From the NCBI GenBank assembly GCA_963749915.1, contig CAVVOP010000022.1, forward strand, positions 320,001-384,000: 64,000 nt of DNA, in the 5' to 3' direction. The position numbers were made by a program, and so were the translations under genes. Below the pieces are notes generated by a model. The model was given only the letters and a program-made list of their open reading frames with translations. It was not told the DNA's origin and ran no database searches. This DNA is from an uncultured cyanobacterium (GTDB lineage Bacteria > Cyanobacteriota > Cyanobacteriia > Cyanobacteriales > Cyanobacteriaceae). Shown here one piece after another: positions 1 to 64,000 of this stretch. Each line of letters opens with the position of its first letter. Position 1 is the stretch's first letter.

Positions 1-1478
1 TTAGCATCTCCTTTATTGGTGAAGGAAGTACTGTTTTTAATCCATTCTTGCATAACGGCACATTGGTTAGGGGCGATGGTTGAACTCATGCTATGTTGAC
101 AGTTTTGTGGTTCTTCCAAGGCAAAAAATAGAATTTTATAACTGCCCAATTGTGACAGGGAAGAAACTACCTGTCGTGCACTTTCGGTTTTTAAGTCCAA
201 ATAACAGGGTAGCCACCTTGCCCCATGAGTGGGATTATAAATTACCGTAATCCAAAGAATCATCGGATGAGGTGAACTCAGAAAAAGAAATTGATTATAG
301 CGAATACTAACTATACGATTCAAAATATCTTGTTTATCTAACATTACCCATAAACTGGGATAGCTTTCGGTTTCTGTCTTGACGATGCGAGGGAAAACTA
401 TTTTTTGTAAGGGTTTATTTTGAGGCCATGTTAATTGAGTTTCTTTGGCTATTTTTGGTTGAGATTTAGGGGTGGGTGGGGGAGGGGTTGCTTCTGAGGA
501 AATTTCCGTTCTATCATCGTGACTAAGACTATTACTAACATCATTGGCAACAATGGTTTCTTGACCAGAATAATTAGTTTTATTATCGGAATTAGTGCGG
601 TTATAAGTTTTTTCTAATCCCTCGATTATTTTTAAGACTTCGGCGACGGTTTGGGGACGATCATCTCTCGATTTTGCGAGACATTTAAGGATAATATTTT
701 TCAATTCTAAAGGTATTTGCACATGAGATTCAAAGGGGCGCGGCTGAAAATCATTATGAGCTTTATACCATGCACCAAAGGAAGAAGTTTCAGGTAAAAT
801 GGGCATCTCTAGGGTTAACATTTCATACATCATTACCCCTAAACTATAAATATCTGATCGATTATCTAATTCCTTTCCTCCCATTTGTTCCGGTGAACAA
901 TAGGCCAAAGTTCCCATAAATGAATGAGTTTGAGTGGCATTTGCCTGTACTAATTTAGCGATTCCAAAGTCTAAAATTTTAACTAATTCCCCCAATGTGG
1001 GATCTTGTAGGACTGAAACATTGCTGGGTTTAATATCTCGATGCACTACTTGACAAAGTTCCCCATGCAACATGATTCCACTATGAGCAGCATCCATCCC
1101 TACACAAATTTGACGAGTGATGTAGAGAAATCGCTTTAATCCCATGGGCTGAAATTTAATAATTTCGCTTAAACTTTGCCCTTCTAAAAATTCCATCACA
1201 TAATAAGGCACTTCGTTTTTATCGATACCATAATCTCTTACTCGGATAATATGAATGCTTTTTTCCCCTAACAGGGCACTAATAGTAGCTTCCCTTTCAA
1301 AGCGGTGACGCATTTTTTCATTCAGCAGAGTTTGGGAGAGGAATTTAATAGCCACAGTTACCCCACCTAACACCATATCCTCGGCTCTATATACTTGTCC
1401 CATTGCCCCAGAGCCGATTAATTCTATTAGTTGATAACGATCACCTAATATACGATTGTTTTTTTTCCCTAAACTCAT
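1..1478 (-). CDS. Ser/Thr protein kinase, SpkA-like (3' end runs off window)
   Basis: Not in ORF track. Read manually from ATG at 1478: MSLGKKNNRILGDRYQLIELIGSGAMGQVY...VAIK...HRDIKPSN...DFGIAK; Hanks-type motifs, Pro-rich linker, C-terminal domain like cyanobacterial SpkA. Confidence 0.9.
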   Translation of the reverse strand, partial: MSLGKKNNRILGDRYQLIELIGSGAMGQVYRAEDMVLGGVTVAIKFLSQTLLNEKMRHRFEREATISALLGEKSIHIIRVRDYGIDKNEVPYYVMEFLEGQSLSEIIKFQPMGLKRFLYITRQICVGMDAAHSGIMLHGELCQVVHRDIKPSNVSVLQDPTLGELVKILDFGIAKLVQANATQTHSFMGTLAYCSPEQMGGKELDNRSDIYSLGVMMYEMLTLEMPILPETSSFGAWYKAHNDFQPRPFESHVQIPLELKNIILKCLAKSRDDRPQTVAEVLKIIEGLEKTYNRTNSDNKTNYSGQETIVANDVSNSLSHDDRTEISSEATPPPPTPKSQPKIAKETQLTWPQNKPLQKIVFPRIVKTETESYPSLWVMLDKQDILNRIVSIRYNQFLFLSSPHPMILWITVIYNPTHGARWLPCYLDLKTESARQVVSSLSQLGSYKILFFALEEPQNCQHSMSSTIAPNQCAVMQEWIKNSTSFTNKGDA

Positions 1479-1535
1479 GATTTAACTTAAATATCAAATC
1501 TTATCTATATTCATTCTGACCCATGTTGAGATATT

Positions 1536-1979
1536 TTACCCATAACGTTCCAAAATCCCTTCCAAAGTGTTAAAAATATTATTCCCCCTCATCATACCAC
1601 TGGTGAGGTGATAGGTATCGTCATCAAGACAAAAGTAACTTTCAAAGCCATTTAAACGGCGATTATCTCCTAATACCCAATACCGTTGAATAATAGAATT
1701 GTTACTTAACCAACCTTCCCCTTCTATTCTCTCAAAGTCACTTCGTCTTAACACATAAGCGTATTGAGTCTTATTCGCTGGTAAAAATCCTTTATATTCA
1801 AAGATTATATCTTGGCGATTACTATTAGGAAAAACAATTTTAGTTTTGATAAAAAACCAATTAGTTTGATCCCATGTGATAATGGTAGCACCTTTAAAAG
1901 GGATAGATTTTTGGCTTTTATCTAGCCATGTACCTTTAATAATCCAACTACTGGGTTCTAATAGAAAGGTATGAGTCAT
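1536..1979 (-). CDS. conserved hypothetical protein (beta-rich)
   Basis: 147-aa ORF co-oriented with the kinase; no motif recognised. Confidence 0.7.
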   Translation of the reverse strand: MTHTFLLEPSSWIIKGTWLDKSQKSIPFKGATIITWDQTNWFFIKTKIVFPNSNRQDIIFEYKGFLPANKTQYAYVLRRSDFERIEGEGWLSNNSIIQRYWVLGDNRRLNGFESYFCLDDDTYHLTSGMMRGNNIFNTLEGILERYG

Positions 1980-2120
1980 GGAAATCAGGGGTAAAAATAA
2001 AGGCTAAAATGATGTTAAGACTTTAACCTATAACAGATAATATACATAAAAACTATCATGCCTACAAATAAAGTTAAGGGAAATATACTAGGGAATAAAC
2101 TGCTATACTAAAGACTTAGA

Positions 2121-2134
2121 CAACTAATTTGTTG
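2121..2134. promoter_or_regulatory. SufR operator CAAC-N6-GTTG
   Basis: CAAC TAATTT GTTG 60 bp upstream of sufR; exact match to the known cyanobacterial SufR palindrome. Confidence 0.8.
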
Positions 2135-2194
2135 TTTTATTGTTCAGGAATATTAGAATAACCATTAAATCTATTAATGATTTAGAGGAAGATT

Positions 2195-2872
2195 ATGAAA
2201 ACTTCCCTACAACAATCTAGTAAAGAGTCTATTTTGCAATATTTACTGAAGGAAAATAAAGCTTCAGTACAAACTATTGCTGAAGTCATGAATATCAGTC
2301 CCCAAGCCACTCGACGACATTTAAAAGAGTTAGAAGATCAAGGATTAATCGAAAGGGATGTTATTCCCATAAGAACAGGAAGACCACAACATTTTTATTC
2401 TTTGTCCAGGAAAGGGCGCGACCACTTTCCCCAAAATTACGGTGAATTTGCCTTATCCTTTTTGGATACCCTAACCGAAACCCTAGGAGAAAATCAAGTT
2501 ACTAAAGTCTTAGAAAAACAATGGCAAAGAAAAGCCGAAAATTATCGGCAATATTTAACTGGCAAAAGTTTACACGAACGGGTAAGTCAGTTAGCACAAA
2601 TTAGGAAAGAAGAAGGTTACATGGCTGAATTGTTTTGGGTAGAAGAAGATTTAAACCATCCACAACAATTTTTCTTAACCGAGCATAACTGTGCTATATC
2701 TGATGTCGCGGAATCTTATCCTCAAGTTTGTAGTCATGAATTGGAGATGTTTGCTTCTTTATTTCCTGATTGTAAAGTTGAGCGAACCAATTGGATTAAT
2801 AATGGTGAACATCGTTGCGGTTATTTGATTCAAGGTTTCACCATTCATAATTCAAGATCTAATACAAAATAG
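2195..2872 (+). CDS. sufR: Fe-S cluster biosynthesis transcriptional regulator SufR
   Basis: N-terminal wHTH (QATRRHLKELE, GRPQHFY), C-terminal EHNCAI...C..EL...C Fe-S ligands. Confidence 0.95.
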   Translation: MKTSLQQSSKESILQYLLKENKASVQTIAEVMNISPQATRRHLKELEDQGLIERDVIPIRTGRPQHFYSLSRKGRDHFPQNYGEFALSFLDTLTETLGENQVTKVLEKQWQRKAENYRQYLTGKSLHERVSQLAQIRKEEGYMAELFWVEEDLNHPQQFFLTEHNCAISDVAESYPQVCSHELEMFASLFPDCKVERTNWINNGEHRCGYLIQGFTIHNSRSNTK

Positions 2873-2927
2873 GGCTTTGCCTCTACCAGATTCCCAATCT
2901 GCTTATATATCTTATAACTTAACATTT

Positions 2928-3188
2928 ATGCGGAACATGATCGATAATCAACAATTTTTATCCCCAGAAGAGTCCCTGGAAGTAGAAAAAGCCTTACTCA
3001 CATCCTCGGAAAAGTTTTTAACTCGTTTAACCATTTCTTCCCTGAGATTATTACAGGTTATCGCTCAAGATTTAGGCACATCCGTAGATGAATTAACTAG
3101 TAATCAAATTATAACATGGATGGAAAAAGATAGTAAAACCAGAAAAGAAGAAGGAAAAGATCGAGCTGTGCTTAAATGGGAAAATTAA
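2928..3188 (+). CDS. conserved cyanobacterial hypothetical protein
   Basis: ORF directly after sufR; ATG at 2928 or 2937 more likely than TTG 2877. Confidence 0.7.
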   Translation: MRNMIDNQQFLSPEESLEVEKALLTSSEKFLTRLTISSLRLLQVIAQDLGTSVDELTSNQIITWMEKDSKTRKEEGKDRAVLKWEN

Positions 3189-3266
3189 CACTATGCCATG
3201 AGTGCAAGAGTGCCAGAATAATTGAATAATAGAATAAAATAATTAAAAATTAAAAGTAATTGATTC

Positions 3267-4718
3267 ATGACTTCAATCAGTGAGTTACATCAACAGATTA
3301 AAACTAAAAAACGTTCCGCAGTCGAAATTACCGAAGAATATTTAAACACTATTGAAAAGTTAGAGCCACAAATTAAGAGTTTCTTGTATGTTACCAAAGA
3401 TTTAGCTTTAGAAACGGCGAAAAAAGTGGATGAAAAAGTGGCATCAGGGGAAGAAATTCATATCCTCGAGGGCATCCCTATGGCTATTAAAGATAATATG
3501 TCAACAAAAGGTATTCCCACTACTTGTGCCTCAAAAATTTTAGAGAATTTTATCCCCAGTTATGAATCTACTGTTACCCAAAAATTGAGAGATCAAGGTG
3601 CGGTAATTTTAGGTAAAACTAACTTAGATGAGTTTGCCATGGGTAGTTCAACAGAGAACTCTGGCTATCAAGTCACAGCTAATCCTTGGGATATTACAAG
3701 AGTACCGGGTGGATCTTCTGGAGGCTCTGCCGCTGCCGTTGCTGCCCATGAATGTGTAGTATCCTTAGGATCGGATACAGGGGGATCAATTCGTCAACCT
3801 GCTTCTTTCTGTGGTGTAGTCGGATTAAAACCGACTTATGGCTTAGTGTCTCGTTTCGGTTTAGTCGCCTATGCTTCTTCCCTGGATCAAATTGGTCCTT
3901 TTGCCCATACTGTTAAAGATGCGGCTATTTTACTACAGGCGATCGCAGGATATGACCATAAAGATTCTACTAGCTTAAAAGTAAAAATTCCTGACTATAG
4001 AAAATCTTTCACCACTGATTTAAAAGGCTTAAAAGTAGGCATTATTAAAGAAACTTTTGGGGATGGATTAGATAACGTGGTCGCTGAGAGTGTGAACCAA
4101 GCTATTAAGGAATTAGAAAAATTGGGAGCACAAGTTAAAAAAATTTCCTGCCCTCGTTTTCGTTACGGCTTACCCATTTATTACATTATTGCTCCCTCCG
4201 AAGCATCCGCCAATTTAGCCCGTTACGATGGGGTTAAATATGGCATTAGAAACGATGCTGATAACCTTTTAGAAATGTACACAAGTACTAGAGCTAAAGG
4301 GTTTGGAGCGGAAGTAAAACGCCGAATCATGTTAGGTACTTACGCCTTATCCGCAGGTTATTATGACGCTTATTATCTCAAAGCACAAAAAGTTCGTACT
4401 CTTATAAAAGAAGACTTTGATAATGCCTTTACCGATGTCGATGTCTTGATTTCTCCCACCGCACCAACCACCGCCTTTAAAGCCGGGGAAAAAACCGATG
4501 ATCCCCTGAGTATGTATTTATCCGATTTAATGACAATTCCTGTAAATTTAGCAGGTCTGCCCGGCATGAGTATTCCCTGCGGATTTGATAATCAAAATTT
4601 ACCCATTGGAATGCAATTAATCAGTAATGTTTTACGAGAAGATGTCTTATTTAAAGTCGGTTACGCTTATCAAGAAGCCACGGATTGGCATGGAAAATGC
4701 CCACATCTGAGTTGTTAA
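3267..4718 (+). CDS. gatA: Asp/Glu-tRNA amidotransferase subunit A
   Basis: Amidase signature [25 protein letters not shown]. Confidence 0.98.
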
Positions 4719-4745
4719 GTTGAATTTAGATAGATCTATCTGTAT

Positions 4746-4862
4746 ACCTAGTGGTCGGCCAATTTTGAAATGAGGGATAAAACAATCCTCCAAAATCCAA
4801 AATCCAAAATCCAAAATTATCCGTTCCCAGTCCCTCAAAACTATCTTGACAGACCACTAGGT
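4746..4862. mobile_element. MITE-like element, 17-bp imperfect terminal inverted repeats, internal (TCCAAAA)x4
   Basis: ACCTAGTGGTCGGCCAA (4746-4762) vs TTGACAGACCACTAGGT (4846-4862), 15/17; heptamer repeat 4789-4816. Confidence 0.7.
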
Positions 4863-4974
4863 CATAAATCTTTATTTTCACGAATTCATTAGCTTCTGCC
4901 CTCTGCCTCGCCCGAAGGGCAGTTAAAGAATCATCAATTATTTCCTCGAAATTTATATTACTTCTTCTTCTTAA

Positions 4975-6912
4975 ATGACTATTATTACGATAAAATCACT
5001 GAAAAAAGATTTTGGTGTCAAAGAAATTCTCAAGGATGCCAGTTTTAGCATTGACGATAACGATAAAGTTGGTTTAATTGGGGTTAACGGTTCAGGAAAA
5101 TCAACCCTCTTGAAGATTTTATCAGGTTTAGAACCCCATGACGGCGGGGAAATGGTGGTTAAATCGGGGGCAAAAATTATTTATCTTCCCCAACAACCAG
5201 AAATTGAGGCCAATAATACGGTCTTAGAGCAAGTTTTTGCCTACAGTGGCGAACAAATGCAGTGGATTAAAGAATATGAGGATTTATCTCATCGTATCGC
5301 TCACCATATAGACAGTATCACCCAAGAACAGTTAATGGGTAAATTAGCATGGGTGACGGAAAAAATTGATAGGGCTAATGCTTGGGATTTGGAAACTAAC
5401 GCTAAAATCATTCTTGATAAGTTGGGAATTAGGGATTTGGAGGCAAAAATGGGAGATTTATCCGGGGGTTATCGCAAAAGGGTCGCCCTTGCCTCGGCTT
5501 TAATGGCCGATCCTGATTTATTATTAATGGATGAGCCGACTAACCATCTCGATGCGGAGTCGGTGCAATGGTTACAGGAATATTTGCAAAGGTTTCGAGG
5601 TGCAATTTTTCTGATTACCCATGATCGCTATTTCTTAGATCAGGTTACAACTCGTATTCTAGAAATTGATCGAGGGGATATGTATAGTTATAGTGGCAAT
5701 TATAGCTATTATCTGGAGAAAAAAGCCCTTGCGGAAGAATCGATGGCTAGTAGTCAGAGAAAACATCAAGGGGTCTTAAGGAGGGAGTTAGAGTGGCTAA
5801 AACGAGGTCCTAAAGCTCGTAGTACGAAACAAAAAGCTCGTATCGATCGTATTTATGACATGAAGGATAAGCAGTTTAAGCAAACTCGAGGGAAGGTGGA
5901 AATTGATACCCCTAGTCGTCGTATTGGCAAAAAAGTCATTGAATTAGATCATATTAGCAAATCTTTCGGTCATCGAACTCTCATTAAAGATTTTAGCTAT
6001 GAATTTGCCCCCGATGATAGAGTTGGGATTATTGGCGGCAACGGCGTTGGTAAGTCAACCCTGATGAATTTAATCATGGCGAAAATCGAGCCAGATAGCG
6101 GTAAAGTAGAAATAGGTAGTACTATTCATATCGGTTATTTTGATCAGCATTCTGATAGTTTAATCACCGCCGCCCAAAATGAACAACGAGCCATAGAATA
6201 TATCAAAGATGTGGCTACTTATATCGAAACCGCCGACGGTAGTCAGATAAGTGCTTCTCAACTGTTAGAAAGATTTTTATTCACTCCCAATCAGCAATAT
6301 TCTCCCATTGCCAAATTATCGGGAGGAGAAAAACGCCGTTTATTTTTACTAAGGATGTTAATTAGTAATCCTAATGTATTAATCTTAGATGAGCCTACCA
6401 ATGATTTAGATGTGCAAACTTTAGCGGTGTTAGAAGAATATATCGAATCTTTTAAAGGTTGTGTAATCGTAGTATCCCACGATCGCTACTTTCTTGATCG
6501 CACTGTGGATACAATTTTTGCCTTTGAAGATAATGGTAATTTACGGCAATATCCTGGTAATTACTCCGTTTATTTAGACTATAAAAAGAAAGAAGATAAA
6601 CAAATTCAAGAAGACAAAACTCCTGATAAGAAACTGGAAGAACAACCTAAAAATGTTGGGGAAAAAGAGCAGAAATCGAGTAGGATTATCAGAAAAATAT
6701 CGAGTTACCAAAGACGAGAATTAGAAAAACTAGAAACAAAAATTATCCCTAATTTAGAGACTAAAAAAGCAGAAATTGAAAAGGAATTATATCAAAATTC
6801 TAACCATGATTATGACACTCTGAATAAGTTAACAGCAGAATTAGCTAATGTTAATCAAGAAATAGACGAAGCAACTATAAAATGGATGGAATTAGCCGAA
6901 TTAGATAGTTAA
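4975..6912 (+). CDS. ABC-F family ATP-binding protein (Uup-like)
   Basis: Two ABC domains (GVNGSGKST, GGNGVGKST, LSGG, DEPTN), no TM, C-terminal coiled coil. Confidence 0.93.
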   Translation: MTIITIKSLKKDFGVKEILKDASFSIDDNDKVGLIGVNGSGKSTLLKILSGLEPHDGGEMVVKSGAKIIYLPQQPEIEANNTVLEQVFAYSGEQMQWIKEYEDLSHRIAHHIDSITQEQLMGKLAWVTEKIDRANAWDLETNAKIILDKLGIRDLEAKMGDLSGGYRKRVALASALMADPDLLLMDEPTNHLDAESVQWLQEYLQRFRGAIFLITHDRYFLDQVTTRILEIDRGDMYSYSGNYSYYLEKKALAEESMASSQRKHQGVLRRELEWLKRGPKARSTKQKARIDRIYDMKDKQFKQTRGKVEIDTPSRRIGKKVIELDHISKSFGHRTLIKDFSYEFAPDDRVGIIGGNGVGKSTLMNLIMAKIEPDSGKVEIGSTIHIGYFDQHSDSLITAAQNEQRAIEYIKDVATYIETADGSQISASQLLERFLFTPNQQYSPIAKLSGGEKRRLFLLRMLISNPNVLILDEPTNDLDVQTLAVLEEYIESFKGCVIVVSHDRYFLDRTVDTIFAFEDNGNLRQYPGNYSVYLDYKKKEDKQIQEDKTPDKKLEEQPKNVGEKEQKSSRIIRKISSYQRRELEKLETKIIPNLETKKAEIEKELYQNSNHDYDTLNKLTAELANVNQEIDEATIKWMELAELDS

Positions 6913-7024
6913 CATTTTCCTGTGTTAACTAAAGTATAGTTAAATCAGACTGAATCTGTTACCTACCTTAACTCGCCAATTTTAAACTTGATGCAAGTCT
7001 GAAGTATTATGAATAAAAATAATT

Positions 7025-8773
7025 TTACATTCTTTCTAATACGGAAATACCGAGTAAAGAGAGCCCCAATCTGATCACTTTTGCAGTTAAATCAGCTAAA
7101 GTTAAACGTGACAATTTTACCTCCTCTTCTGCTTGTAAAATAGGACATTGATCATAAAATTGATTAAATTTTTGGCTTAACTCAAATAAGTACAAACAAA
7201 GACGATTAGGTAATAAATCTTTTTCGACTTCTTTAACAATAAAATCTAGTTGTAAAAGATGTTTTGCCAACACTAATTCGCTTTCTTCTGTCAAGAGAAT
7301 AGGAGTCTCAGAATTTAAGTTATTTAAGTCAATATTACCTTTTCGACTGATACCTTGAACTCGCACATAAACATATAAAAGATAAGGAGCCGTATTACCT
7401 TGTAAAGCTAACATTTTATCATAGCTAAATTTATAATCAGTGGTGCGATTTTGACTTAAATCTGCGTATTTTACTGAACTTAAACCGACAATTTTACTCA
7501 CTTGATTAATAAAGTCTTCTGTTTCTTTTCTTTCTTCCGTTTGTAAACGTTTTTCTAAGTCTTGTTTTGCCCTATTTACCGCTTCGTCCAATAAGTCTTT
7601 TAAGCGAATTGTTTCTCCAGATCTGGTCTTGATTTTTTTACCATCTTCTGCTAAAACTAACCCGAAAGGTACATGGACTAATTCCACATTTTTAGGCACA
7701 AAGTTTGCCTTTTTTGCTACTTGAAAAACTTGAGCGAAGTGATTAGATTGTCCCGCATCAGTTACATAAATTATTCTGCGGGCTTTATCTTTATTAATAC
7801 GATATTTCAAGGCCGCTAAATCAGTGGTTGCATAATTATACCCGCCGTCAGATTTCTGGACGATTAAGGGTAAAGGATTACCTTCTTTATTAACAAAACC
7901 ATCAAGGAAAACACACTTTGCTCCTTGATCTTCTGTTAAAAGATTAGCACTTTTTAAATCACTGATAACTTGAGGTAAAAAGGGATTATAAAAAGATTCA
8001 CCTCTTTCCGTTAATTTTATGTCTAATAATTGATAAATAATTTCAAATTCTCGGCGAGATTGCTCACATAATAATTGCCATGCTTTGATACTTTCAGGAT
8101 CTTTACTCTGCAATTTTACTACTTCTTGACGAGCTTCTTCTTGAAACTCTAAATCTTGATCAAATTTCACTTTTGCCTGTTTATAAAGAGTAACCAAATC
8201 ACCTATTTTCACAGCATTAGCGGTGGTTAAAACTTCAGGTTTTTCTGTACGCAAATAATTAATTAACATCCCGAATTGAGTGCCCCAATCCCCCACGTGA
8301 TTAAGTCTTAAAACATCATAACCTCTCAGTTCTAAGATCCGGGCAATACTATCACCAATAATAGTAGATCTCAGATGTCCAACGTGCATTTCCTTAGCTA
8401 TATTTGGACTAGAAAAGTCAACTATTACGGTGTAAGATTTATCAATTTTTGTCACTCCTAAACGCTCATCTTGATGAACTAATTTTATTTGTTGAGCGAT
8501 ATATTCGGGCTTAATTTTTATGTTAATAAATCCCGGTCCAGCAATATCTAAAGATTCACAAAAATCACCCAATTTCACATTCTTTATAATACTTTGTGCG
8601 ATGGATCTTGGAGGTTGTTGTAAAGTTTTTGCTAAGGATAAAGCCACGTTACATTGATAGTCCCCAAATTTGGGATTACTAGCAGGTACTACTAATGGAT
8701 CAATATTCGATCCAGCATTACCAAAGGCTTGAATTAAAGCATCAATAAAAATATTTCTAAGTTTTTCAATCAT
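7025..8773 (-). CDS. argS: arginine--tRNA ligase
   Basis: [29 protein letters not shown]-terminal ERM. Confidence 0.98.
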
Positions 8774-8828
8774 CGAACAATCAATTAAATATGTATAAAA
8801 ATTTAATATAACGGGGACATTCTATCAT

Positions 8829-8946
8829 TAGACCTCTTGCAAAAGTTAAAAAATCTGGCCGTCAGAGGAGTCAGGAGTCAGAAAGGCTTGGATAATCCAA
8901 AATCCAGAATTACCTAACCGAGAAATCTATTTTTGCAAGAGGTCTA
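8829..8946. mobile_element. MITE-like element with perfect 16-bp inverted repeats (TA ends)
   Basis: TAGACCTCTTGCAAAA (8829-8844) / TTTTGCAAGAGGTCTA (8931-8946); internal heptamer-like repeats. Confidence 0.8.
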
Positions 8947-9669
8947 TTGTGGATATTGGTCCCAAAGAGTACAATTTTGACGAATACTGCGAAAATCGCC
9001 ATTACCGATGATTAAATGGTCTAAAATAGGAATATTAACAATATTGGCACATTGTAACAACTGTTCCGTCAAATTTAAATCTTCCAAGGAAGGCTCAAGA
9101 TTACCCGAAGGATGATTATGGGCAATGATAATATTCGTGGCCGATTGACGGATGGCCTCTCGGAATAATTCACGGGGATGAATGAGAGTTTCTGTGGCGA
9201 TACCGATGGTGATAACTTGAGTACTGATTAAACTATTTTTGGTGTCTAATAACAATACGGCAAAACGCTCTTGACATTGCCACATTAACTCGTGACTAAA
9301 AGCTGAGGCAGCGGCATTTGGGCTATCGATGATGGCTTTGGCAGAAGGACGAAATTGAAAAGTGCGTTTCCCTAATTCGATCCCCGCAAGGATTGTTGTC
9401 GCTTTTGCTGGGCCAATTCCCGGTATTTTCATTAGTTCCAACGGCGAAATTTCACGCAATACATCAAGGGGATCTCGTTTATTCTCACTAAGTTGATGAA
9501 GAATATATTGAGCTAAACCTACGGCGGATAATTTGCCTTTTCCTTGCCCTGTACCCAATAGAATGGCGATTAACTCCGCAGAGCTCAGATTTCTAGCCCC
9601 TGACTCTATTAATCTCTCTCTAGGGCGTTCACTTACGGGCAAATCAGCGATTCTTAGATTATAAACCAT
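8944..9669 (-). CDS. radC: RadC family (JAB domain) protein
   Basis: ERPRERL, HhH GIGPAKA, AHNHPSG...S..D...DH. Confidence 0.95.
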
Positions 9670-9902
9670 CGTCTCATTTCATTACAAAACCAATATTTTC
9701 AGTATTGTAAATCTTTTTAACTACATATAGGCAAATAATTTATGTAATATTTAAAGAACTTTTTGCTACAATACTAAATAATGGAAGTTGCCATTGCTTC
9801 TATGGAAAACCTTTTTAACACTCCTAAAAGTTCATCATCTCTTTTGCCGAATATTAGAAATTTAAACAATCAATTAATCAAATTAGCACCGAGTATCATT
9901 TA

Positions 9903-10328
9903 ATGAAAAATATTGGGCAATTGGGAGAAAAAATTATCGCTCAATGGCTAACAAATAAAGGTTATAAAATATTGTATTCCCGTTGGCGTTGTCCATGGGG
10001 CGAAATAGATTTAATTGCTAAGGATAATAACCGTCAAGTTTTGGTGTTTATCGAAGTAAAAACTCGTGGGGTTAATAATTGGGATAATAATGGGGTTTGC
10101 GCCATCAACGAAAGTAAGCAAGAAAAACTATGGTTAACCGCAGAAACTTTTTTAAGCGAAAATTCCTCTTTTTCTACCTTTAATTGTCGTTTCGATATTG
10201 CTTTATTAATCTATCAAAAAAATTCATCTGTTAATCAAGTAGAACATTTAGTTATTAACGGTAATAATATTAATTATCAGGGTTATCGGTTTTACATCGT
10301 TGATTATATCGAAAATGCTTTTTCATGA
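9903..10328 (+). CDS. yraN: YraN family nuclease-fold protein
   Basis: GQLGE, GEIDLIA, FIEVKTR, RFD motifs. Confidence 0.92.
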   Translation: MKNIGQLGEKIIAQWLTNKGYKILYSRWRCPWGEIDLIAKDNNRQVLVFIEVKTRGVNNWDNNGVCAINESKQEKLWLTAETFLSENSSFSTFNCRFDIALLIYQKNSSVNQVEHLVINGNNINYQGYRFYIVDYIENAFS

Positions 10329-10453
10329 TTTCATGTTTATAATAGTTATCTGGATAAATTATGCCCTTCTCAATTATTACAAAATTTATCTCTATGAATT
10401 GAGATTAATCATCCAAGATTTATGCTTAAAATTTTTTTAAAATAAATCAAATT

Positions 10454-12118
10454 ATGACTATCAAAAAATTACCCAACAACGTCATTAAATTGATTGCGGC
10501 GGGGGAAGTAATCGACTCTTTCACTGCAGTGGTAAGGGAGTTAGTCGAAAATAGTTTAGATGCAAAAGCCAGTCGCATTGTCATTTCTCTTTATCCTGAA
10601 TCGTGGAGTTTACAGGTTGCCGATAACGGTGAAGGTATGGAAGAAAATGATTTGTTGATGGCGATTCAACCTCACACCACTAGCAAAATTTTCTCCACCG
10701 GTGACTTGAGGAAGATTAATACTTTAGGTTTTCGGGGGGAGGCATTACACAGTATCGCACAATTAGCTGATCTTCATATTACTAGCCGAGTTAAAGATAA
10801 CTGCGGTTGGGAGATTATTACAAATCATACTCAAGTTATTAAATGTTATCCTAAAGCGATCGCCGTTGGTACAATTATCAATGTTACTCATTTATTTGGC
10901 AATATTCCCTTAAGAAGACAGGTAAATCCTTGCTTTAGAAAACAACTAAAGTCAATCCAAAATTTAATTGCAGAATTTGCATTATGTCATCCCTTCGTGA
11001 CGTGGCAATTATTAGTTGATGAGCGTTTAATTTTAGCAATTAGTGGTAATAGTGATCTTAAAAAAATTTTTCCCCAACTATTAAAAACTGTCAAATATTG
11101 TGACTTAGAAGAGAGAGAAATTAAGATTAATACTCCGAATCAAAATCATATTTCTCAACTAAATTTAGTCCTAGGAATGCCTAATCGAATTTCTCGCCCT
11201 CGTGCTGATTGGGTTAAAATAGGAATTAATGGCAGAGTTGTTAAATGTCAGGAATTAGAATCTGCTATTTACTGTAGTTTTCATCGTGCCTTAGAAAGAA
11301 ATCGTTATCCCTTAATTTTTCTGCATTTACAAACATCTTCCCAACAAATTGACTGGAATCGTCACCCGGCAAAAAAAGAAATTTACTTAGACAACATTGA
11401 ATTTTGGCAAGAAAATATCAAGGAAAATATTGAGCAAATTTTTAGGCTAACTGATAATAACTTATCCACTAAATTTCAAAATAAAAAGGTTGAAAATATT
11501 CTAAAAGTTGCTGAGAATAAAGCTGTTTATAATGCAGAAAATTCATTCACAGAAAAAAATAAAGAGAGTTTAGGCTTAATGGATTTACAAGTTATCGCCC
11601 AAGCAAGGAATACTTATATTATTGCTGAATATTCTGAGGGAATTTGGTTAATTGAACAACATATCGCCCACGAAAGAATATTATATGAACAGCTAAAAAA
11701 TCAATGGGAAATAGTAACTATAGAAAATCCTATTATTTTAAGTAAATTGCTTCCTAAACAAGTAGAAAATTTAAATAATTTAGATTTAGAAATAGATTGT
11801 TTTGGAGAAGATTTATGGGCGATTAGAAGTATCCCGAAAATGTTATTACATCGAGATGATTCTTTAGACGCTTTAATGGAATTAAGTTGGGGAGGTGACT
11901 TAGATACTGCTCAAGTGGCGATCGCCTGTCGTACTGCAATTCGTAACGGAAAAAAACTGACAATTTACGAGATGCAAAATATAGTCAATGAGTGGAAAAT
12001 GACGAAAAACCCTCATACTTGTCCTCATGGACGGCCAATTTATTTATCATTGGAAGAATCGTCATTATACCGATTTTTTCGGCGTCATTGGGTATTAGGA
12101 AAAAGTCACGGTGTTTAA
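10454..12118 (+). CDS. mutL: DNA mismatch repair endonuclease MutL
   Basis: IAAGEVI, ELVENSLDA, GFRGEAL, EQHIAHER, ACR, CPHGRP. Confidence 0.97.
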   Translation: MTIKKLPNNVIKLIAAGEVIDSFTAVVRELVENSLDAKASRIVISLYPESWSLQVADNGEGMEENDLLMAIQPHTTSKIFSTGDLRKINTLGFRGEALHSIAQLADLHITSRVKDNCGWEIITNHTQVIKCYPKAIAVGTIINVTHLFGNIPLRRQVNPCFRKQLKSIQNLIAEFALCHPFVTWQLLVDERLILAISGNSDLKKIFPQLLKTVKYCDLEEREIKINTPNQNHISQLNLVLGMPNRISRPRADWVKIGINGRVVKCQELESAIYCSFHRALERNRYPLIFLHLQTSSQQIDWNRHPAKKEIYLDNIEFWQENIKENIEQIFRLTDNNLSTKFQNKKVENILKVAENKAVYNAENSFTEKNKESLGLMDLQVIAQARNTYIIAEYSEGIWLIEQHIAHERILYEQLKNQWEIVTIENPIILSKLLPKQVENLNNLDLEIDCFGEDLWAIRSIPKMLLHRDDSLDALMELSWGGDLDTAQVAIACRTAIRNGKKLTIYEMQNIVNEWKMTKNPHTCPHGRPIYLSLEESSLYRFFRRHWVLGKSHGV

Positions 12119-12173
12119 CTATATACTAAATACCAGGTGTTTATGCTTCAGACCAGAGTCTGGGCTCATTTTC

Positions 12174-13331
12174 TCATTCCAGATTTAGCGGAAAGTAAAG
12201 ATGATCATTTACCGCCAAAATACGGGAAGAAGTAAAGCGATTCATCCATTGTTCTAAATATTTACGATTAGCTTGTTTTTCCTCGATATTTTCAGTATTT
12301 AGGGCATAAGGTGCCAATCCCTGAAGGGCAGCCGTCGTCACACAATACATAGATTTTTGAAAACTAACGCAGATTTTGACAAGTAAATCATCTTCTCCTC
12401 GCAAAGTATGACGATAAACTTCACGCAGATAATCTGGCAAATAATGACTCATGTCTTGCATTAACAAAGTGGGAGGAATCCCCGCACCGCCGACAGGTAA
12501 AGGATCGGCATATAAGGCCCCATAGGTAAATAATGATTGATCATAGGGTATTTGATTTTCTTGAGCATTGTAAGATACCGTACCTAAAAATGGAGTGCCA
12601 CGAAAAAAAACGGCCTCTACATAAGGCACAGCAGTATCCATGAGAAAAGTTAATCCAGCTTTTTGAGGTATTAATTCATGGATTTCATCGTTAATTTTGA
12701 CGACGTAACTAATGGGTTTATTGGCAGACGCGACCAAACCATCTAAAATATGTTTAACAACCTCCTCAATAGAGTTAATTTCACCGTTGTCATACCTGTC
12801 GGACAAACGGAGAAACATATCACTCATTACTCGCCAAAATTGCCCTAATGCTGAGTAATAAGCTAACATTTTGACTTGTTCTGGCAAAAACTCCGGAAAT
12901 AGCCTGTTTAAGCCTAACATGAAGGGATTTCCCCTTAATTTTGCCTTAATAGCTTCTTTGGTAGCCTGGGAAAATTCATCACTATCCACATATTCGTCTA
13001 ATTTACCCCCTCCATGCCACAACATTGCACGCATACAATATTCAGCATACTCATAATTGATGCGATCATGCCACAAATGACGAAAAAGTTTATTCTCAGA
13101 AAAACTACCATTAAAATATTTAAAAAAAGGAAATAAAACTAAAAATTGGTGTTCGGCAATATAGTTAAGGTTATTAGAATAATTATCTAACACAATACCA
13201 TAAGATTTTAAAATACCTACTACTTCAAGAACATTTTCAGGGGTATCTTTTAACAAACTTTGCCCTGATTCTAGGCGGTAGATATATTCAGCTAAAGGAT
13301 GTTTAGAAGGTTTAAAAGGAGTTGATACCAT
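12174..13331 (-). CDS. cupB: CO2 hydration protein, CupB/ChpX type
   Basis: HDRINYEYAEYC, GALYADPLPVGGAGIPPTLLMQDM; 385 aa fits the shorter CupB. Confidence 0.88.
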   Translation of the reverse strand: MVSTPFKPSKHPLAEYIYRLESGQSLLKDTPENVLEVVGILKSYGIVLDNYSNNLNYIAEHQFLVLFPFFKYFNGSFSENKLFRHLWHDRINYEYAEYCMRAMLWHGGGKLDEYVDSDEFSQATKEAIKAKLRGNPFMLGLNRLFPEFLPEQVKMLAYYSALGQFWRVMSDMFLRLSDRYDNGEINSIEEVVKHILDGLVASANKPISYVVKINDEIHELIPQKAGLTFLMDTAVPYVEAVFFRGTPFLGTVSYNAQENQIPYDQSLFTYGALYADPLPVGGAGIPPTLLMQDMSHYLPDYLREVYRHTLRGEDDLLVKICVSFQKSMYCVTTAALQGLAPYALNTENIEEKQANRKYLEQWMNRFTSSRILAVNDHLYFPLNLE

Positions 13332-13452
13332 AATTTTATAAATTTTTTAAAAAGGTTTTTAATTTAGGTAAATAGGTAATAGGTAAATTTAGTGTTTGTG
13401 TCTTTAATTTATAAGGTTTAATGGCATTAATATAATTGTTAATTGTTAATTA

Positions 13453-13800
13453 TTAATTGTTTAAGTATTGTTCTAAATCTTCAATTAAACGAGTTAATTC
13501 TGCTTCCGAAGTTAACCTTAAACGATCGTCCCTGACGGTAACTAAAACTTTAGCAGAAAAAGGACTGGGATAAATATTAGGATTGCAAAATACTTCTAAA
13601 AAAACATCTCCTGTATGTTGATATTCCATCGGTTTTTCTGGTGTGGGTTTACCTCCGGTTTTGGCTTGTAAAGCAAGATTTTTAAGACTTTGCATTAAAA
13701 AAGAGATTTCTTCTTTGAGTTTTTTGGCGGCATCGTTACTAAAATTGAAAGATACTGCACCCTGAATAAGATTAAGAGTAAATTGACTCATAAAATACAT
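13453..13800 (-). CDS. conserved cyanobacterial hypothetical protein
   Basis: 115-aa ORF upstream of cupB (FLEVFCNPNIYPSPF). Confidence 0.75.
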   Translation of the reverse strand: MYFMSQFTLNLIQGAVSFNFSNDAAKKLKEEISFLMQSLKNLALQAKTGGKPTPEKPMEYQHTGDVFLEVFCNPNIYPSPFSAKVLVTVRDDRLRLTSEAELTRLIEDLEQYLNN

Positions 13801-13949
13801 TTATTTGGTTAATTAACAAACTTTTTTGATCTTATCTCACAGGGATAACGATTCTGAGATTAAATCTTGTTTATTTATTCCTTTACTTTTAAAATTATGA
13901 TATCCTGGGGTAATTATATCGACTTGTCAGTATATACCATTAGGAATCA

Positions 13950-15149
13950 ATGACTTCTAACGAAAACACGTCTAATCCTATACCTTTTAAACAATTTACC
14001 GCATTAAAACAAACAGGGTTTTTTGAAAATCTCAAACAACCTCGCTTTAGTGGTGAACTTTTACTGATAGATCCAAGACAGACTAAATGGGTATTTTATC
14101 TGTATTTAGGTAGATTAGTCTATGCCACCGGAGGCAATCATCCCGTCAGACGATGGCGGCGTAATCTTTTTGCTTATTTCCCCCATATCCCTTCTCATAT
14201 GGCGGCAATTCAAGGGGATATCGATCGCTTGGAATTAGATCATTATAATAATTATTGGGAATATGAATTGCTCTGTTTTTGGGTAGAACAACAAAAAGTT
14301 TCCCTCGAACAGGCGGCTAAAATGATCCGTCAAAATATTGTTGAGGTACTGTTTGATGTTACTCAAGCGATGCAAGTTACTTGTGAGCTAAAACCAGACA
14401 AAAATTTACCCTTCTCCACCCGATTAGTATTGATAGATGCAGAACAGGTAATTATGGAGGCACAAAAGGGGTGGCACGCATGGCAATCCGCAAAAATTGC
14501 CGATCGCTCTCCAGATATGGCTCCCATTATTACCCAACCTCAAGAATTAGAACAGCAAACAAACCCTCAAATATATCAAACTCTCAGTCAATTATTAGAT
14601 GGACAACAAACCCTGAGGGATTTGTCCGTGAGAATGAAAAAAGATGTAGTAACAGTAACTCGTTCTTTGTTACCCTATGTGCAACGGGGTTTAGTACGTT
14701 TGATTGAAATATCTGATATTGAACCGCCAAAACTGCCTATTAATGGTCTTGACCATGGGGCTTTAAATCATCAAAAGATTACCATTGCCTGTGTTGATGA
14801 TAGTCCTCTCATCTGTCAAACCATGGAAAAAATTATTACCACCGCAGGTTATAACTTTATTGGAGTTAATGATGCTTTAAGAGCGATCGCTCTTTTACTG
14901 ACCAAAAAACCCGATCTAATTTTTCTCGATCTCATCATGCCTAATGCTAACGGCTATGAGATATGTGGTCAACTAAGAAAATTAACCTTTTTTAAACATA
15001 CACCTATTATTATTTTGACAGGAAATGACGGTTTAGTAGATCGAGTTCGGGCCAAAATGGTTGGATCCTCCGATTTTATCAGCAAACCCGTGGATACCAC
15101 CCTAGTTTTAGACACTATTCGTAAACATCTCAAATTATCGGTATCCTAA
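13950..15149 (+). CDS. pixG: PatA-family response regulator (PixG-like)
   Basis: PATAN N-terminus plus C-terminal receiver (CVDDS, FLDLIMP, KP); first gene of a patA-cheY-cheW run. Confidence 0.75.
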   Translation: MTSNENTSNPIPFKQFTALKQTGFFENLKQPRFSGELLLIDPRQTKWVFYLYLGRLVYATGGNHPVRRWRRNLFAYFPHIPSHMAAIQGDIDRLELDHYNNYWEYELLCFWVEQQKVSLEQAAKMIRQNIVEVLFDVTQAMQVTCELKPDKNLPFSTRLVLIDAEQVIMEAQKGWHAWQSAKIADRSPDMAPIITQPQELEQQTNPQIYQTLSQLLDGQQTLRDLSVRMKKDVVTVTRSLLPYVQRGLVRLIEISDIEPPKLPINGLDHGALNHQKITIACVDDSPLICQTMEKIITTAGYNFIGVNDALRAIALLLTKKPDLIFLDLIMPNANGYEICGQLRKLTFFKHTPIIILTGNDGLVDRVRAKMVGSSDFISKPVDTTLVLDTIRKHLKLSVS

Positions 15150-15254
15150 TAAAGAGGTTAAAAATTAAGCCATAATTGATGAATCATAACGGAAAATAGT
15201 GTTATATCATAACTATTGCTGGGAAAATAGAGAAAATAAATAGAGGTTAAAATT

Positions 15255-15617
15255 ATGGGAAACGCTTTAATTGTGGACGACTCTTCCACCGAAAGAAAGA
15301 TATTGGTTGGTTATTTACAAGAATTAGGTATCACGGTTACTACGGCGGAAAGTGGTGAAGAAGCCTTGGAAAAGCTGGGGGGTAGTCACCCTGATATTAT
15401 TATCCTTGACGTAGTTTTGCCAGGTAAAAGTGGCTTTGAGGTCTGTAGAGAAATAAAAGCTGGTGCTGATACAGGAAAAATACCAATTATTATTTGTTCG
15501 ACTAAAGGCAGTGAAATGGATAAATTTTGGGGTATGAAACAAGGTGCAGATGCTTATATACCAAAACCCGTTGATAAAGACGAATTATTTTCCACGGTCA
15601 AAAAACTAATCAAATAA
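15255..15617 (+). CDS. pixH: CheY-like response regulator (PixH-like)
   Basis: Single receiver domain, DKFWGMKQGADAY; resembles Synechocystis PixH (from memory). Confidence 0.75.
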   Translation: MGNALIVDDSSTERKILVGYLQELGITVTTAESGEEALEKLGGSHPDIIILDVVLPGKSGFEVCREIKAGADTGKIPIIICSTKGSEMDKFWGMKQGADAYIPKPVDKDELFSTVKKLIK

Positions 15618-15723
15618 TATACGTATATATAATGATTTTATGTCAGGGTGAAAAGTTCTACCCCTCTATCTAACTAAATATTTTGCCAATCCTTAATTAA
15701 AATCGATACATATTGCCGCCATT

Positions 15724-16260
15724 ATGAGTGAACAAATACTGTCCCTAACCAACCAAAAAAAGATTCAAGAATCTCAAAGACAACAATTTCTGAGATTTGT
15801 TCTTTTACCAGATGCTAACTTGATGATTTCATTGTCAGAAATTGCGGCAGTGTTGAAAATTCCTTTTGGGCAAATTATAGCCATTCCGGAGATGCCTTCA
15901 TGGGTGATTGGGGTTTATAATTGGCGTGGGGAAGTTGTCTGGATGATAGATTTAGGACAATTATTAGGATTTACTCCTTGGTATCAACAATCAGTAGTTG
16001 CTTCCAATCATAAAGCAGTGGTGATTCATCCTAGCAATCAAGATCGTAAAAGTAGAACTTCTGGAGATTTAGTTGGGTTAATCGTGAGTGATGTCAATGA
16101 TATTGAATGGTGCAACACCAACGATTTATATTCTCCCCCCGCATCGGCGGTGACCCCGGATTTAGCTCCTTTTTTGAGAGGATATTGGGTTAAGGAAAGT
16201 GGTGACATAATCGTTACTATTGACGGTGACGCTATTTTTGCCGCCATGCCAAAGGAATAA
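15724..16260 (+). CDS. pixI: CheW-like protein (PixI-like)
   Basis: IPEMPSWVIGVYNWRGEV CheW motif. Confidence 0.75.
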   Translation: MSEQILSLTNQKKIQESQRQQFLRFVLLPDANLMISLSEIAAVLKIPFGQIIAIPEMPSWVIGVYNWRGEVVWMIDLGQLLGFTPWYQQSVVASNHKAVVIHPSNQDRKSRTSGDLVGLIVSDVNDIEWCNTNDLYSPPASAVTPDLAPFLRGYWVKESGDIIVTIDGDAIFAAMPKE

Positions 16261-16311
16261 TTTGGGCATTCAAGAATTGAGAAAGGATTGTCCATCGCTA
16301 ATTGTTGAATT

Positions 16312-17946
16312 ATGTTTTCTTTAACTAAAACCAGCTCACGACAAAGAGAAATCGTTGAAATCGTCTTAGGCAATGGTTGGGATTATATGCGCGGCATCCT
16401 CACCGTGGGAAAATCCGATAAACCTCAACTTCCCCCTCCAGAAGTATTTCGTAAAATTCTCGTACAGTTAGGTCCTTTTTACGTCAAATTTGGTCAATTA
16501 CTTAGCACTCGTCCTGATTTATTACCACCCAAGTACATTGAAGCCTTAACCGCCCTCCAAGCTCAAGTTCCTGCTGTAGCATGGGTATTAATTGAACAGA
16601 CTTTGAGAGAACAACTTAATCAGCCTTTAGAAAGGATTTTGAAGACAATTGATCCAAATCCTGTAGCGGCAGGATCGATCGCCCAAATCCATCGAGGTAC
16701 ATTAATAACAGGGGAAGAAGTCGCCATCAAAGTGCAACGCCCAAATATCGATCGCATTGTCAATCAAGATGTTATTTTAATAAAAGGTATTGCAGAAATT
16801 ATCGCCTTAACGGACTTCGGAAACGATTATGATGTAGTCAATTTAGCCGAAGATTTTACCAAAGCAGTATTGGCTGAGTTGGATTTTCGTCAAGAAGGTA
16901 ACTATACGGAAAAATTACGATTAAATTTGAGTGGTAGTAATTGGTTCGATGCAAAACAATTAGTGATCCCTAAAATATATTGGCAATATACCACCGACAA
17001 AGTCCTATTTATGGAATGGTTAGACGGTCAAGCCATTTTGTCCGCCAATATTCCCGATACCAGCAATAAACGTCAAGAATTAAGCACCCTATTATTCAGA
17101 GTTTTTTTTCAACAAATATTTATCGACGGTTTTTTTCATGCTGATCCTCATCCGGGTAATATTTTCTACTTAGATGACGGTAAATTGGGCATCATTGATT
17201 GCGGCATGATTGGCAGATTAGATCCTCATACCCAACAATTATTAACAGAAATGTTATTAGCCATTGTCGATATTGATGCTCAAAGATGTGCCCAATTAAC
17301 CCTGGAACTATCGGACAGTAACACCGCCAATAGTAATTTATCTCAATTAGAAAATGACTATCAAAAGATGTTGAGAAAATATTACAATCTCAGTCTTTCT
17401 CAATTAAATTTTAGTGAAGTTTTTTACGAAGTCTTAGAAGTTGCTCGAAGTAATAAAATCAAATTACCCGGTAATATGGGATTATTTGCCAAAAGTTTAG
17501 CCAACTTAGAGGGTGTCGCCCGTAAATTTAATCCCCAAATTAACCTCCTTGAAGAAATTAAACCCCTCATGACCGATCTTTTTCGCCGTCAATTTATCGG
17601 TGATACCCCCTTTCAAACCCTTTTTAGGACAGTTTTAGACTTAAAATCAATTTCTTTGCGATCGCCCCGTCAAATAGACGTAATCTTAGATCGTTTAAGT
17701 TCGGAGACATTTCTTTGGAATTTACGCATTAGAGAACTAGAAGGTTTAAGACGTAGTTTAGACGATTCAGCCAATCGACTATCATTTAGTGTCGTTGTCG
17801 GTTCACTAATTATGGGTGCCGCAATCATTTCCACTGGGGCAACCACTGGGCAATTAATATTATTAAGCAATATCCTCTTTACCGTCGCCAGTTTACTCGG
17901 ATTATGGTTAATCGTTAGTATTATCCGCTCTGGAGGACTAAAGTAA
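16312..17946 (+). CDS. ABC1/AarF/UbiB family kinase
   Basis: LGPFYVKFGQLLSTRPDL, AAGSIAQIH, VAIKVQRP, HADPHPGN, DCG; C-terminal TM pair. Confidence 0.93.
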   Translation: MFSLTKTSSRQREIVEIVLGNGWDYMRGILTVGKSDKPQLPPPEVFRKILVQLGPFYVKFGQLLSTRPDLLPPKYIEALTALQAQVPAVAWVLIEQTLREQLNQPLERILKTIDPNPVAAGSIAQIHRGTLITGEEVAIKVQRPNIDRIVNQDVILIKGIAEIIALTDFGNDYDVVNLAEDFTKAVLAELDFRQEGNYTEKLRLNLSGSNWFDAKQLVIPKIYWQYTTDKVLFMEWLDGQAILSANIPDTSNKRQELSTLLFRVFFQQIFIDGFFHADPHPGNIFYLDDGKLGIIDCGMIGRLDPHTQQLLTEMLLAIVDIDAQRCAQLTLELSDSNTANSNLSQLENDYQKMLRKYYNLSLSQLNFSEVFYEVLEVARSNKIKLPGNMGLFAKSLANLEGVARKFNPQINLLEEIKPLMTDLFRRQFIGDTPFQTLFRTVLDLKSISLRSPRQIDVILDRLSSETFLWNLRIRELEGLRRSLDDSANRLSFSVVVGSLIMGAAIISTGATTGQLILLSNILFTVASLLGLWLIVSIIRSGGLK

Positions 17947-18080
17947 TATAGCAATCAGGAATCATTCGTGAGAATCAAATAATTGTTTTAAAAGGATTCA
18001 GAATCCAGAATTCAGTAGAATAATTTTAACTCCTGACTCCTCTCCCTACCAAGCTGTCCCGTCTTAAGTTGATAGCCTTC

Positions 18081-18109
18081 TTGTCATTTCTAATTTTATG
18101 AGTTAGTAT
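18081..18109 (+). promoter_or_regulatory. sigma70-type promoter for intergenic RNA
   Basis: TTGTCA (18081-86), 17-bp spacer, TAGTAT (18104-09). Confidence 0.6.
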
Positions 18110-18115
18110 GTCTTA

Positions 18116-18390
18116 AGTAAAAAATAGTTAAAGCCGTTCAGGAAGAACAGGAGGTGATGCCTATGATAGATAGTAGTAAGATTGTGGGTTTTCTGGTTAT
18201 TCAAACTCGGCTGTGTGCTGGGGCTGTTTAGTCAGGAAAAGCTAAAAATGTCAAGGACCAAAGGTTTTTGCCTAGTTTTCAGTTTTGCTTGAAATTCCTT
18301 CCAGCAGTCTGAACCTAGAATAACTAAAAAGCCCACGTCAAATAATTAGATGTTTTTTCTACCCTGGGCTTATCGCACTGGGTAGGGACA
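18116..18390 (+). ncRNA. structured RNA / dual-function transcript of unknown class
   Basis: Rod fold: 18184-18202/18318-18336, 18216-21/18301-06, 18232-48/18276-92, 18252-59/18263-70. G-U pairs favour the + strand. 3' hairpin 18357-18387. Ends approximate. Confidence 0.7.
18163..18231 (+). CDS. putative 22-aa micropeptide MIDSSKIVGFLVIQTRLCAGAV
   Basis: AGGAGGTGAT (18149-18158), a 10-nt complement of the 16S anti-SD, just upstream of ATG 18163; TAG at 18229-31. Confidence 0.45.
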   Translation: MIDSSKIVGFLVIQTRLCAGAV

Positions 18391-18500
18391 TTTAACTAGT
18401 CTCCAGAGTTCAATATGATCAAACTTATTTTATTGGTTTAAGAGATAGTTAAGAACTCTTAACAAAATCACAGAAAATAAGTAGCAAAAAAAATTTTTTA

Positions 18501-18509
18501 TGTTATAGT
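18501..18509 (+). promoter_or_regulatory. extended -10 promoter candidate for porin
   Basis: TG-T-TATAGT ~80 bp upstream of the porin ATG. Confidence 0.35.
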
Positions 18510-18590
18510 AGATGAAAAGTAAATCTGTTAACTGGAAAATTTCACCATCAGTAAATAGTAAAACCTTAAAGGTGTGAGGATACCTAAATC

Positions 18591-20363
18591 ATGAAAAGCA
18601 ATTTTTGGAAATCAGTAAAATTAACCCCCCTATTGGTGGGTGCAAGTTTCTTAGCAACCTCCCAGGTTCAGGCTAATGAAATAGCTCAAGTAAATACCGA
18701 AGGTGATGCACAAATCATCAATCAATTAGACGATTACAGTTCCGAAGGTGGTACTTCTTCGAAAGATCAAGTAACCAGCGTGTCTCAACTTAGAGACGTA
18801 TCTCCTACCGACTGGGCTTTTGAAGCTCTCCGCAGTTTAGTTGAACGTTACGGTTGTATTGTTGGTTATCCCGATCGTACCTTCAGAGGTAATCGTGCTT
18901 TAAGTCGTTACGAGTTTGCCGCCGGTTTAAACGCTTGTATGCAACAAATGGAGCGTTTAATTGCCGCCAGTGAGGCAGTACTTAGAGAAGACATCGAAAA
19001 ACTAAAACGCTTAATGGCCGAATTTGAATCTGAGTTAGCCGCTTTAGGTGCAAGAGTTGACAACCTAGAAGGCAGAGTTGCTTTCTTAGAGGATCACCAA
19101 TTCTCCACCACGACTAAGTTGAAAGGAGAAGTCATTATGGCGTTGACCCAGAACTTTAACAGTGGTAACCAAGCTATTTTGGCTGACCGTGTACGTTTAG
19201 CTTTAAATACTAGTTTCACCGGAGAAGATAACTTAGTAACTCGTTTATCTGCTGGTAACGCAGGGGATTTTAACGCTGAGGGTAAAAGTAGATACAGAAC
19301 TGCCGGAGTACCTGTAATTAGTGGAACTACAAACGGCCCTAGTGCAACCTTAAATCAAACTTTTAACCTTTATCCGGGTTCAGATAACGATGTTCAGGTT
19401 GACTGGTTAGCCTACTATGCGCCCATCAAGTTGGGTGAAGATAATCAAATTCAAACCTATTTAGCCGCATTCGGTGGTATTCACAGTGACTACGTTCCAA
19501 CTTTAAATCCCTACTTTGAAGATTATGATGGTGGTAATGGAGCATTGAGTACCTTTGCCTCTGAGAGTCCCATCTATCGTATTGGTGGTGGTTCTGGGAT
19601 AGCCTTTAGCTACCAACTAGGCATTCTACAAAATTTACTCGGTCCTAGCACTGCTACCGTCAGCTACTTCGCCGGTGGAGAACCTTACTCTCCAGAAGAC
19701 GGCCAGGGTCTGTTTAACGGTGACTACTCTGTTTTAGGCCAACTTAACTTCAATGTGAGTGATACTTTCGCCCTGGGCTTTACCTATGTCAACGGTTTCC
19801 ATAAGGCTGACAGTCCCATATTTGGAGCCGGTGCTGGTAGCGGTATTGGTGTTGTTGGTACACAATGGGCCAACCAAAGTAACTCTGAGTTGAACGGTCT
19901 TATCGGGGAGCAATTTCCCGGTGCTACCATTGATCAAAAAGACAAAGCAACCAATACTTATGGTGCACAGGTTGCTTGGCGTGTTACTGATGGTATGAGT
20001 TTAAGTGCCTTCTTCAGCTATACTAGCTTAATCAGAATCGGTCGTGGTAGCGATCAGATTTGGAGTTATGGTGGTGGTGTAGCATTCCCTGACTTATTTA
20101 AAGAGGGTAGTGTTTTAGGTATCTATGCCGGGGTTCAACCATACAATGGTAACTCACAATACTTTATTAACGATGCTGATGGTGTCAGTCGCGAAGTTCG
20201 TGTTGGTCATAGTAGCACACCTGTCCACGTGGAAGCATTCTATAAATATCAGTTAACTGATAACATTTCTTTAACTCCTGGTGTTATCTGGGTTAACTCT
20301 TCTAACCAAGCATCAAACAATAGTCAAGTTATTGGTACTTTAAGAACTACCTTTACTTTCTAA
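18591..20363 (+). CDS. SLH-domain outer-membrane porin (SomA/OprB-like)
   Basis: Signal peptide, SLH (DVSPTDWAFEAL...GYPD..FRG), coiled coil, FSTTTKLKGE, C-terminal RTTFTF. Confidence 0.95.
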   Translation: MKSNFWKSVKLTPLLVGASFLATSQVQANEIAQVNTEGDAQIINQLDDYSSEGGTSSKDQVTSVSQLRDVSPTDWAFEALRSLVERYGCIVGYPDRTFRGNRALSRYEFAAGLNACMQQMERLIAASEAVLREDIEKLKRLMAEFESELAALGARVDNLEGRVAFLEDHQFSTTTKLKGEVIMALTQNFNSGNQAILADRVRLALNTSFTGEDNLVTRLSAGNAGDFNAEGKSRYRTAGVPVISGTTNGPSATLNQTFNLYPGSDNDVQVDWLAYYAPIKLGEDNQIQTYLAAFGGIHSDYVPTLNPYFEDYDGGNGALSTFASESPIYRIGGGSGIAFSYQLGILQNLLGPSTATVSYFAGGEPYSPEDGQGLFNGDYSVLGQLNFNVSDTFALGFTYVNGFHKADSPIFGAGAGSGIGVVGTQWANQSNSELNGLIGEQFPGATIDQKDKATNTYGAQVAWRVTDGMSLSAFFSYTSLIRIGRGSDQIWSYGGGVAFPDLFKEGSVLGIYAGVQPYNGNSQYFINDADGVSREVRVGHSSTPVHVEAFYKYQLTDNISLTPGVIWVNSSNQASNNSQVIGTLRTTFTF

Positions 20364-20395
20364 GATTAGTTTTTTCAAGCTATCAAAAAACTATT

Positions 20396-20430
20396 AAGCC
20401 TTACTTGTTAATTCAGGTAAGGCTTTTTTT
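20396..20430 (+). terminator. intrinsic terminator of porin gene
   Basis: AAGCCTTACTTG / CAGGTAAGGCTT stem followed by T-run. Confidence 0.85.
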
Positions 20431-20488
20431 ATGGATAATTTAGAATAAAGACATGAAGAATTTAAAATGTAGAATTCAACTGTATTAA

Positions 20489-21628
20489 ATGAATTATTCC
20501 CCAATATTTATCTCTTTAATTCCTAATTTAATGGGTGGAGAAGGGCATATTATTCCCTATCATATTTCCATTACTGAAGCCACAAAAATTCTCGGTTGGC
20601 ATCATCAAGTAGTCTATTCCCGTGAAGAAAACTTGCCAGATTTACCTGATAATTGGGACGATTCTTTGCAGGGTAATAAGTTAGAAATAGATGCCGATTT
20701 TTGGTATAAATTAGGGCAAGTTAAGTTATTTTCTGATAGTATAAGAGCTTATTTAAAAAATAAATTATTCTTAAACAAATCATCGCAACCCCATATTATT
20801 TTTATAGAAAGATTTATTCATCTACAATTATTGGCCTTATGGTTCTCAGTTTTGTTTTTACCAAAGGATAACCTATATATCTGGGTTTTATATCGTCATA
20901 ACTTTCATCAACATAAAACGAAATTCTTTTACAAACTCTTAAATAAACTCTTGAAAAAAGCAGTAAAATCTAATCATTTTCGATTATTTAGTGATAGTAA
21001 ATTATTAGCTAATTCCATGACTAAATATTTTAAGGAATCTTTTACTGTAATGCCAATTCCTCATACTGAATTTGTGGAAAAATTACCTAATAATAATGAT
21101 AAGATAATTTGTTGGTGGGCGGGACCTCCTCGGGACGAAAAGGGTTGGCAAATCATTAAAAAATTGAGCGAATGTCAAACTCCTTTTGGAGATAAATTTA
21201 TTTTGGTAGCGGCGAAAACTGCGAATTTAATGACTGTCAATAAGGGTGTAAAAGTGATTCTTACTGAAGACAATTTACCTCGTGAAAAATACGTGTCATG
21301 GTTAAGTAAAACTGATATTATGTTAATACCTTACCATGGGATCGCCTATCAAGAAAGAACATCGGGAGTTTTTACCGAGTCAATTATTGCTGGCAATATT
21401 CCCGTGACGATGGCTAACACTTGGATGGCAGGGGAATTATTAAAATTTGGCTTAGATGAATTAATCATTAATTGGGATAATCCTGAACAAGTTTGGCAAG
21501 AAATTAATAAGATTATTTATGGTGAAGAAATAAAAATAAAATTAAGAACAATGCAAAAAGCCTATCGTGACTTTCATAATCTCTCTAGTTTTGCCCACCA
21601 ATTTCAAATTAACCTCATTGAAAAATGA
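20489..21628 (+). CDS. glycosyltransferase (GT-B fold)
   Basis: GGEGH N-terminus, GPPRDEKG, SGVFTESIIAG. Confidence 0.75.
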   Translation: MNYSPIFISLIPNLMGGEGHIIPYHISITEATKILGWHHQVVYSREENLPDLPDNWDDSLQGNKLEIDADFWYKLGQVKLFSDSIRAYLKNKLFLNKSSQPHIIFIERFIHLQLLALWFSVLFLPKDNLYIWVLYRHNFHQHKTKFFYKLLNKLLKKAVKSNHFRLFSDSKLLANSMTKYFKESFTVMPIPHTEFVEKLPNNNDKIICWWAGPPRDEKGWQIIKKLSECQTPFGDKFILVAAKTANLMTVNKGVKVILTEDNLPREKYVSWLSKTDIMLIPYHGIAYQERTSGVFTESIIAGNIPVTMANTWMAGELLKFGLDELIINWDNPEQVWQEINKIIYGEEIKIKLRTMQKAYRDFHNLSSFAHQFQINLIEK

Positions 21629-21683
21629 ATCCGCCATAAAAACACTTTCTCTTAATGATGCTGGTATCATAAAGGATAAACTG

Positions 21684-21704
21684 AATTCATAATTCATAAT
21701 TCAT
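21684..21704. repeat. STRR heptamer (AATTCAT)x3
   Basis: Direct reading. Confidence 0.8.
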
Positions 21705-21839
21705 AATTACCCTCAACAGATACTTTTGGGAAAGGTGCAAGATCTGAGTATTCCCTATTCCCTTTTTCACTGTCATTATTGCCTATTGACCATTGATCAT
21801 TAATAATAAGTTATTAATCTATAGAGAAAGTTATTAAAC

Positions 21840-22238
21840 ATGAGTTTAGAATATCCAGAAGATTTAAGATACCTCGATTCCCATGAATATGTGCGTTTAG
21901 ACGGTGAAATCGCGACCATTGGCATTAGTGCTTTCGCCATTGAAGAATTAGGCGATATTGTCTTTCTCGAATTGCCAGAATTAGGGGATGCCATCGGTGT
22001 TGAAGATAACATCGGTACCATTGAATCAGTTAAAGCGGTTTCTGAACTTTATTCTCCAGTTTCTGGTACAGTCATCGATCGTAATGAAATGTTAATCGAA
22101 TCTCCAGAATCGATCGCCGATGATCCTTATGGCGAAGGATGGTTAATTAAAATTAGATTGGATAACCCCGACGATGATTTAGAAGATACTTTATCAGCCT
22201 CTGAGTATAAATCTTTAGTTGAACCGGAAGAAGATTAA
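21840..22238 (+). CDS. gcvH: glycine cleavage system H protein
   Basis: HEYVR, ESVKAVS lipoyl-lysine motif, DPYGEGW. Confidence 0.97.
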
Positions 22239-22240
22239 GA

Positions 22241-22268
22241 CAATTAGCAATTAGCAATTAGCAATTAG
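22241..22268. repeat. STRR heptamer (CAATTAG)x4
   Basis: Direct reading just after the gcvH stop. Confidence 0.85.
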
Positions 22269-22412
22269 CAATACATCTAAAAAACTACCCATCATTGTTA
22301 GATTTCGTTGTGCTTGATTATTAATAAAGATTAGTAATATTTATCTAAATAATTAAAAATTATCAGTAAAATTTACTTTCCTTTTGAGATGTTTTCCCTT
22401 AATATATTATTT

Positions 22413-22428
22413 ATAGATTTTTTTCTAT
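22413..22428. promoter_or_regulatory. putative NdhR/CcmR site ATAG-N8-CTAT
   Basis: ATAG ATTTTTTT CTAT ~90 bp upstream of bicA. Confidence 0.6.
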
Positions 22429-22514
22429 CTATTATAAAAAAAATATTGAGTTGATTCTATATAAAAATACTCTACTGAAGATAATTTATCACACTTTATT
22501 TAAGGAAAACTTAA

Positions 22515-24212
22515 GTGCAAATTACTAATAAAATAAATTTTCGCAATATACAAGGTGATGTATTCGGAGGTTTAACCGCTGCCGTTATCGCCTTACCGAT
22601 GGCTTTAGCCTTTGGGATCGCTTCCGGTGCTGGGGCTACGGCTGGTTTATGGGGTGCTGTATTGGTGGGCTTTTTCGCCGCTTTATTTGGTGGTACTCCT
22701 ACTTTAATCTCTGAGCCTACAGGACCCATGACTGTAGTCATGACTGCTGTAATTGCACATCTTACCCTTTCTAATCCTGAAAACGGTTTAGCCATGGCTT
22801 TTACGGTGGTAATGATGGCGGGATTATTCCAAATTTTATTTGGCTTCTTCAAGCTGGGTAAATACGTCACCATGATGCCCTATACGGTTATTTCAGGGTT
22901 TATGACGGGCATCGGTTTAATCCTGATTATTTTACAAACCGCACCTTTTTTAGGTCAAGCTAGTCCTAAAGGTGGCGTTATGGGTACACTTCAAAATATC
23001 CCCAATTTGATCTCTAATATCAATCCTTTAGAGACAATTTTGGCGGTGATGACAGTAGTTATTCTCTACATTGTACCTAGTAAATATAAGCGCATTGTAC
23101 CTCCCCAGTTATTAGCTTTGATTGCCTGTACAGTAGTGTCTTTAGTCTTCTTTGGCGATGCAGATATTCGTCGAATCGGGGAAATTCCTACGGGTTTACC
23201 TGCTTTACAAGTGCCCACTTTTGAAGGTAGCCAAATTCGCACAATGGTTTTTGATGCCATCGTTTTAGCTATGCTAGGCTGTATCGATGCACTTTTAACC
23301 TCTGTTGTTGCCGATAGTTTAACTCGTACTGAGCATGATTCCGATAAAGAATTAATTGGACAAGGTTTAGGTAATTTATTCTCCGGTTTATTTGGTGGTA
23401 TTGCGGGAGCTGGTGCTACGATGGGAACGGTGGTTAATATCCAAACTGGTGCCACTACAGCCTTATCTGGTCTCACTCGTGCCATGGTTTTATTTATAGT
23501 GGTCGTTTGGGCTGCACCTTTAACTGCGAGTATTCCTTTGGCAGTTTTAGCCGGTATTGCACTGAAAGTCGGTATCAATATTATGGACTGGGGTTTCTTA
23601 AAACGGGTTCATAAAATTTCCTGGAAAGCCACCGCTATTGTTTATGGTGTTATCGCTTTAACGGTATTTGTAGATTTAATGGTAGCCGTTGGTGTAGGTG
23701 TCTTTATCGCTAATATTTTAACTATTGAGAAACTTTCTGAGTTGCGCTCTAAATCCGTTAAAATCATTAGTACCGCCGATGATGAAGTTTTTCTTACTGA
23801 AGAAGAAAATCAAATTTTAGATTTAGCCCAAGGAAGAATATTATACTTCCATCTCAGTGGACCTATGATTTTTGGTGTTGCAAAAGCAATTTCCAGAGAA
23901 CATAATGCCATTGATAACTATGATGTCTTAATTGTTAACTTAAGCGAAGTACCAATCTTAGGAGTCACTTCCTCCCTTGCCTTAGAAAATGCCATGAAAG
24001 AAGCGATGGATAACGGTCATAAGGTTATAGTCGTAGGTGCTACGGGTAAAGTGAAAAATCGTTTGGAAAAATTGGGTATCGGTGGTTTAATTCCTGAATA
24101 TCATTGGATGGGCGATCGGCTTCTTGCACTACAAGAAGGTCTATCCATTGTGCGAGAAAAACAAAGCCATAATTACGAGGAGATTGATCCTTCTATATCC
24201 CCCTTATCTTAA
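22515..24212 (+). CDS. bicA: SulP-family Na+-dependent bicarbonate transporter BicA
   Basis: MQITNKI.FRN.QGD.FGG.TAAVIALPMALAFG, EPTGPM, C-terminal STAS; GTG start. Confidence 0.93.
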   Translation: MQITNKINFRNIQGDVFGGLTAAVIALPMALAFGIASGAGATAGLWGAVLVGFFAALFGGTPTLISEPTGPMTVVMTAVIAHLTLSNPENGLAMAFTVVMMAGLFQILFGFFKLGKYVTMMPYTVISGFMTGIGLILIILQTAPFLGQASPKGGVMGTLQNIPNLISNINPLETILAVMTVVILYIVPSKYKRIVPPQLLALIACTVVSLVFFGDADIRRIGEIPTGLPALQVPTFEGSQIRTMVFDAIVLAMLGCIDALLTSVVADSLTRTEHDSDKELIGQGLGNLFSGLFGGIAGAGATMGTVVNIQTGATTALSGLTRAMVLFIVVVWAAPLTASIPLAVLAGIALKVGINIMDWGFLKRVHKISWKATAIVYGVIALTVFVDLMVAVGVGVFIANILTIEKLSELRSKSVKIISTADDEVFLTEEENQILDLAQGRILYFHLSGPMIFGVAKAISREHNAIDNYDVLIVNLSEVPILGVTSSLALENAMKEAMDNGHKVIVVGATGKVKNRLEKLGIGGLIPEYHWMGDRLLALQEGLSIVREKQSHNYEEIDPSISPLS

Positions 24213-24399
24213 ATTTACCAGAAATTACTTAACTAATATTCATCAAAAATTTCATCGTCAAACTATATTCATTTTATTAGCAGAGAAGCGATCACTTTTC
24301 TGTTAATTTTTTTGTCTAATTTTTTCACTTAATCAACTTTCTTTTTCGTTTTAATCGTGATAATATTTTTCTTTATCTTCCCTAATTTCTTGTTTTAAT

Positions 24400-25257
24400 A
24401 TGTCGGAGGAAAATAAGCAATCCCAATCTTTTTTACTCAAAATTGTTAAAGGTTTTCAGCAAACTTTATCTTCTTTTATTAATGCGATCGCTGAAACCAT
24501 AACCCATTCGGTACATATTCCCCCAATTGCCATCGGTCCCATTGTTGGTTCTTTAATTACTGCCACTACTACTCTGATCATTGGATTCCTGACGATTTCT
24601 AATATTTTTAGTGAGCAATTTCTTTATCGTCCATTACAAATCCAAGATAATAATGCTAATTATACCCTGGAATTAGAGCGTTATCGCCAGAAAATTTTAA
24701 TAGATTATTTAAACCACATAACACAATTAACTTTAGATTATCCCCTGTGGAAATTACAGCAAAATCCTTATTTATTAAGGGCAAATACCCAAACGGTCTT
24801 ATCAGAAATTGACGGAGAAAGAAAGCGTTACATTATTATGTTTTTAAAGGATACTGACTTATTAATCTTTAATAGTAATAAAGTTTCTACCCCATTGTTA
24901 AAAAATGCAAATTTAACGGAAGCAAGGTTAGATAATTTAGATTTATCCTATGCCAATTTTACGGGTGCTGATTTAACTAAAGCTAATCTTAGTCAAGCTA
25001 ATATACATAGCGGTAGTTTTTTGCAAGCAAAACTTACTAATGCCAATGTAACTAATGCTGATTTAAGAAGTGTTAATTTAGAAAAAACTGACCTTACTAA
25101 TACTAATTTAACCAATGCTTGCTATGATAATTTTACGAAATTTGATCCTCAATTCGATCCTAATAAAGCAAAAATGCGTTTAATATCTACTTTTGATAAA
25201 TGTGACTTTATACCCATAGAAAAAGATATAAAAAAGATAGATTTTAAACCTAATTAA
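24400..25257 (+). CDS. membrane-anchored pentapeptide repeat protein
   Basis: N-terminal TM, A(N/D)LXX repeats. Confidence 0.88.
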   Translation: MSEENKQSQSFLLKIVKGFQQTLSSFINAIAETITHSVHIPPIAIGPIVGSLITATTTLIIGFLTISNIFSEQFLYRPLQIQDNNANYTLELERYRQKILIDYLNHITQLTLDYPLWKLQQNPYLLRANTQTVLSEIDGERKRYIIMFLKDTDLLIFNSNKVSTPLLKNANLTEARLDNLDLSYANFTGADLTKANLSQANIHSGSFLQAKLTNANVTNADLRSVNLEKTDLTNTNLTNACYDNFTKFDPQFDPNKAKMRLISTFDKCDFIPIEKDIKKIDFKPN

Positions 25258-25272
25258 ATAATAGATAAAAGT

Positions 25273-26172
25273 ATGTCATTTTTTTTGTCAGGACAAGAAT
25301 TATTTAACTGGTATCAACAAGCAAAAAAAGAAACCATTATTTATAATATTCCTCTCTTTGAATTAGAGTATTTAGTGAGAGAATTAACTAATTTAGGAAC
25401 TGTAGATTTACGGATCAATAATTATCAAAATAAAGAGACAATTGATAGTAAAATTTCTTTTGAAAAATTAAAAAAATTATGGCATTTACGAGTAAAAAAA
25501 CATTGCCCCGTTCAATATTTAATCGGTGAATGTCATTGGCGTAATTTTACCCTTAAAGTAACTCCTGATGTTTTAATTCCTCGTCCTGAAACTGAGTTAA
25601 TTATTGATTTAGCATTGCAACTTACTCAAGAATACCTTAATTTACGAAGGGGTAACTGGTTAGACTTGGGTACAGGAAGTGGTGCCATCGCTATCGCATT
25701 GGCTGATATTTTTCCAGAGGCGACAATTTACGCTGTGGATAAAAGTAAAAAAGCCCTAAAAATTGCCCAGGAAAATGCCCTTAATTTAGGTTTTGCCAAG
25801 AGAATTAAATTTTGTCATGGCTCATGGTTTAATCCTATAAATGAGTTTAAAAATAGCTTTAGTGGCATTATTTCTAATCCCCCTTATATCCCTTCAAGCA
25901 TGGTATTAGAATTACAGCCAGAAGTAGTTAATTATGAGCCAAAAATCGCATTGGATGGAGGGGAGGATGGCTTAAAAGATATTCGATATTTAATTAATAA
26001 TGCTCCTAATTTTTTGATAAATAATGGTTTTTTATTATTAGAAATAATGGCAAGACAAGGAGAAACAGTTCGAGATTTATTAACAAAAAATAGTAGTTAT
26101 ACAAACATTCATATACATAAAGATTTAGCTGATTTAGATCGATTTGCCGTCGCACAGATCCATTGCTTTTGA
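25273..26172 (+). CDS. prmC: release factor glutamine methyltransferase
   Basis: LIPRPETE, DLGTGSG, SNPPY, ALDGG. Confidence 0.96.
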   Translation: MSFFLSGQELFNWYQQAKKETIIYNIPLFELEYLVRELTNLGTVDLRINNYQNKETIDSKISFEKLKKLWHLRVKKHCPVQYLIGECHWRNFTLKVTPDVLIPRPETELIIDLALQLTQEYLNLRRGNWLDLGTGSGAIAIALADIFPEATIYAVDKSKKALKIAQENALNLGFAKRIKFCHGSWFNPINEFKNSFSGIISNPPYIPSSMVLELQPEVVNYEPKIALDGGEDGLKDIRYLINNAPNFLINNGFLLLEIMARQGETVRDLLTKNSSYTNIHIHKDLADLDRFAVAQIHCF

Positions 26173-26347
26173 AAAATAGTAAAACTGGGATAAGTTCATG
26201 GACATTTTATTTATTATGTGAAAATTGCATACAATTCAGTCAACAATTGTCTGAACATTGGGAATAGGTGATGAAAATTACGAAATACGGTGAACAAAAG
26301 AATTATATTGGATAAGATATTATCATCTTTTTTTCACTCATCATCTC

Positions 26348-27505
26348 ATGGCTACTGTTCTCCCACAAGAAAGTTATTCATTCTTTGATTTATCCAATCT
26401 TCACCTCGATAATGGTGAATCTATCTCTTTAGAATTGGCTTTAAAAGTCTTAGAATTGGGTAATTTTGAAGAAAAATGGGCGATCGCCAAAATATTAACC
26501 AAATATGGTGATGAGGTAATTACACCCTTAAAAGAGGTCATTTTAGACGAAAAAGCCAATGTTGAACATCGCTGGTATGGCTTAAAAATACTAAGTCAAA
26601 TCAAAAATCCTGAAATAATTTTAATTGTCACCGAATTATTAACGACTACCCAAGAGGAAGATTTACTCTTGTTAGCCACTCAAACTTTAGCAAGTCAGGG
26701 AAAACAATCCATTAACTTTTTGTCACAATTGCTGGAAAATCCCTCTTCTCGTCTCTTAGCCACGAAGGCCTTAGCCCAAATTCCTAGTTCAGAGGTGATT
26801 CCACCGTTATTATCCATCGTCAATGACCAAGATAGCACCACTAGGGCAACAGCGATCGCCGTTTTGAGAAATTTTGACACTCCTGAAATTAAGTCAGTGA
26901 TGATCAACGCCCTTAAAGATTATGCCTCATCAGTGAGAAAAGAAGCCCTTATCGCCTTAGGATTAAAACTAAAATTCAGTGAGGACATAGAGTTAATCCA
27001 ATTAATTTCACCCCTATTGCAGGATATTAACTTATCTGTAGCTCAACAGGGGGCAATTTCCTTAAGTCGCTGTGGTCATCCCTTAGCCATAGAAGCCTTA
27101 GATAAGGTTTTACATTGTGCCAATACTCCTGAAGCTTTAAAAATTACGATTGTGCGATCATTAGCATGGATAGCAACATCTGACAGTTTGCAATGTTTAG
27201 AGAAGTCAATGTATATATATGATTCGTCGATAACTCTCGAAATCATAACAGTTTTAGGGAGAGTGACAAAACCAAGTTTCAAAAATCAAGCAGTGGCAAT
27301 TTTAAGTAATTTTTGGGAAAGCAAATCCCCAAAATTAGCACGTCCCGAAATTTTACAAGCCCTTTGTTATAGTTTAAAGCAGCTAAATGCGACAACGACA
27401 ATCCCGATTTTACAAGGGATAGAAACCAATACTAATCCTCAAGTGCGTTTTCATGCCCAAAGTGCGTTAAAACAATTTACATGCCTCCCGAGAAAATCAA
27501 ATTAG
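26348..27505 (+). CDS. HEAT-repeat / PBS lyase-like protein
   Basis: Repeated L..D....VR..A..AL helices. Confidence 0.85.
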   Translation: MATVLPQESYSFFDLSNLHLDNGESISLELALKVLELGNFEEKWAIAKILTKYGDEVITPLKEVILDEKANVEHRWYGLKILSQIKNPEIILIVTELLTTTQEEDLLLLATQTLASQGKQSINFLSQLLENPSSRLLATKALAQIPSSEVIPPLLSIVNDQDSTTRATAIAVLRNFDTPEIKSVMINALKDYASSVRKEALIALGLKLKFSEDIELIQLISPLLQDINLSVAQQGAISLSRCGHPLAIEALDKVLHCANTPEALKITIVRSLAWIATSDSLQCLEKSMYIYDSSITLEIITVLGRVTKPSFKNQAVAILSNFWESKSPKLARPEILQALCYSLKQLNATTTIPILQGIETNTNPQVRFHAQSALKQFTCLPRKSN

Positions 27506-27552
27506 GGTTTGCTTGCTGAAAAAGTCTTTAGATTTACGACACCACCACAACC

Positions 27553-28572
27553 CTAGCCAAGGTCTGAGGATTTTAGATTACGTCCAATTACAACTAGTTT
27601 TGTAGACCTTTTTTCCTCCGGTTGCCATAATCGATCATAAAATGTATCAAAGCGATCCCCCACTCCTTGTAACACCATGCGCATAGGTTTATGGGCAACA
27701 TTCACAAAACCCTTGATACGATAAATTTCTAAATTTTGAACAAGATTTTGTAAACGACATAGCAAAACCTGAGGGTTAATGGCTTCTTCAATCAATAATT
27801 CTAAAGAGTTAATATCATCATCATGATCATGATCTTCTTCAGTATCATGATGAGAAGGACGATTAAGAAGATCATCTTCAACGGCGGCATTAAAACCCAA
27901 TAACACTTTGGAATTAATTTCCCCTTGACGGCAGGGTATAACTTTAATTCCCCTACGTAATTCCTTCTCCAACCAATCTTTCACTTGATTTAAATCATTA
28001 TCTTTCACTAAGTCAGTTTTAGTTAACAATACTAAGTCAGCACAAGCTAATTGATCCCCAAATAATTCTTCAATGGGGGTTTCATGATCTAAACTAGGAT
28101 CATTCTCCCTTTGTTGTGCGATCGCCTCTAAATTTCCTACCAAATTACCATTAGCCAAAGCATGGGCATCGACAACGGTTATAACTCCATCAACGGTGGC
28201 ATGATTACGAATTTCTTGCCATTTAAACGCTTGTATTAAGGGTTTGGGTAAAGCTAACCCAGAAGTTTCGATGACGATAGCATCAATTTGATCTTTACGG
28301 GTTAACAGTTCCTGCATAGTAGGATAAAATTCTTCTTGGACGGTGCAACAAAGACAACCATTCGTCAATTCGATAATATTGCTACTAAATTCCCCTTCAT
28401 CATCACATACTTGGCAGGTACGCAACAATTCGCCATCAATGCCTATTTCTCCAAACTCATTGACAACAACGGCAATTCTTCTGCCTTGATTATTTTGTAA
28501 AAGATTGCGCAATAAAGTTGTTTTTCCTGCACCGAGAAAACCGGTAATTACCGTCACGGGTATTTTGTGCAT
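27553..28572 (-). CDS. cobW: cobalamin biosynthesis GTPase CobW
   Basis: TGFLGAGKTT, NGCLCC, ETSGLA, His-rich HHDTEEDHDHDD. Confidence 0.93.
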   Translation of the reverse strand: MHKIPVTVITGFLGAGKTTLLRNLLQNNQGRRIAVVVNEFGEIGIDGELLRTCQVCDDEGEFSSNIIELTNGCLCCTVQEEFYPTMQELLTRKDQIDAIVIETSGLALPKPLIQAFKWQEIRNHATVDGVITVVDAHALANGNLVGNLEAIAQQRENDPSLDHETPIEELFGDQLACADLVLLTKTDLVKDNDLNQVKDWLEKELRRGIKVIPCRQGEINSKVLLGFNAAVEDDLLNRPSHHDTEEDHDHDDDINSLELLIEEAINPQVLLCRLQNLVQNLEIYRIKGFVNVAHKPMRMVLQGVGDRFDTFYDRLWQPEEKRSTKLVVIGRNLKSSDLG

Positions 28573-28732
28573 TGTTATATTTAGAATTTAGAGTAGGGGG
28601 CATTTATAGGGTTAATAGCTTAACCCTCAATCAAGTATATATGGAAGAAGTAATAGGGCTAGAAATTGATGTTGATATATGATATATATATGATAATTGA
28701 TTTTAATTTCAGTTTTTCAATATATATACATA

Positions 28733-29371
28733 TTAAATAATTTCATTTTGAATAGCCCAACGAGATAATTCTGTGCGGTTATGTAAACCGGTTTTGTTTA
28801 ACATGTTAGAAACATGACTTTCAATAGTGCGTTGACTTACTCCTAATTCTTGGGAAATTTCTTTATTAGATTTTCCCCGCGCCACTAAATCAATAACTCT
28901 TGTTTCAGTGGGAGTTAATTCGACGCTTTTTGGCACTTGGATTCGGAGAGAATTATCCCCCTTACGATTACTACTACCCATTAGACGCATACTTTGATTA
29001 AGAGTAGATTGTACCTGTGCCACTAACTCATCAGGCTCAAAAGGTTTTACCATATAAACATCCGCACCTTGGGTTAAACCTTTGATACGATCTTTAGTTT
29101 GTCCTTTCGCCGACAAGAAAATCACTGGAAGCCATTCTAGAAGAGGATTTTCTCTAATTTCCTGTACCAAACTATAACCATCCATTTCTGGCATCATCAC
29201 ATCACAAATAATTAAATCAGGGGTCTCCCGTTCAAGAATTTTCATGGCTTCTCTGCCTTGACTAGCGGTTAACACTTGATAACCATTAAATTCTAAATAA
29301 TCTTTCACTAAGAGGATTAAATTAGGATCATCGTCTATAAGTAATAATTTTTTATTATATGTTTCTTTCAT
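28733..29371 (-). CDS. NarL/LuxR-family response regulator
   Basis: Receiver plus LTPTE...SNKEI...RTIESHVSN HTH. Confidence 0.93.
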   Translation of the reverse strand: MKETYNKKLLLIDDDPNLILLVKDYLEFNGYQVLTASQGREAMKILERETPDLIICDVMMPEMDGYSLVQEIRENPLLEWLPVIFLSAKGQTKDRIKGLTQGADVYMVKPFEPDELVAQVQSTLNQSMRLMGSSNRKGDNSLRIQVPKSVELTPTETRVIDLVARGKSNKEISQELGVSQRTIESHVSNMLNKTGLHNRTELSRWAIQNEII

Positions 29372-29532
29372 AGTTTTTAAAAGTGTATCACAAATAGTTT
29401 GGATATTGATTATGATATTATTACTTAAAAATCAATTTTCTTAAGAATTTTGTCGAGGTTTAGATCAAGGCAAGGCTTGATACTCAGTTATTATATAGAT
29501 AAATTAAGCCAACTAACCATCATTTATTTTTT

Positions 29533-31344
29533 ATGGCTAATCAATCGATTACAGAATCAGTTAAGTTACCTCGCACCAGCGAATCGGAAAATTTAAAAAA
29601 AATTCGCCACACCACTTCCCACGTCATGGCAATGGCGGTGCAAAAACTATATCCTAATGCTCAAGTAACTATCGGTCCTTGGACAGAAACGGGTTTTTAT
29701 TATGACTTCGATTTGCCTGAACCCATAGCAGAAAAAGATCTCAAGGCAATCAAAAAAGAGATGATTAAAATTATTAATCGTAAACTGCCCGTAATTCGAG
29801 AAGTAGTCACTAGAGAGGAAGCAGAAACTAGAATTAAAAATATTAACGAGCCCTATAAATTGGAGATTTTAGACAGTATTAAAGATGATACCATCACAAT
29901 TTATCATTTAGGGGAAGAATGGTGGGATTTGTGTGCCGGTCCTCACGTTGAAACCACCAAAGACTTAAATCCCAAGGCGATGGATCTAGAAAGCGTTGCT
30001 GGTGCTTACTGGCGTGGAGATGCTAATAATAAACAGTTACAAAGGCTTTACGGTACTGCATGGGAAACTCCCGAACAATTAGCGGAACACAAAAGACGTA
30101 AGGAAGAAGCTCTCAAACGAGATCACCGTAAATTAGGTAAAGAATTGGGTTTATTTATTTTCGCTGATCCTGTTGGTCCTGGTTTGCCATTATGGACACC
30201 AAAAGGGACTCTCATTCGCTCAACTTTAGAGGATTTCCTGAAAAAAGAACAAATTAAACGGGGTTATTTACAGGTAGTTACTCCCCACATCGGTAGAGTT
30301 GATTTATTTAAAACTTCTGGCCATTGGCAAAACTATAAAGAGGATATGTTTCCCATGATGGCCGATAATGCGGAGGAAGCAGAAAAAGAAGTCGGTTTCG
30401 TCCTTAAACCCATGAATTGCCCTTTTCACATCCAAATCTATAAAAGTGAGTTGCGATCGTACCGTAATTTACCCATGCGTTTAGCGGAATTTGGTACTGT
30501 TTATCGTTACGAACAATCAGGAGAATTGGGTGGTTTAACCAGGGTACGAGGCTTTACCGTTGATGATTCCCACCTATTTGTAACTCCAGATCAACTCGAG
30601 TCAGAATTTTTGAATGTGGTTGACCTAATTTTGTCAGTATTCAAAAGCCTACAACTCAAGAATTTTAAAGCCCGTTTGAGTTTCCGTGATCCCACCTCAG
30701 ACAAATATATCGGCAGTGATGAGGTGTGGGAAAAAGCCCAAAATGCTATCCGTAATGCTGTGCAACATCTCGATATGGAGTATTTTGAAGCAGAAGGAGA
30801 AGCGGCTTTTTATGGACCTAAACTCGATTTTATCTTTCAGGATGCCTTAGAAAGAGAGTGGCAACTAGGAACCGTACAAGTTGATTACAATTTACCAGAA
30901 AGATTCGACTTAGAATATACTGCTCCCGATGGCAGTCGTCAACGTCCGATCATGATTCACCGTGCACCCTTTGGCTCTTTAGAACGGCTTATTGGCATTT
31001 TAATCGAAGAATATGCTGGGGATTTCCCCTTGTGGTTAGCACCTATTCAAGCCCGTTTAATGCCCGTTAGCGACGACTTTTTCCCCTATGCCCAACAGGT
31101 GTGCCAAAAGATGTTGTCAGCTGGTATTCGTGCCGAAGTCGATAACAGTGGGGAAAGGCTAGGCAAAATGATTCGTAACGGTGAAAAGCAAAAAATCCCT
31201 ATTATGGCCATTGTTGGAGCTTCGGAAGTCGAAAACAATACCCTGAGTATTCGTACCCGTACCTCTGGAGAGTTAGGTGCAATTCCCGTCACTGAAGTCA
31301 TGGAAAAAGTTGCTAATGCCATTGTTGATCATGGTAATTTTTAG
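29533..31344 (+). CDS. thrS: threonine--tRNA ligase
   Basis: DLCAGPH, KPMNCP, GLTRVRGF, HRAPFGSLER. Confidence 0.98.
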   Translation: MANQSITESVKLPRTSESENLKKIRHTTSHVMAMAVQKLYPNAQVTIGPWTETGFYYDFDLPEPIAEKDLKAIKKEMIKIINRKLPVIREVVTREEAETRIKNINEPYKLEILDSIKDDTITIYHLGEEWWDLCAGPHVETTKDLNPKAMDLESVAGAYWRGDANNKQLQRLYGTAWETPEQLAEHKRRKEEALKRDHRKLGKELGLFIFADPVGPGLPLWTPKGTLIRSTLEDFLKKEQIKRGYLQVVTPHIGRVDLFKTSGHWQNYKEDMFPMMADNAEEAEKEVGFVLKPMNCPFHIQIYKSELRSYRNLPMRLAEFGTVYRYEQSGELGGLTRVRGFTVDDSHLFVTPDQLESEFLNVVDLILSVFKSLQLKNFKARLSFRDPTSDKYIGSDEVWEKAQNAIRNAVQHLDMEYFEAEGEAAFYGPKLDFIFQDALEREWQLGTVQVDYNLPERFDLEYTAPDGSRQRPIMIHRAPFGSLERLIGILIEEYAGDFPLWLAPIQARLMPVSDDFFPYAQQVCQKMLSAGIRAEVDNSGERLGKMIRNGEKQKIPIMAIVGASEVENNTLSIRTRTSGELGAIPVTEVMEKVANAIVDHGNF

Positions 31345-31437
31345 TGTTTAAATGTTAGACCCTAAATACGCAAATGTGAGACTTTTATTTATTATTATTT
31401 TCTGCTCGAAAATTGAAAGATGGAGAGCAATATCTTA

Positions 31438-32271
31438 CTATAATTTTTCTGTTAATTGATAATAGTTTTCTAAAGATTTATCATAAGACAGACTATAATT
31501 TTGTGGCGAAAAACTCATTTTACAACTAGCACCTAATGAGATTATTTTTACTTGTAAATTACTCTGAGAATTAATGCCCAAAATTTGACCTTTTATTTGC
31601 TGAAATAATACTTTTTCATTAATATTATACATTAAATCATTATAACTATTAATCAGATAATTAATACCTAATTTTAGATACTTATCATAACCTTTTATAA
31701 TACCTAATGTAACTATTTTTACTAGTTTATTAATAGATTTTATAGTAACGTTATTAGTTTTTTGATAATAATTATTTAAGCTAATACCATAATCAAAAAT
31801 TTTATTTTTATAGTTAATTCCGACTCCTATTACGACTTCTTTAATCATATTTTTATCAGTTTTTGTTTCGCATAAAATTCCCCCTAATTTTTGACCTTCT
31901 AAAATTAAATCATTGAGCCATTTTATTTGTACAGGGATCTCAAACTTTCTTAATTCTGTGACAATACCATAAACAATAAATGGGCTTAAATGAGCAATAT
32001 ATTTAACGGATAGGTTAAGTTCGAGTACCATGCTTAAATATAAACCACCAGGGGGCGATCGCCAAATATTACCTCGTTGTCCTTTTCCTGCGGTTTGTTG
32101 TTTAGCGATGACGATAAAAGGAGGCCTAATATTTTCTCGCCTTAATTGCCATGCGTGAGAATTAGTAGAAGGTAAGATGTCATAAACATAACCATTGATG
32201 GTATTCTGTTTTACAATTAAAGAAGAAAAGTTTTTTGGTAAATTAAGGGTTATTTGTTTCATAATTATCAT
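31438..32271 (-). CDS. birA: biotin--protein ligase
   Basis: STN, QTAGKGQRG..W.SP, KWLND, KLGGIL, GVGIN. Confidence 0.93.
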   Translation of the reverse strand: MIIMKQITLNLPKNFSSLIVKQNTINGYVYDILPSTNSHAWQLRRENIRPPFIVIAKQQTAGKGQRGNIWRSPPGGLYLSMVLELNLSVKYIAHLSPFIVYGIVTELRKFEIPVQIKWLNDLILEGQKLGGILCETKTDKNMIKEVVIGVGINYKNKIFDYGISLNNYYQKTNNVTIKSINKLVKIVTLGIIKGYDKYLKLGINYLINSYNDLMYNINEKVLFQQIKGQILGINSQSNLQVKIISLGASCKMSFSPQNYSLSYDKSLENYYQLTEKL

Positions 32272-32294
32272 TAATTTTAATAAAGTTTTATACC

Positions 32295-32729
32295 ATGTTA
32301 GACGAACAAGAAAATTTAATTGATGTTGAAAAAGTTAATCATACTCCTGAAAAAATAAAACTAATTTATTTGGGAATTTTAGCATTGGGTATTAAGATAG
32401 AATCTACCGTAATTCCTGTGAGTAATTCTGAATTAGATTTATTGATTGAATATTTGTCAAAAATTTTACAAAGAAATGATGAATTAATTAGAAGAGCTTG
32501 TTCTTTATTGGAGCAAATAGAAAATTCTGATGATACCAAACATTATTATGGTATAGTAAGAGACTATCTTGATCAATTTTTAGTTTTGTCTCAATCTGAT
32601 GAATTTTTAGATATGAATATTTCTCTCGAAAATCAATATTCTTTAGCCCTAAAAATATTAACAGATTTGTTATTTTATAGTGGCACATCAGGAAAACGTT
32701 TTCTCAAACAACAATTACAATGTTTATAA
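32295..32729 (+). CDS. DUF3038-like cyanobacterial protein
   Basis: C-terminal LALKILTDLLFYSG motif. Confidence 0.65.
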   Translation: MLDEQENLIDVEKVNHTPEKIKLIYLGILALGIKIESTVIPVSNSELDLLIEYLSKILQRNDELIRRACSLLEQIENSDDTKHYYGIVRDYLDQFLVLSQSDEFLDMNISLENQYSLALKILTDLLFYSGTSGKRFLKQQLQCL

Positions 32730-32818
32730 AAAAAGTTACAAGGCACAGGGAAAACTACTTACTATAAAATAAACAAAAATGCTTTCCTCAATTTAACAAC
32801 TTCCATTTATGATATTTT

Positions 32819-33145
32819 ATGAGCAAAAATTCTTTTGGAGTGGTATTGGTCACCATTGGTAATGAAAAAGAGGCCCTGACCATGGCAAAAACACTGATTG
32901 AGGAAAATTTAGCCGCCTGTGTGAATTTTTTGCCGATTTCTTCTGTTTATCGTTGGCAAGGAAAAATCTGTCAGAGTTCTGAGTGGCAATTGATAATTAA
33001 AACCGATTTAACTCTCTTTTCGGTGTTAGCAAACAGAATTAAAGAGTTACATTCTTATGAAACGCCAGAAATTATTGCTTTACCTATCATCAACGCCTCT
33101 CAACCCTATCTAAATTGGATGGAAGAAAACATTATTAAGTCTTAA
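32819..33145 (+). CDS. cutA: divalent-cation tolerance protein CutA
   Basis: LAACVN, SVYRWQG, HSYETPEII. Confidence 0.95.
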   Translation: MSKNSFGVVLVTIGNEKEALTMAKTLIEENLAACVNFLPISSVYRWQGKICQSSEWQLIIKTDLTLFSVLANRIKELHSYETPEIIALPIINASQPYLNWMEENIIKS

Positions 33146-33160
33146 AAATTTTTAAAAATT

Positions 33161-34078
33161 ATGGGATATATTATTAGTACTGTCAATATGAAAGGAGGCG
33201 TCGGTAAAACTACTTTAACCGTTAATTTAGCCACCTCTTTAGCCAAAAATTTTAATAAAAAAGTCTTAGTTTTAGATTTAGATGCGCAAATCAGTGCCAC
33301 TTTAAGTTTATTGCCTCCTCACGAATTTGGCAAATTGAGAAAAAAGCGCAAAACCTTGAGTTATTTAATTGACGGTATCATTCAACCCAATCCTTATTCT
33401 AAATTGGGGATTCATGATTTAATCAGTGAATCAGTTTGCGGTTTACCTCAGTTAGAATTACTCCCCGGGGATATTGAGTTATACGATGAGTATTTAGTAT
33501 CGGAAATGTTGCATCAACAAGCCGTTAAGGAAAATCAAATCGAAAATTTTGAATCAGTTTGGAACACTTTTGAAAGACTTTTAATCCGCAATATTTTACA
33601 ACCCGTCATCGACGATTATGATTTTATCATTATGGACTGTGCCCCCGGATATAATCTTTTAACCAGAAGTGCCATCGCCGCTAGTGATTTTTATTTATTA
33701 CCTGCACGTCCCGAACCATTATCATTAGTGGGGATACAATTATTGGAAAGACGAGTTAAAAAATTAAAAGACAGTCACGGAACTAATAACCCTTTAAAAT
33801 TGAGTCTTTTAGGTATTGTATTTATCTTGTCCGAAGCAGGATTATTTGGACGTTATGATAAATACTATGATCAGGTTATCCGACGAGTTAAACAAGATTT
33901 CAGTATAGATCAACTATTTTCTACGGATATTCCTATGGATGTCAACGTCGCCAAAGCCATAGATTTATTCATGCCTGCGGTGTTAACTTCCCCCAATTCC
34001 AACGGTTCCAAAGCCTTTAATAAACTCACAGAAGAATTTTTGGGTAAAATTAACGCTTTTGCTGCCAATCAGGGATAA
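33161..34078 (+). CDS. ParA/Soj family ATPase (orphan)
   Basis: NMKGGVGKTT deviant Walker A, DLDAQ, DCAPG; no parB adjacent. Confidence 0.92.
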   Translation: MGYIISTVNMKGGVGKTTLTVNLATSLAKNFNKKVLVLDLDAQISATLSLLPPHEFGKLRKKRKTLSYLIDGIIQPNPYSKLGIHDLISESVCGLPQLELLPGDIELYDEYLVSEMLHQQAVKENQIENFESVWNTFERLLIRNILQPVIDDYDFIIMDCAPGYNLLTRSAIAASDFYLLPARPEPLSLVGIQLLERRVKKLKDSHGTNNPLKLSLLGIVFILSEAGLFGRYDKYYDQVIRRVKQDFSIDQLFSTDIPMDVNVAKAIDLFMPAVLTSPNSNGSKAFNKLTEEFLGKINAFAANQG

Positions 34079-34221
34079 TTTGCAATGGACAATTAGACAA
34101 TTAATGGTTGGTAATTAACAAGGGACTTTCAACTAATACTTGAGAAACTATCGAAAATTGTCCTGACTTAATATATTTATTTTTGTTGGCAAATAGTAAA
34201 TAAAATTTTGTTGAACTTAGA

Positions 34222-34608
34222 TTAGACAATTTCTTTTTTACTGTTATCGATCACTGCACCTCTATAATGGGTAAGACGACCTGGCTTATAGTTGGGTGTT
34301 TTTTCACTCTTAACAATGCGATTATAATTAAAACCTCGATAAGTCATGGATTTTGTATTTTCTCGGTGGTCTTGGTTGACTGTATCTTTTGAGGCAATTT
34401 CTACTTTTTCGACTGTGTTTCTATTCCTTTCTTCCATTGAATTGACACCGAATTCTGCCAACTTATTAATGGATTTTTGAGTCAATAACATCCCTCCCAG
34501 TAAGATAGCTAAAAGAATAGGAGTAGGTGCAGAAACTAAGCCGACAATAGAAGCAATTATTAGAATGAACGCCGACACGGCGAATGCAAGACAGGTAATA
34601 AGTTCCAT
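34222..34608 (-). CDS. membrane protein with DUF4278-like YRG motifs
   Basis: GGAGG (34621-17) precedes ATG 34608; two hydrophobic helices, MTYRG and THYRG. Confidence 0.6.
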   Translation of the reverse strand: MELITCLAFAVSAFILIIASIVGLVSAPTPILLAILLGGMLLTQKSINKLAEFGVNSMEERNRNTVEKVEIASKDTVNQDHRENTKSMTYRGFNYNRIVKSEKTPNYKPGRLTHYRGAVIDNSKKEIV

Positions 34609-35244
34609 AATATTAACCTCCAATCTTTATTTTTGAATATAGGAATTGGATATAGAAAAATGTCCAGACTGACACACCAATCCTAAATCAGTGGTGGTAA
34701 TTGATCTCCCCAACCCCTGTTATTAAGGTAGGAGTAATATTTGAAAAATACCATCAATCAAATAGGACTGCTATATAACTGTTCGAGTATAACAATTTTT
34801 CATACTTATAGAACAATTAATTATAATTTTTGATTTATGTACATTCCTGATCATATGATCAACTATTCTACCCCATTTATCGAAATATGTTGAGGAATTA
34901 TCTTGAATTTAAAGGTTTAAAAAATCTGTAAATTATTATCTATGCCTTATGCTAAAACAACTTTAGATAACTCTTTATTCCTGAAATACATCATATAAAT
35001 ATTAGCATCTCATAATATTTCCTACTTTTCCTAGTGCACGAATATTCTCGATAATGACCATAAGAATACAATAAAAATCAAGTATTTATACTCATTTATC
35101 TCGATAATCTAATCAAGAGAAAATTTATAGTAAACTAAGACTGAAATCTAAATCATATAAAAGTGATGTTATTCTACAATACGCAGAAGATCGAATTAAC
35201 CAGTCAATGTTAAACTTGGTGCAAAATTCAAGTATAAAAGAATT

Positions 35245-36519
35245 ATGTCGGCAAAAAAAACCAAAATATTATTTATACACCCCAATTTCCCTGCACAATT
35301 TCGTCATTTAGCAACGACTTTGGGGCAAGATCCCAATTATGAGGTAATTTACGCCACAAAGCGAGAAGAAGGACAAATAGGAGGGGTTAAGAAGATAATT
35401 TATCAACCCTCCAGAGAGGCGGGAATTGAAACGCACCATTATGTCCGAAGTTTAGAGAACAGTGTTTTACAAGGTCAAGCATTATATCGTGTCGCAATTC
35501 AGTTAAAAGACTTGGGTTTCTATCCCGATATTGTATATGGTCATTCGGGATGGGGACCGACTTTATTTATCAAAGATATTTTTCCCCGTGCTAAATTTCT
35601 CTGTTATTTTGAATGGTTTTATAATGCTCATGGTAGCGACGCCGATTTTGATCCTAGTGATCCTGTTTCGGCGGATGATGAGGCTAGAATTAGGGTGAAA
35701 AATGCCCCTATTCTAATTGATTTGTATAGTTGTGATCGTGGTTTATCCCCGACTAGATGGCAACGTCAACAATTTCCTCCTGAATTTCATTCGAAAATCA
35801 CCGTTTTACATGATGGAGTTGATACGGAGTATTTTAAACCCAATGCGGACACTAAATTAGTAATACCCCAAATTAATTTAGATTTAAGCAATGCAACTGA
35901 AATTATTACTTATGTAGCTAGGGGAATGGAACCTTATCGAGGTTTTCCGCAGTTAATTCAAACTATTGGTATTTTACAAAAACGTCGCCCTCATGCTCAT
36001 TTTATTATAGTGGGTCACAATCGGGTTGCCTATGGGAAACAATTACCCGATGGCAAAAACTACAAGGATTTGATGTTGGAAAAAGTACCTCTTAATTTAA
36101 GTAAAGTCAATTTTACCGGATTGTTAAGTTATGTTGATTATCTAAAAGTGTTACAGGTGTCTTCGGCACATATTTACCTAACTCGTCCTTTTGTTTTATC
36201 ATGGTCAATGTTGGAATCGATGTCCACTGGTTGTGTTGTCGTTGCTTCAAATACCCCACCAGTTCAAGAATTAATCCAAGATAATTATAATGGTCTGTTA
36301 GTACCTTTTTTCTCTCCAGAGGCCATCGCTGATAAGGTAGAATATGCTTTGGACAATCCGGAAATTATGGCAAAAATTAGGACAAAAGCTAGAGAAACCA
36401 TCGTTAAAAATTATAATCTCAAAGACTTATTAAGCCAACATTTACAGTGGATCAAAACAGGGGAGTTGAGAAAACCAAAACCGTCTACTCGTAAAACTAA
36501 GAAAGGGTTTGCTAATTAG
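35245..36519 (+). CDS. glycosyltransferase family 4
   Basis: HPNFPAQF, GHSGWG, RGMEPYRGF, SWSMLESMS. Confidence 0.9.
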   Translation: MSAKKTKILFIHPNFPAQFRHLATTLGQDPNYEVIYATKREEGQIGGVKKIIYQPSREAGIETHHYVRSLENSVLQGQALYRVAIQLKDLGFYPDIVYGHSGWGPTLFIKDIFPRAKFLCYFEWFYNAHGSDADFDPSDPVSADDEARIRVKNAPILIDLYSCDRGLSPTRWQRQQFPPEFHSKITVLHDGVDTEYFKPNADTKLVIPQINLDLSNATEIITYVARGMEPYRGFPQLIQTIGILQKRRPHAHFIIVGHNRVAYGKQLPDGKNYKDLMLEKVPLNLSKVNFTGLLSYVDYLKVLQVSSAHIYLTRPFVLSWSMLESMSTGCVVVASNTPPVQELIQDNYNGLLVPFFSPEAIADKVEYALDNPEIMAKIRTKARETIVKNYNLKDLLSQHLQWIKTGELRKPKPSTRKTKKGFAN

Positions 36520-36597
36520 GGTCTCAATACTCTTTAGTTAGTCCCAAAAACGCCATTGTCGGGGAAATTCAGAATTCAAAATTGAGAACTAGAATTT

Positions 36598-37668
36598 CTA
36601 CAAATTCATGACCCTCTGTGCCTCCGGCCTCGTGGCTTCTCCCTTCTGACTTCTGCCTTGCCCTGATTTACCCAATACTTGAGGCATATATCTATTCAAC
36701 AATTTTGACAGGGAAAGAGTGCAAATAATGGAAATAATTGCATAAAAAATTGAAATCAAAATCCCTTTCTCAATTATATGTTCATTTATAGCCAAAACAT
36801 AAACTAAAAAACCGGTTATCAAGGGGATTATCAGCAAATGAGTTGAAAAAATTACGAGGGTATTTTGACCAATACTTAATATCAATTGGTTGTAGGGTAT
36901 TAATTTAGCTAAATATGAAAAAGTTAATATTCCTGAAAATGAAGCAACATAGAAGTAAAAATAATTGCCAAAATCGCCGCGATAAAATTCCACTCTTGAG
37001 TTTATATTAGAAAAAATAATAAACAACACAAGTGAGATGACCGCCACATGCCATTTATGCCCAAAAAAACTTCCATTTTTTACTTGAGAAGAAAATAGAT
37101 AGCCGACACTGAAGAAAACAAGTCCCGTTATAGAAATTCCGAAATTCCAAGGAAGTCGGAAAGGACAAAAAACAGCGTAGAGATATCCTAGAAATGATAG
37201 AGATATTACTATCACAAGAAAGAAACCCTTTCTATGACGAAATGGAAATAAAAAATAGAAAAGCAGTTTGACAATAAATAAGCTAGTAAAAAACCAAAGT
37301 GCACCATTGTAAGAAAGCCAACCCTCACTTGCTGTGGCATATGCAATACCTACTAAATGTTTCAGGGGATCAAAATTTTGTTCTTTAAAATGCCTAAGCA
37401 GAAACAACCAAAACGAATAACTTACTAATGCAAAAAATACATATGGAATTATGATTTTCTGAGATAGTTTTTTGACTATCTTCATTAACTTCTGCTCATA
37501 GAAACTATTTGTCACAAATAAGCCCGATATGAAAAAAAACAGTGGCATATAGAATGACTTGATGTAGTCTATTATGGGAAATTCACCGATGCGCCCTGTA
37601 TGTTCTAAAACTACTAAGAAAATTCCCATAGCCCGTAAGTTATCAATCCAAAATATGCGGTTGTTCAT
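36598..37668 (-). CDS. acyltransferase family 3 (polysaccharide O-acyltransferase)
   Basis: IDNLRAMGIFLVVLEH, MPLFFFISG, multi-TM. Confidence 0.9.
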   Translation of the reverse strand: MNNRIFWIDNLRAMGIFLVVLEHTGRIGEFPIIDYIKSFYMPLFFFISGLFVTNSFYEQKLMKIVKKLSQKIIIPYVFFALVSYSFWLFLLRHFKEQNFDPLKHLVGIAYATASEGWLSYNGALWFFTSLFIVKLLFYFLFPFRHRKGFFLVIVISLSFLGYLYAVFCPFRLPWNFGISITGLVFFSVGYLFSSQVKNGSFFGHKWHVAVISLVLFIIFSNINSRVEFYRGDFGNYFYFYVASFSGILTFSYLAKLIPYNQLILSIGQNTLVIFSTHLLIIPLITGFLVYVLAINEHIIEKGILISIFYAIISIICTLSLSKLLNRYMPQVLGKSGQGRSQKGEATRPEAQRVMNL

Positions 37669-37914
37669 AACATCATCATAGAAGTCGATTAAATAAAGTC
37701 CACTCTACAACATTTTAGGGGAAAATTATGTAAGTATAAACACGAAACTTGATAAAATTTACTTAAAGATTAGTATGTATATATGTTGTTTGTAAGTTTA
37801 GCGTATCAGTGGTGTCTTAAACTGATGTGTGGAAGGTGGGTTATGATAGTTTATTGTTGCCAATTTTTTTGGTAATTAATAATGAAGATATAGAATAATG
37901 AAGAATAGGTTCTT

Positions 37915-38166
37915 GTGACTATGACAGAACAAAATCAAAATAAACGAGATAAAGAAAATTTTATTTTTCCGCAGACCCGTTATCGTGGTGAATTTACTCC
38001 AGAAAAGCTAGTTTTCAACGCCAATTTACAGGAATTTGCCCAAAAAGTTAGTTATATTTGTAACTTAGAAACCAATGGGAAAATTGCCTCTCAAGATGCT
38101 TATAAAAAAATTAAAGACCTCTGGAAAGATTTAAAGACGAGTGTCAAAAATTTAGATCTACAATGA
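37915..38166 (+). CDS. small conserved cyanobacterial protein
   Basis: YRGEFTPE..FNANLQEFAQ..ETNGK motif. Confidence 0.8.
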   Translation: MTMTEQNQNKRDKENFIFPQTRYRGEFTPEKLVFNANLQEFAQKVSYICNLETNGKIASQDAYKKIKDLWKDLKTSVKNLDLQ

Positions 38167-38178
38167 CAAAATCTGAGT

Positions 38179-38300
38179 CAATACTGCACGGTTAGTGCCG
38201 AAAACGGCATTGTTAGGGAAATTTAGAATTTAGAATTTAGAATTTAGAATTTAGAATATTGAAATCTGAGTTATAATTCTACCTTTGTAACCTTGTATTG
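38179..38300. mobile_element. degenerate CAATACT-family MITE with (AATTTAG)x5
   Basis: Left end CAATACTGCACGGTTA, right remnant TAACCTTGTATTG; heptamers 38220-38254; similar to copies at 36525 and 42517. Confidence 0.55.
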
Positions 38301-38305
38301 TCTTT

Positions 38306-39331
38306 ATGTCTCGCTCTCAATCTTTACAATACTATATCCTAGCCCGTATCTTATTAGCACCCTTAATGATATGGACAATTATCACCATTGTTTTCCTACT
38401 GTTAAGGGCAACTCCGGGGGATCCTGCGGATGCCATACTTGGCACAAGGGCACCTGAGTCTGCTAAAGAGGCTTTGAGAGAACAATTAGGTTTAAATGAC
38501 CCTTTATGGTTACAATATTTTCGCTATTTAATACAAGTTCTCCATTTTAATCTCGGCAGTTCTTTAAGCAGTAGGGGGTTGAATGTTTGGGATGTCATTC
38601 AACAATATTTTCCCGCTACGGTGGAATTGGCGTTGTTTGGGATTCTCGTGGCGATCGCAGTAGGCGTAACTATTGGCGTTGTCTCAGGATCCCGTCCTAA
38701 CACCGTATTTGATTTTGGGGGGAGACTATTTGGCATTATCACCTATTCTTTACCCTTATTTTGGGTGGGGATGATCATGCAATTAATTTTTGCCGTACAA
38801 TTGCGGTGGTTTCCCCTCGGCACAAGGTTCCCCGTCGGAATGCCGACCCCTAAAACCATAACGGGATTATACACCCTGGACAGTTTGTTAACCTTCGATT
38901 TTGGTCAATTTTCCACCGCTGTCCATTATTTAATTTTACCCTGTGTCACTTTGGGGATTTTATTAAGTGGCATTTTTGAACGTATTGTTAGAGTGAATTT
39001 AAAAGAAACATTAAAATCTGAGTACGTAGAAGCCGCTAGGGCGAGGGGTATTCAAGAAAATAAAATTTTAGTCTCCCACGCCCTCAAGAATGCCTTAATT
39101 CCCGTTATAACGGTCATGGGCTTGACTTTTGCCGCTTTATTAGGAGGTGCGGTATTAACAGAAGTTACTTTTTCATGGCCGGGGTTAGGTAATAGACTAT
39201 ATGAAGCCATTTCCTTAAGGGATTATCCCACCGTACAGGGAATTATGGTGTTTTTTGGGGTAATAGTAGTATTTGCCAGTATTTTAATCGATATTGTAAA
39301 TGCTTTGATCGATCCCCGCATTCGATATTAA
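38306..39331 (+). CDS. peptide/nickel ABC transporter permease (DppB/OppB)
   Basis: PGDPA, EYVEAARARG EAA loop, HALKNA, E.TFSWPGLG. Confidence 0.92.
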   Translation: MSRSQSLQYYILARILLAPLMIWTIITIVFLLLRATPGDPADAILGTRAPESAKEALREQLGLNDPLWLQYFRYLIQVLHFNLGSSLSSRGLNVWDVIQQYFPATVELALFGILVAIAVGVTIGVVSGSRPNTVFDFGGRLFGIITYSLPLFWVGMIMQLIFAVQLRWFPLGTRFPVGMPTPKTITGLYTLDSLLTFDFGQFSTAVHYLILPCVTLGILLSGIFERIVRVNLKETLKSEYVEAARARGIQENKILVSHALKNALIPVITVMGLTFAALLGGAVLTEVTFSWPGLGNRLYEAISLRDYPTVQGIMVFFGVIVVFASILIDIVNALIDPRIRY

Positions 39332-39357
39332 AGTGAGTGAACTATTTCCCACAATGG

Positions 39358-39978
39358 CTAATTCAATTGTTCTTTAATTAAATCAATAATACTCGAACCT
39401 CCCCAAATAAAGGCGATAATAATAGAAGTGGAGACAATACCTGCTAGTAAACAAACCGTTAAGCCAACTAAGGTGATAAATCCATCATCTTCTTGTAGGC
39501 CGAAGGATGTTATGAAAATTCCTATTGCCGGGGCAGTATTTGTACCCGGAATTGGTATCATCATGGAAATAGCCATTAGTGCGATGGCAATACCAATAAT
39601 TAATCTACCCGGAATACTGGTGCAAATGTAGCTTAAACGAGGCTTTGTAATGGCTTCAATTCTACCCAGCCAAGGCAACCCCATCTTAACGAATTTACGG
39701 GCAGTTTCCGTCTTCATTGAGCCATTCATCATTTTTTTCGGTAGCCAGGGGATTTTTGAGCCGCCAATTAATTGTATAGCTAATAAAAATATTAATATAC
39801 CGAAGGGAATGGAATATCCGGGGGCAGGTATCGGTAGTGCCGAAGGTAATGATAGGATAACTAGTAAAAAACCAAAAGTTCGCTCTCCAGCTAAGGTTAA
39901 GATATCCGACAAAGTGACAGTTTTTGGTCTGTCTTCCTGAAAAAAATAACGGTTTAATTCTACGGATAATTTTGCCAT
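39358..39978 (-). CDS. exoD: exopolysaccharide synthesis protein ExoD
   Basis: LPIPAPG, PWLP, PIPGTN, EDDG. Confidence 0.88.
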   Translation of the reverse strand: MAKLSVELNRYFFQEDRPKTVTLSDILTLAGERTFGFLLVILSLPSALPIPAPGYSIPFGILIFLLAIQLIGGSKIPWLPKKMMNGSMKTETARKFVKMGLPWLGRIEAITKPRLSYICTSIPGRLIIGIAIALMAISMMIPIPGTNTAPAIGIFITSFGLQEDDGFITLVGLTVCLLAGIVSTSIIIAFIWGGSSIIDLIKEQLN

Positions 39979-40126
39979 ATATCTAGGTTTAATTAATAAT
40001 TGATAATTGATAATTAATAGGCCGTTATGTATCTAAATTTACTCGTGAGGAAGGAGAATAGCAATGGACAAGAGAGCATAATTTTTATTACTTGATATTG
40101 ACGCAAAAATACAGGTTCCGAAACCA

Positions 40127-41347
40127 TTATATAGACAAATTTTCAATTTTTGCTGTACCATTTTCTGAAATCCATGCTAGGGATAAAATATCTTCATTTT
40201 TAGCATAATCTCTAATGGTTTCTGGTGTGCGAAATTCTAAATCGATCTCCACTTTAACAATTTTTTCGCTATTTTTTCTTAATTTTTGGGCATAGTCGAA
40301 AGCCTGTTTCACTGCGGATGATGTTTCAGGAATCACAAGCCAATCGCTGGGAGGAGTTATTTTCGGTAAATAAGGACTATTTAATAAACAAGAATGTAAG
40401 TCTTCAATATTAAAGGAAAAACCAATACCTGGATAAGTTTTCTTTTGGGGGTGATAAATACCTAAAAGTTGATTATAACGTCCTCCTTGTCCTAAAATAT
40501 AGGGTTTATTACCCTTTAAACTAACAGCCTCGAAGACAATTCCTGTATAATAATCAAAGGTTTGAATTAAACTTAAATCTAAGGTTATGGGCAGGGTTTT
40601 TCCATCGTTATAATTAACTAATTCGATTAATGATTGAAGATGATTAACAGCTTTTTTTCCATGGTCGTCTAAGTCTAATTTACTCACTTTTTCCAAAACT
40701 TCTAAGGGATTTCCTCTTAAATCAAATACTAATAGGGCTCTATTTTTGAACTCTGATTCTAGGGGTAAATTCTCTAAAGTCACTCGATCTAAATTAGCTA
40801 TACAATTTAAAATATCTGATCGCAAATCCTCAGGGAAAACCGTTAATAAAGAACGAGTTAAACCAGCATCACCTAAGAGTAATTGCCAAGATTCTATACC
40901 TAAATATTCCAAACAGTCAGCTAATAATAAGAGGGTTTCGGCATCGGCTAAAACCCCATCGGTAAATAATAATTCAACCCCTGCTTGATAAAATTCCAAC
41001 TGTCGCCCATGATGCCCCTGGGGAGGATTTCGAAAAACATTGGCACGATAACAAAGCCGTTGAATAGTTTGATTTGTAAGACGATTAACCGCCGCTCGTG
41101 CGATGGAAGCAGTTAGTTCCGGACGTAATCCAAGTCGTCCTTCGCCGATATTTTGTAATTGTATTACTGTTGATGGTTGAATTGCTCCCCCTGCCATAAG
41201 AGTATCAACCCATTCAATGGTAGATGTGACAATTCTTTTATATCCCCAACGCTGGAATACTTCTTGCAGACGATCATTTATCCAACTTTTTTGTGTTACT
41301 TCTAAGGGTAATAAATCTCTTGCGCCTGCAGGTGCTTGATGAATCAT
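40127..41347 (-). CDS. hisZ: ATP phosphoribosyltransferase regulatory subunit
   Basis: PAGARDLLP, LRPELTASIAR, EFYQAGVEL, YYTG, GGRY. Confidence 0.93.
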   Translation of the reverse strand: MIHQAPAGARDLLPLEVTQKSWINDRLQEVFQRWGYKRIVTSTIEWVDTLMAGGAIQPSTVIQLQNIGEGRLGLRPELTASIARAAVNRLTNQTIQRLCYRANVFRNPPQGHHGRQLEFYQAGVELLFTDGVLADAETLLLLADCLEYLGIESWQLLLGDAGLTRSLLTVFPEDLRSDILNCIANLDRVTLENLPLESEFKNRALLVFDLRGNPLEVLEKVSKLDLDDHGKKAVNHLQSLIELVNYNDGKTLPITLDLSLIQTFDYYTGIVFEAVSLKGNKPYILGQGGRYNQLLGIYHPQKKTYPGIGFSFNIEDLHSCLLNSPYLPKITPPSDWLVIPETSSAVKQAFDYAQKLRKNSEKIVKVEIDLEFRTPETIRDYAKNEDILSLAWISENGTAKIENLSI

Positions 41348-41394
41348 ACTCTGATGATGATTAGGTTAATTTCCGCGATAAATCAAGGTTTATC

Positions 41395-42417
41395 CTACCA
41401 TAAAGGAATACCAAAAATTTTCGGAGCTTCTTTTTTCCCCTGACCATCTTTAGATTTATCTTTGGATTTAGCGGTTTTACTAACCTTAGTGGATTTCGTG
41501 GGTTGACTGCCCCCTGATTTTTGTTTCTTGTTGATGTCTTTTAACTCTTGTTTTGCTTGTTTAGCAATAGGATCATCACCATTAAGAACCATCGCTTTGT
41601 TAATATGAATGCGAGCGTAGGTAAGATTATTTTGTTTGATATACATAGATCCTAGTAAAGCATGGACAGTACTACTATTAGAATCTATTTTTACTGCTTC
41701 CCGTAAATCAATAATACTTTGCTCATAATTCTCATTTTCTGCGTTTTGTTTAGCACTACTAATCAATCTATCTAACCGGGATACCGTAGCCTCAGGAGCT
41801 GGCACATCGTCAGTGGTAGAATTGTCTAAGTTAGATGAAGAAATATCAATATTATCTGATGATTGAGAAATTCTATCTTCTGCGACGCTAATTTGTGGTT
41901 GACGAGAAACTCCTTTTACTTTATTGAGTTCAATATTTTTTTCCAACATTAAATAAACCATATTTAGCTCACTCATCAAAGCGATTTTAAGGTTTAATTT
42001 TTCTAAATCTTCATATTGTTCTGGAGCTAATTTTTCGATTAATTCATGATAAACTTTATTAGTGTTTTTTTCTTCTTGTAAAAGTTTTTTGGCACTATCA
42101 CTATTGATAGTAATTTTATAACCATTTGTGGCTAATCTTCTGCCAATTTCCGACATAATTAATTCACATTCTTTGCGCAATTTATCCTTATATAAATTCT
42201 CATAAGCGGGGTTAACTAATTTGGAAAGAATACTACTAGCACTTTGTTTTTCAGCTTCGGTTTCTGCTTGGTTAGTATCGGGATGAAGTTGATAAGCAAT
42301 TTTTAAATAACGTAGGCGAATATCTTTTGCATTGGCACCGATGGGAACTCCTAAAATAGCATAATAATCTTTAACATCGTATTTGAATAAACCATATTTG
42401 AGATCAGAAATCATCAT
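41395..42417 (-). CDS. J-domain protein with TPR
   Basis: DYYAILG...HPD; TPR-like C-terminal part. Confidence 0.88.
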   Translation of the reverse strand: MMISDLKYGLFKYDVKDYYAILGVPIGANAKDIRLRYLKIAYQLHPDTNQAETEAEKQSASSILSKLVNPAYENLYKDKLRKECELIMSEIGRRLATNGYKITINSDSAKKLLQEEKNTNKVYHELIEKLAPEQYEDLEKLNLKIALMSELNMVYLMLEKNIELNKVKGVSRQPQISVAEDRISQSSDNIDISSSNLDNSTTDDVPAPEATVSRLDRLISSAKQNAENENYEQSIIDLREAVKIDSNSSTVHALLGSMYIKQNNLTYARIHINKAMVLNGDDPIAKQAKQELKDINKKQKSGGSQPTKSTKVSKTAKSKDKSKDGQGKKEAPKIFGIPLW

Positions 42418-42516
42418 ATATTGCTCCTATAATAATTGATAATTAACAATTGATGATAAATAAAGTAAAAAAATAATTCAGTGTCTTGAATTGACATTAT
42501 AACAAACCTAAACCAC

Positions 42517-42662
42517 CAATACTGCGAGGGATTTGCTCAAAAACGTCCTCATGAGGGAAATGTAGAATTCAGAATGCGGAATTCAGAAGGAAAATTTTCA
42601 CGAATTTATTCCCTCCTGCTTTACCACCGCCAATTATATTTTCCAAAACCCCCGCAGTATTG
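42517..42662. mobile_element. CAATACT-family MITE, 146 bp
   Basis: CAATACTGCGAGGG (42517-30) / CCCCCGCAGTATTG (42649-62), 13/14; internal AGAATT heptamers. Confidence 0.72.
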
Positions 42663-42682
42663 TTGCACTCTACCGTGGATGA

Positions 42683-42895
42683 TCAATCAACATTCCACCA
42701 GCCAAAAGCAGGACCAATAAATCTAATGGCGATCCAAGTCGTAGCTAATAAACCAATACCCACCCATGCACCGCGAGTGGTTAATTTATAAGCGTCCTCG
42801 CCTTGTTTTTTAGTTAACGGCAACCATGAGATAAAACGCTCTTCTTTACCGTAATCTTTCCCTAATGATTCTTTTCTTCTCTTTGATTCACCCAT
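42683..42895 (-). CDS. DUF2839-like small membrane protein
   Basis: MGESKRRK...RFIGPAFGWW; true start 42895. Confidence 0.8.
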   Translation of the reverse strand: MGESKRRKESLGKDYGKEERFISWLPLTKKQGEDAYKLTTRGAWVGIGLLATTWIAIRFIGPAFGWWNVD

Positions 42896-42976
42896 ATCAA
42901 TAATTAACAATGAATAATTAGCAATTAACAATTAACTATCATCAGAATTGAATATTAATTCAATTCCTACTAATTA

Positions 42977-44452
42977 TCAACTGTTTAACGCCCAGTTTAC
43001 TAGAGTTCGTACCCCAAAACCAGTACCCCCTTCGTTATCTATGGCTGTAGGTTTTTCTGCCCATACTGGACCGGCTATATCTAAATGTACCCAAGGTGTG
43101 TCTTTGACAAATTGTTGTAAGAATAAGGCCGCAGTAATTGAGCCTCCGGCACGACTGCCCGTATTTTTCAGATCAGCAATTGATGACTTCATTTGGTCAA
43201 AATATTTGCTTTCTAAAGGCATTTGCCAGAATTTTTCCCCCGCGGTTTCGGCTGAAGTTTGTAACTGGGTGGCTAAATTATGATCCGTTGTCCATAATCC
43301 GGCAATGTTGTTACCTAAAGCAACAATACAAGCACCTGTTAAAGTCGCTAAATCAACCATGGCATCCACGCCCAATTTATCGGCATAAACAAGGGCATCA
43401 GCCAAGGTTAAACGTCCTTCTGCATCGGTGTTATTCACTTCGATGGTTTTGCCATTAGAGGCGGTTAAAATGTCTCCAGGGTGCATTGCTGTACCGCTAA
43501 TCATGTTTTCTGTGACCGCACTGATAAAGTGAATTTCTACCTCTGGTTTCAATTGTGCGATCGCCTTCGCCGCCCCAAAGGCAGCCGCCGCACCCCCCAT
43601 ATCCATTTTCATGGTTTCGATACCACTACCACTGACTTTTAAGTTTAAACCGCCAGAATCGAAGGTTAAACCCTTACCGATAATGGCTAGTTTCCGTTTG
43701 GGTGTACCTTGGGTTTTATAGGTAAGATGAAGAAATTTCGGGGGTAAATCCGAGGCCTTGGCTACTCCTAAAAATGCCCCCATACCTAATTTTTCGCAGT
43801 CTTCTTTTTCTAAAATTGTCAATTCTAAACCGTATTCTCTGGCTATTTGTTGCACCGTTTCCGCCATGGTTACGGGGTTAATAGCGTTAGCAGGGGCGTT
43901 GACTAATTCTCTAGCTAGAATTACCCCTGATGCGATTTTTTCGGCGGTTTCAATGGCTTTACTCGAGGCTGACAAATCTAATAATTCGACGGTTTCAAGA
44001 CTAATTTTTTGCTCTTGTGTATCGGATTTGAAACGTTTATCTTCATGTAAGGCGAGAATAATTCCTTCGCTGATGACTTGGGCTAGTATATCATTTTCAT
44101 AATCATTACTGTTGAGTGCAATGGCTAATGTTTTAATTTTGTCTTTTTTAGCAACTCTGGCGATATTTCCTCCCGCCTGACGAAAAGAATCTAGGGCAAC
44201 ATCTTCTTTTGCGCCTAAACCCGCTAAAATAATTTTACGCAGAGAGTTTTTGCCACCAACACGGGCGATAACAGTAGTACCAAATTTCCCAGTAAATTCA
44301 CTTTCGTTAATTAATTCGCTAATAGTACCATCTAATTTTTGATCTAGTTGTGCTAATTCGCCACTAAGTTCAACTTCATCAGCTAAAAAACCTAATGCTA
44401 AAGCATCACCAGTCCAATCCAATTTACTAATATTACTAATTTTAATTTCCAT
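42977..44452 (-). CDS. pepA: leucyl aminopeptidase (M17)
   Basis: [25 protein letters not shown]. Confidence 0.96.
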
Positions 44453-44545
44453 CGTCTAATTAAAATAATGTGATTATTTCCCGTTATCTGTCCTAATTTT
44501 AACCATTTTTGGTTTCTGGGGAATAGGGCAATCAACAATTAATAA

Positions 44546-45547
44546 TTAATTTTCTGTGATTTCCACGGTTTTATCCAAAAAGTTTTTATCTTTTTTCGAT
44601 AATTTGTCTAGGGAGGATAAATGATTTTCACTGCAAAATTGGGGTAAAATTTCCTTAATAAATGCTTCGGAAGCCTTGGATCGATAACGGTTAGAATTTA
44701 CTATCACCGATAAAGTGCGCAGGATTTCCACATCTTGAATATGGGCACGGTGAATAATACCCATTTTTAATTCTTTTTCGATAGCAGTGACAGACACAAA
44801 AGAAGCTCCTAATCCTGATTGTACAGCGTTTTTGATGGCTTCGATGGAGTTTAATTCCATCTCGATTTTTAACTCGCTGGCGTTGATGTCACAACGGGTT
44901 AAAACTTGATCCAATACTTTTCTGATAGTGGATTGAGAATCTAAAGTAATGTAATTGAGATTGTATAAATCTTCTTTGACAATAGTTTCTTGTTCAGCTA
45001 AAGGGTGATTAGGTGGTAAGATTAAGGCCAGTTCATCTTCTGTATAGGGAATAATTTCTAGTATATCCTGTAATTCTAATGGTACTTCCCCGCCGATAAT
45101 GGCTAAATCTACTTGCCCGTTAGCTACAGCCCATGATGTGCGACGAGTTGAATGTACTTGCAACTGCACAGAAACATAGGGATATTTTTGATGAAACAAG
45201 CCAATCATTTTTGGCAATAAATAAGTACCCGTAGTTTGGGAAGCCCCAACTATTAAAGTACCACCTTGAAGGTTTTGTAAGTCTTCGATCGCCCGACAGG
45301 TTTCTTGACACAGGGTAATGATTTTTTCGCCGTAGGCAAGTAGTAAATTTCCGGCTTCTGTCAATTGTGCTTTTCTTCCTCCTCTGTCAAATAACGGCAC
45401 TGCCAACTGTTTTTCAAGGTTTTGAATTTGTAAACTGATGGCAGGTTGTGATACGAATAAACTATCGGCGGCACGTTTAAAACTACCTTCTTCGGCAATG
45501 GCTTTTAAAATCCGTAATTGATCAAGGGAGAAGGGTATATCTGACAT
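44546..45547 (-). CDS. rbcR: LysR regulator RbcR/Ycf30
   Basis: [14 protein letters not shown]...[12 protein letters not shown]...HSTRRTSW. Confidence 0.88.
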
Positions 45548-45713
45548 AAATTTTATAAATCTTTAATCGTGAAAATTATGTGCTTGAATTTTTAGGGAAT
45601 TATAATTAGACGCTAACAATGTGGGGATCAATTTTTTTGCTTATCATTGATAAGATCTAATTAAACTATAAAATAAGTATTAGTTATATTTCCATTTTCT
45701 CAGTATAGACTTT

Positions 45714-46508
45714 ATGCACCACCTTGAAGCAAATTTGCTCAATTTTTTTGACTTTGATTTAATGGCTGAATTTCCTGTTAACTTTTTAACTTCTAACCTT
45801 CCCCATTGGTTAACTCCCAGTCATTTTATCATGGTGGGTTTATTACTTTTATTTGCCATTGTGCATAGTGGTTTAGCGGCGTTGAGAATGTGGGGAGAGT
45901 CGAAAATTGGAGCTCGTTTATACCGAGTTGTATTCGCTTTGGCGAGTATTCCTTTGGCAACTATTTTGATTATTTATTTTTTCAATCATCGCTATGAAGG
46001 TTTAATGTTATGGCAAGTACAAGATATTCAAGGGGTTAAAGCTACGGTGTGGATTTTATCCTTTATTTCTTTTCTTTTCCTTTACCCTGCCACCTTTAAC
46101 TTACTCGAAATTGCCGCCGTTACCAAGCCACAAGTACACCTTTATGAAACGGGGATAATTCGTATTTCTCGTCATCCACAAATGGTAGGACAAGTTATTT
46201 GGTGTATTGCTCATACTCTTTGGTTAGGTACAACTTTTGCCATTGTCACTTCTTTGGGTTTAATCGCCCATCATTTATTTTCCGTGTGGCATGGCGATCG
46301 CCGCTTAACAAAACGTTACGGGGATGCTTTTGTAAAAGTAAAAGCAAGAACTTCAGTAATACCAATGTTGGCAATACTAGACGGCAGACAAACCCTAGAA
46401 ATTAAAGAGTTTTTACGTCCTTCTTATGTTGGGGTGATAGGTTTTATCTTCTTATTTTGGTGGTTACATCCTTGGTTGATGGTAGCGACAAGCCGAGTGA
46501 ATTTTTAA
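45714..46508 (+). CDS. NnrU family / 15-cis-zeta-carotene isomerase
   Basis: HSGLA, FLYPATFNLLE, ETGIIRISRHPQ, HGDRRL; start may be 45762. Confidence 0.85.
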   Translation: MHHLEANLLNFFDFDLMAEFPVNFLTSNLPHWLTPSHFIMVGLLLLFAIVHSGLAALRMWGESKIGARLYRVVFALASIPLATILIIYFFNHRYEGLMLWQVQDIQGVKATVWILSFISFLFLYPATFNLLEIAAVTKPQVHLYETGIIRISRHPQMVGQVIWCIAHTLWLGTTFAIVTSLGLIAHHLFSVWHGDRRLTKRYGDAFVKVKARTSVIPMLAILDGRQTLEIKEFLRPSYVGVIGFIFLFWWLHPWLMVATSRVNF

Positions 46509-46672
46509 ATTTTGTAGATAAAATGCTCCAATTTCGGGCAAAATATAGTAGGGGGATCAACGAGATAAAAGATTAAATAAGTTTTTTCCTGAATTATAGT
46601 CATCAGATTTGATGATCTTTAAAAATGCCATATATAAATATTTTGTTTTAATCCACATTACTCACTGAAGCC

Positions 46673-47011
46673 ATGATTTCCATTAATGAAAAAACTTTCC
46701 ATCAAGAATTATTAGAATCATCTGAAACTGTATTAGTGAATTTTTGGGCGCCCTGGTGTGGTTTATGTATCATGCTGAACCCGATTTTAAATAAACTAGA
46801 ATCTGAATGGCAAGAACAATTAAAAATTATTAGTATTAATGCCGATCAAAATTTACAATTAGCCAATAGTTATCGTTTGCGTAATTTGCCGACTTTGATC
46901 CTTATCAATCGAGGAAAAGTCATTCATCGACTAGAGGGGTTTCATAGCAGAGAAGATCTTTACACCAACATTAGTCATATCATGTTAGATTTTACGCCTA
47001 AATCCGCTTAA
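46673..47011 (+). CDS. trxC: thioredoxin C
   Basis: Atypical WCGLC active site of cyanobacterial TrxC. Confidence 0.88.
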   Translation: MISINEKTFHQELLESSETVLVNFWAPWCGLCIMLNPILNKLESEWQEQLKIISINADQNLQLANSYRLRNLPTLILINRGKVIHRLEGFHSREDLYTNISHIMLDFTPKSA

Positions 47012-47064
47012 ATATTAACGTTACCTCAATAAAACTATAATATTTTATTACCCAACAAATATAA

Positions 47065-47271
47065 ATGAATAATTTATTACCAGAAATAATCGCAACCCCA
47101 GGGAAATTTCCCGTTTATTTTGTAGCTGTTTATGTTGTCGGTTTTATCGCCGCCGTTGTAATTGGATCGATCGCTTGGTATAGTTCTAAACGTCCGGTAG
47201 GTTGGGAAGATTCAGAAAAACCCGATTTTGTTCCCGAGATAAAAGGTGACAATAAAGAGAAAAAAGACTAA
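47065..47271 (+). CDS. psb35: PSII assembly protein Psb35-like
   Basis: Single TM, GFIAAV.IGSIAWY.SKRPVGWED. Confidence 0.7.
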   Translation: MNNLLPEIIATPGKFPVYFVAVYVVGFIAAVVIGSIAWYSSKRPVGWEDSEKPDFVPEIKGDNKEKKD

Positions 47272-47434
47272 ATAACAACAATGTAATCGTCCATTGTCAT
47301 TGTCCATAAGGAAATAAATTATGACTGAAACCATCATTATCTAATCAAAAATTCAGGAAAATATCAGCTTACTAAGATTTAATAGAAATGGATAAAGGAT
47401 TATTTATGTCTCAAGTCTTCTTATTAAGACAGTA

Positions 47435-48847
47435 ATGTTAATTAAAATTACCCCTGATATTTCAACGATAAAAAATATTGACGTTAATTCTTTAAGATTT
47501 CGTTTAACTTTGGGAGTCGCCTTACTTTCAGCTTTTGGCTTGGGTAGTGTTGCATTTTGGATGAATTGGAAAATGCAAAATTTATTGATAATGACTCATA
47601 AACAAACTGTTAATTATGTGGCGAATCGTTTCCCCCATGATGTGGAAATTTATAGTGAAATGGTTTCTTTAGAGGTAGGTATTCAAAAAACTATTAAGAA
47701 TTTATCGGATCATAAAAATTTATTTTGGTTCAAAAATAATGATAATAAGATTATTGCTAAATCTAGTTACTTTTATCCTCAATTAGCTGATCTTAATGAT
47801 ATTTCTTCCAGTCCCCAAGTCGTAGTTATTGATAAGAATTATTGGCTTATTTGTGGTATTCCTTTAAATGTTAATCAACAATTAATTGGTTATTTATATA
47901 TTGCTCAAAATATCACTAATGAACAAACTTTATTTACTCATTTAATTAATAGTTTAACCATCGCTACCATCATTGCCATTACTATTATGATTATGGCGAT
48001 CGCTTATTATATTTCTTGTTCCTTAAAACCCCTCGAAAAAATCTGCGATGTAGCGGAAAATATCTCGGCAGATAAATTAAAAGAAGTATCAATTAACTTT
48101 AAGAATAGCCCTAGTGAAGTAAAAAAATTAGCACAAGCTTTAGAAAATATGTTGATGAGATTAGGGCAAAGTTGGGACAATCAGCAACAATTATTAAGTA
48201 ACGTTTCCCATGAATTAAGGACACCTTTAACCATCGTATCAGGCTATTTACAAAGTACCTTAAGACGGGGAGAAAATCTTACTTGCGTACAAAAAGAGGC
48301 GTTGTCTGTAGCGGTATCGGAAGCAAATCGCACAGTACAATTATTAGAAGATTTATTGGATTTAGCAAGGGCTGATAATGGTAATATCCATCTACAAATG
48401 GACATACTTACAGTTAATGATTTAATGCGAGAAATTATTGCAATGGCTCAACAGTATCGTACCAGAAATATTAACTTAACAGAAAAAAACAGTAATATAA
48501 CGATAAAAGTTGATCGTAACAGATTTAAGCAAATTTGTCTCAATTTAATCGATAATGCTATCAAATATTCTCCAGAAAACACTGATATTAACATTATCTT
48601 AAAAGAAGATAAATCAGCTATAATCGAAATTCATGATCAAGGAATAGGCATTCCTTTATCTTTTCAAAATCGCATTTTTGAGCGTTTTTATCGAGTAGAT
48701 GAGGCTAGAAATAGAGATACGGGAGGCACTGGTTTGGGATTAGCGATCGTCAAAAGTTTAGTAACTACAATGAATGGTAAAATTAGCTTGGTTTCCCAAC
48801 CTGAAAAAGGCAGTATTTTTACTATCAGTTTTCCTTTGGTAGAATAA
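47435..48847 (+). CDS. membrane sensor histidine kinase (HAMP-HisKA-HATPase)
   Basis: Two TM, SHELRTPL, NLIDNAIKY, DQGIG, GGTGLGL; no adjacent regulator. Confidence 0.93.
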   Translation: MLIKITPDISTIKNIDVNSLRFRLTLGVALLSAFGLGSVAFWMNWKMQNLLIMTHKQTVNYVANRFPHDVEIYSEMVSLEVGIQKTIKNLSDHKNLFWFKNNDNKIIAKSSYFYPQLADLNDISSSPQVVVIDKNYWLICGIPLNVNQQLIGYLYIAQNITNEQTLFTHLINSLTIATIIAITIMIMAIAYYISCSLKPLEKICDVAENISADKLKEVSINFKNSPSEVKKLAQALENMLMRLGQSWDNQQQLLSNVSHELRTPLTIVSGYLQSTLRRGENLTCVQKEALSVAVSEANRTVQLLEDLLDLARADNGNIHLQMDILTVNDLMREIIAMAQQYRTRNINLTEKNSNITIKVDRNRFKQICLNLIDNAIKYSPENTDINIILKEDKSAIIEIHDQGIGIPLSFQNRIFERFYRVDEARNRDTGGTGLGLAIVKSLVTTMNGKISLVSQPEKGSIFTISFPLVE

Positions 48848-48920
48848 TTTTCCAAAATTAATTGTCCTGAAAAATATGCAGGGGTTAATGACATTAATCT
48901 TTGATGAATTAATTTGTCAG

Positions 48921-49319
48921 CTAATCCAAAAAATCTGCTAAGATTTCGTCGGGTTCGTCTTCAATTTCGTGACCCACGATTAAAGAGTGACTTAGGCTAT
49001 CCAGGGGACGAGAAATAACTTGACTTTGTAAACTAGCTACTAATTTCTCCATAATATCTAGTCGATTTTGTAGCCTTTCAATTTGACGGTCTTTTCCTTC
49101 TAAAATCTTTAATCTTTGACTTAATTCTTGATAATTTTCTCGTAATCTATTAATCTTAACATCATCGAGATTATAGCCTAAATATTGACCAATAAGATCA
49201 GTCATCAATTCGGACAAAGATTGTCCTTTTTCAAGGGCTAAATGTTCTATTTTTTCCTTCCATTCCAAGGATAAATCAAGGGTAAGATTTAGAGATTTAT
49301 TTACTATTTTCTCTGTCAT
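48921..49319 (-). CDS. hypothetical, RHH/CopG-like N-terminus plus coiled coil
   Basis: Beta-helix-helix-like start, acidic DEPDEILADF tail. Confidence 0.6.
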   Translation of the reverse strand: MTEKIVNKSLNLTLDLSLEWKEKIEHLALEKGQSLSELMTDLIGQYLGYNLDDVKINRLRENYQELSQRLKILEGKDRQIERLQNRLDIMEKLVASLQSQVISRPLDSLSHSLIVGHEIEDEPDEILADFLD

Positions 49320-49575
49320 TTATAAAATTAATAAGAGTTATAATTAATTACTAATTGTTAATTGCTAACGGTGATTTTAACTCATTGTGAGATCTTGCAC
49401 CTTTGCTAAAACCTAAAACCTAAATTTTTAGAATATTCTTGACCTTCGTACTGTACACAATAGCATAGCTATTATACCACTAAGAGAAGGTTGATAATAT
49501 TTTGTATTTTAGAGTACATTTTTCCTGACTGTATGAATAAGAGTAAACAAAAATAATAAAATTGGGTAACAAGAG

Positions 49576-50202
49576 GTGAAAAGTAAGTTGATTGTTTTGA
49601 CGTTAATCTGTATTGTCTTCTCTGGAGTGGCTATTTTTTTTCTGGGGGGAATTAGTCCGCAATTATTGGAGAATTTTGTGGCTAAATTGGGAATATTTGC
49701 CTCTTCTCTATATATTTTTCTCTATATTTTAGCTACCATTTTACTTTTGCCTTCCACTCCTTTAAATATTAGCGGTGGCCTAATTTTTGGTTTTTGGTGG
49801 GGACTTCTTTGGACAGCGATCGCTGCTATAATAGCCGCTATGGTAAGTTTTGCTTATGCTAGATTTTTAGGCAGACAGTGGGTTAAAAAAAGATTTGGTA
49901 TTCATCTCCAACGGTTAGATAAGGAGATAAAAAGAGGGGGAATGGGGTATATTTTCGCCATTCGTTTATTGCCCCTGATTCCTTATGGTATTGTCAACTT
50001 TGGTGCTGGTTTGACTTCTGTCAGTGAAAAAGACTATCTTGTGGGCACTATTTTAGGCACTATTCCGGGTATCTTACCATTTGTGATGATGGGGGCAGGA
50101 ATTTCGGCTATGGGTAAAGGAGATATCTTGACTATCACTCTTTCTTTGGGATTGACAGGTTTATTAATAGGTGGCGCTACATGGTATCGGAAAAAGAATT
50201 GA
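49576..50202 (+). CDS. TVP38/DedA family membrane protein
   Basis: GGLIFG..G, RLLPLIPY..VN. Confidence 0.9.
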   Translation: MKSKLIVLTLICIVFSGVAIFFLGGISPQLLENFVAKLGIFASSLYIFLYILATILLLPSTPLNISGGLIFGFWWGLLWTAIAAIIAAMVSFAYARFLGRQWVKKRFGIHLQRLDKEIKRGGMGYIFAIRLLPLIPYGIVNFGAGLTSVSEKDYLVGTILGTIPGILPFVMMGAGISAMGKGDILTITLSLGLTGLLIGGATWYRKKN

Positions 50203-50303
50203 CAGTTGACAGTTGATTTTAGTAAATAATTGATAACAAGTCATTGATCATTCTCCATTAATCGATGACAATTGACAGTGGATTATTGATTAAAAGTGAG
50301 ATT

Positions 50304-51230
50304 ATGAGTGCAACAACGATCAAATCAGATAATAATAACCTTTCTACGAAATTAATTAATGGGTTACTAAATATCAAACCCCTTATGGAATTTGCTAAAA
50401 CCAGGGCACGTAAAATGATTCTCCAACGTGCTAATGTTATCGGTGTAACTTGGGAAGATAACGTTAAAAATCTTCAAGGTCATGATTGGCAAAAGGAAAT
50501 AGAAGCCGTAGAAAATCCTGATATTACTTACCCTTCTTATTATCTCGAATCTTTTCACGCCTATGATAAAGGCAATCTGAGTTGGGATGCCGCTTGGGAA
50601 TTGGAATCTGCCGCTTACACTGTGCATTCTACGGTTTATTCTAAAATTCCCCAACCTGATGGCGATCGCAATTTGAGAAACAACTATCATCAAGTTTTAC
50701 TCTCAGAAATTCCTTCTACGCCCCAAAATATCTTAGATTTAGGTTGCGGTGTCGGTTTAAGTACTTTTGCTTTACAAGAAACTTATCCTCACACCAATAT
50801 CTCAGGTTTAGATTTATCTCCCTACTTTTTAGCCGTAGCCAATTATCAAAGTAAAAGGAAAAATAAGACGATTAACTGGATTCATAGTGCCGCCGAATCA
50901 ACTAACTTACCTTCGGAATCCTTCGATTTAATTTCCGCCTTTTTAATGTTTCATGAATTACCTCAATCTGCCGCCGAAAATATTATCGCTTCCGCTAGTA
51001 AATTACTTCAAAGTGGCAGTTATTTTGCCATCATGGACATGAATCCACAGTCAGAAAATTATCAAAAAATGCCTCGTTATATCTTAACATTGTTGAAAAG
51101 TACTGAACCTTATTTGGATGAATATTTTACTTTAGAGATAAACTCTATTTTTGTCAAATTTGGTTTTTCTACTCCTAAAATTACCTCTATAAGTCCTCGT
51201 CATCGTGCTATTGTTGCCAAAAAGAAATAA
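50304..51230 (+). CDS. class I SAM methyltransferase
   Basis: FHAYDKGNL, LDLGCGVG, DLSPYFL, FHELP; ATG 50304 preferred. Confidence 0.88.
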   Translation: MSATTIKSDNNNLSTKLINGLLNIKPLMEFAKTRARKMILQRANVIGVTWEDNVKNLQGHDWQKEIEAVENPDITYPSYYLESFHAYDKGNLSWDAAWELESAAYTVHSTVYSKIPQPDGDRNLRNNYHQVLLSEIPSTPQNILDLGCGVGLSTFALQETYPHTNISGLDLSPYFLAVANYQSKRKNKTINWIHSAAESTNLPSESFDLISAFLMFHELPQSAAENIIASASKLLQSGSYFAIMDMNPQSENYQKMPRYILTLLKSTEPYLDEYFTLEINSIFVKFGFSTPKITSISPRHRAIVAKKK

Positions 51231-51273
51231 CATAGTAGTACAAATATAATTATCAACAAATGGTGTAAAAAAA

Positions 51274-51819
51274 ATGAAGGTTACTGCCACTAAAATTCCT
51301 GATGTCTTAATAATTGAGCCTCAAGTTTTTGGGGATAATAGAGGATTTTTTTTCGAGAGTTTTAATGCCAAATCTTGGCAAGAAAAAACAGGATTAAATA
51401 CTAATTTTATCCAAGATAATCACTCTCGCTCACAACAAAATGTATTGAGAGGATTACACTATCAAATCAAGGAACCTCAAGCTAAATTAGTTAGGGCAGT
51501 AGTAGGAGAAGTTCTTGATATTGCGGTAGATATTCGTCAATCTTCCCCTACTTTTAAGCAATGGGTGGGAGAGATTTTAACCGCAGATAATAAAAAACAA
51601 TTATGGATACCTGAAGGCTTTGCTCATGGTTTTTTAGTCTTATCTGAAACTGCTGAAGTTTTGTATAAAACTAATAATTTTTATGCTCCAGAATACGATA
51701 GATCCATTCGTTGGAATGATCCAGACATTAACATTAATTGGGATTTAAAAACAACCCCTTTATTATCTAATAAAGATCAAAATGCACCCTTGTTAAAAGA
51801 TGCACAAATTTTTAATTGA
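51274..51819 (+). CDS. rfbC: dTDP-4-dehydrorhamnose 3,5-epimerase
   Basis: DNRGFFFE, QDNHS, RGLHYQ, GFAHGF. Confidence 0.96.
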   Translation: MKVTATKIPDVLIIEPQVFGDNRGFFFESFNAKSWQEKTGLNTNFIQDNHSRSQQNVLRGLHYQIKEPQAKLVRAVVGEVLDIAVDIRQSSPTFKQWVGEILTADNKKQLWIPEGFAHGFLVLSETAEVLYKTNNFYAPEYDRSIRWNDPDININWDLKTTPLLSNKDQNAPLLKDAQIFN

Positions 51820-51879
51820 CCCCCGTGGGTGTTGAATAAGCTAAAACTTCTATTATTCGGTAACAAAGGATTATTAATT

Positions 51880-52764
51880 ATGACTAAAATTTTATTATTT
51901 GGAAGTCAAGGACAAGTTGGCACAGAATTGACTTATACTTTGCCTGCACTGGGGGAATTGATAAAAGTCGATCGCAAGATAGCTGACTTAACAAACGCTG
52001 AAAAAATTAGGAGTATTATCCAACAAATTAAACCCCATATTATTGTCAATGCCGCCGCCTATACTGCCGTTGATAAAGCAGAATCAGAAATCGGTTTAGC
52101 CTACCAAATAAATGCCATCGCACCGAAAATAATAGCAGAAGAAAGTAATAAAATAGGAGGAAAATTAGTTCATATTTCCACAGATTATGTTTTTGACGGA
52201 AAAGCCAATATTCCCTATTTAGAAACTGATATAACTAACCCTTTAGGAGTGTATGGTAAAAGTAAATTAAAAGGGGAAGAAAATATTAAAGAAAATACCG
52301 ATAATTATGTTATTCTTAGAACTGCATGGGTTTATGGTACTTGTGGCAAAGGAAATTTTGTTAAAACTATGCTTAGATTAGGCAAAGAAAGAGAACAAAT
52401 AAAAGTAGTAATAGATCAAATTGGTTGTCCCACTTATGCTGAAGATATAGCCATCGTTATCAACAAAATAATCCATAAATTTTCCCACGACAATAACACT
52501 GAAAAACTCTATCATTTTACTAATTTAGGAGTTTGTAGCTGGTATGATTTTGCCGTAAATATTTTTCATCAAGCCCAAAAATTAGGCTATTTTTTAACCA
52601 TAAAAGACGTTTTTCCTATTGTTACTTCAGAATACCCAACCCCGGCTCAACGTCCTGCTTATTCTGTATTAAATACCCGTAAAATTAGTCAGGATTTAGA
52701 TTTCTTTCCTCCCCATTGGCAAGATTCTTTAAGGAAATACTTTCTCAAACTTAATCAAGGTTAA
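51880..52764 (+). CDS. rfbD: dTDP-4-dehydrorhamnose reductase
   Basis: GSQGQVG, NAAAYTAVDKAE, STDYVFDG, YGKSK. Confidence 0.96.
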   Translation: MTKILLFGSQGQVGTELTYTLPALGELIKVDRKIADLTNAEKIRSIIQQIKPHIIVNAAAYTAVDKAESEIGLAYQINAIAPKIIAEESNKIGGKLVHISTDYVFDGKANIPYLETDITNPLGVYGKSKLKGEENIKENTDNYVILRTAWVYGTCGKGNFVKTMLRLGKEREQIKVVIDQIGCPTYAEDIAIVINKIIHKFSHDNNTEKLYHFTNLGVCSWYDFAVNIFHQAQKLGYFLTIKDVFPIVTSEYPTPAQRPAYSVLNTRKISQDLDFFPPHWQDSLRKYFLKLNQG

Positions 52765-52845
52765 TCCATTATTATATGTACAATTAACTTAGTTTAAAAA
52801 CTGGCCAAAAAATTGTTGACAAACTAAAAATATAGGTTATTATTT

Positions 52846-53919
52846 ATGAAAGCATTAATTCTATCCGGAGGGAAGGGTACTCGCTTACGTCCTCTCACTT
52901 ATACCGGTGCAAAACAGTTAGTACCCGTCGCCAATAAGCCCATTCTCTGGTATGGTATTGAAGCCTTAGTTTGTGCCGGAATTAAGGATATAGGCATCAT
53001 CATCAGCCCTGAAACTGGCACGGAAATTGAGAAAAAAACAGGGGATGGTAGTCGTTTTGGGGCAAATATCACCTATATTCTTCAAGATAGCCCTGATGGT
53101 TTAGCCCATGCTGTCAAAATTGCGCAACCTTTTCTCGGTGATTCTCCTTTTGTCATGTATTTGGGTGATAATTTAATTGCTGATGATTTATTTCAATATT
53201 TAGATGAATTTCTGACTAAAAATTTAGATGCTTTAATTCTTTTAAGAAAAGTAGCCAATCCTTCAGCTTTTGGTGTAGCTACTATTAACAAAAAAGGGGA
53301 AGTTTTAGAGTTAGTAGAAAAGCCGAAAAATCCTCCTTCGAATTTAGCTTTGGTGGGAATTTATTTCTTTTCCCCTTTGATTCATGATGCGATCGCAACT
53401 TTAAAACCCTCGGCTAGAGGGGAATTAGAAATCACTGATGCTATTCAAGGCTTATTAGCCGCAAAAAAATTAGTTTCAGCAAGACAACTTAAAAATTGGT
53501 GGTTAGATACGGGGAAAAAAGATGATTTACTAGAAGCAAATCGCATTATCTTGGATACTAATTTAACTTCAGAAAATTTAAGTACAATTGAAGAAAATAG
53601 TCAAATAATTGGCAGAGTAAAAATTGGGAAAAATACAAGAATAATTAACTCAACTATCAGAGGCCCCGTTATCATTGGAGAAAATTGTTCACTGGAAAAC
53701 TGTTTTATTGGTCCTTATTCAAGTATTGCCGATCATGTGCTATTAAGCGAGACAGATTTAGAACATAGCGTAATTTTAGAGTCGGCGGAAGTTTTAGGTA
53801 TTCAACAGCGAATTGTGGATAGCGTCATCGGACAACGGGCGAAAATTCATTTAGCATTAAAACGTCCAAAAGCGGTAAGTTTTATGATAGGAGATGACTC
53901 TCAAATCGAATTAACTTAA
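52846..53919 (+). CDS. rfbA: glucose-1-phosphate thymidylyltransferase (long form)
   Basis: GGKGTRLRPLT, KQLVPVANKP, RGELEITD, C-terminal LbH. Confidence 0.92.
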   Translation: MKALILSGGKGTRLRPLTYTGAKQLVPVANKPILWYGIEALVCAGIKDIGIIISPETGTEIEKKTGDGSRFGANITYILQDSPDGLAHAVKIAQPFLGDSPFVMYLGDNLIADDLFQYLDEFLTKNLDALILLRKVANPSAFGVATINKKGEVLELVEKPKNPPSNLALVGIYFFSPLIHDAIATLKPSARGELEITDAIQGLLAAKKLVSARQLKNWWLDTGKKDDLLEANRIILDTNLTSENLSTIEENSQIIGRVKIGKNTRIINSTIRGPVIIGENCSLENCFIGPYSSIADHVLLSETDLEHSVILESAEVLGIQQRIVDSVIGQRAKIHLALKRPKAVSFMIGDDSQIELT

Positions 53920-53967
53920 CATCCTTCTGGCAAAACCAAAGTTACCTTGAGTTATTGAGAAGATTCC

Positions 53968-55335
53968 TTATTTGCTTATTACATCCCAGTTTTTGACGGC
54001 ATACTCTCCATAGGGACCCACTTCAAAGGACAAAGGGTTAAGCAGACCACGTTTTGCCCCTGTATTTGGATTAGTATATGCCGACGTATCGCTGATATTC
54101 TCAAAAGTATTGTTCTCGATAGTGGCAGCATAGCTTTCTCCGTCATGCATCAGAGGACGTGGATTTTCGGCAACATTCTCAATAATGTTGTCTTTGATTT
54201 CAATGGTATTAAAGTCGGACGAGGGATTAAATCTGAAGAAACCACCCTTTCGGGTCAGTGTGTTGGCTTTTACATGGTTGTTGTAAAAGTAAAATTGATT
54301 ATACACATCCTTGCTCCAGAAAAGCCCACGTCCTGGATTTCTGACTAGGTTATCGTGGAAAAGGGTCGGCCCTGGGGCTGATTTACCGCCGTGGTTAGTG
54401 ATCAAATTGCCGCCGTCATCTTCTGTCTTCAAATCAAAAAAATTGTGATCGATTTCTACTGCATTACGCGGTCCCTCAATAGAATAAGATTTATGAAGCC
54501 AATTATGATGAATATGATACGCCAAGCCTTCCTTGAGAACCAAACCCCCCTTCTGTTTGGGAATTGAAATTACGCCCGTAAAATTATTGTGATCGATTTC
54601 GATCCCTTGATCATTCTCAAAGGGAAACTCAAAAGAGAAGTTCACTTGCACATCGTTGTGGTGGAATCGCAGATTATTTCCCCCGCGACCTTTAAATCCA
54701 TAAAAATTTCTCCCACTGCGTGCTGATCGGTACATCTTATTGTTCCAAAACTCCGAATTATTAGTCCAGTTCATATATAGTGCACCACCTACCCACCGAT
54801 ATTTTCCTCCAGCATCGACAAACACATTGTCATGAACCTTGAAATTATTCATCCCAAAAGTTCGGATACTACTCCACAGAAAATCTTCAATGTGAAGATG
54901 GTGTAGCTCAACACCATCGGCTTTTTTTGCGTATATGGCACCATGAAGATTGCCAGCTGTGAGCTTCATGTTACCCAGTATTACATTCGTTGTCTTTTCT
55001 AAACGGAAAAGATAAGCTTTAGGATCATCTTTTTTGGGTAGATCATCGACACCAGGTTGCCATGTAGATGCTGCAGTGATAGTAGTCTGGTTCTCTCCCG
55101 CTCCGATAATCGACATTCCAGATTTGGGCATCAGTGGCTCTTTTAGTTTAAATGTGCCTGGTCCTACTAGCACTGTATCTCCATTGTTTCCGTTGTTGAC
55201 TGCAGCCACAAGACTAGCAACATCATTAATCTGGCGGGGATCATTCCCTTGAGGAAGAGTAATAAGAGTTGACAACACAAAAATCGCTATTGTAACTAGG
55301 AAAATAACTATTGGTATCTGTTTTTTGTAATTCAT
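53968..55335 (-). CDS. secreted right-handed beta-helix (pectin-lyase-like) protein
   Basis: N-terminal signal/TM, GDTVLVGPGTF, repeated xHxN.F PbH1-like units. Confidence 0.75.
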   Translation of the reverse strand: MNYKKQIPIVIFLVTIAIFVLSTLITLPQGNDPRQINDVASLVAAVNNGNNGDTVLVGPGTFKLKEPLMPKSGMSIIGAGENQTTITAASTWQPGVDDLPKKDDPKAYLFRLEKTTNVILGNMKLTAGNLHGAIYAKKADGVELHHLHIEDFLWSSIRTFGMNNFKVHDNVFVDAGGKYRWVGGALYMNWTNNSEFWNNKMYRSARSGRNFYGFKGRGGNNLRFHHNDVQVNFSFEFPFENDQGIEIDHNNFTGVISIPKQKGGLVLKEGLAYHIHHNWLHKSYSIEGPRNAVEIDHNFFDLKTEDDGGNLITNHGGKSAPGPTLFHDNLVRNPGRGLFWSKDVYNQFYFYNNHVKANTLTRKGGFFRFNPSSDFNTIEIKDNIIENVAENPRPLMHDGESYAATIENNTFENISDTSAYTNPNTGAKRGLLNPLSFEVGPYGEYAVKNWDVISK

Positions 55336-55381
55336 AAGGCTTCCCGATCACTTTGATGGAAACTAAGACTAATTAACACAA

Positions 55382-56788
55382 TCATAAGCTTTCTGCGGGT
55401 TTGATCTGCTCTTCTTGCCAACCTAAGCCAAGCAAGCAAGCTACTGTAAGCATATGACCTGGCTCCTCCATCTGAGTCAAGATAAACCCAAAGCTAGCAG
55501 TGGAAAGCAGGAGAAATTTACCAAAGTCATCCACGCAAATTCTTCGCCACACAATGAAACATAAATATAAGTAGGCTCCTAAGCCGAAGATCCCTTCATC
55601 TCCCCAGAAACCAACCCACGTAAACATAGGGAAGTATATTGTTGATTCTTGCGGCAGGTAAGTAGTGTTTATCACCTGCCAAAAATCAGACGATGCCGGA
55701 TGAGTAGTTGCTCCCAGAGGCGCGAGCATGTCTTTGTAGCTTTCTATTAACCATCCTCCTAAGCGAGTTGCAGTATGGCCAGGTCCTAAACCAAACAGCC
55801 AATTTAAAGGAGTCTCATAATAGGAAGGAATAATACGAAAGGCAGCAAACTTAGTTTGGGCTGCTAGCCCATCCCATCCCCAAATTGGTCTATTAATCCA
55901 GTTCTGATAAGGTCCTAAAAACTCCCAGTCTAAATTTAATAGTGCCCAACTAAAGCCAAGAACGCCTACGAACCCAAGAGAGCCATATAAGAACAATCTC
56001 AAAGGTTGTTGCACTTTAGTTGCGACCATCAATCCCCAACCTGCAGCTAGTGCTAAAAACACTTGCTTTGAGTCAGAAACCTGTATTTGATATAAGGCCC
56101 CCAATAAAGGGATGATTCGAATCCACAAAGATAAATGTTTGAAGCGGTTGAAAAAATACAATGCGATGTAAAATGACACCGTGCAAGAAACATAGTTAGC
56201 AGCGCTTCCTCCTCCACCTCCAAAAACGCCAGTTATATTGTCTGCTAGAGTACCTCCGGCCGGCTTGGGATAGATTCCAATAGGTAAAAGAATTGATTGG
56301 GCGATGGCAAGCAATAAGTTAAATAAAGCAAAACCGAATAGCCAATACTGAAATGTCCTCAATTTTTCCTGGGAGAAAGGAATTGAAACTATTGCAGCTA
56401 AGAGCATAAATGGCTCTATTTGAAAAATAAATTGTAAAAAAAGATTGATGATTCCTGCCTGATTCTGCAATGTACTCACAACCATGCAACCAAGAAAAAA
56501 AAGTATGCCGGCTACTAAGGTCCAAACAATTCTAATTGCTTTTCCGTTGGTGGTTTTAGTTGTCAGGATTGCTATTAAAAAAACAATAGGAACAATCCCA
56601 AAATGAACAAAGTTGATGACTGATGGTGCTCCAAAAGAGGACAAAAGTCGAGGGAAAAAAGCTGTGGCAAATCCCATTAGAATAAGCTTCGAGTTTCTGA
56701 TTATGCCAGCTTTTTTAATTTGCCTGTTTTGTGTAATAGTCTCTAGTCTGCTTGTCATGATTAACGTTTGCTTATCAGTTCTGGTCAA
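55382..56788 (-). CDS. polytopic membrane protein, Wzy/O-antigen-ligase-like polymerase
   Basis: ~10 TM, large late loop, FGLGPG motif, position in a GT cluster. Confidence 0.6.
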   Translation of the reverse strand: MTRTDKQTLIMTSRLETITQNRQIKKAGIIRNSKLILMGFATAFFPRLLSSFGAPSVINFVHFGIVPIVFLIAILTTKTTNGKAIRIVWTLVAGILFFLGCMVVSTLQNQAGIINLFLQFIFQIEPFMLLAAIVSIPFSQEKLRTFQYWLFGFALFNLLLAIAQSILLPIGIYPKPAGGTLADNITGVFGGGGGSAANYVSCTVSFYIALYFFNRFKHLSLWIRIIPLLGALYQIQVSDSKQVFLALAAGWGLMVATKVQQPLRLFLYGSLGFVGVLGFSWALLNLDWEFLGPYQNWINRPIWGWDGLAAQTKFAAFRIIPSYYETPLNWLFGLGPGHTATRLGGWLIESYKDMLAPLGATTHPASSDFWQVINTTYLPQESTIYFPMFTWVGFWGDEGIFGLGAYLYLCFIVWRRICVDDFGKFLLLSTASFGFILTQMEEPGHMLTVACLLGLGWQEEQIKPAESL

Positions 56789-56942
56789 GGAGATAATTCA
56801 GATGAAATTGACTCGTTGATTGTTATATAATGGGTTCAATAAGTTCTGGAGCACCGATCCACTACCACGAAGTTTGTACATTCCAGCCGATAATCCATGA
56901 AAATAAAGGAGCTGAAACATCGAGCTTTGGTTGAGAATCATT

Positions 56943-58001
56943 CTACCGGACCGATGTTCTACGGCAGGTGAAACAATCACTCAACCGCTTTTCATTGGGT
57001 AAGGAATTGCATCCATAGATAGTGTCTAAACCAAATTCTTCTAAGATTTTTAGTCCATTATCTATTTGTTGAGTAGATAAATCATCTTTCCACACATCAA
57101 GGGGGCTTTGAGCTGATAAGGTGCTGAATTTATTACCCTGAGTTCGAGAAGGCTTACAAATGATCTTTATGAGTTCTTGATCAAGCTCTGTAAAATCGCC
57201 ATCATACAAATAACTAAATAATCGAAAAAGCTCTTCTTTCGGATTACAAAAGAGATTTTCATAAAATACAATATATAAATCACCTTGGTTTAACTGTTGA
57301 AACGGAACATAGTGGATAATAGACCAAATTAGTATCTGATTTTCGATAAAATTATCCTTTGCATGACTAATTAAATGCTCAAACGGTGCTAAATAATCAT
57401 GCATCAAAAGATTCTGCTCCAGAAATTCCTTGGCATCTCTCATCCAGATCCAATCTGAATTTCGCTTTTTAGAAAGTGCAACAGAAAATGGATTTCTAAT
57501 GATCATAATCTTTTTTACCTTGGGGATATTCTGATGTACCCACTCAATCAAAAGATTCCCATAAATATCCTTAACTAACAATCCTTGGTAGAATAGCTGG
57601 GGCTTGCTAGTATCAGCCCTAAGATGTTTAAATTTGCCACTAAATACCGAGTGCAAAAACTCGCCCACAGGAGAATTGTGATCATCAGCCCTTAGATAAG
57701 GATTAAAACCAAATTTTCTTGTCTGCTTCACATGTACCGGATGAATGCACTCAAAAAGCTCTCTGTATCTTTGATCCCAATTTATGAGGTCACCTAACCA
57801 AGTTGTACCGCTTCTACCATCACCCACAACCCAGATGACATCCTCATAATTTCCTAAGTAATAATTAAGACTTGCTGCAGGGAACCTCGCAAGCCGCTTA
57901 AACAATTTTTCTCGCTGACGTTTAGAATTAATTAGTCTTTTTAGATTCCTCATTGTCAAGATGCCTTGAGGTTGGATAGTTTCAGATTGCTGGTTTTTCA
58001 C
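56943..58001 (-). CDS. sulfotransferase
   Basis: 5'-PSB GDGRSGTTW, 3'-PB IIRNPFSVALS, FYENL; start may be ATG 57953. Confidence 0.88.
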   Translation of the reverse strand: MKNQQSETIQPQGILTMRNLKRLINSKRQREKLFKRLARFPAASLNYYLGNYEDVIWVVGDGRSGTTWLGDLINWDQRYRELFECIHPVHVKQTRKFGFNPYLRADDHNSPVGEFLHSVFSGKFKHLRADTSKPQLFYQGLLVKDIYGNLLIEWVHQNIPKVKKIMIIRNPFSVALSKKRNSDWIWMRDAKEFLEQNLLMHDYLAPFEHLISHAKDNFIENQILIWSIIHYVPFQQLNQGDLYIVFYENLFCNPKEELFRLFSYLYDGDFTELDQELIKIICKPSRTQGNKFSTLSAQSPLDVWKDDLSTQQIDNGLKILEEFGLDTIYGCNSLPNEKRLSDCFTCRRTSVR

Positions 58002-58050
58002 GATCTATATTTAATTTATTTGATTGACTAGCTTGTTCAAGTTAAGGCAA

Positions 58051-59328
58051 TTATGACGTTTCCAAGGGGTTGCGGTCTAAGGAATCTGACGATGTGGTCG
58101 AGCTAGGTATCTGATTTATACCTGTGGCATTTTTAGCTTTGATACGCTCAATGACCTCAAGGAAAGCATTCACTTCACAATACAGGTCTTGTTCGCCAAA
58201 AACTTCCCTAGAGCGATGGCTATACCTTTGGCGTGTTTGGGTATCAGCCATTTCCAAGATCGCCTCCACTAAGGCGTCGGGTTTACCACAGGGATAAACC
58301 AGGCCATTGTAGCGATGGCGTACAGTATCGCTATAACCCCAGTTACCACAACGATCGCTTAAAATTGGTGGTGTCCCCGATACCATGGCTTCCGAGACCA
58401 CCAAGGGATGGGGATCAATCCATGAGGTAACGGTAAACACATCCAAGGCTGCAAAATAGAGAGGAATCTTCGATTGATTGACAAAGCCATAGTTGATGAC
58501 TTCACCATGGTTTAATTGAGCGATGTGCTCATTAATTGCATCATTTAAATCTCCACCACCAAACAAGACTCCACGAATGCGGGGGTCACGCTGGTGAGCC
58601 TTAGAGATCCCCTCAATGAACTCGAAGGGATTTTTACGCTCGATATATTTTCCCATGAACCCGTACAGGATCGTGTTTTCATCCCAAGCTAGTTCCTGAC
58701 GAATTTTGCTGATTTCCTCAGGGAAAGCCGCAATAGTTTGTTTAAAGCGATCGCCATCTACTGGATGACAGCCCCGCACAATCTTGTCATCCCTGACTCC
58801 GTAGTGTCGCAAATGGACTTCATTATGGTCACCACAGGATAGCCAATAATCCGCTAAATTATTCATCCAAGGATAAAGCACCGCCATAGCAATTAATCGT
58901 AACCGACCATAGCGAGCATCAGACATGATGCTGGCATCATTTTGCATAATTAGGGGAACACCGCGTAATTTGCATAACATAGCAGTCAATCGATAGGAGT
59001 AATTGACAAAACTTTGCATAAAAATGGCATCAAAGTTCTCTTTTGTCAGGCGGCTAATCAATGCTGGACTAATAACGCTTTTCTTTTGTTGTGATGGAAC
59101 CGTTCCCGAGAGATCCTTTAGATACTCATAATCATAACCGCTGGTCAAATCAACGTCCCAAGGTTGGGAACTATTACCGAGAAGGCGATCGCCGCTTGCC
59201 TGATTTTCGTTGCACAGATAAAGTACTTTTAAGGAAAGACCCTTTTGTTCGCTCAGTTTTCTCCAAAGAGGTCCGTGATGTTGAGTGGGATGGGTAAAAA
59301 CAACTCCTAACCGAAATTTTTTATTCAT
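58051..59328 (-). CDS. glycosyltransferase family 4
   Basis: GKYIERKN, GFVNQS, DPHPLVVSEAM. Confidence 0.9.
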   Translation of the reverse strand: MNKKFRLGVVFTHPTQHHGPLWRKLSEQKGLSLKVLYLCNENQASGDRLLGNSSQPWDVDLTSGYDYEYLKDLSGTVPSQQKKSVISPALISRLTKENFDAIFMQSFVNYSYRLTAMLCKLRGVPLIMQNDASIMSDARYGRLRLIAMAVLYPWMNNLADYWLSCGDHNEVHLRHYGVRDDKIVRGCHPVDGDRFKQTIAAFPEEISKIRQELAWDENTILYGFMGKYIERKNPFEFIEGISKAHQRDPRIRGVLFGGGDLNDAINEHIAQLNHGEVINYGFVNQSKIPLYFAALDVFTVTSWIDPHPLVVSEAMVSGTPPILSDRCGNWGYSDTVRHRYNGLVYPCGKPDALVEAILEMADTQTRQRYSHRSREVFGEQDLYCEVNAFLEVIERIKAKNATGINQIPSSTTSSDSLDRNPLETS

Positions 59329-59416
59329 AATTTATTTTAAAACCTTATGTATATTAATACTTTTATACTCATTCCTCTTCAAAAAAAGTCAAAATAAATA
59401 TTTATAATATCAATGT

Positions 59417-60535
59417 TTAATTTAAAACCTCCTCATAAACATGGGCAACATGCTCTGCTGTATTTTCCCAAGTAAATTGCTTGACTCGTTCTAAACCTTT
59501 GCGAACAAGTTCCTTACGTTCCCAGGGACGAGCGTATAATTGCTGAATTGCCTTAGCAATGCCCTCCACATCCAATGGATCTGTCAAAATTGCCGCATTT
59601 CCTGCTACTTCTGGCAAGGAGCTAACATTGGTTGTAATCACCGCCGTTCCACAGGCCATTGCTTCTAGAACAGTTAAGCCAAATCCTTCATATAGTGAGG
59701 GAACCAGTAACACGTCGGCTGCGTTGTAAATTTTGACTAATGTTTCTTCATCCGGTTGACCTAAATAAGTAACACAGGACTCCAAATGATGCTCTTTAAT
59801 GAAGATTTTTTGTTCACCACTAAAGTCATCTCCAGCTTTCCAAAACACAACCGGTAAACCTTGACTATTTAAAACTGCCAAAGCTTTTAAGGCGGTGATA
59901 ATATTTTTACGGGCATTGTTAGAACCCACATTCAATAAGCACAATTTGTCCTCTGACAATCCTTGCTTGCACCGAAAGTCATTGATACTGTCCTGAGGAA
60001 GTTGACGAAATATGGGGTCAACGCCGTTATGAACCACCGTAATGTTCTGGTCAGGTATAGCCAGATGATTAATGGTATCTTTTTTCGTATGGGATGAAAC
60101 CGCAATAATGCGGTCAGATTTGGTCATCCCCTGAATCGCTATTTTCCAAGCAGTCATACTAACGAGGGGAAAACTTGCTTGCCCCTGAAATGTTTCGGGT
60201 CTAATGATATTGATTAAGTCATGGCAAGTGGTCACACTAGGCCTGTGATCGCGTTTCAACCAATAATTAAGATAACCATCACTGTGGTCAATCACATGGA
60301 AAATATCTGCCTCCAGGTTTTTTAGGGTGCGAGGGTAGTGCCAATACCGTTCATAGTATTTCTGTCCCCCCGCAAGCAAATCCGATTGTCTCGTGCTAGC
60401 TACCGCCAGAGTAGGGGAACGCTCAATAATTTCCCAATCAGGTCGAACAACTTTTAATCCTCTAATTAAACTGTTAGCGTACACATCCATACTAAAAGAT
60501 GCATTAGGTGCCCTACGTAAGATTACAACACGCAT
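59417..60535 (-). CDS. glycosyltransferase family 4
   Basis: RKNI, PSLYEGFGLTVLEAMACG. Confidence 0.93.
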   Translation of the reverse strand: MRVVILRRAPNASFSMDVYANSLIRGLKVVRPDWEIIERSPTLAVASTRQSDLLAGGQKYYERYWHYPRTLKNLEADIFHVIDHSDGYLNYWLKRDHRPSVTTCHDLINIIRPETFQGQASFPLVSMTAWKIAIQGMTKSDRIIAVSSHTKKDTINHLAIPDQNITVVHNGVDPIFRQLPQDSINDFRCKQGLSEDKLCLLNVGSNNARKNIITALKALAVLNSQGLPVVFWKAGDDFSGEQKIFIKEHHLESCVTYLGQPDEETLVKIYNAADVLLVPSLYEGFGLTVLEAMACGTAVITTNVSSLPEVAGNAAILTDPLDVEGIAKAIQQLYARPWERKELVRKGLERVKQFTWENTAEHVAHVYEEVLN

Positions 60536-60571
60536 AAAATTAAATTATTATCACAAATTTCAAAAATTATT

Positions 60572-61630
60572 CTAACTTAATAAAGCACGTAAACGATTCA
60601 GTGTAGTATCCACCAATCTAGGACGCAGGTGTGGTGCATAAAGCCAGGTGATCCCCAACCTTGCTAGGGGTACTGGCATTAAACCAACCCACAAAAACCA
60701 CAAGGTGTAAATTAGTCTCTTGGGCAGATTGTAGCTGGAAAATTTCCAGACATTGGTTAATCCCCAGCCCATGAGTTGCAACATATTATCGCTAGGAACA
60801 GGGTGAGCCTGAGGCTCCAACCTCAGAGAGGCTAGGCGTGACCAAATACGACCGATAGATCGCCTTTCCAAATCGTCAGACACCTCAAGGTTAAATTCTT
60901 GAGCACGTTGCTGCAATAGTGCAAAGTTTTGGAGATCGTGGTTAACAAACCGTCGAAATCGGCTCCCGGAAACAGCGCTCAAGGCCCACTGGTTACTAGT
61001 GTGGACGCGATAAGCAGCCATGGGTTCATCAATACTGGCGATTTTTCCGGCGTAGAATGGTGTTGAAATCATCAAGTAATCATCACCCGTTGTTTTGTAC
61101 TCTTCAGGGATGGGAAACACAGGAGTTAGGGTTTCTCTACGATAGGCATTGCCACTCATAGGAGAACTGGCATAGCTGCTGGTCTGTAAAAGTTCGCGCC
61201 ACACCTCTCCCGAAGACAGTTTGATGCCAACCGAAGGAATAAAATAGCCCAATGGCTTATTTTCCCCATCCACAACCTGTAGGCGATAATGGACTTTGCC
61301 AATGTCTGGTTGAAATTTTGCCATAATTTTTTCCACTGCATTGGGTAACAGATAATCGTCAGCATCCAGGAATAAAATGATTTCTCCCTTACTGGCGGCA
61401 AAGCCGGTATTCAAGGCAGCGGATTGTTTACCATTTTCTTGAAAAATGGGAGTAATGCGATCGCCGTATTTAGAAATAACTTCATCAGAATTGTCAGTGG
61501 AACCGTCGTCAACAACAATAACTTCTATTGCCCCATAATTCTGATTTAAGGCACTATCTATGGCTGCGGGCAAAAACTGAGCATAATTATAATTATTGAT
61601 GATTATGCTGACGAAATTATTATTTTTCAT
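60572..61630 (-). CDS. glycosyltransferase family 2
   Basis: SIIINNYN, VVDDGSTD, FLDADD. Confidence 0.93.
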   Translation of the reverse strand: MKNNNFVSIIINNYNYAQFLPAAIDSALNQNYGAIEVIVVDDGSTDNSDEVISKYGDRITPIFQENGKQSAALNTGFAASKGEIILFLDADDYLLPNAVEKIMAKFQPDIGKVHYRLQVVDGENKPLGYFIPSVGIKLSSGEVWRELLQTSSYASSPMSGNAYRRETLTPVFPIPEEYKTTGDDYLMISTPFYAGKIASIDEPMAAYRVHTSNQWALSAVSGSRFRRFVNHDLQNFALLQQRAQEFNLEVSDDLERRSIGRIWSRLASLRLEPQAHPVPSDNMLQLMGWGLTNVWKFSSYNLPKRLIYTLWFLWVGLMPVPLARLGITWLYAPHLRPRLVDTTLNRLRALLS

Positions 61631-61832
61631 AACCTTATTTAACTTTCCTCATCGGCCTGTTAACATTTTCAGGGGTAATAATATTGATTAGTCAATCACT
61701 CTTTAAGCCTTTTTTTAAGCTTAGAGGATTTTTTTTGAAAATGGCTAGTTTTTCTTGTATTTTACATAATCTTTACAAATGCCTAAACTTGACAGAATGC
61801 TTATATAAAACCTTTACAGCAACTTGATAAAT

Positions 61833-62729
61833 TTATCTGCTCGCTTTATTTATACTGACCCAGTTCCCAGAAATTTCAAAAGCAGGAGAGTAACCGTATT
61901 TTTCGATAATAAACTTCTCTCGCTTTGCAATTAAATCACTAGTTTCTCTGTCGTAGTAATATCCAACATCCCTAACACGAGAGGAAGAGTTACTTTGGGA
62001 ATTCGAGTCTTTAAACAGAGGAGGCTTAAAGGAACGAATATCAGCCCGTAACTCAGGGGTATCCTTAAAATTCAATTTTTCTAGGATTCGGATTAGATCC
62101 CTTTCGAGATTTTCAACTTTTATAATTTCATTGAGAATATTATTTTTCGAGTCAAAGACCTGAAGTTTATCTATATTGTCAATGTCGTCCTCAAAGAGAG
62201 CCAAAAATTCGCGGGAAAAAAGACTTAAATAATAATAAGTGTAAATCCCAGCAAACGAACTCACTGGGCTAAATGCATATCCGTCACCAAAACAATATTT
62301 ACGATTTGAATCGACATCAAGTATTAAAGACAGCCATTCTCGAAATAAATGCGGATCTCTAGCATCTGAATATAATCTTTTCCAGTCATTCACCGGCTTC
62401 ATTATATTCTCAATTAAAAACAGAAGAAAAATATCAAGAGGAATGTTTTTATAATCTCCTAATAATCCATTTCCTTTCAGCTTTCGAGATGTTAACCGCT
62501 CAAAGAGAATTCCTTTGGAATCGCAACCAAAAGCCCACATAGAAACGTACCAGTCCCAGGGGTTTCGTATCGAACCAACAATCATCTTGTTTTGGTTCTC
62601 CCAGTGGCGAGGTAAGCGATTATGCTTGCCATCAAGTTTTCCACCCACTAGATACTTAAGCAAATTTCTGATGTGACTGCAGGCAGTTTTTGGCAGCTCA
62701 AGATACAATAGTTTGTCTGAAATCAGCAT
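61833..62729 (-). CDS. sulfotransferase-like protein (Sulfotransfer_2-type)
   Basis: LELPKTACS PSB-like loop, SIRNPWDWYVS 3'-PB; GGAGG precedes ATG 62729. Confidence 0.7.
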   Translation of the reverse strand: MLISDKLLYLELPKTACSHIRNLLKYLVGGKLDGKHNRLPRHWENQNKMIVGSIRNPWDWYVSMWAFGCDSKGILFERLTSRKLKGNGLLGDYKNIPLDIFLLFLIENIMKPVNDWKRLYSDARDPHLFREWLSLILDVDSNRKYCFGDGYAFSPVSSFAGIYTYYYLSLFSREFLALFEDDIDNIDKLQVFDSKNNILNEIIKVENLERDLIRILEKLNFKDTPELRADIRSFKPPLFKDSNSQSNSSSRVRDVGYYYDRETSDLIAKREKFIIEKYGYSPAFEISGNWVSINKASR

Positions 62730-62749
62730 GTAGTCCTCCAATATTGTGT

Positions 62750-63895
62750 TCAAGATAAATCCTTCAGAAGCTTCTTAATTTCTCCAGCAGACACATCCCA
62801 ATTTAGGCGCTCCTCATATTCCTTTAAAGAAAACAAGGCCAAATCTTTGTAATTTGAATAATTGGAGAATAAACTCGCAATATAAGTGCAATATTGAGTA
62901 ATGTCAGCATTAACTCGAAACTTCATCCCATTAATGTTATCCCTAATCACTGTAGGAATGCCACCAACATCCGTAGTTAGACAGGGTACTCCCAGGGAAT
63001 TAGCTTCACAGAGAACGATGGGAGTGCAATCGGCCAGAGAGGGGAGTAAAAGAAAATGAGATTCGGCAATTAATTGGGCAATTCTGGTTTGGCCTTCCTC
63101 GGTATACTTACTAATAAAGCCTAGGGGTTTCACAAAATCCGGTAGTGTTTCCTCTGTCAAAGGTTGACAACCAACAATATTTAATTCTGTGTTCAGGCCT
63201 GCTTTGTTTAACTCTTGGGCAAGCTTAAGAGCAACATCACCCCCTTTCCGATACCATTCAACCCCCAGAAAAAGTAGCTTACACTGATTAGAAGGTCTAG
63301 ACTCGATGAGACTTTTAACTTTATCAACACTGTAATTATGCTGTAAATTTGCTCCGAATGAAACCACCTTAACTTTGGACTTGTCAGCCCCATAATAGTT
63401 AATGGCACTCTGTGCTGCCCAATGTGATGAGTAGATTGCTAACCGGGATTTCTCCAGAGCGAGTTGTTCCATACGGTGCCAATTTTCTACTGTTTCTTGG
63501 CAAAGATTGCTGTATGCAGGGTAAAAATCGGCGATATTTGCAAAAGTCGCGTCCGCCCAAAATACAATTGGCTGTTCACAATCAAGATAGGCAATGGGGT
63601 TCGTAGTGGCACTGAAAACAATATCTGCTCGGGAATTTGAGAGTTTATGAGCTACTTCCTGAGCAAATCCTCTTAATATGTAAGGCTCGGAATCTTTCAT
63701 ATATTTCTTGCCTGAAATCTCATGGTAATGTCTTTTTAACTTTCTCACGAGTCTATATGTCAATTTATCTTGCAAAGGACCAAGATAGTCAAGCTCAATT
63801 GACTGATTCTTCAGGGACTCTGCGATGAAATACCCAGTCCCTGACCATTGTTTAACATCATGGGCATCATACTCAGTAACATAAGCCAGTTTCAT
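62750..63895 (-). CDS. glycosyltransferase family 4
   Basis: WSGT, WYRKGG, ADCTPIVLCEANSLG. Confidence 0.9.
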   Translation of the reverse strand: MKLAYVTEYDAHDVKQWSGTGYFIAESLKNQSIELDYLGPLQDKLTYRLVRKLKRHYHEISGKKYMKDSEPYILRGFAQEVAHKLSNSRADIVFSATTNPIAYLDCEQPIVFWADATFANIADFYPAYSNLCQETVENWHRMEQLALEKSRLAIYSSHWAAQSAINYYGADKSKVKVVSFGANLQHNYSVDKVKSLIESRPSNQCKLLFLGVEWYRKGGDVALKLAQELNKAGLNTELNIVGCQPLTEETLPDFVKPLGFISKYTEEGQTRIAQLIAESHFLLLPSLADCTPIVLCEANSLGVPCLTTDVGGIPTVIRDNINGMKFRVNADITQYCTYIASLFSNYSNYKDLALFSLKEYEERLNWDVSAGEIKKLLKDLS

Positions 63896-64000
63896 AAAAA
63901 ATTTTTAGCCTCTAAAAGTAAATTTATAAATAAATCTGGTCATGAATTTCTACCATCTCCGGGACTCTCCCCCCAGTGTTAGACGAATTCTTTCCCAGGC

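Follow-up and report, generated by a model that had tools for sequence, protein, structure and literature searches.

A single-copy cyanobacterial member of the Ncl0160/Sye_sRNA1 family: a conserved rod-shaped RNA whose micro-ORF may matter more for ribosome loading than for its peptide

The closest described relatives of the element reported here are cyanobacterial small RNAs published under several names. The ncl0160 entry of PMC4734099 gives homologs in 83 of 89 cyanobacterial genomes, with a ribosome-binding site and a predicted peptide of 23–25 amino acids, and assigns 351 dRNA-seq reads to the homolog of Nostoc 7120 (TSS 5442335f), indicating that high abundance is not universal (PMC4734099). 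In Synechocystis the same RNA is tabulated as TU475, antisense to slr1608, with a base mean of 19,056; the unit is listed as antisense only to its neighbouring mRNA, and processing sites fall within the transcript (PMC8682795). Sye_sRNA1 of S. elongatus UTEX 2973 is reported at about 200 nt on Northern blots as the most abundant sRNA under control conditions, dips transiently in high light, and has genes that lie mostly downstream of psbD or cobB (PMC6091082). The start sites of homologs have been mapped in these other organisms, where the RNAs accumulate as discrete species of about 200–283 nt (PMC4734099; PMC6091082). Both transcript and ORF are thus already in print (PMC4734099; PMC6091082; PMC8682795), and the family belongs to the most conserved cyanobacterial small RNAs and, in certain species, to the most abundant ones, without having an Rfam entry. 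A search of the literature outside subscription journals found no functional study of ncl0160, TU475, TU2045 or Sye_sRNA1.

In type I toxin mRNAs such as hok and aapA, a metastable hairpin forms at the start site and the message folds back on itself over a long range. Ncl0160 resembles them in its predicted transient start hairpin and its long-range fold-back, but it has no conserved transmembrane peptide, is present in single copy, is not mobile, and no antitoxin was seen for it. A different parallel is offered by RyeG (yodE), which was likewise labelled non-coding, carries a short ORF, and was revealed as a true small-protein mRNA by its co-sedimentation with 30S subunits (PMC8058203); RyeG is described as prophage-borne and encodes a 48-aa bacteriostatic peptide, whereas Ncl0160 is chromosomal, phylum-wide and has a drifting peptide. 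6S RNA is likewise an abundant, rod-shaped RNA of about 200 nt, differing from ncl0160 in its tabulated gradient profile, and PmgR1/Ncr0700 and Yfr6 are likewise cyanobacterial RNAs of 240–290 nt, Yfr6 with a possible 33-aa ORF.

The locus analyzed here lies in a 64,000-nt stretch (the window) of contig CAVVOP010000022.1, from an uncultured cyanobacterium, and its features are collected in Table 1. It is almost certainly the local, single-copy Ncl0160/Sye_sRNA1, a stand-alone structured RNA that, a few lineages apart, is found in most oxygenic cyanobacteria. A family covariance model built on 57 homologs, the window copy being part of the training set, scores the latter at 132.6 bits as the sole strong match in its own genome. 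By eye, the published Nostoc sequence and logo (supplements of PMC4734099) agree with the family alignment in the SD-GCCC-ATG arrangement, the ORF motif and the rod core. The element shares with Ncl0160, Sye_sRNA1, TU2045 and the Nostoc 7120 RNA the same SD, spacer and ATG, the ORF family, the rod core, the single copy and the family neighbourhoods (psbD or cobB upstream, porin downstream). The window copy departs from these homologs in having 22 codons instead of 23, a basal stem that is AU-rich, a start hairpin that is weaker and an ABC1 kinase gene upstream, and it is devoid of the family terminator motif. What an initial annotation, made from the sequence, had presented as a hidden transcript is therefore a known locus, and the window adds one member to a real, reported family.

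Table 1. Features of the element and its surroundings, in window coordinates (paired arms are separated by a colon).
Feature	Position	Strand	Basis
Inferred transcript of about 275 nt, Ncl0160/Sye_sRNA1/TU475 family	18116..18392	+	Covariance-model match and same architecture in the published Nostoc homolog
Upstream neighbour (context): ABC1 atypical kinase gene	16312..17946	+	PF03109
Downstream neighbour (context): SLH-OprB porin gene	18591..20363	+	PF04966 and PF00395
Sigma70-type promoter-like site: -35 TTGTCA (18081-18086), 17-nt spacer, -10 TAGTAT (18104-18109)	18081..18109	+	
10-nt perfect complement of the 16S 3' end of the same genome, AGGAGGTGAT	18149..18158	+	16S tail comparison
Predicted alternative start-codon hairpin, 18159-18165 with 18183-18189, competing with the rod base	18159..18189	+	Folding
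Micro-ORF: ATG 18163, 22 codons, TAG 18229-18231 (family norm 23)	18163..18231	+	Sequence
Single-stranded AGTAGTA, codons 4-5, conserved at the nucleotide level	18172..18178	+	
Rod	18184..18336	+	Folding, covariation, pairing in sequence
Basal stem, 19 bp, 1 mismatch, 2 G-U	18184-18202:18318-18336	+	
Conserved core with 4-nt bulge (18214-18217) containing codon 18	18207-18223:18299-18312	+	
6-bp helix of the core	18218-18223:18299-18304	+	
Variable apical part; 17-bp stem with 2 mismatches (18233-18249:18275-18291)	18233-18291	+	
Apical 8-bp stem	18252-18259:18263-18270	+	
3' hairpin, arms 18356-18364:18380-18388, probable terminator	18356..18388	+	Pairing in sequence

The initial annotation had also allowed for a known cyanobacterial RNA, which proved right for the family, whereas the candidates it named, 6S, PmgR1 and Yfr6, are ruled out. 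Rfam gives no gathering match in the window (two chance ones, at E 4.8 and 8.3) and nothing on the element in 20 homolog loci. The 6S model (RF00013) has no match on the element, and the true 6S gene sits on another contig of the same genome (G000:C8:320059-320242, 91.2 bits). The published probe primer sites of PmgR1/Ncr0700 map to G194:C1:1,677,989, 1.19 Mb from the homolog of the element in that genome, and the two RNAs have no motif in common. Yfr6 is described from only two Prochlorococcus strains (MED4/SS120), with an ORF that begins at nt 97 and another layout (PMC1242208); its published probes contain no family motif by eye, and it is set apart here by that description.

BLAST detected the element in 33 of 40 relatives, and a motif scan of species genomes yielded at least 120 loci, the named titles among the 80 matches listed being all cyanobacterial. 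Within the same order, the covariance model matched 47 of 49 other genomes, and within the same class 8 of 11, always with one copy per genome; in the rest of the phylum it matched 1 of 90, and this single 41-nt match (E 0.005) is probably due to chance. Among close kin, the model returned no match in G002, G004, G009 and G014, which are fragmented or small, and two weak ones at E about 0.05; together with G146 and G208, these four stand as nearly complete close-kin genomes without a match, and such losses, if real, would make the RNA dispensable in some lineages. A homolog is retained in a reduced symbiont genome (L068). The motif scan of viral contigs returned 0 loci and plasmids gave no match; a mobile element was rejected on these grounds, the only phage matches being of 31 nt at E = 0.09.

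The neighbours differ from homolog to homolog; named by recognizing their translations, they are presumably psbD, cobB or a nadC-like gene upstream, and a porin gene, a pterin dehydratase-like gene or convergent genes downstream. Contig breaks had raised the suspicion of a neighbouring rRNA operon, which was not found, the upstream gene being often psbD. In G194, the homolog (C1:484,775-485,070) overlaps the 3' end of a cobB-like gene and converges on a sugar dehydrogenase-like gene, and L159 displays the locus arrangement published for ncl0160, with the cobB 3' overlap and an antisense orientation to the glucose dehydrogenase gene slr1608. There the RNA has its promoter, its SD and its start within the last cobB-like codons (L159:1627-1700), and because of this overlap the RNA-seq counts of the cobB-like gene (base mean 9409) are probably inflated by Ncl0160 RNA.

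Transcription of the window copy is inferred to start at about 18115-18117, a position placed from the promoter-like site. The letters of this site are those given in the initial annotation, although the site alone is weak evidence, since six such matches occur in 721 nt versus a mean of 2.1 in shuffles. A −35/−10 pair of like sequence is seen by eye at the same position in four close relatives (L006, L008, L009 and L010). The minus strand, where an antisense RNA was sought, has three promoter-like matches, which is chance level. At the other end, the separate 3' hairpin described earlier was confirmed, and the terminator scan did not call it because it has no clean U-tract. A family-wide terminator motif is present in 119 of the 139 homologs with sufficient downstream sequence and missing from the window copy; the clade of the window has swapped this motif for another 3' hairpin. 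In the search for expression, three metagenomic runs contained 5–11% of the words, with assembled contigs that were short and mostly from other strains; one RNA-run contig is the homolog of a relative, and a near-identical piece of 151 nt came from a run that is probably DNA, so that these reads lend no support to expression of the window copy.

The SD claimed ahead of the start codon was found to be perfect, and its duplex with the 16S tail, at −20.1 kcal/mol, is equalled or exceeded at just 1 of 3002 long-ORF starts in the same genome, where the median is −2.9 kcal/mol; SD sites of cyanobacterial mRNAs are mostly weak. GGAGG stands 8 nt from the start in 172 of 173 homologs, an invariance of the start region that is partly imposed by the motif-scan pattern, although homologs found by BLAST or by the model agree too, with few variants.

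Published gradient data also bear on ribosome association. Grad-seq tables (PMC8136920) place 36–60% of the ncl0160 signal in a second peak, in fractions 13-18, compared with 3–13% for four mRNAs and 3–10% for PmgR1, tmRNA and 6S. This peak follows the rRNA row 6803r03 (r = 0.97–0.98) and not 6803r02 (at most 0.15), rows r03/r04 being taken as 16S because the other four rRNA rows, like a large-subunit protein, have their peak in fraction 18. On a single page of the same tables, a value of at least 0.15 in fraction 16/17 is reached by 2 of 19 sRNA rows and by 0 of 18 mRNA rows. The peak might have arisen by binding after lysis. The main text of a Synechocystis Ribo-seq preprint (bioRxiv 10.64898/2025.12.20.695498) does not mention ncl0160. 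The same presumed-16S peak is tabulated in PMC8136920 for ncl0150 (0.325 in fraction 16/17), and the presumed ncl0150 region (L209, about G194:C1:477500-477770) has no GGAGG-type SD.

The plus strand of the element folds at −81.5 kcal/mol (z = −2.93), a value matched by none of 200 shuffles, whereas the minus strand has a z of −0.72, in line with the plus-strand RNA proposed initially. The 19-, 6-, 17- and 8-bp stems of that proposal are all present, but the conserved core extends past the 6-bp stem to a second helix of 5 bp, with a 4-nt bulge between the two. The rod covaries: across 57 diverse homologs, both partners have changed in 18 of the 32 pairs of the consensus, and the covariation score is 0.349, against 0.210 in a shuffle test that kinship inflates and at most 0.128 when the pairing is slid. 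The underlying alignment (A1) retains 57 of 143 anchored rows, leaving aside L024, L025, L029, L047, L061 and L142 as divergent or mis-anchored, along with near-duplicates and five rows with long inserts. The apical rod differs among homologs in both length and sequence. The rod begins about 20 nt past the AUG and buries codons 8-23, the A-rich codons 2-6 staying open, and the consensus fold leaves the SD uncovered by the 3' end.

Also part of the consensus fold is a pairing of codons 7-9 with the spacer and AUG, and folding of partial transcripts suggests that this start hairpin could precede the rod. At P > 0.5 it is predicted in 76 of 86 nascent prefixes versus 8 of 86 full-length folds, and the rod base exceeds the same probability in 77 of the 86 full-length folds. 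In 74 of 86 nascent prefixes, openness of the AUG falls below that in shuffles, and at full length its median is a moderate 0.46. Taken together, these folds are suggestive of a switch in which a nascent start-codon hairpin would give way to the rod in the full-length RNA. The homolog alignment contains one-sided changes in the start hairpin and no compensatory change; the hairpin of the window copy is weak (P = 0.47, with three G-U pairs), as are those of the divergent L196, L198 and L199 (0.02–0.13).

The micro-ORF was confirmed as annotated, at 22 codons one below the published 23–25, a length also seen in L006, and 167 of 172 homologs with a visible stop have 22–25 codons. The stop at codon 24 interchanges among TAA (71), TAG (51) and TGA (1), and the two other frames are broken by stops in 99 of 123 and in 123 of 123 sequences. 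No stop was observed in codons 2-17, where 8.5 would be expected from column frequencies in 87 dereplicated, albeit non-independent, sequences. The micro-ORF is therefore probably read by ribosomes. Its substitution pattern is unlike that of three control gene blocks from the same loci: pN/pS is 0.75–0.93, compared with 0.14–0.23, and pS is 0.21–0.25, compared with 0.58–0.70. A fourth control block (the dehydratase N-terminus) has a pN/pS of 0.92, like the ORF, and was excluded, since the loose pattern that defines it is likely to have drawn in unrelated N-termini (pN 0.53). The pN of the ORF, about 0.19, is near the 0.16 of a real enzyme block; the low pS reflects constraint at the RNA level, which also inflates pN/pS, so that selection on the protein is still compatible with these values. 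Overall, pN/pS is 0.83, running from about 1.0 in codons 2-7 through 0.92 in codons 8-15 to 0.45 in codons 16-23, and in the true frame it lies below both other frames.

The residue changes themselves are chemically radical, with a mean BLOSUM of about −0.75 versus −0.09 to +0.79 in the controls, and radical substitutions fall at codons 2, 7, 10, 11, 13, 14 and 18. Fourfold-degenerate third positions are nearly fixed (Gly9 is GGT in 122 of 123 sequences and Leu17 CTG in 120 of 123). AGT occupies codons 4 and 5 in 117 and 121 of 123 sequences, a bias partly fixed by the search pattern, while 29% of the serine codons of the genome itself are AGT. Codon 18, in the rod bulge, encodes Cys, Arg, Trp, Ser or Tyr among homologs and has become a stop in L196 (G342; TGA) and L199 (G381; TAG), where the rod is kept and the frame beyond runs intact to the codon-24 stop; L195 (G388) and L047 likewise stop after 17 codons. 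Selenocysteine or readthrough at codon 18 was set aside because the codon is TGA in one lineage and TAG in another. In its evolution, this pattern suggests, the RNA and its loading with ribosomes weigh more than the sequence of the peptide. Three family peptides had no Pfam match, and an exact look-up of four in a protein collection returned none. Degenerate copies also occur, L024 having an early stop and L025 a frameshift with a stop at a similar place, and in L028 the 5' half is fused to a porin-like coding sequence, possibly through misassembly, in a genome that is 67% complete.

What is new here is the covariation of the rod, the stop-free frame with its high pN/pS, the gradient peak, in published data, that tracks the presumed 16S rRNA and the predicted swap between start hairpin and rod. 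The reading that we judge somewhat better than even is that the RNA is loaded by the 30S subunit once complete, the subunit sitting against the rod, and that elongation unzips the rod, so that ribosome activity sets the fold and lifetime of the RNA and the peptide is secondary. During transcription, a hairpin would form over the AUG of the RNA itself; once the 3' strand has been made, the rod would displace this hairpin, and a 30S subunit would dock at the foot of the rod, with initiation complexes retained jointly by the rod and the strong SD. Elongation through the micro-ORF would then unzip the rod, which is why the fold and stability of the RNA are proposed to hinge on ribosome activity, and selection would target translatability and RNA shape, with peptide sequence in second place. 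The main rival, proposed in PMC4734099, holds that the RNA is a small mRNA whose peptide of 22–23 amino acids is the effector, the rod merely stabilizing the message and tuning its translation. This is a credible alternative of lower probability. The conservation of frame, length and stop across the phylum speaks for it, as do the lower pN/pS of codons 16-23 and of the true frame and the RyeG precedent of a small-protein mRNA that co-sediments with 30S (PMC8058203), but an effector peptide accords poorly with radical substitutions at seven codons beside nearly fixed degenerate third positions, its best-conserved part, the C-terminus, is lost in two lineages, and the peptide has no Pfam match. 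The micropeptide mRNA of the initial annotation is possible but not favoured by the substitution pattern, and what had been a 'putative peptide' becomes a sharp test that sets RNA shape and ribosome loading against the sequence of the peptide, for which the codon-18 stop variants, as natural test alleles, and the existing gradient signal are starting points.

Ribosome loading could also be the very function of the RNA. As a phylum-wide riboregulator that holds 30S, an abundant RNA with a near-maximal anti-SD duplex, and with its rod at the edge of the initiation footprint, would keep small subunits or initiation complexes parked until elongation, by unzipping the rod, lets them go. We regard this as unlikely, and the low read count of the Nostoc homolog, as published, weakens it; if true, parking would serve to buffer or sense the free ribosomes as light changes, the ORF acting as a release track and not as a peptide source, and would form a new layer of translation control in cyanobacteria, the ribosome counterpart of the role of 6S RNA at RNA polymerase. 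A dual-function sRNA acting in trans, through AGTAGTA as a seed or through a 3' strand freed by translation, such that translation competes with or licenses target pairing, is likewise unlikely: the unpaired AGTAGTA shows nucleotide-level conservation, expression is reported as light-responsive (PMC6091082) and processing sites are listed within the transcript (PMC8682795), but complements of AGTAGTA near starts are not enriched in the one genome scanned (21 of 3002 versus 15.1 expected), rRNA has no unusual complement, and pairing with Yfr1, as in a sponge, is within the shuffle range (90 of 200 as good). The type I toxin-like mRNA with fold-back structure envisaged at first is very improbable. 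Its strong SD, short ORF, long-range fold-back and predicted transient start hairpin are found here, and the peptide of the window copy is fairly hydrophobic (GRAVY 1.18); however, most other traits are missing, for a 15-residue hydropathy window reaches the transmembrane level of 1.6 in just 5 of 87 homolog peptides, the SD is uncovered in the consensus fold, the single-copy gene is absent from the viral contigs and plasmids searched and kept by a reduced symbiont, and the Synechocystis unit is listed as antisense only to its neighbouring mRNA (PMC8682795). Least probable of all, with hardly any weight, is a leader or attenuator of the porin gene, which is next on the same strand in the window and in many homologs; downstream genes differ, being convergent in L014, L017, L020 and L159, and the published homologs accumulate as the discrete RNAs noted above.

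A few further sequence features surround the element. Some 25 nt ahead of the start (18132-18150 in the window), most homologs keep a CCGTTYAGG motif, which could form a small hairpin. A 28-nt direct repeat of 71% identity links the −10 region of the element (18094-18121) to the likely −10 region of the porin gene (18496-18523), and the two promoters may on that account be of the same type. The probable Yfr1 of the same genome (G000:C5, minus strand, about 4176 on the reverse complement) ends in a hairpin with arms CCGCTC...GAGCGGAT, which resembles the Ncl0160 family terminator motif, and a 3' module may be common to both sRNA families. In G006, finally, a match to group II intron domain V lies close to the homolog (L009:2887-2964).
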